Below are positions 1-23,550 of a DNA stretch of 23,550 nt, piece after piece. Position 1 is the stretch's first letter. The number at the start of each line of letters is the position of its first letter. Both the position numbers and the translations under genes were made by a program. Below the pieces are notes generated by a model. That model was not told the origin of the DNA. It made no database searches and saw only the letters and a program-made list of their open reading frames with translations. The stretch lies in NCBI GenBank assembly GCA_000388065.2, contig KB932202.1; one strand, 5' to 3'. The DNA is from Fonticula alba ATCC 38817. Its lineage: Eukaryota; Protista; Nucleariida.

Positions 1-94
1 CCCCCCCCCCCCCCCCCATGGCCCCACACGGGGGCTCGCAAAGATACACCCGCTCGCCGGACCCGCCTCCTGACCCCGCCGGCCACACGACCAG

Positions 95-468
95 TCCGCC
101 TGGGAGGGCGTCCGTGAGGCCCACACCTTTGGCAACATGTGCCTCAACAGCCCGGTGTATGGCCTGGTCCGGACCAGCAGCCGCGCCACCCAAGACGAGG
201 ACTGCCTCTTCCTCAACCTCTATGTGCCGGTTGAGGCTCTCAAGCCCGACGCGGTGCGCCTCTCGTCGATCTCCCCTCGCTCGCTCGCCCATCCGCACGC
301 GCTGACATGGGCTTTGCCCCCTGGTGATCGCACGCGCATACGCACACGTACACACGTATACACGTATACACGTACACACGTATACACGTATACACGTACA
401 CACGCGCGCACACGTATACACGCATGCACGTATACACGTACACACGCGCGCACACGTATACACGCATG

Positions 469-516
<48 letters not shown>

Positions 517-2537
517 CCCGCGTGCCCGTCATGAACTTCATCCATGGCGGCGGGTTCATCATCGGCGCGGCGTCCAGCACGCATGTGGCCCCCGACCCGC
601 AGGACTGGGTCCGGTCGACCAAGTCCATCGCCGTGCAGGCCAACTACCGCCTCGGGGCGCTGGGGTTCATGGCGCACCCGGTGCTGGATGTGACCGACGA
701 TGCGGGGACCCTGGTGGAGCCGAGCGGGGCCTTCGGCCTGGCGGACCAGGTGGCCGCGCTGGAGTGGATCCAGCGCAGCATCGGGGCCTTCGGCGGCGAT
801 GCCACCCGGGTGACGGTGGTCGGCGAGTCGGCCGGCGGCTTCAGCATTTGCGCCATGCTGGCCAGCGACTATGCGGCTTCGCGGCCGCTGGCCGCCGGGG
901 GCCGGGGGCTGCCCTTCGCCCAGGCGGCGCTCCTGAGTGGCCCCTGCTCGTACTCCTTCCCGGAAGCGCCGTTCATGGGGTGGGCCGGGCCTGGCGGGCC
1001 GGCGGCCGGTGCCGCCACCCCGACCCCGGCCTTGGATCCCACCCGCCAGCTGGCGTCGCAGCCCCGCGCGGAGGACTGGCTCCCGGTGGCCTCCCGGCCG
1101 CCGGTGTTCCTGCCCCCGCCATCGGGCCCGGGGCACGATGGCCGCCGGCCGGCCTTCAACATGCTCCACCAGACCGAGGCCGCCATGCGGGCCATGGGCT
1201 GCCTGGGGCCCGATGAGTCGGCCGATCCCGAGCTCGGCCTGCCGGTCCCGCCGGAACGCGTGGACTGGGCCCGGGTCCGGGCATGTGTCTATGCCGCCAC
1301 CCCGGACCAGGTGAATGGCGCCATCACCGCTCGCCGGGGGATCCTCTGGTTCCGCGGGGCCTTCTGGTTCCCGACGGTCAATCGCGCCGGCCCGGTGTTC
1401 ATGCGCCAGCCCTTGGAGGCCTTCGGCCAGGGGTACACCGCGGCCCTGATGGGCCCGTCGGTCGGTGCCCCGGCCACGGCTCCCCCCCGGCTGCGCATTG
1501 CCTTCGGCGACAATTCCGACGAGGGGACCATCTTCGTGTGGCTGGGCTTCCCGGTGCGCGTGCGCCGGGCCGAATTCGCCGCCCTGCTGCAGCGCACGGT
1601 CGGGCCGGAGGCCGCGGCCAACCTGATGCTCGCGTATGGCGGCCAGCCGGCGCCCGCCAGCCCTGCCGGGGCCAATGCCACCACGGCCCCGGCCGCCAAC
1701 GGGGCGGCCACCCTGCCACCCCTGCGCCGCGAGGCCCTCGGCCCGGTGGAGGACCTCACCCAGGACCGGGTGGCCGTGGCCCGCGCCGTCAGCGACCTGT
1801 GGAATTGCGCCACCCGCGTCAGCACCCGGACCCTGGCCCGGTCGTATGAGCAGCTGCTGGCCGCGCGCCGGGTGCCGGCCTCCTCGCCCAGCATGTCGGC
1901 CATCTTCTCCTACTACTTTGCCCATGCGCCGGGCTTCGCCCGGTGGCCCTTCGACACCTTCGGCGCGTACCATGGCGCCGAGCTGGCGTACATCTTCGGC
2001 GTGCGCCGCAGCCAGTATCACCATGCCGACCAGCAGGTCTTTGAGCATGTGCGCGGGGCCTTCGGCCGGTTTGTCCACGGGCTGATCCCCTGGTCGCCCT
2101 TCCGCCTGGCGGCCGACCATGCGGCGGCCCCCGCGCTCGGCTCCCAGGCCGAGCTGTTCTTCCCCCGCGACCCGGAGCACAGCCTCTGGTCGCATGTGGA
2201 GGTGTTCGGGTCGCGGGCCACCGTCCTGGACGCCACCTGGTCCGGGGGCCTGCACTGTGCGGCGGTTTGGTACAATGCCTCCATCGATGCGGCCGGGTTC
2301 CTGCACATCCCGGATGCCGCGCGTGTGGGCTACCGCGAGCCGGTCCTCTCGCAGTTCCTCAACGAGGCGGCCGTCATGTTCCTCGTGTCGGCGGTCGGCT
2401 TCCTCAGCGAACACCGCGTGTCGGTTCTCGGCGGCCTGCTCGCGGTGGCCGGGCTGATCATCGTCCGGCTGTACACTCGCCGTGCTGGTCGCCGTCGGGC
2501 CGCCGCCGCCGCCATGGCCGCCAAGAAGAACGACTGA
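95..2537 (+). CDS. Type-B carboxylesterase/lipase (alpha/beta hydrolase), 5'-partial; exons 95-253 and 516-2537; earlier exon(s) lie before the window
   Basis: Acceptor CCAG ends at 94 with CTGAC at 70-74. Exon reads SAWEGVREAHTFGNMC...EDCLFLNLYVP. Phase-0 intron 254-515 (GTGCGC...CACAG) joins to VPVMNFIHGGGF (oxyanion hole). Nucleophile GESAG at 822-836, acid in GDNSDEG (Glu 1521-1523), His in GAYHGAE (1971-1973). Hydrophobic C-terminal segments, then RRAGRRR and terminal KKND. Confidence 0.93.
329..514. repeat. 186-nt uninterrupted alternating pyrimidine-purine tract with a 42-nt direct repeat (about 385-472) and terminal (CA)n, inside the carboxylesterase intron
   Basis: Built from CACG, TATA, CGCG and CACA units. 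The 42-nt period is visible as a 14-aa period in the ORF track (HVYTHARIHVHTRA). Confidence 0.9.
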
Positions 2538-2616
2538 GGCCGTGTCCCCTTGCTGGGCGTTCCCCCCCCCCCCATGCACACATCCTTGCTTCGCTGCTGT
2601 TGGGTGGGGCTTTTTT

Positions 2617-2660
<44 letters not shown>

Positions 2661-3272
2661 GCTGCCCCTCGGCCGTTTGATCGCGCCGGGTGCCGGGCTG
2701 CGCGCGCGCGCGCGCTCTGGCGTGTGCGCCTGCGCCGGGATCCGCGAGGGCCGGCGGCAGGGGCCGCGTCCCTGCCTGGATGAGGATCGCACCACGGCCG
2801 GCGTGTGTCCTCGTGCGGGCATGGGCCTGTGTGTGTGTGTGTGCCTTCGGCTCTCTCCCCCCCCCCCCCCCTTAGTTTGTCACTTCACAGAATGCACATG
2901 AAATTGGAGCTGCGGCCGCACGTGCCAACGGAGAAATTCGTCATCGTTTCCGCCACCCAACAAGTGGGGCGTAAAAGGGCCGGCGAGCGGGGCGGGGGGG
3001 ACCGGGCGCGGGCGCAGTGCGGTGGGTGGGCGGCGCGCGGCGGGACGGGCCGGGGCGTGGATCGCCCGAGGGAGGGAGCCGGGGCCAAGCCCGGCAGGGC
3101 GCCAGGGGGGACAAAAGAGGCACCATCGCGGCCCAGGGAGCCGGGCTGCGACGATGGCAGCCCTCTTCCCTCCCCCTCTCGGCCGCCCTTCCTGCCTCTG
3201 CACCTTTCGCACATCTCGCACAGCCGCACACGTGCACACCCGCACGCACGCATACACGCACGCATACACACC

Positions 3273-3637
3273 ATGACCGATACCGGACCAACGCCCCGAG
3301 AGGAGAACGCCCCTCGGCCGGAGTCGCCGGTCGCCCGCCAGCCGATCCCCACCATCGAGACGCTCATTGAGCGTGAGCGCAGTATCCCCTTCTTCGAGCG
3401 ACTGAAAATGGCGGTCGCTGTACGTTCCCCCCCCCCCCCCCCCCCTGCACGCCTCCGGCCCCCCGGGTCACGCCGTGTGCGCCTGTGCTGACATTGCTCC
3501 CGCCCGGCAGTCCATTCGGCCCTCGGAGGACCTCGCCCGTATTGGCTCCATCCCCTGTGCCCGGGAGAGTCTCCTTTACGGCATCTCTACGTCGGTCATT
3601 ATTGGCGCCTGTGCCCTGCTCTCCAAGCGTGCGTCCA

Positions 3638-3668
<31 letters not shown>

Positions 3669-4283
3669 GCGCACATGCCCTGTCTTGCGCTTGCTTTTGC
3701 CCCTTCTGCAAGCACGGTCATACCCATCCATGGCTCGCTCGGGCCCCCTGCCCCTGGGCTTCGCTCACACTCGTGCACACATCCCCCCCCCCTTTTGCCC
3801 AGGCCCCATCATCAAGGCTGTCAACTACTCGATTCTGTCCTTCGGCCTTGTGTCGATTACGTCCTGGTCCGTGCTGTGGACCCCTCACCCGGTGCATGTG
3901 CCCCCCTTTCTTTCGCCCTTTCTCCCACACTCACCTTGGCCATCGCGCTCTCCTCCCCCCCCCCCCCCCTCACTCTTTGATCCGGGTCCGGCAACAGGGA
4001 ATACTGCCGGTACCATTGGCGGATCCGCGACCGCCAGCACCGGTTGATTGGTGAGCTTGGCGAAATGCTCCAGGCCCGCCAGGAGGCCAAGCGGCTGGCC
4101 GGCGAGGAGTACGCCCTTCCGCTGCGCCCGATCAAGCCCCAGGCCAAGCTGGAGTCCGTCACCGCGGCGATTGATGCCCATACGGCCGCCATGGCCGCCG
4201 CCGCCGCCGCCGCTGACGAGTCCACCCCGGAGGTCGCTGCCGCCGCCGCCGAGGACGTCCCCAAGGCCCCTCCGTCCACCTAG
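3273..4283 (+). CDS. COX20: Cytochrome c oxidase assembly factor COX20 (FAM36A family), 204 aa; exons 3273-3419, 3511-3628, 3803-3866, 3998-4283
   Basis: Three GT-AG introns with consistent phases (0,1,2). Spliced product contains IPCARESLLYGI, a second hydrophobic helix (VNYSILSFGLVSITSW) and WEYCRY formed across the last junction. These match the Cox20 family pattern (PCAR.S.LYG ... W..CR). Confidence 0.85.
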
Positions 4284-4407
4284 GGCAGGGCGGCCTTGCC
4301 TGTCACCACCCTTTTGCCAACCTTCCCCATCACAAACTGTCGATGCACCCCCCCCCCCCCCCCCCGCCCCCCGTAAATATAGAGTGCCAGTTATGGTTGC
4401 ATGTTGC

Positions 4408-7206
4408 CTACGAGTACTCTCCTGGGATGGTCCCAGGGCGAGGGGGGCGCTGGCCGCCGGTGCTGGCCGTGTGCGAGAGGCGCCGACGTCGCCGTGGCGG
4501 TGCCACACATGCGACCGTCTCTTCAACCGGGGGAGGTGTGAGGACAGGCCATGGCCGGAGCGCCAGCGCTGCCAGCAGTTGCCCATGCCCGCTGAAGACC
4601 ACCATCGCGCGCCTGCGGCGCCGGGGAAGGAGGACAAGGGGAGGGGGGGGGGAGAAAAGCGAGTCAGTGCCGATCGGAGGCCCCGATCCACAGGAGGATG
4701 TGCATGCACAGGGGGGAGGGGGGGCGCGCGGGTGCCATGGGTCGGCCGGCTGCTCGGGCACCTGTCAAGGGAAAGAGCCGAGCAGCGATAGTCACACAGG
4801 GGCCCGGCGGCCTGGAGGGCATCGCGAAGGGCCGGATCCCTGTCCGATGGGGCCCGGGTCAGCTGGTCGCGCCAGGCGGCCACCACGGCCGCCGGCGTGT
4901 GGACATTGGCCAGCCTCGGCCGGGGGATGGCCACGGCTCGGGACCACCAGCCCGTGGGAGTCGGCACCAGGCAGTGGAAGTGCCCCGGCGTGTCGCCAGC
5001 CAGGAAGAGGACCCCGAGGCTGGGCCCCCCGGCCACCGGCATCGGGCATCGGGCCCCGGCGCTGTCCCACAAGCCAGGAGCCTCGGCGGCCTGGCCGAAC
5101 ACCACATCCGCCCCGGGTGGGTCGGCCATTTGCATGCCGGTGCACAGGGACCGGCGCTCGACCTTGCGCCGGCCAGCAATCCCCGCCGCCGCACAGACCG
5201 AGGGGAGTTAGACAGCTGTCCGAGGACCGGCCGCGAGGAGGGGAGGGCGGGGCCTTTTTTTTCCTTGGCCGAGAAGAAGCAAGAAGGAACGGCCGTGGGG
5301 GGGGGGGAAAAAGGGGGGGGGGGCGTGGGGGAAGGCACGGGTACGGTTCCGTCGCTGCGGGCCACACCGAAGGCCGCCGGGCCCAGGGCAAAGAGGGCCG
5401 CCACGCTCGTGCCGCTGATGCTGCGGTCGCTGCTGCCGGCCGCCCGCAGCCAGACGACCTGCGCATGCAGAGGGGCAGCGCCATCGCCCCAGCCGGTCAT
5501 GGCAACCAGGGTCAGATCGCCACTGCGGCTGCCCAGCAGCAAGAGCGGCCGGCGAGGGGGATCGGCGCTTGGGCCCCGGCGCCGGCGCCGGCGCTGCCAC
5601 GCCAGGCCCTCGAGCTCCGGCGGCCCGGCCGGGACACATGCACACTCGACCAACTGCATGCACAGGTATTGCTGGTGCTTGATATTCACCCGGCGATAGG
5701 GGGGCCCATGCCATGTGACGGCAGCCGAGGCACGCCCCGGGGCCGGGGGCTCCGCATGCCCCGGGGATTGTCCATGCCGCGCCGGGCCCGCGTCCAGCAC
5801 GCCACAGGGCGGGCAGATGCCCAGGCTGCCGGAACAGCTGACGGCCCGCCGGGAGGTGGCCGACTCGCTGGGCCATCGCCCCAAGCAGGTCATCGTCAGG
5901 CGAATGTCCTCCGGCCGGGCGAAGAGCCCAATGCGACCAAGCAGGACCTGGCATCGCTCCTCGGCCAGAGCCACGGTCCACCCGGCCGCCTGGGCAAGGG
6001 TTTCCAGCAGCCGGGGCGGATAGTGCAGGGGGAGGACCACCGCGCGGGTGGGCTCCACAAGGCCCGCGCCATCGGCCATGTGGAAGATCTCCAGCAGTCC
6101 GGTCCCCTGGCCGGTGGAGGTCCCCATGCAAAAGAGGCTGCCAGCATGTGGGCCGGTCAGCCGGGCAAACAGCTTGCCGGCGGTGAATTTCCCACCGGCC
6201 TCGGGGCAAAGCCGGGCCAGTTGCCGCGTCGGCACGCCGGCCTGCAAAAGGTACACCCTTGAGGGAGCGTGGGCATGGTTTGCGAGGTCAGGAGCTGGGA
6301 GAGGCGGGGGGGGGGGGGGGGGGGGGGGGGGGGNNNNNNNNNNNNNNNNNNNNNNNNNNNNNNNNNNNNNNNNNNNNNNNNNNNNNNNNNNNNNNNNNNN
6401 NNNNNNNNNNNNNNNNNNNNNNNNNNNNNNNNNNNNNNNNNNNNNNNNNNNNNNNNNNNNNNNNNNNNNNNNNNNGGGGGGGGGGGGGGGGGGGGGGGGC
6501 GGATGGACATGCGTGCGGTGGCGACCACGCACTCGGCCGAGTGGTCGCGCGTGATGAGGAGGCGCTCGTCAGCGCAATCCAGCGCCACAATCGGGCCGGC
6601 ACCAGGGGCATCAAGGTCGACGATGCTCGCGGCGGCTGGGGCCCGCGCAGCAAGCAGCCCTGCCTGCCAGGGCCCGAGGACCGCGCGGCCCGGGCCGAGG
6701 GCCGGGCTCACCAGGCCCAGTGGCAGGGATCGCACCAGCGGCGGGCCAACCACGGGCGGCCGTGCCCGCGGACCAGGCCCCGGCTTGTGCCCGGGACACC
6801 GGTCGCCCGGCGCCGAGATGGATGCCCTGTCGATGACCGTCCCCTCGGGGAAGTAACGTCGACGGACCGGGTCGTAGACAAACCCCGGCAGGGCCGGGGC
6901 ACTGGGCACCGGGTCGGCCGGAGGGGGGGCCGGAGGGGGGCCCGGCTTGGCTGCGGCCCGTTGGCCGGCCGGACTCCCCAGGGCGCCCGGGTCCACCCAG
7001 CGAGGGGGCGCGAAGAGCGACTCCGCCTGCCGGTGGTGCTCCGGCCGTGGGGGGGCGGGGACCGTCTCGCCGGTGGCCGGTGGCCGTGGCGCGGCCGAGC
7101 TCCGAGGGTCCTCTCGTCGGCCGGAACGCCGGCCACATGTTGGCCGCGCGCGGGCTGGCCGGGAGTGGCGGCCAGCGCGCCGGCCTTGGCCAAGCGGATC
7201 GGTCAT
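4408..7206 (-). CDS. Divergent WD40/beta-propeller protein, DCAF4/WDR21-like, about 730 aa; exons 7206-6533, 6257-5345, 5162-4762, 4612-4408 (intron 1 spans an assembly gap)
   Basis: LPGFVYDPVRRRYF (6891-6850) resembles the DCAF4 N-terminal LPGFYFDPEKKRYF motif. Beta-strand-like segments include LLITRDHSAEVYLL, SRSGDLTLV and ARSDGTVERRSL. Intron phases 2,0,2 close to a 2193-nt frame ending in TAG. The family call rests on one short motif plus the general fold pattern. Confidence 0.62.
6334..6475. other. Assembly gap (142 N) inside intron 1 of the DCAF4-like gene, flanked by poly-G
   Basis: N run. Confidence 0.99.
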
Positions 7207-8121
7207 CAGATCGCCGCAGGCGGCCGGGACAGGAGGCGAGGAGGATGTGCAACACGAGGGGAGCCGGAAGGAGAGGAAAAGAAAGGAAGAGAGAGAGGGG
7301 GGAGAGAGAGGGCGCGCGCGCACGCGCACACGAGGCAATGAGACCGACCGGGGCGGAGATGGGCGCATGGGAGAGGAAGTCCGCCGAGGGGTCGCAAGAA
7401 TATGTCCCGGTGTCATGGCAGCCATGCATGCCATCTTTCCCGCAGGAAAGGCATTGGACAGCAAACTGCGAGGCCTCCCCCCTTCCGCCTGCCCCCCTCC
7501 CTCCTTGCCCTTGCCCCACGGTCGAAGACGCGGGGGGGGATGTCGAGATCTCAGGCGCTTCCCAGGGCGGAGGGGAGGGGGGGGGGGGCACGCTGCCCAT
7601 GGAACATGCGTTGGCACTATGCGCGGCTCCGGTGCCCGGCCAAATGTTCTCCCACCTTCCGCCGGCCCGGGGCAGGGCAACCAAACGGGCGCCGGGGGGG
7701 GGGGGGGGGGGACGGGCCACACACGCCGCGCGCCCGACCCGCGCGAGCATGCGCACCCGCGCCAAAGAGCCGGGAAGGCCGGCCAGGGCGTGTGTGTACG
7801 TGTGTGTGTGTGTGTGGGCGGGGGCAGGCAGGCCCGCGCCCAGTGCCGGTGGGCCCGACCGGTGTCAGGGTCCAGGCACATAAAACTTTCGGCCCCGTCC
7901 CAAGACTAGGGGCGCGCGGTCACACCACCCTTCCTCTCCCTCCCCCCTACTCTCACCCTCCTGCACCTGCGCCCCTTTGCATCTGCGCCTCCCTCATCCC
8001 GTCGCACACGCTCCTCCTCTGTCCCTTCGCCACCTCTCCCTCGGACCGCCGCCGTCCGACCGCCTTGTGTGCCCGCCCTCCCCCCTCCTTCTCCCTCTTT
8101 CTCTCCCTCTCTCGAGACACC

Positions 8122-8329
8122 ATGAGCGCCATTCAGAACGACTTCGAGTCCCCCGAGCTCAAGGACTACCTGTCTAGGCTCATCTCCAACTATTTGTGCG
8201 TGCCCCGTCGCTTGCGCCCCCCCCCCCCCCCCCTGCCCCATGCCTGGCGGGATATCACCAACATCTGACCGACGTCTCGTGTGCCCCCCCCCCCCTGGTC
8301 TTTCCGTGCACGCATGGCCTCTTGCCCAA

Positions 8330-8373
<44 letters not shown>

Positions 8374-9249
8374 ACAAACACACGCACGCGCACATACGCG
8401 CGCGACAACAGCCAGATGGAGAACCCCGGTGACTTCGTCGCCTTCGTTGTGGAGATCCTCCGCATGGACACCGAGGACCTGAACGAGGTCCTGATCAAGC
8501 AACTTTTCGAGTCCTCCAAGCAGGGCGGTGCGCCAATCCCCAACAATTGCACAGTTCCTGCCTTCGGCCTCCCTCCTCCGCCTCCCCACGACCGCCCTCT
8601 CACCTCCCTCCCTTGTGCCGGATTCCCCAGATGATGAGGTTGACCAGAAGGCCCTGGAGGCCATCCAGCACTTTGTCAGCGCGGTTTTCAGCTCTCTGGG
8701 CAAGTATCTGCCCGGCTTGAAGGCCCTCCATGGCCGCGATGGCTCTTCGGCCCCCGCGGCCCCGGCCCCGGCTGTCCCCCCGACCCTGTCTCCTGCCCTG
8801 GCTGTGCGTGGCCCTCCCTCGCTCTTTCCCTCTGCTTCTCAGCCGCCCGCCTTGGCCACATGCAGCTGCCATGTCTCACCCTCTCTCTCTCTCTCTCTCC
8901 CGGGCAACCATGCGTGAACATTGCCCCCTCCCCCCCCCCCCGGCCCCCATGCCCGCAGTCCACCACCGACTCCTACGACGCCGACATGTTTGACGATGTT
9001 GACGACTCGGCAGCCGGGTCCGCCTCATCGCCTCCCTCTTCGGTGGTCGGCTCGGCCCCCAAGGCCAACCCATACATTGGCCAGCCACAGCCCCACTCGC
9101 TGATGAGCCGGATCACCGTTCACCCGGGCTCGCGTCTCAACACCACCCTGCTCGGCAACAATCGCGGCCGGCGTGGGCGCGACGGCAGCCCGGTCGGCAA
9201 CCGCCACGAGTACGTCGCCGCAGCGTCCGATGCATTCCCTCTCCCCTCC

Positions 9250-9285
<36 letters not shown>

Positions 9286-10355
9286 TCCATACATCCACAG
9301 ATGCACCTATTTCCCCATCTGGCTGACTGTTTGACACACGCTCTGCTCTTCTCCCCCACAGCCAGCGCGGCCCGCGTGGCAACCAGCCTGGTGTCGGCAA
9401 CCGCCGGCAGCATAACCCCCGCGACGTGGCCGACAGCTCGACCATTTCCGTGATCAAGCTCTCGCCAAACCGCTGCAATGTCAGCTCCATCAACCGCCAC
9501 TTCTCCCGGTTCGGCACCATCGTCGGCATCCAGGTGAACCCGAACATGGGCCAGGCGCTGGTGACCTTCGCCGACCGGGAGGAGGCCATGGCTGCCCTGC
9601 GGTCGCCGGCCTCGGTCCTCGGCGACCGGTTCATCCAGGTGCACCGGTCGTCGCTGACCTTCCAGTCCCGGTCGCAGGATGAGGACTGCATCATCGCCGA
9701 TGCGGCCGAGATCGCCGCCCAGGCCACCACGCGTCCCGCCGCCCGGACAGGCTCTCATCCTGCCGCGCAGGAGAACCGCCGCATCATCGTCACGAACATC
9801 CCCCCGTCTCTCTCTTCACAGGAGGCCATTACTCGGCACTTCGAGCGCTTCGGCAAGACCCAGCGCGTGTCCATCTCCCTAGCCGCCCCGGTCACGGCGA
9901 TCGTCACTTTTGTGGATGGCCCATCTGCCAAGGAGGTGCGCCCCACTTGGCATTGGCACATGCCCCTCCCCCCCCCCCCCCCCGCCACCCATCACAGCCC
10001 GCTTTGTCCAGGCCCCTCCTCCCCGTCCCTGACCCTGACCATCTGCCCTGCATTCTTCGCGCCCGTCGCCATGCGCGCCTGACAGGCCGTTGCCAAGGGC
10101 TTCAAGTCCGAAGCCGGCGAGATCATGAGCCTCCGCTGGGCCCCGCCGAAGGGCGCGGCCCCGGTGTCGGTCAGCCAGTTTGGCGCCCCTTCGCAGCATC
10201 GCTCGGCGATTTTCGCCCCCTCGCCAGCCCTCACCAGCACGGTCACCATGCAGGATGCCCCCGAGGAGAACGCCGACGCGCCCGGCCCCGCCGGCAGCAG
10301 CGATGCCACCCCGGCCGCCGACCCGTCCGGTGCCTCGGTGATGGCCGACTTCTAG
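8122..10355 (+). CDS. RBM26/RBM27-like RNA-binding protein (PWI + two RRMs), 485 aa; exons 8122-8195, 8412-8527, 8631-8803, 8959-9209, 9362-9935, 10086-10355
   Basis: N-terminus ELKDYLSRLISNYFQMENPGDFVAFVVEILRMD resembles the RBM26 PWI domain. RRM INRHFSRFGTIVGIQV...ALVTFADREEAMAALRSPASVLGDRFIQV closely follows RBM26/27 RRM1 (LNEHFSRFG...STEAVLNNRFIKV). Five GT-AG introns with matching phases (2,1,0,2,0). Confidence 0.82.
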
Positions 10356-10405
10356 GCATGCTGAGATGGCATATCCTGAACGCACACCCACGCACACACA
10401 CACAC

Positions 10406-10458
10406 ATATATATATATATATTTCAGCCATATTTATATATATAAAAAGATTTATATAT
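10406..10458. terminator. AT-rich island about 50 nt after the RBM26-like stop; candidate 3'-end/polyadenylation element
   Basis: (TA)n, then TTTATATATATAAA (10432-10445, perfect palindrome) and ATAAAA. It is the most conspicuous AT-rich stretch in the window. Function is inferred from position only. Confidence 0.45.
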
Positions 10459-11196
10459 CTACACATTGCACACAACCGCGCATGCCTCGGAGCTCTGTAT
10501 ACGCCCTTCGGAACACCCTGTGCTGCCGAGCCACACCTCCTTCTCTCTTTCTCTCTGTCTCTCTCTCTCTCTCGCCCCTTTGTCTTTCCGCCTCTCCATC
10601 CTCGTCCTACCGTCCTTGAGAACCGCCCTCTCCTTCTGTTTGCTTTGTTCCCTTTCCGCCTGGCGTCGGCACCCTGTGTTCCTGCCTGCCAGCCCCCCAA
10701 TGTACTTCCTTTTGTTCCTCTGTCTCTTTCCCCCTCCCCCACCCCCCGTGGCATGGTGTCCCCGAGCGAGTGCCCACGCCGAGTTGCTGGAGCGCAGTGG
10801 ATCGGCCGCGCATGCCGGCCTCCGCCTTCCCCCGCCATCCTATCCCGCCGTGGACCTTTGGGAGGAAAGACACCCCCCTCGACGCAACAGTCAACCATGT
10901 CCCTTACACGCCGCGGGCCGAAACAACGATGGCATATATTCCCTGCCTTTGCCTGGCACAGGGGCGCAGAGGGGGGAGGGGGGGAGGGGGGGGGGCATGT
11001 AACACAAGGACAGATTGGGATGGCAGTGCGGAAACCCAGGGGGAGGACATTCACACGCATCGCCCCTCTCCCGCGCTCGCTCGCACTCTTTCTCGCTCCC
11101 TCGCGGGCAGACGCGCTCTGGCGGGGGCTTTTGCGGCACATGCACGCACTTGGCCTCCTGTCGCACTCGCGCTCGCACCCACGCTCGCGTGCCTGC

Positions 11197-13852
11197 TTAA
11201 GGGCTGCCACCGGGCGGGGGGTTGGTGATCCACGGGTGCGCGAGAGCCTCGGAGGCGGTCAGCCGCTCGGCCGGGTCCTTGACGAGTAACCGCGAAATGA
11301 GGTCCATGGACTCGGGCGAGCGCATGCGCCACGCCGGGGCCCCATAGTGGTATTGGCAGCGGATGATGCGCCGGAGCTGGCCCTGCTCCCCGGGCAGATC
11401 CTCGCCCTTGGGGCAGGGCTGGTGGTAGCAGCCCCCCGGGCCGTAGTCCTCCCCGAAGGGGGATGTCAGCGAGAGCATCATGAACAGCACCACGCCACAG
11501 GACCACACATCGAACGGGGGCCCATGGGCATGGTCGCCAATGAAAACCTCCGGCGGCATGTAATCCAACGAGCCGACTTGGGACTTGGCATAGGCCGCAC
11601 GCCGGGCCGCCCGCGCGGCCGACTGCTTGCCCCGCATGATGACCACCTGGTCGCCGAAGGGGGCCTCGGCCCCCTCGGGCCCCAGGGCACTGCCAGAGCG
11701 GCACTGGCCCTCCTGGAGGGGCTGCTCCTGCTGCAGGGCCTCCTCGGCCTGGGGACCGGACGCGGAGCGGGTGCCGTCGCTGTGGCTGCCGCTGCCGCCG
11801 CCGCCGCCGCCAAGACCCGGCCCCGCGGCCAGGGGGCTGTCTCCCAGGGGCGGACTGCTCTCCGACGACCCGGGCGGCGTAAGCGGCAGCCGGGTGGCTG
11901 GCCCACTGGCGGCCATGCCGCCGGGCCCGAGGTGGCGGGCCGCTTCGTCCTCCTCCTCCTCCTCCTCCTCCTCGGTGTCGGTTTCGGCATCGTCGCTGAT
12001 TGGCGTGGACACGCCCTCCTCGGCCGGCTCCAGCAGGGGGGACGTCTCGCCCTGGGCGTGGAAGTGGGCAAACTCCTCATCGGTCAGAGCGCGGACGACG
12101 CCGAAGTCACACAGCAGGATCGAAGAAGGGTCATTCGGGTCGGCAATCAGGATATTCTCGAGCTTGGAGGGAGGATGGGCAGATTCGGAGTCAGGATCAT
12201 GCGCATCGTGGCCGGTCACAGGGCGCCGCAGGCGCCTGACGAGCACGGGCCAGACGGAGAGGGGCGGCGGGGGGCGGAGGGAGGGGGACACGACAAAGGG
12301 CGGAGGATGCTGACTCCCGGTGCATACCTTGATATCCCGATGGATGAGCGGGATATTGTGGATGAAATCCACCGCCTCAAAGAGATTGCGCATAATGCGC
12401 GAAGTGAGCGCCTCGCCGAAGCCGCCATGGTCGATGAGCACATCGAACAGGGTCCCGCCACGGGCACTGCGAGCGGGGAGTGGCAGTGCGGCAGTGTGGG
12501 CGAGGGGGGAGGGGGGGGTCAGACGGGGGGGATCGAGTAAAATACGCTCGCCATGACAAGGGGCATGCGCCAAGCCGGGCCCGGTGTCGGTGCAGCACCG
12601 CGAAGAGGAGCAGGAGAGGAGGGGCGCAAACACGCACAGGTCCGTTCGAAGAAGCAAAAAGCGCCCATGCGAGATGGTCTCCCGCAGGCAGATCATGCCC
12701 GGGTGATAGCCGGCGGCCTTCATGGCGGCGATCTCGTTGTCCAGGCGGCGGCGGTTGCGAATGCGATCGGTGAACACCACCTTGACGGCAAAGCGCCGGC
12801 GCTCGGGCGTCCGCTCGACAGCCTCATAGACTTCGGCATAGGCGCCACTGTGACGGTGGCCGGAAGGGTCAGCACACGGGGCGAGACCGGGCCACTGGCC
12901 GGGGGGGGGGGGGGGGGGGGGGGAAGGGACAAAGGGCCGGGCGAGGGCGGGGAAGGGGCCCATGGCCGCCAGGACGAGAGGCAGAGAGACGGGGGGGGAT
13001 CGAAGACACCACGCACAAGCCCAAGACTCGAACGATCTCGTAGCGCTCCAGGAAGTCCGGCGGGAAGGCCGGCAGCGGAATGTGCTTGGTCCCGGGGAGG
13101 GACAGCCGCCGCCGGGCCTTCTCAGCCTGGGCGGCGGCCAGGGCCACGCAGGGAGATGTCGGCGGTGGCGGCGACTCGACCACCAGCAGCTGATCGAGCG
13201 CATGACCGAGGAAGAGCCCGGACACCGGGCGCGTGACGGACAGGCGCTTGGCCGCGCGGCGCTTGAGGTTCTCCAACTCGGACAGCTCGCCCACCGGCAG
13301 GCTGATGCCGGGGAGGGCGGTCAGGTCGGCGGCCGGGCCGATGAGATCGCCCTGCGAGTCGGCCCGGGTCAAACGCGAGAAGGCGTCCATGAGGGCCGGA
13401 TCGGCGAGACGCAGGCGCCCGACCGGGCCCTGGTGCAGGGCCGCCGTCCGGGGGATGGCCACATCCGCCGGCAGGGGAGCCGCCCCGCCGGCCGGGGCCT
13501 CGGCCAGCCGGGCCATGTCGTCAGCCCCCAGGGAAGGCCCGAAATCCGAGAGACCAGTCGTGTGGGACCGGGTGAGGGCCACACGCCGGGGCCCGGCCGG
13601 CAGATCATTGTCCGAGGGGGCGTGGGCCGGGGGGGCGGGCGCGAGGGGGCTCTTTGGCCTGGCCGGCCCGGGGGCCGCGCTGGCCGCATGGCGGCGCGCC
13701 TTCTCAATCAAGGAGAGGCCCGGGGGGCCGGGCGATGCCGGGGACAGGCAGCCCCCGCCGGCGAGTGGGTCCACCGGGACGACAAGGTGCAGCTGCGAAG
13801 GGCGCGCCGGGGCACCGGGGCGCTTTGTGGCGCTGACAGCATCGCCGGTCAT
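11197..13852 (-). CDS. CAMK-group Ser/Thr protein kinase, 716 aa; exons 13852-13017, 12847-12638, 12466-12328, 12162-11197
   Basis: Spliced motifs LGFGAYAEV, FAVK, NEI, DLARGGTLFD, HRDIKLENILI, DFG (12108-12100), GSLDYMPPE, DVWSCGVVLF and RLTASEALAHPW. Start context CCACCACCATG. Subfamily not assignable by eye. Confidence 0.93.
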
Positions 13853-14510
13853 GGTGGTGGCTTTTCAAGCAGAGGACGGGGGAGGGGGGAGGGGGAGGGG
13901 GGGGCGGCGGAGGGAGGTGGCGGAGGGCGAGATTGGGCTGGCAAATGAAGGTGGATGGCCGGTGCCGGGGCACGACCGCGAGCGCCGTGGCTGAAATGTG
14001 GCCCCCACTCTCGTGGGCCAGGCGCGGGCGCGATCTCGGCCCGTGGCCAGGCCGCCTCTGCCTGGCGGAGGACCAGGGCGGGAGACACGCCGAGGGGGAG
14101 ATTGGCCGGCGCGCCACACCGGGCCAGGATGAACGAAAGGACCGGCCAACGGGTAAACAGAAATATGACCGTTGCCGAGCCGAAGATCGGGCCAAACGCC
14201 CCTGATCGGGCCGTGCGTGCCCATAGCGCCGGAGGCAACACCTCGGCCCCCAGTGGGGGGGTGGGGGGGGGGGGAGGGGAAGGCGGGGCAGGGGCGAAGC
14301 ATGAAGCCGTGTGTGTGACACACGCGAGCCGCGGATCATTGTCGCCCGGTGGATTCTCGGGTGGGCAGGGATCTCGCGAACGCCTGGCCCCGGTGGCGGC
14401 CCGGGGCCGCGCGGATCGCCTTGAGACTGGCCGCACTGTACCACGATGACTGCACCGCTGCAGCCGCCAATGCTGACAAACCAACACCAGTGATGGGGTT
14501 ATGTGTTATT

Positions 14511-14524
14511 GTTGTTGTTGTTGA

Positions 14525-14556
<32 letters not shown>

Positions 14557-14564
14557 TTGTTGTT
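14511..14564. repeat. Compound trinucleotide repeat (GTT)4-GAT-(GCT)9-(GTT)4
   Basis: Read directly. On the minus strand it is a CAA/CAG tract. Confidence 0.95.
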
Positions 14565-14880
14565 GTGCTCGCGCTCCTCACCGCCGGCCGGTGTTGGATG
14601 GCGCGATCTCCATTTGGATGGGGGGCAGTGCCCTCCGGGCTGCGGAGAGAGCAGCACAGAACAAAGGACATCCGACAGTGGGGGTGCATGGGAAAGCCAA
14701 CCACTCCGCCGCGCATGAAGTCGGCCCCGGCGACCGGGGACACGCGCGCCCGGAGTTGACACATCCGCCGCGCGGCAGCGCCTCGCCGGTTGGAGGGGGG
14801 GGCGGGCAGAGGGGCAGGACCGAGTACAAAAAGCCCCCCGCCCCTCCCCCCCACGGGTCCGCCAAATTACCCGCCTCCAA

Positions 14881-14926
14881 CCAATCAGCTTCCCAAGGTG
14901 CGTCGCCTCTGCCCCGCCCCGCCCCG
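14881..14926. promoter_or_regulatory. CCAAT box plus tandem GC boxes; candidate promoter element upstream of the kinase
   Basis: CCAATCAG at 14881 followed by GCCCCGCCCCGCCCCG at about 14911-14926. These motifs are short and common in GC-rich DNA. Confidence 0.25.
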
Positions 14927-16576
14927 TGGCAGCCGCGGCTCCCCCCTCCCCCTGTGGCATGCCCGGACACGCCTGTGGGTGCTGTCTGTTGGGGGGACGC
15001 GCTACCGCCGGCGCCCGCCCCCTCTCCCACCCGGGCCCAGCCGTCCCGGGGGGGGGGGGGGAGGGGGGGAAGCGAGAATGCGGGACAGATCTGGTTGAGG
15101 GGGATCCGCATAGGCAGGCAGGGGGAGCAATCGCAGCATCGATTCACCCGCCCCGGGGCGGGGACAGCATGCCTGTGTGTGCCCCCTTCCCACACACACA
15201 CACACGCACACACACACACACAGGCATACATCCCAGCCCCAAGTTGCGCGCGCGAGTCTCGCTTGCGGGCCCCATCGGCCGCCAGTGACGCAGTCTTGGG
15301 GGCCGAGCTCCGCCCTGCTCACGCAGCAGCCGGCGGACAGGCCGCGCCAGCCAGAGGCACGCGCACATGCGTGCGAAGCGTCCCTGCCTCCGGGGAGATC
15401 GAAAGAAAAGCGATCGGTCGAAGGACAGGATGTGTCCACGCGCCGGGGGGGGGGGGGGGGAGAAGGGATGTTCGCCGGGGGGCGGGCCGGGGGGAGATCG
15501 CCGGCCGGCATATGCGGGAGGCGGCGCGCCGACAGGCACAGGGGCAGGCAAGAGACACCGGTGCGGGGGGTATGCTGTACCATGTGACACTCGGGCTCGG
15601 AGCGATAATGATGTTCTTCAGCGGCGTGGCCGCGTGCGCCTGTGTCAAACGAGTCGGACCCTTTGACCGCATGCGCCCGGAGACGGTCCCCTCCCTCCGG
15701 GCGTGGAGTGCCGTTGTGTGGGGGGGGGGGGGGGGGGGGGCGCACCCGCACGCCCGGAGGGTGACAGCCACCACAGGGCACACACCGGCGACTAACAGGC
15801 GACACACGCATGTGACGCAGACGCACACAACGCACGAAATGGCCGCCCCGGGCCGCCCTGGCCGGCGCGGCGCACACACACCGAACGGTCCGGCGTCATG
15901 GGGATATGAGGTCCTCGCGTGCCGGCCACACAGGGCGCCCGTTCGCCAGCATCGCCCGGGACACGCCGCCTTGTCCGTGCCCAGCCCCGCCTCCCCTCCC
16001 CCCCCGGCCCCTCGGGGGGGCGGCCGCCGCCGGGGCCGGTGAGGCAACGGTACAAGTTGGGCCGAAGCGCCAGCCCGCGAGGCAACCATCCGCCGGTCTG
16101 ATCTCGCGCACGAGAGCCCGGGGCCTGGCCCAGCCCGGGCCCTGCCTCCCGGTTTGAGCGTGTGCATCTCTCCCCGGGGCAGAGCGGCGGGCACACACGC
16201 CCATGATGGCGAGCAGAGCTCCGTGGGGAACGGTGTACATTCCCCAGTATGGCGGTGGAGCGCACGTGCATGTGCTCTCACGTGCCGGGCCCGGGACTTT
16301 GTGCCGCCAGCGGGGGTCCCCCGTCTGGACATCCCGGCTCCTGCCCCCCCGCCTCCTGTGAGGGGCGGGCTCCACACCGCCGGGCTCCTCCTCCGATTGG
16401 TCCTGGTATTGCGTTGTGCCGCTGCTCTCGCGGGCCCCCGGCTTGGCCTCGGCTGCGGGCCATAGAACCGCAAACGGGCACTCCTCCAGCCCTTTCAAGT
16501 GGGAGATTCAATTGAACGAGAAGACCGCGGCCGGTCGGCTCACGGATGCGCACCCTGGGTGGCGGCCCGGCCTGGG

Positions 16577-16681
16577 NNNNNNNNNNNNNNNNNNNNNNNN
16601 NNNNNNNNNNNNNNNNNNNNNNNNNNNNNNNNNNNNNNNNNNNNNNNNNNNNNNNNNNNNNNNNNNNNNNNNNNNNNNNNN
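16577..16681. other. Assembly gap (105 N)
   Basis: N run with G runs on both sides. Confidence 0.99.
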
Positions 16682-16919
16682 GGGGGGGGCATGCACACCC
16701 ACACCCACCCACAGGGGAGGACATGTCGCGATGCCATCCCCTCTCTCTGCCCTCTAAGGAATCCCAGCGCAGAGTGTCACCCCCTCCTTTGTCCTTTCTT
16801 TCAGGGAGGGAAGGAAGGAGCCAAGAAAAAGCCCCACAGAGGCCCGAGGCGAGGTCTTGCCTGAGCGCACACATACCCCCACACACCGCCCGCCGCCCGC
16901 CCGCACACATACAGACACC

Positions 16920-16966
<47 letters not shown>

Positions 16967-17768
16967 ACACACACACACGCGCGCGCGGCAAGAGAAGAAA
17001 ACATCTACGAGGGGCAAACCTGCGTCCAAAAACCATGCGCGGGGAGACCTCCCCCTGCCACCAGCAGCACAGCGTCCCAAGAGAATGGCGGAGGGAGCAT
17101 GCGCCTGCCCCGAGGAAAGAGGAGAGAGAGAGAGAGAGAAATCCAAGCCGAAAGTGACCGCGTCAACCACCAAAGCGACCTGCCGAAGGGGGAAAGGGGC
17201 GAACTACGCGTGTGTCCGCAGCACGACGCAGGCCCGTATCTCCATGCGTGCGATCTTTCATTATCCGAGGAATTCAATGAGTATTGTAAGGGGAGTCACA
17301 CCAAAAGGAGAAGGACAGGGGGGGGGAGGGGAGAGTCGAATGGAGATGGGGAAGTGGGAGGGAGGGGGGGGGGGGAATGGGGCGATGCGCGCACGGACAC
17401 GCAAAGCTGGCTCTTGCTCGTCCTCTTTCCAGTCGACCAGGAGCACGCGCACGGCGACGTGCGGCCGCATGCGGCACCACAACAGAAGGAGGGGGGAGGC
17501 ACGCGCTGCCTCTCTCTCTCTCTCTCTCCCCGCTCCGCCCCCGCCCCCCTGCACAATATAACCGTCGTCACCCACATCCAAGAAAGGGTGGAGGAGAGCG
17601 GGGGAGGGGGGAGAGGGAAAGCAGGCAGATCGAGGCGAGACACTGCGTGTGTTGCAAAAAAAAGACGAAAAGGAACACACACACACACACGGACAAAGGA
17701 GGACAGGCGAAAAGGAGGGGCTGGAACACAGACACGCGGCGCCTCACCCCACATGGCCTGGGCGCCCC

Positions 17769-19573
17769 TTAGTCCTTGGGGCTGTTGTCGGCCGCCGGGC
17801 GCGAGTAGCCACCAGGCGAGGGGGAGCGCCCACGGGCCGGGCCGGGAGAGGGAGAGCGCCCGCGCGAGGCAATGGGCGAGCGGCTGCGGCTACGGCTGCG
17901 GCCGCTGCGAGAGCGGCGATCATAGTCGCGATCGTAGTCGCGATCGTAGTCGCGGTCGCGGCCGTAGTCGCGGTCGCGGCGGTCGTAATCGCGGTGGCGG
18001 TCGTAATCGCGATCGCGGTGGCGGTCATAGTCACGGTCGCGGTAGCGGTCATAGTCGCGGTCGCGATCGTAGTCGCGGTCGCGATCGTAGTCGCGGTCGC
18101 GGTAGCGATCATAGTCACGGCCGTAGTCACGGTCGCGGCGATCGTAGTCACGGTCACGGTCATAGCCCCGGTCATACTCGCGGTCGTAATCACGACGCGG
18201 GCCGCCACCACGGCGGGGGCCGGACTCACGGCGGCGGACCGGCGGGCCGAAGTTGCGCGGCACGGTGTCGCGCTTGATGGTCACCACCTGGTCCTTGATC
18301 GGGGTGTTGTCGAACTCACGGATCTGTCGCCGGAAGAGAACAGTCAGTCAAGGGGGGAAGGGGGAGGGGGCGGGCCCCGCGCAAGGGAGCGCACATCTCC
18401 TGGTCCGTCCTGGCGCCGGCGGGCTGCGAGCAAGCGGGCGGAGAGGGCGGAGAGGGCGGAGAGGGCGGAGAGGGCGGAGAGGGCGGAGAGGGCGGGGGAG
18501 GGGGGCAAGCAGAGCCGGCTACAGGGAGGCAGGAAATGAAGGAGCGAGAGGGGAGGGGGGAGAGGCGGACAAAAGGGCGGCCAACAGAGAGGAACAAGGC
18601 AATCGAGGCACGTACGGCGCGATCCATGTCGTCCTCGGTCTCGAACTCGACGAAGCCCTCGCCGCCAACGACATCAGCGAAGAGGACCTCACCGATCGGG
18701 CGGAAGTGGTCCTGCGAGCACAAGAGGGGCACATGGCAAGAATGTCAGACGACCCGCGAAGGCAGGGAGGGAGGAGCGAGGAAAGGCGGAGCAGGAGGAG
18801 CAGGAGGAGGAGGAGGGGAAGAAAAAGAAGAAGGCAACATTGAGAGGGTCGTAGGACGCCACAGGAGAGAGCGCAAGGGAAGGACACGCAGGCATGCGTA
18901 CCTTCAGATCCTGCCAGCTGACAGCCGGCGAGATGTTCTCAATGATGATGCGGAAGTCGCTGTGGCGGATGCCGGGGGTGGTGCGAGCACCGCGGCTGCC
19001 CTCCTTGGAGTGCGAGACCTCCACGCGGATGAAGGAGCCGAGGAAGTTCTGGCTGTGGGCAAAGGTCAGGGCGGGGAAGAGCGCAAGAGGGAGGACCAGA
19101 CCGGGCCGAGAGCAAAAAGGGGGAGCCGATAGGGCCGAGAGCAGACGGCGGGGGCCGAGTGGAGGAGGACGAGGAGGGAGGAGTCACGAACCGGTTCATC
19201 TGGCGGACGGCCTCCTCGGACTCGGACGGGCTGTTGTAGTCGATGAAGCAGAAGGTGGAGCGGTTGTTGGACACCAGGCGAATGTCGTTGATGGCGCCGA
19301 ACTGCGCGTGTGTCATCGATGAAGTGGGCATCAGGCGTGAGTTGGCAAAGGGAGACAGAGGCCAGGGCACGGTAAGCATGAAGCGAGCGAGCGGCCAAGC
19401 GAACGGGGCGGTAAGAAGAGGGCAAAGAAAAGAGAGAGAGAGAGAGAGAGAGAGAGGAGGGGGGGCGGGGGCACCTTGTCGAACTGGCTGCGGAGATCGT
19501 TCTCCTGGGTGTCGGAGGACAGCCCGCCAACGTAGATGCGGCTCTGTGAAGACCGCGAGGAGGGGGGAGGCAT
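17769..19573 (-). CDS. SR-family splicing factor (RRM + pseudo-RRM + RD/RS tail), SRSF1/4/5/6-like, 336 aa; exons 19573-19475, 19301-19192, 19052-18902, 18711-18616, 18323-17769
   Basis: RRM1 has RIYVGGL (RNP2) and FCFIDY (RNP1). RRM2 has the SR-diagnostic SWQDLKDHF across exons 3/4 and GEGFVEFETEDDMDRAIREFD. The tail has RDY repeats then RSRSRSRSP. Intron phases 0,2,0,0 are consistent. Confidence 0.92.
17913..18194 (-). repeat. Coding low-complexity repeat (R-D-Y/R-D units, 94 codons) in the last exon of the SR protein
   Basis: Degenerate CGC/GAC/TAC tandem units translating to RDYDRDRDYDR... Confidence 0.92.
18441..18494. repeat. Minisatellite, 6 x GAGAGGGCG (CGCCCTCTC on the SR sense strand), in SR intron 4
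   Basis: Six exact 9-nt copies read directly. Confidence 0.92.
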
Positions 19574-20318
19574 GGTTAGGAAGGGAGGGAGAATCCGAGA
19601 GACACAAACCGAGGGGGGCAGAGGAGGACGCGGCAAGAGAGAGAGAGAGAGAGCCCACACGCGGACGACCGTACCATGGCGAAGAAGTGAAGCCCGGGAA
19701 GAGGGGCGCGGGGCGGGTCTAACAGGAAACGGCCCAAATGAAGAGCGAGGGGCGACGAGGGCGGAAGGCAAGGGGAGTGCTGTGCAGAAGAAGGGCGAGA
19801 GGGGAGGGGGGGGGGGGGGGGAGGGAGGAGGGGGCTGCCGTCTGTGCGCACCCAGAGGCGGGATGCGGCCGGCGGGGGGCCGGCCCAAGAGGACACCTCC
19901 CCCCACCCGGAGGCCCGAATCTGAAACCGCCACCATGCTCTCCCGCTCATGGGACGCCAGAATTCGGCCGCGACACCTGCGCCGGTCCCTGTGTGCCCTC
20001 CGGGGAGGGGGACACCGGCCGCCCGAGGGTGAACATGGACGCCGCCGCGCGCATCCCCCGCACCTCCCACCCCGTACCCGGCACCCCCCGACTCGCGCCT
20101 CGTCTCCCTGCGCCTTTGGCTCCCCCCCCCCCCCCCGAGCGCGGGATGAGGCTCAAACAAAGCCACGAAATGACGGTTATACAGCGTGCAAGTTGGGCAT
20201 TCTAGAAGACTAGGAAAAGGGTGGCGAGCAGACTGCGGACGATCCCGCCCTCTGGCCACATCATGCTCGGGAGGCAGGCTGGTTGGCGGCCGCCCGCGTG
20301 TCTTTCTCTCTGCCCTCC

Positions 20319-20319
<1 letters not shown>

Positions 20320-20383
<64 letters not shown>

Positions 20384-20469
20384 NNNNNNNNNNNNNNNNN
20401 NNNNNNNNNNNNNNNNNNNNNNNNNNNNNNNNNNNNNNNNNNNCCCCCCCCCCCCCCCCCCCCCCCCCC
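20320..20469. repeat. Poly-C tract (64 C, 60-N gap, 26 C)
   Basis: Read directly. True length is unknown because of the gap. Confidence 0.9.
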
Positions 20470-20964
20470 GCGCCCGCAGACACACGCACAAGTCAGTCAG
20501 CACGCGCAAACGCAATAGCCCATCACCACCCTGGCAAGGCTGCCCGCCCGGGCGACCTTTGCACCCTGCGCGTTTTCCCGCTCCCTCCCCAGGTCGGCTA
20601 CAATGTGCCGCCCCCCCGCAGCCCGAACTTCGCCCGGGGTTTTTGGCGCTGGAGAGAGGGACGACGAAAGAACCACCCGCGAGGCCGGGTAGCGTCTAAC
20701 CTGCGTGTGCATGACGCCGGAATGTTGTTTTTGATATCGTAGCACATGATATTTCCTGGGGTGGCACGTGTGCGAGCCCGAATCCGCTGCTCGGCTCAGA
20801 TGCCCCCTCCCTCGGCCCCGGCCCGACGGCGCGCGGCTGAAAGAGGGTGGCCCGCGCGCCCGCACAATCCCCGCGTGCAGGGGTGCCTCTGCCTGTGCAC
20901 GCGGACTTCGTTACCAGCAACAGACGAAAAGATGGACGAACGCGCGCGTCCCCCCCCCCCCCCC

Positions 20965-21359
20965 NNNNNNNNNNNNNNNNNNNNNNNNNNNNNNNNNNNN
21001 NNNNNNNNNNNNNNNNNNNNNNNNNNNNNNNNNNNNNNNNNNNNNNNNNNNNNNNNNNNNNNNNNNNNNNNNNNNNNNNNNNNNNNNNNNNNNNNNNNNN
21101 NNNNNNNNNNNNNNNNNNNNNNNNNNNNNNNNNNNNNNNNNNNNNNNNNNNNNNNNNNNNNNNNNNNNNNNNNNNNNNNNNNNNNNNNNNNNNNNNNNNN
21201 NNNNNNNNNNNNNNNNNNNNNNNNNNNNNNNNNNNNNNNNNNNNNNNNNNNNNNNNNNNNNNNNNNNNNNNNNNNNNNNNNNNNNNNNNNNNNNNNNNNN
21301 NNNNNNNNNNNNNNNNNNNNNNNNNNNNNNNNNNNNNNNNNNNNNNNNNNNNNNNNNNN
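20965..21359. other. Assembly gap (395 N) just downstream of the desaturase stop
   Basis: N run flanked by poly-C on the left and poly-G on the right. Confidence 0.99.
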
Positions 21360-21387
21360 GGGGGGGGGGGAGGGGCGCCGCTTGCCC

Positions 21388-22966
21388 TTAGTCCTCGACG
21401 ACCTGCTCAAGGCCCTCGGCGTCGGAGGCGGCCAGGCGGGCGATGCGCATCTGGGTGAGCAGGTTGCGCGCGGCCTTGGAGTGGCGCTGCACACCGCCAT
21501 TGAAGGCGATGGTGGTGTCCTTGCCGACCTTATCGACCAGGACCTCCGCACCGCCGGGGTGCTTGTCGAAGAAGTCCGCCACGTCATGGACCATGGCGTC
21601 GATGACCATCAGCTGGCGGCCCTTGCGCACCTCGGCGTCGAAGGTGGCCTTGGTCCAGAGGGGGAGAGTCTGAGGGCGATAGGGGGGGGGTGAGAAAAGA
21701 CCTGGCCAGGGGGGGGGGGACATATGAAAAGGGAGGGGGGTGGGGCATGGATGAAGACATACCTCCGGGTCGACACCCCAGCTGATCTCGGAGCGGGTCT
21801 GGTCGTAGATGGCCTGCAGGGCATCCAGCTTCTGGGTGAGGATCTCGGCATCGGGCTTCTGCTTGATGTCCACGGCCAGGCCCAGAGCGGCCAGGACCCA
21901 GACAATGATGGAGACCAGGTCCAGCTGGCCGGGCAGAGCCCCAGCGCGATGGTCATCCGGGTGGGCATGGTGGAAGTTGAGGAAGTTCTCGCCGAAGGTC
22001 AGGACGTTGGCCACCAGGTTGTCGAACCCGGCGTTCGGGCCGAAGAGCTGGGCCTCGCCGAAGGTCCGAGCCAGGGCGCTGGCGAACCAGTTCACCAGGC
22101 TGAAGAGGACCATGCGGACGATGCCGGCATAGAAGATGCCGCCCTGGGTACGAGAGGAGGGACGGGGACGGGGACGGGGGGGGGGCGGGGGGGGCACCAT
22201 CGAATGTCAGTCACCGGAGCCCCATCCGAGCCCCAGCGGAGGGAGACCCTATAACCATGACCAATGATGAATCCGGCAAAATGGCAGGGCCACGCGCGAT
22301 GGGCGCGAGCAGCCGGGCGATCGGACGCACGATGAGATCGCCCCAAGTGGCGGCGACGAGGCCCGGCAGGAGAACACCGAAGGCCAGCGACAGGATGGGG
22401 AACATGGCAAGCTGCAGGGCCACCATGCCGTCGACCTCCAGGTCGGACACCGAGACATTGGCCGGAGCCGGGGTCGTCCGGCCCAGGGGGCCCAGCAGGG
22501 CCGAGCGCACAAAGCCAGCCTTGGCATTCAGCGGGTCGGCCTCGGTGTTGGCATGAGCGTGGTGCACCCGATGGCGGAGAGCCCAGTCGATGGCCGGGCC
22601 CTCGAAGGCATTGGCCGCGCCGAAGCCCAGCAACAGGAGCTTCACCAGCGGAGTGGACACGCGCACATTCCGGTGCGCGGCCATCCGATGGTACCCGAGG
22701 TAGTGGCCAATGTGCCCGAGGAGGTACATCCCCCCGGCCAGGGCCAGGGTCTTGCAGTGGGCGTCAGGGGCCAGGCCGAGGTACGGGGCGGCCAGCGTGC
22801 CGGCCGCCGTCGCGGCAAACAGGCCCGCCCGCAGCGGGTCGATCACGAAGGTGGCCGGCTTGGCGCTGGCGGCGGCCTTGCTGCCACCGGCGGGGGTGGC
22901 CTTAGAAGGGGGCGGGGCTACGGAGGAAGCGCCCTGCTCCGCGGCGAAGGACTTCGAGGCGGCCAT
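21388..22966 (-). CDS. OLE1/SCD-type Delta9 acyl-CoA desaturase homologue with C-terminal cytochrome b5 domain and an altered metal site, 432 aa; exons 22966-22331, 22143-21763, 21669-21388
   Basis: His box 1 HRMAAH (22690-22673), box 2 HRVHH (22573-22559), WGDLI|GGIFYAGIVR junction, TFGENFLNFHH, AALGLA. The b5 domain has HPGG and FNGGVQRHSKAARNLL, as in fungal Ole1. Two phase-0 GT-AG introns. Confidence 0.9.
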
Positions 22967-23052
22967 GATGGGGGGGGGGGGGGGGGGGAGCTGTGGGATG
23001 CGCCGACATCGCGTGTGCGCAAGGGGGAGGGGAGATTAGCGCCGGATGGGCG

Positions 23053-23085
<33 letters not shown>

Positions 23086-23464
23086 CGCGCGCGCGTATGT
23101 ACATGGATGGGGGACGCACCTGGTCTCTCCGGGCAGATCTCAAGCCTGGAGGGGGACGGGGGAGAGGGGGGGGAGGGGGACAGGCGAGGGAGGGGAGGGG
23201 GAAGGGCCAACGAGCACTGATCTGTGGTCCTCGGGGGGGGGGATAACGGGAGCCTTGACCGGACAGCCCGAGGAGCGGGCGCGGAAAAAGGTCGGTCAGC
23301 ACACAGGGAGACAGGACGTGCTGTTGGCCTGCCCCCGCGCCCCTCTCTCCCCGAGAGGCAGTGGCCACACCCGCAGGTAGGCGCGTGTGGCGGGGGGCGA
23401 GGGCCGTGGCGGAGGGGGGGGCGGAGTAACATGCTGTCGGTCCTACACGCTCGGGACAAGGACG

Positions 23465-23466
<2 letters not shown>

Positions 23467-23518
<52 letters not shown>
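23467..23518. repeat. Poly-C tract, 52 nt
   Basis: Read directly. Confidence 0.92.
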
Positions 23519-23550
23519 TGTGTGCGGGGGTGTGTTGCAGATGAGAAAGC

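What the first reader, a model, noticed from the sequence alone, without database searches (positions are those of the whole stretch)
21388..22966. OLE1/SCD-like desaturase-b5 fusion that appears to have lost one of its two metal sites
Seen: His box 1 (HRMAAH), box 2 (HRVHH), the last two His of box 3 and both b5 haem His (HPGG, RHS) are intact. The conserved W-x-x-N-S-x-A-H motif reads WFASALAR (N to S at 22080-22078; H to R at 22068-22066). Box 3 reads GENFLNFHH instead of GEGxHNxHH (H to L, codon CTC, 21981-21979). DPH and SHxGW are also changed (DPL, SALLG). Established, recalled from SCD1 structures and not looked up: nine His bind two metals; H269, H298 and the water-bridging N265 serve the same ion together with H160 and H302, while H120, H125, H157, H161 and H301 bind the other. 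Inference: all three ligand changes fall on one metal while the five-His site and electron-transfer module are kept in an intact ORF. That looks like remodelling rather than random decay: a mononuclear enzyme with new chemistry, or a lipid-binding/sensing pseudo-desaturase. The L differs from the Q found at this position in front-end desaturases.
Basis: partly seen in the sequence, partly recalled or inferred. Interest (0 to 1): 0.85.

Follow-up and report, generated by a model that had tools for sequence, protein, structure and literature searches.

The report
Desaturase look-alike missing one metal site
The amoeba Fonticula alba expresses a fatty-acid-desaturase look-alike fused to cytochrome b5 that has lost one of its two iron sites, and relatives in other single-celled kin of animals and fungi share that loss, so it is an old, maintained variant and not a dying gene.

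Summary
The stretch is Fonticula alba gene H696_01631. It has three exons, not one ORF. Its 432-aa product matches the database protein exactly, and two RNA libraries show both introns removed with no base differences.

Alignment to human and mouse SCD1 places S234, R238 and L267 at N265, H269 and H298. All five ligands of metal 1, H160, H302 and both haem histidines are kept. An AlphaFold model (pLDDT 87.6) has the SCD1 fold plus a b5 domain.

The protein belongs to a supported clade of ten, with Capsaspora, Chromosphaera and seven unnamed protist sequences.
- Metal-1 histidines are kept in 48 of 48 cells and metal-2 residues in 20 of 50.
- Chromosphaera has lost all five metal-2 residues.
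- The replacements differ between lineages.
- The only clade-specific conserved polar residues lie in b5.
- b5 is more conserved than the desaturase domain, the reverse of canonical OLE1.

Mouse SCD1 H265L, the same position as R238, is stable, holds about one iron and is inactive.

Best reading: a maintained pseudo-desaturase that is no Delta9 desaturase, keeps metal 1 and works mainly through its b5 haem. A single-iron enzyme is the main rival. Whether Fonticula has a canonical OLE1 could not be determined.

The parts
22331..22966 (-). Exon 1 (residues 1-212): low-complexity N-terminus, TM1-TM3 and the start of TM4, His boxes 1 and 2
   Evidence: Translation. RNA contigs join 22331 to 22143. 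The spliced CDS equals P0001.
22144..22330 (-). Intron 1, 187 nt, GTGCGT..ACCCAG, contains a C-rich run; closes the reading frame if retained
   Evidence: RNA joint 'skips 187' in X4 and X5, with zero RNA depth inside. Splice ends read.
21763..22143 (-). Exon 2 (residues 213-339): rest of TM4, the degenerate NSxAH motif, the degenerate His box 3, and the linker helix
   Evidence: phmmer to 4ZYO and 4YMK, E 7e-8 and 2e-7. RNA contigs.
21670..21762 (-). Intron 2, 93 nt, GTATGT..CCTCAG, in frame and so invisible to an ORF scan
   Evidence: RNA joint 'skips 93' in X4 and X5. Splice ends read.
21388..21669 (-). Exon 3 (residues 340-432 plus the stop at 21390-21388): cytochrome b5 domain
   Evidence: Pfam PF00173 Cyt-b5, E 3e-15, 56.4 bits, above the curated cut-off.
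22673..22690 (-). His box 1, HRMAAH (H93, H98; human SCD1 H120, H125; metal 1)
   Evidence: Alignments. Invariant in the clade.
22559..22573 (-). His box 2, HRVHH (H132, H135, H136; human H157, H160, H161)
   Evidence: Alignments.
22529..22537 (-). DPL in place of DPH or DPY
   Evidence: Canonical Y 0.85, changed in the clade.
22490..22504 (-). SALLG in place of SHxGW (this His is 100% conserved in 54 canonical sequences)
22066..22080 (-). SALAR in place of NSxAH: S234 at human N265 and R238 at human H269 (mouse H265)
   Evidence: The mouse numbering offset comes from the delta2-23 construct (PMC10359943).
21967..21981 (-). His box 3 reads LNFHH: L267 at human H298; H270 (H301, metal 1) and H271 (H302) are kept
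21433..21645 (-). Cytochrome b5 fold with haem ligands H376 (HPGG, 21561-21559) and H402 (RHSK, 21483-21481)
   Evidence: Pfam. Foldseek matches to b5 structures, TM by target 0.8-0.87. R401 and K404 are clade-specific.

Best explanation
Shown: H696_01631 is an expressed, correctly spliced three-exon gene of Fonticula alba. It encodes a 432-aa membrane protein with the SCD1/OLE1 desaturase fold fused to a C-terminal cytochrome b5. It belongs to an old clade, found in Fonticula, the filasterean Capsaspora, the ichthyosporean Chromosphaera and unnamed protists. In this clade the five-histidine metal site 1 and the haem site are strictly kept, while metal site 2 (H160, N265, H269, H298, H302) has been given up in lineage-specific ways. 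Inferred: the protein binds haem and at most one non-haem metal, so it cannot run the two-iron, oxygen-activating Delta9 desaturation of OLE1 or SCD1. Its selected function lies mainly in the b5 domain. The likeliest role is a membrane-anchored haem electron carrier or partner for another ER enzyme, possibly a canonical desaturase in a hetero-oligomer. The desaturase-like domain would be kept as a folded, metal-1-stabilised anchor or scaffold, that is, a pseudo-desaturase.
For: Gene model and expression: RNA contigs of 1356 and 1311 nt from two libraries span the whole CDS, lack both introns and show no mismatch; word depth is about 40, and the CDS equals P0001. Ligand mapping: phmmer to 4ZYO and 4YMK. 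Fold: AlphaFold2 pLDDT 87.6 and pTM 0.80; Foldseek to SCD1 gives E 5e-16, TM by target 0.78-0.83 and rmsd 2.6-2.9 A; b5 structures match the C-terminus; the best whole-length matches are fungal Ole1 proteins. Clade: exhaustive phmmer over 1.84 billion representatives, then a careful IQ-TREE rooted on b5-less SCDs, gives a 10-member clade with support 98/88. Site pattern: metal 1 is kept in 48/48 cells and metal 2 in 20/50 (Fisher 4e-12); Chromosphaera reads W,T,F,L,Y at all five metal-2 positions. Shift of constraint: b5 identity exceeds desaturase-domain identity in 96% of clade pairs (0.53 vs 0.39) against 8% of canonical pairs (0.35 vs 0.48). The only clade-specific conserved polar residues are R401 and K404 beside the haem His; no new polar residue is fixed in the desaturase domain. 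Canonical invariants near the site (SHxGW His, the T before W262, P288) are relaxed. Experiment in the literature: mouse SCD1 H265L, the position of Fonticula R238, is stable, holds slightly under one Fe at Fe1 and has no activity; the other eight His-to-Leu mutants were too unstable to purify, which gives a structural reason to keep metal 1 (PMC10359943). The same paper cites Shanklin 1994, whose title states that eight histidines are catalytically essential. Precedent: the Candida OLE1 paralogue OLE2 does not behave as a Delta9 desaturase in deletion strains (PMC12955410).
Against: No biochemical data exist for any clade member. Strict retention of six histidines for about a billion years could equally mean that metal 1 is catalytic. 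The desaturase domain still keeps many canonical residues, which is more than a mere anchor would seem to need. The partner enzyme is unknown, and I could not establish whether Fonticula has a canonical OLE1. The assignment of H160, H298 and H302 to metal 2 rests on recall plus the clade pattern; only H269 and the five-plus-four count were verified in a paper I could read.
Confidence: 0.45

Rival explanations
1. It is a single-iron enzyme with new chemistry. The fused b5 passes electrons to one five-histidine iron at site 1. That iron has one open coordination position and oxidises a lipid or other substrate in a reaction different from Delta9 desaturation.
For: All five metal-1 histidines are invariant in 48/48 cells across very deep divergences. 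The SCD fold and many canonical residues are kept. The electron-donor domain is intact and under strong constraint. Leu at the H298 position is fixed in the six core members, which suggests a settled architecture.
Against: No clade-specific conserved residue appears in the desaturase domain, and residues shaping the substrate kink vary (T261 position: N,H,Q,T,N,Y,H,N,S,A). The one-iron state of SCD1 (H265L or turnover-inactivated) is inactive (PMC10359943). Conservation has moved from the desaturase domain to b5.
Confidence: 0.25
2. It is still a two-iron desaturase. The second iron is held loosely by the remaining ligands (H135 and H271 in Fonticula) plus water or lipid, and is reloaded from the labile iron pool.
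For: Fe2 of SCD1 is labile and is exchanged with free ferrous iron during turnover (PMC10359943). By recalled knowledge, front-end desaturases work with Gln in place of the first box-3 His. A few clade or yeast-group members have Q there.
Against: Three of the five metal-2 positions are replaced in Fonticula by Ser, Arg and Leu. A single H265L change already abolishes Fe2 binding and activity (PMC10359943). Chromosphaera has none of the five residues left. The replacements are hydrophobic, aromatic or cationic, not ligand-like.
Confidence: 0.1
3. In Fonticula specifically the gene is on its way to becoming a pseudogene: transcribed but no longer functional. The clade function, whatever it is, has been lost in this lineage.
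For: The terminal branch is long (1.42 against 0.42-0.74 for its nearest relatives). The desaturase domain has unique changes at positions conserved both in canonical proteins and in the rest of the clade (D140N, H238R, F273H, Y277H, K290S). Desaturase-domain identity to relatives is only 28-38%.
Against: The 432-codon frame is intact, both introns are precisely removed and RNA contigs are well covered. The b5 domain is 49-67% identical to orthologues, with every conserved b5 position kept. The only listed difference in independent environmental DNA is synonymous. The model is confident throughout.
Confidence: 0.1
4. The substitutions are sequencing, assembly or gene-model artefacts.
For: The draft assembly has N gaps and long homopolymers right next to the gene.
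Against: RNA contigs from two libraries and DNA contigs from two unrelated samples agree base for base over the three codons. Orthologues show the same class of changes.
Confidence: 0.01

Closest known systems
Fungal Ole1 / acyl-CoA Delta9 desaturase with C-terminal cytochrome b5 (S. cerevisiae P21147, H. capsulatum Q12618, S. pombe O94523)
   Same: Same two-domain architecture and fold. These are the best whole-length structural matches (E 1e-26 to 9e-29, about 30% identity). They share His boxes 1 and 2, the HH of box 3, HPGG and the second haem His.
   Different: Canonical proteins have N, H, H, H at the SCD1 positions 265, 269, 298 and 302 in 54 of 54 sequences. Fonticula has S, R, L, H. 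The SHxGW His and other invariants are lost, and domain conservation is reversed. The clade branches outside the bulk of the canonical b5 fusions.
Mammalian SCD1 (PDB 4ZYO, 4YMK, 6WF2)
   Same: Four-helix membrane fold with a histidine-only metal centre; TM by target 0.78-0.83 and rmsd 2.6-2.9 A. Gapless alignment across the ligand motifs.
   Different: SCD1 has nine His and two irons, and takes electrons from a separate b5. Here three of the five residues that serve the second iron are replaced, and b5 is fused.
Mouse SCD1 H265L mutant (Shen et al. 2023, PMC10359943)
   Same: The change is at the same position as Fonticula R238. It shows experimentally that the fold tolerates loss of this ligand, giving a stable protein with iron only at Fe1.
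   Different: It is a laboratory single mutant with no activity. The natural protein carries two further metal-2 changes and belongs to a conserved family, so it presumably has a selected function.
Yeast OLE2-type OLE1 paralogues (group with Komagataella C4R7B6, Eremothecium AAL078W, Zygosaccharomyces ZYRO0G16742g, Hanseniaspora; Candida OLE2 in the literature)
   Same: A second OLE1-like b5 fusion with partial decay of the metal-2 positions (N265 to G/E/P, H298 to Q/N/A in some) and b5 more conserved than the desaturase domain (0.63 vs 0.37). Candida OLE2 deletions show it is no Delta9 desaturase (PMC12955410).
   Different: Most members keep all nine His. The careful tree nests them inside fungal OLE1s, apart from the protist clade. 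A tree holding the two groups together is not rejected and scores slightly better (AU p 0.63), so whether this is common origin or parallel evolution is unresolved. I could not place a Candida OLE2 sequence in the tree.
Front-end desaturases with QxxHH in box 3
   Same: They also lack the first His of box 3.
   Different: This is recalled knowledge, not tested here. They have Gln, which can still interact with the metal, they keep the other ligands, and their b5 is N-terminal. Here the residue is Leu and two more metal-2 residues are gone.

Membership tests
Catalytically competent SCD/OLE1 acyl-CoA Delta9 desaturase | SCD-type fold with four transmembrane helices | tested here: met
   AlphaFold2 pLDDT 87.6. 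Foldseek to 4YMK, 6WF2 and 4ZYO gives E about 5e-16 and TM by target 0.78-0.83.
Catalytically competent SCD/OLE1 acyl-CoA Delta9 desaturase | His box 1 (HxxxxH) and His box 2 (HxxHH) | tested here: met
   HRMAAH and HRVHH align to the SCD1 boxes.
Catalytically competent SCD/OLE1 acyl-CoA Delta9 desaturase | His box 3 (HxxHH) complete | tested here: not met
   It reads LNFHH. The first His is H in 54/54 canonical sequences.
Catalytically competent SCD/OLE1 acyl-CoA Delta9 desaturase | Ninth ligand His and water-holding Asn (NSxAH) | tested here: not met
   It reads SALAR. N and H are each 1.00 in canonical sequences. The H-to-L mutant of mouse SCD1 is inactive (PMC10359943).
Catalytically competent SCD/OLE1 acyl-CoA Delta9 desaturase | Two non-haem irons bound; Delta9 desaturation of acyl-CoA | not testable with these tools
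   Needs metal analysis and an activity or complementation assay.
Fungal-type desaturase-b5 fusion (architecture only) | C-terminal Cyt-b5 domain with both haem histidines | tested here: met
   PF00173 at 56.4 bits against a cut-off of 23.7. H376 (HPGG) and H402 are present.
Metal-2-degenerate OLE1-like clade (defined in this report) | Falls in one supported clade with Capsaspora CAOG_02503 and the Chromosphaera perkinsii homologue | tested here: met
   Careful IQ-TREE with an outgroup gives 98/88 for 10 rows and 98/87 for the core 6.
Metal-2-degenerate OLE1-like clade (defined in this report) | All five metal-1 His kept; the H298 position is never His; the N265 position is non-Asn (9 of 10) | tested here: met
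   Fonticula reads HHHHH at metal 1 and H,S,R,L,H at metal 2.
Metal-2-degenerate OLE1-like clade (defined in this report) | RHSK around the second haem His; b5 more conserved than the desaturase domain | tested here: met
   R401 and K404 are present in 9/9 members with a b5 domain. Fonticula pairs: b5 0.49-0.67 against desaturase domain 0.28-0.38.
Yeast OLE2-type paralogues | Common ancestry with the Saccharomycotina second OLE1-like gene | tested here: inconclusive
   Together in the quick tree (96), apart in the careful rooted tree, and the union is not rejected (AU p 0.63, held tree +6.9 lnL).

The most novel reading that the evidence does not exclude
A family conserved since early opisthokonts, and perhaps homologous to yeast OLE2, of natural one-iron, five-histidine membrane proteins fed by their own cytochrome b5. 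They would carry out a lipid oxidation or sensing reaction unlike any known membrane desaturase. They would also offer a stable natural Fe1-only scaffold for dissecting the histidine-only di-iron centre.
Probability: 0.25. Interest if true: 0.85.

Novelty: new variant of a known kind. Interest (0 to 1): 0.65.

Why it matters
The mechanism of membrane desaturases with a histidine-only two-iron centre is still open. One reason is that eight of the nine single histidine mutants of SCD1 are too unstable to purify (PMC10359943). This clade has kept one site and discarded the other over very long times, which gives two things:
- an evolutionary read-out of which residues belong to which metal; the pattern matches the recalled structural assignment;
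- stable candidate proteins for studying the five-histidine site alone.

It also shows that annotation as 'acyl-CoA desaturase' or 'b5 domain protein' hides non-desaturase members. That matters when lipid metabolism of protists close to animals and fungi is reconstructed from genomes. Together with Candida OLE2 it points to a recurring non-desaturase role for OLE1-derived b5 fusions.

Tried and rejected
Canonical OLE1 or SCD in Fonticula. I tried four routes.
- The word-index searches returned only clade members and two Agaricomycete proteins.
- I looked up the ten hits richest in Ala/Gly/Pro/Arg in case one was the Fonticula paralogue; none was.
- The scan's own notes on this genome mention no other desaturase.
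- The supplements of a lipid-genomics paper that uses Fonticula hold no Fonticula entries.
This leaves the question undecided. It is not evidence of absence.

Naming the unnamed clade members. Cluster look-ups and contig look-ups gave only run accessions, and no paper mentions them.

Primary SCD1 structure papers (PMC4689147, PMC7483794) are not held. The full metal-1/metal-2 assignment therefore stays partly recalled.

Rejected:
- A single continuous ORF.
- An artefact.
- Mycena and Suillus hits P0172 and P0173 as clade members; they keep NSLAH and the first box-3 His.
- The quick-tree union with the yeast group as an established result.

dN/dS was not computed. The nearest relatives are only 28-41% identical, so synonymous sites are saturated, and the near-identical environmental copies differ at one site only.

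No paper mentions H696_01631 or CAOG_02503.

Full report
**What is there.** The window is high-GC eukaryotic DNA. The stretch 21388-22966 on the minus strand does not translate as one frame. It holds two ORFs, 22966-22211 and 22200-21388. Reading the sequence shows a GT..AG intron of 187 nt (22330-22144) and a second, in-frame one of 93 nt (21762-21670). The three exons (22966-22331, 22143-21763, 21669-21388) give a 1299-nt CDS. Its 432-aa product is identical to database protein P0001, 'hypothetical protein H696_01631 [Fonticula alba]'.

**Is it real and expressed.** Contigs from two RNA libraries of the same organism (1356 and 1311 nt, word depth about 40) cover the whole CDS. They show exactly these two joints and no mismatch, and depth inside intron 1 is zero. 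DNA contigs from a soil metagenome and from a 2025 run labelled with another organism also cover the ligand codons. The only listed difference is 21532 A>G, which is a synonymous GAT>GAC at D385. An artefact is therefore excluded.

**The observation.**
- Pfam finds a weak FA_desaturase match in exon 1 and a clear Cyt-b5 domain in exon 3.
- phmmer aligns exons 1 and 2 without gaps across the motifs to human SCD1 (4ZYO) and mouse SCD1 (4YMK).
- HRMAAH and HRVHH are boxes 1 and 2. SALAR lies on NSAAH, LNFHH on HNYHH, DPL on DPH and SALLG on SHVGW.
- The 4YMK chain lacks residues 2-23, so chain index plus 22 gives mouse numbering. The NSAAH residues are then mouse N261 and H265 (human N265 and H269), and box 3 is mouse H294, H297, H298 (human H298, H301, H302).

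**Fold.** An AlphaFold2 model built on a 51-sequence alignment has pLDDT 87.6 and pTM 0.80. Foldseek gives SCD1 structures as the top hits (E about 5e-16, TM by target 0.78-0.83, rmsd 2.6-2.9 A). Cytochrome b5 structures match the C-terminus. The best whole-length matches in Swiss-Prot models are the fungal Ole1-type b5 fusions.

**Relatives.** An exhaustive phmmer search of 1.84 billion representatives found 94 proteins at E<=1e-30. I tabulated the ligand columns over all listed hits. The closest hits are non-canonical at the metal-2 positions, whereas nearly all others read N, H, H, H. These closest hits are Capsaspora owczarzaki CAOG_02503, a Chromosphaera perkinsii protein, and unnamed Logan and JGI sequences.

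A careful IQ-TREE (LG+C20+F+G4), rooted on b5-less SCDs, recovers a 10-member clade with support 98/88 and a core of six with 98/87. The named members span Holomycota, Filasterea and Ichthyosporea, so the clade predates the split of the animal and fungal lineages, or is at least that widely spread.

**Pattern inside the clade.**
- The five positions recalled as metal-1 ligands (human H120, H125, H157, H161, H301) are His in 48 of 48 cells.
- The five metal-2 positions (H160, N265, H269, H298, H302) are kept in 20 of 50 cells (Fisher 4e-12; the cells are not phylogenetically independent, but the replacing residues differ, so many separate changes are involved).
- H298 is never His (L in the six core members, otherwise M, R, T or Q).
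- N265 is Asn once.
- H302 is H, R, Y, L, A or F.
- Chromosphaera has lost all five.
- Both haem histidines are kept in every member that has the domain.
- Other canonical invariants are relaxed as well: the SHxGW His (1.00 in 54 canonical sequences), the Thr before W262 that helps shape the substrate kink (a role I recall, not tested), and P288.
- No clade-specific conserved polar residue exists in the desaturase domain. The clade-specific positions are R401 and K404 beside the second haem His, M413 in b5, and a conservative I-to-L change at 296.

**Shift of constraint.** Among canonical b5-fused desaturases the desaturase domain is more conserved than b5 (0.48 vs 0.35; b5 is higher in 8% of 1431 pairs). 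In the clade it is the reverse (0.39 vs 0.53; b5 is higher in 96% of 28 pairs). Fonticula is one of the most derived members:
- its terminal branch is 1.42;
- it has unique changes at positions conserved in both groups (D140N, H238R, F273H, Y277H, K290S);
- its b5 domain has none and is 67% identical to its nearest relative.

**What the literature adds.** Shen et al. 2023 (PMC10359943) state that nine histidines bind two irons, five for Fe1 and four for Fe2. Mouse H265L, a Fe2 ligand at the position of Fonticula R238, is the only one of the nine His-to-Leu mutants that is stable. It carries slightly under one iron, assigned to Fe1, and is inactive. Fe2 is also the iron apparently lost during turnover.

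I could not read the primary structure papers. The assignment of H160, H298 and H302 to the second metal is therefore recalled. The clade's variation pattern reproduces that split exactly, which is independent support.

Candida OLE2, an OLE1 paralogue, does not behave as a Delta9 desaturase in deletion strains and affects prostaglandin E2 formation (PMC12955410). No paper mentions H696_01631 or CAOG_02503.

**The yeast parallel.** One group of hits contains second OLE1-like genes of Saccharomycotina: Komagataella, Saccharomycopsis, Eremothecium AAL078W, Zygosaccharomyces, Saccharomycodes and Hanseniaspora. It shows partial decay at N265 and H298 and the same reversed domain conservation (0.37 vs 0.63). 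A quick tree joins it to the protist clade. The careful rooted tree nests it within fungal OLE1s. An AU test does not reject the union, and the constrained tree is even 6.9 log-likelihood units better (p 0.63). One origin or parallel evolution therefore stays open, and long-branch attraction is possible. I could not add a Candida OLE2 sequence, so its membership in this group is an inference.

**Interpretation.**
- Shown: the gene is real, expressed, spliced, and part of a maintained clade that has specifically given up metal site 2.
- Inferred from SCD1 biochemistry: it does not perform canonical Delta9 desaturation and binds at most one non-haem metal.
- Most likely (0.45): a pseudo-desaturase whose selected function runs through the b5 haem domain, with metal 1 kept because the fold needs it.
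- Main rival (0.25): a true single-iron enzyme fed by its own b5.
- Less likely: residual two-iron activity with a loosely held second iron (0.1), and lineage-specific decay in Fonticula (0.1).

**Limits.**
- I could not determine whether Fonticula also has a canonical OLE1. This matters for choosing between a partner role and a stand-alone role.
- The organisms behind seven clade members are unknown.
- No coordinates were available from the model, so distances in the site were not measured.
- dN/dS was not computed.

Noticed in passing
window 20965-21359, 20384-20443, 16577-16681, 6334-6475; homopolymers at 20320-20383 and 22970-22988: Assembly gaps (N runs of 60-395 nt) are flanked by very long C or G homopolymers. 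One gap starts 29 nt after the stop codon of this gene, so its 3' UTR is cut off in the assembly. A 19-nt G run sits 4 nt upstream of the ATG and stops RNA and DNA contigs.
   Followed up: partly
runs X9-X16 against window 21388-22966: Near-identical copies of this Fonticula gene occur in soil, sediment and sludge metagenomes, and in four 2025 DNA runs filed under a different organism label. This or a very close strain is therefore widespread, or a contaminant or associate of that organism.
   Followed up: no
proteins P0009, P0010, P0015, P0017, P0021, P0023, P0027, P0028 and others: Many of the best canonical hits are 650-830 aa long, with the desaturase-b5 unit in the C-terminal half. They carry an uncharacterised N-terminal extension of about 300-400 aa.
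   Followed up: no
P0172 (Mycena albidolilacea), P0173 (Suillus paluster): Agaricomycete b5-fused desaturase homologues keep NSLAH and the first box-3 His. However, Mycena reads HNFH-SFP, one His short of HNFHH, and the Suillus model is interrupted by an insert at that point. They also have an insert in the b5 domain. This is another, separate case of a disturbed metal-2 ligand.
   Followed up: no
L003 (Logan SRR23274238 contig, 7.4 kb): Clade member P0043 is an intronless gene on a compact contig next to a LIN52 homologue. The source organism is unknown.
   Followed up: no
window 11200-13203 (-) and 18942-19658 (-): Neighbouring ORFs carry a protein kinase domain and an RRM domain. Nothing nearby relates to lipid metabolism.
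   Followed up: no
Candida OLE2 is implicated in prostaglandin E2 formation (PMC12955410), so a link between OLE2-like proteins and oxylipin pathways might be worth testing. This is speculation only.
   Followed up: no
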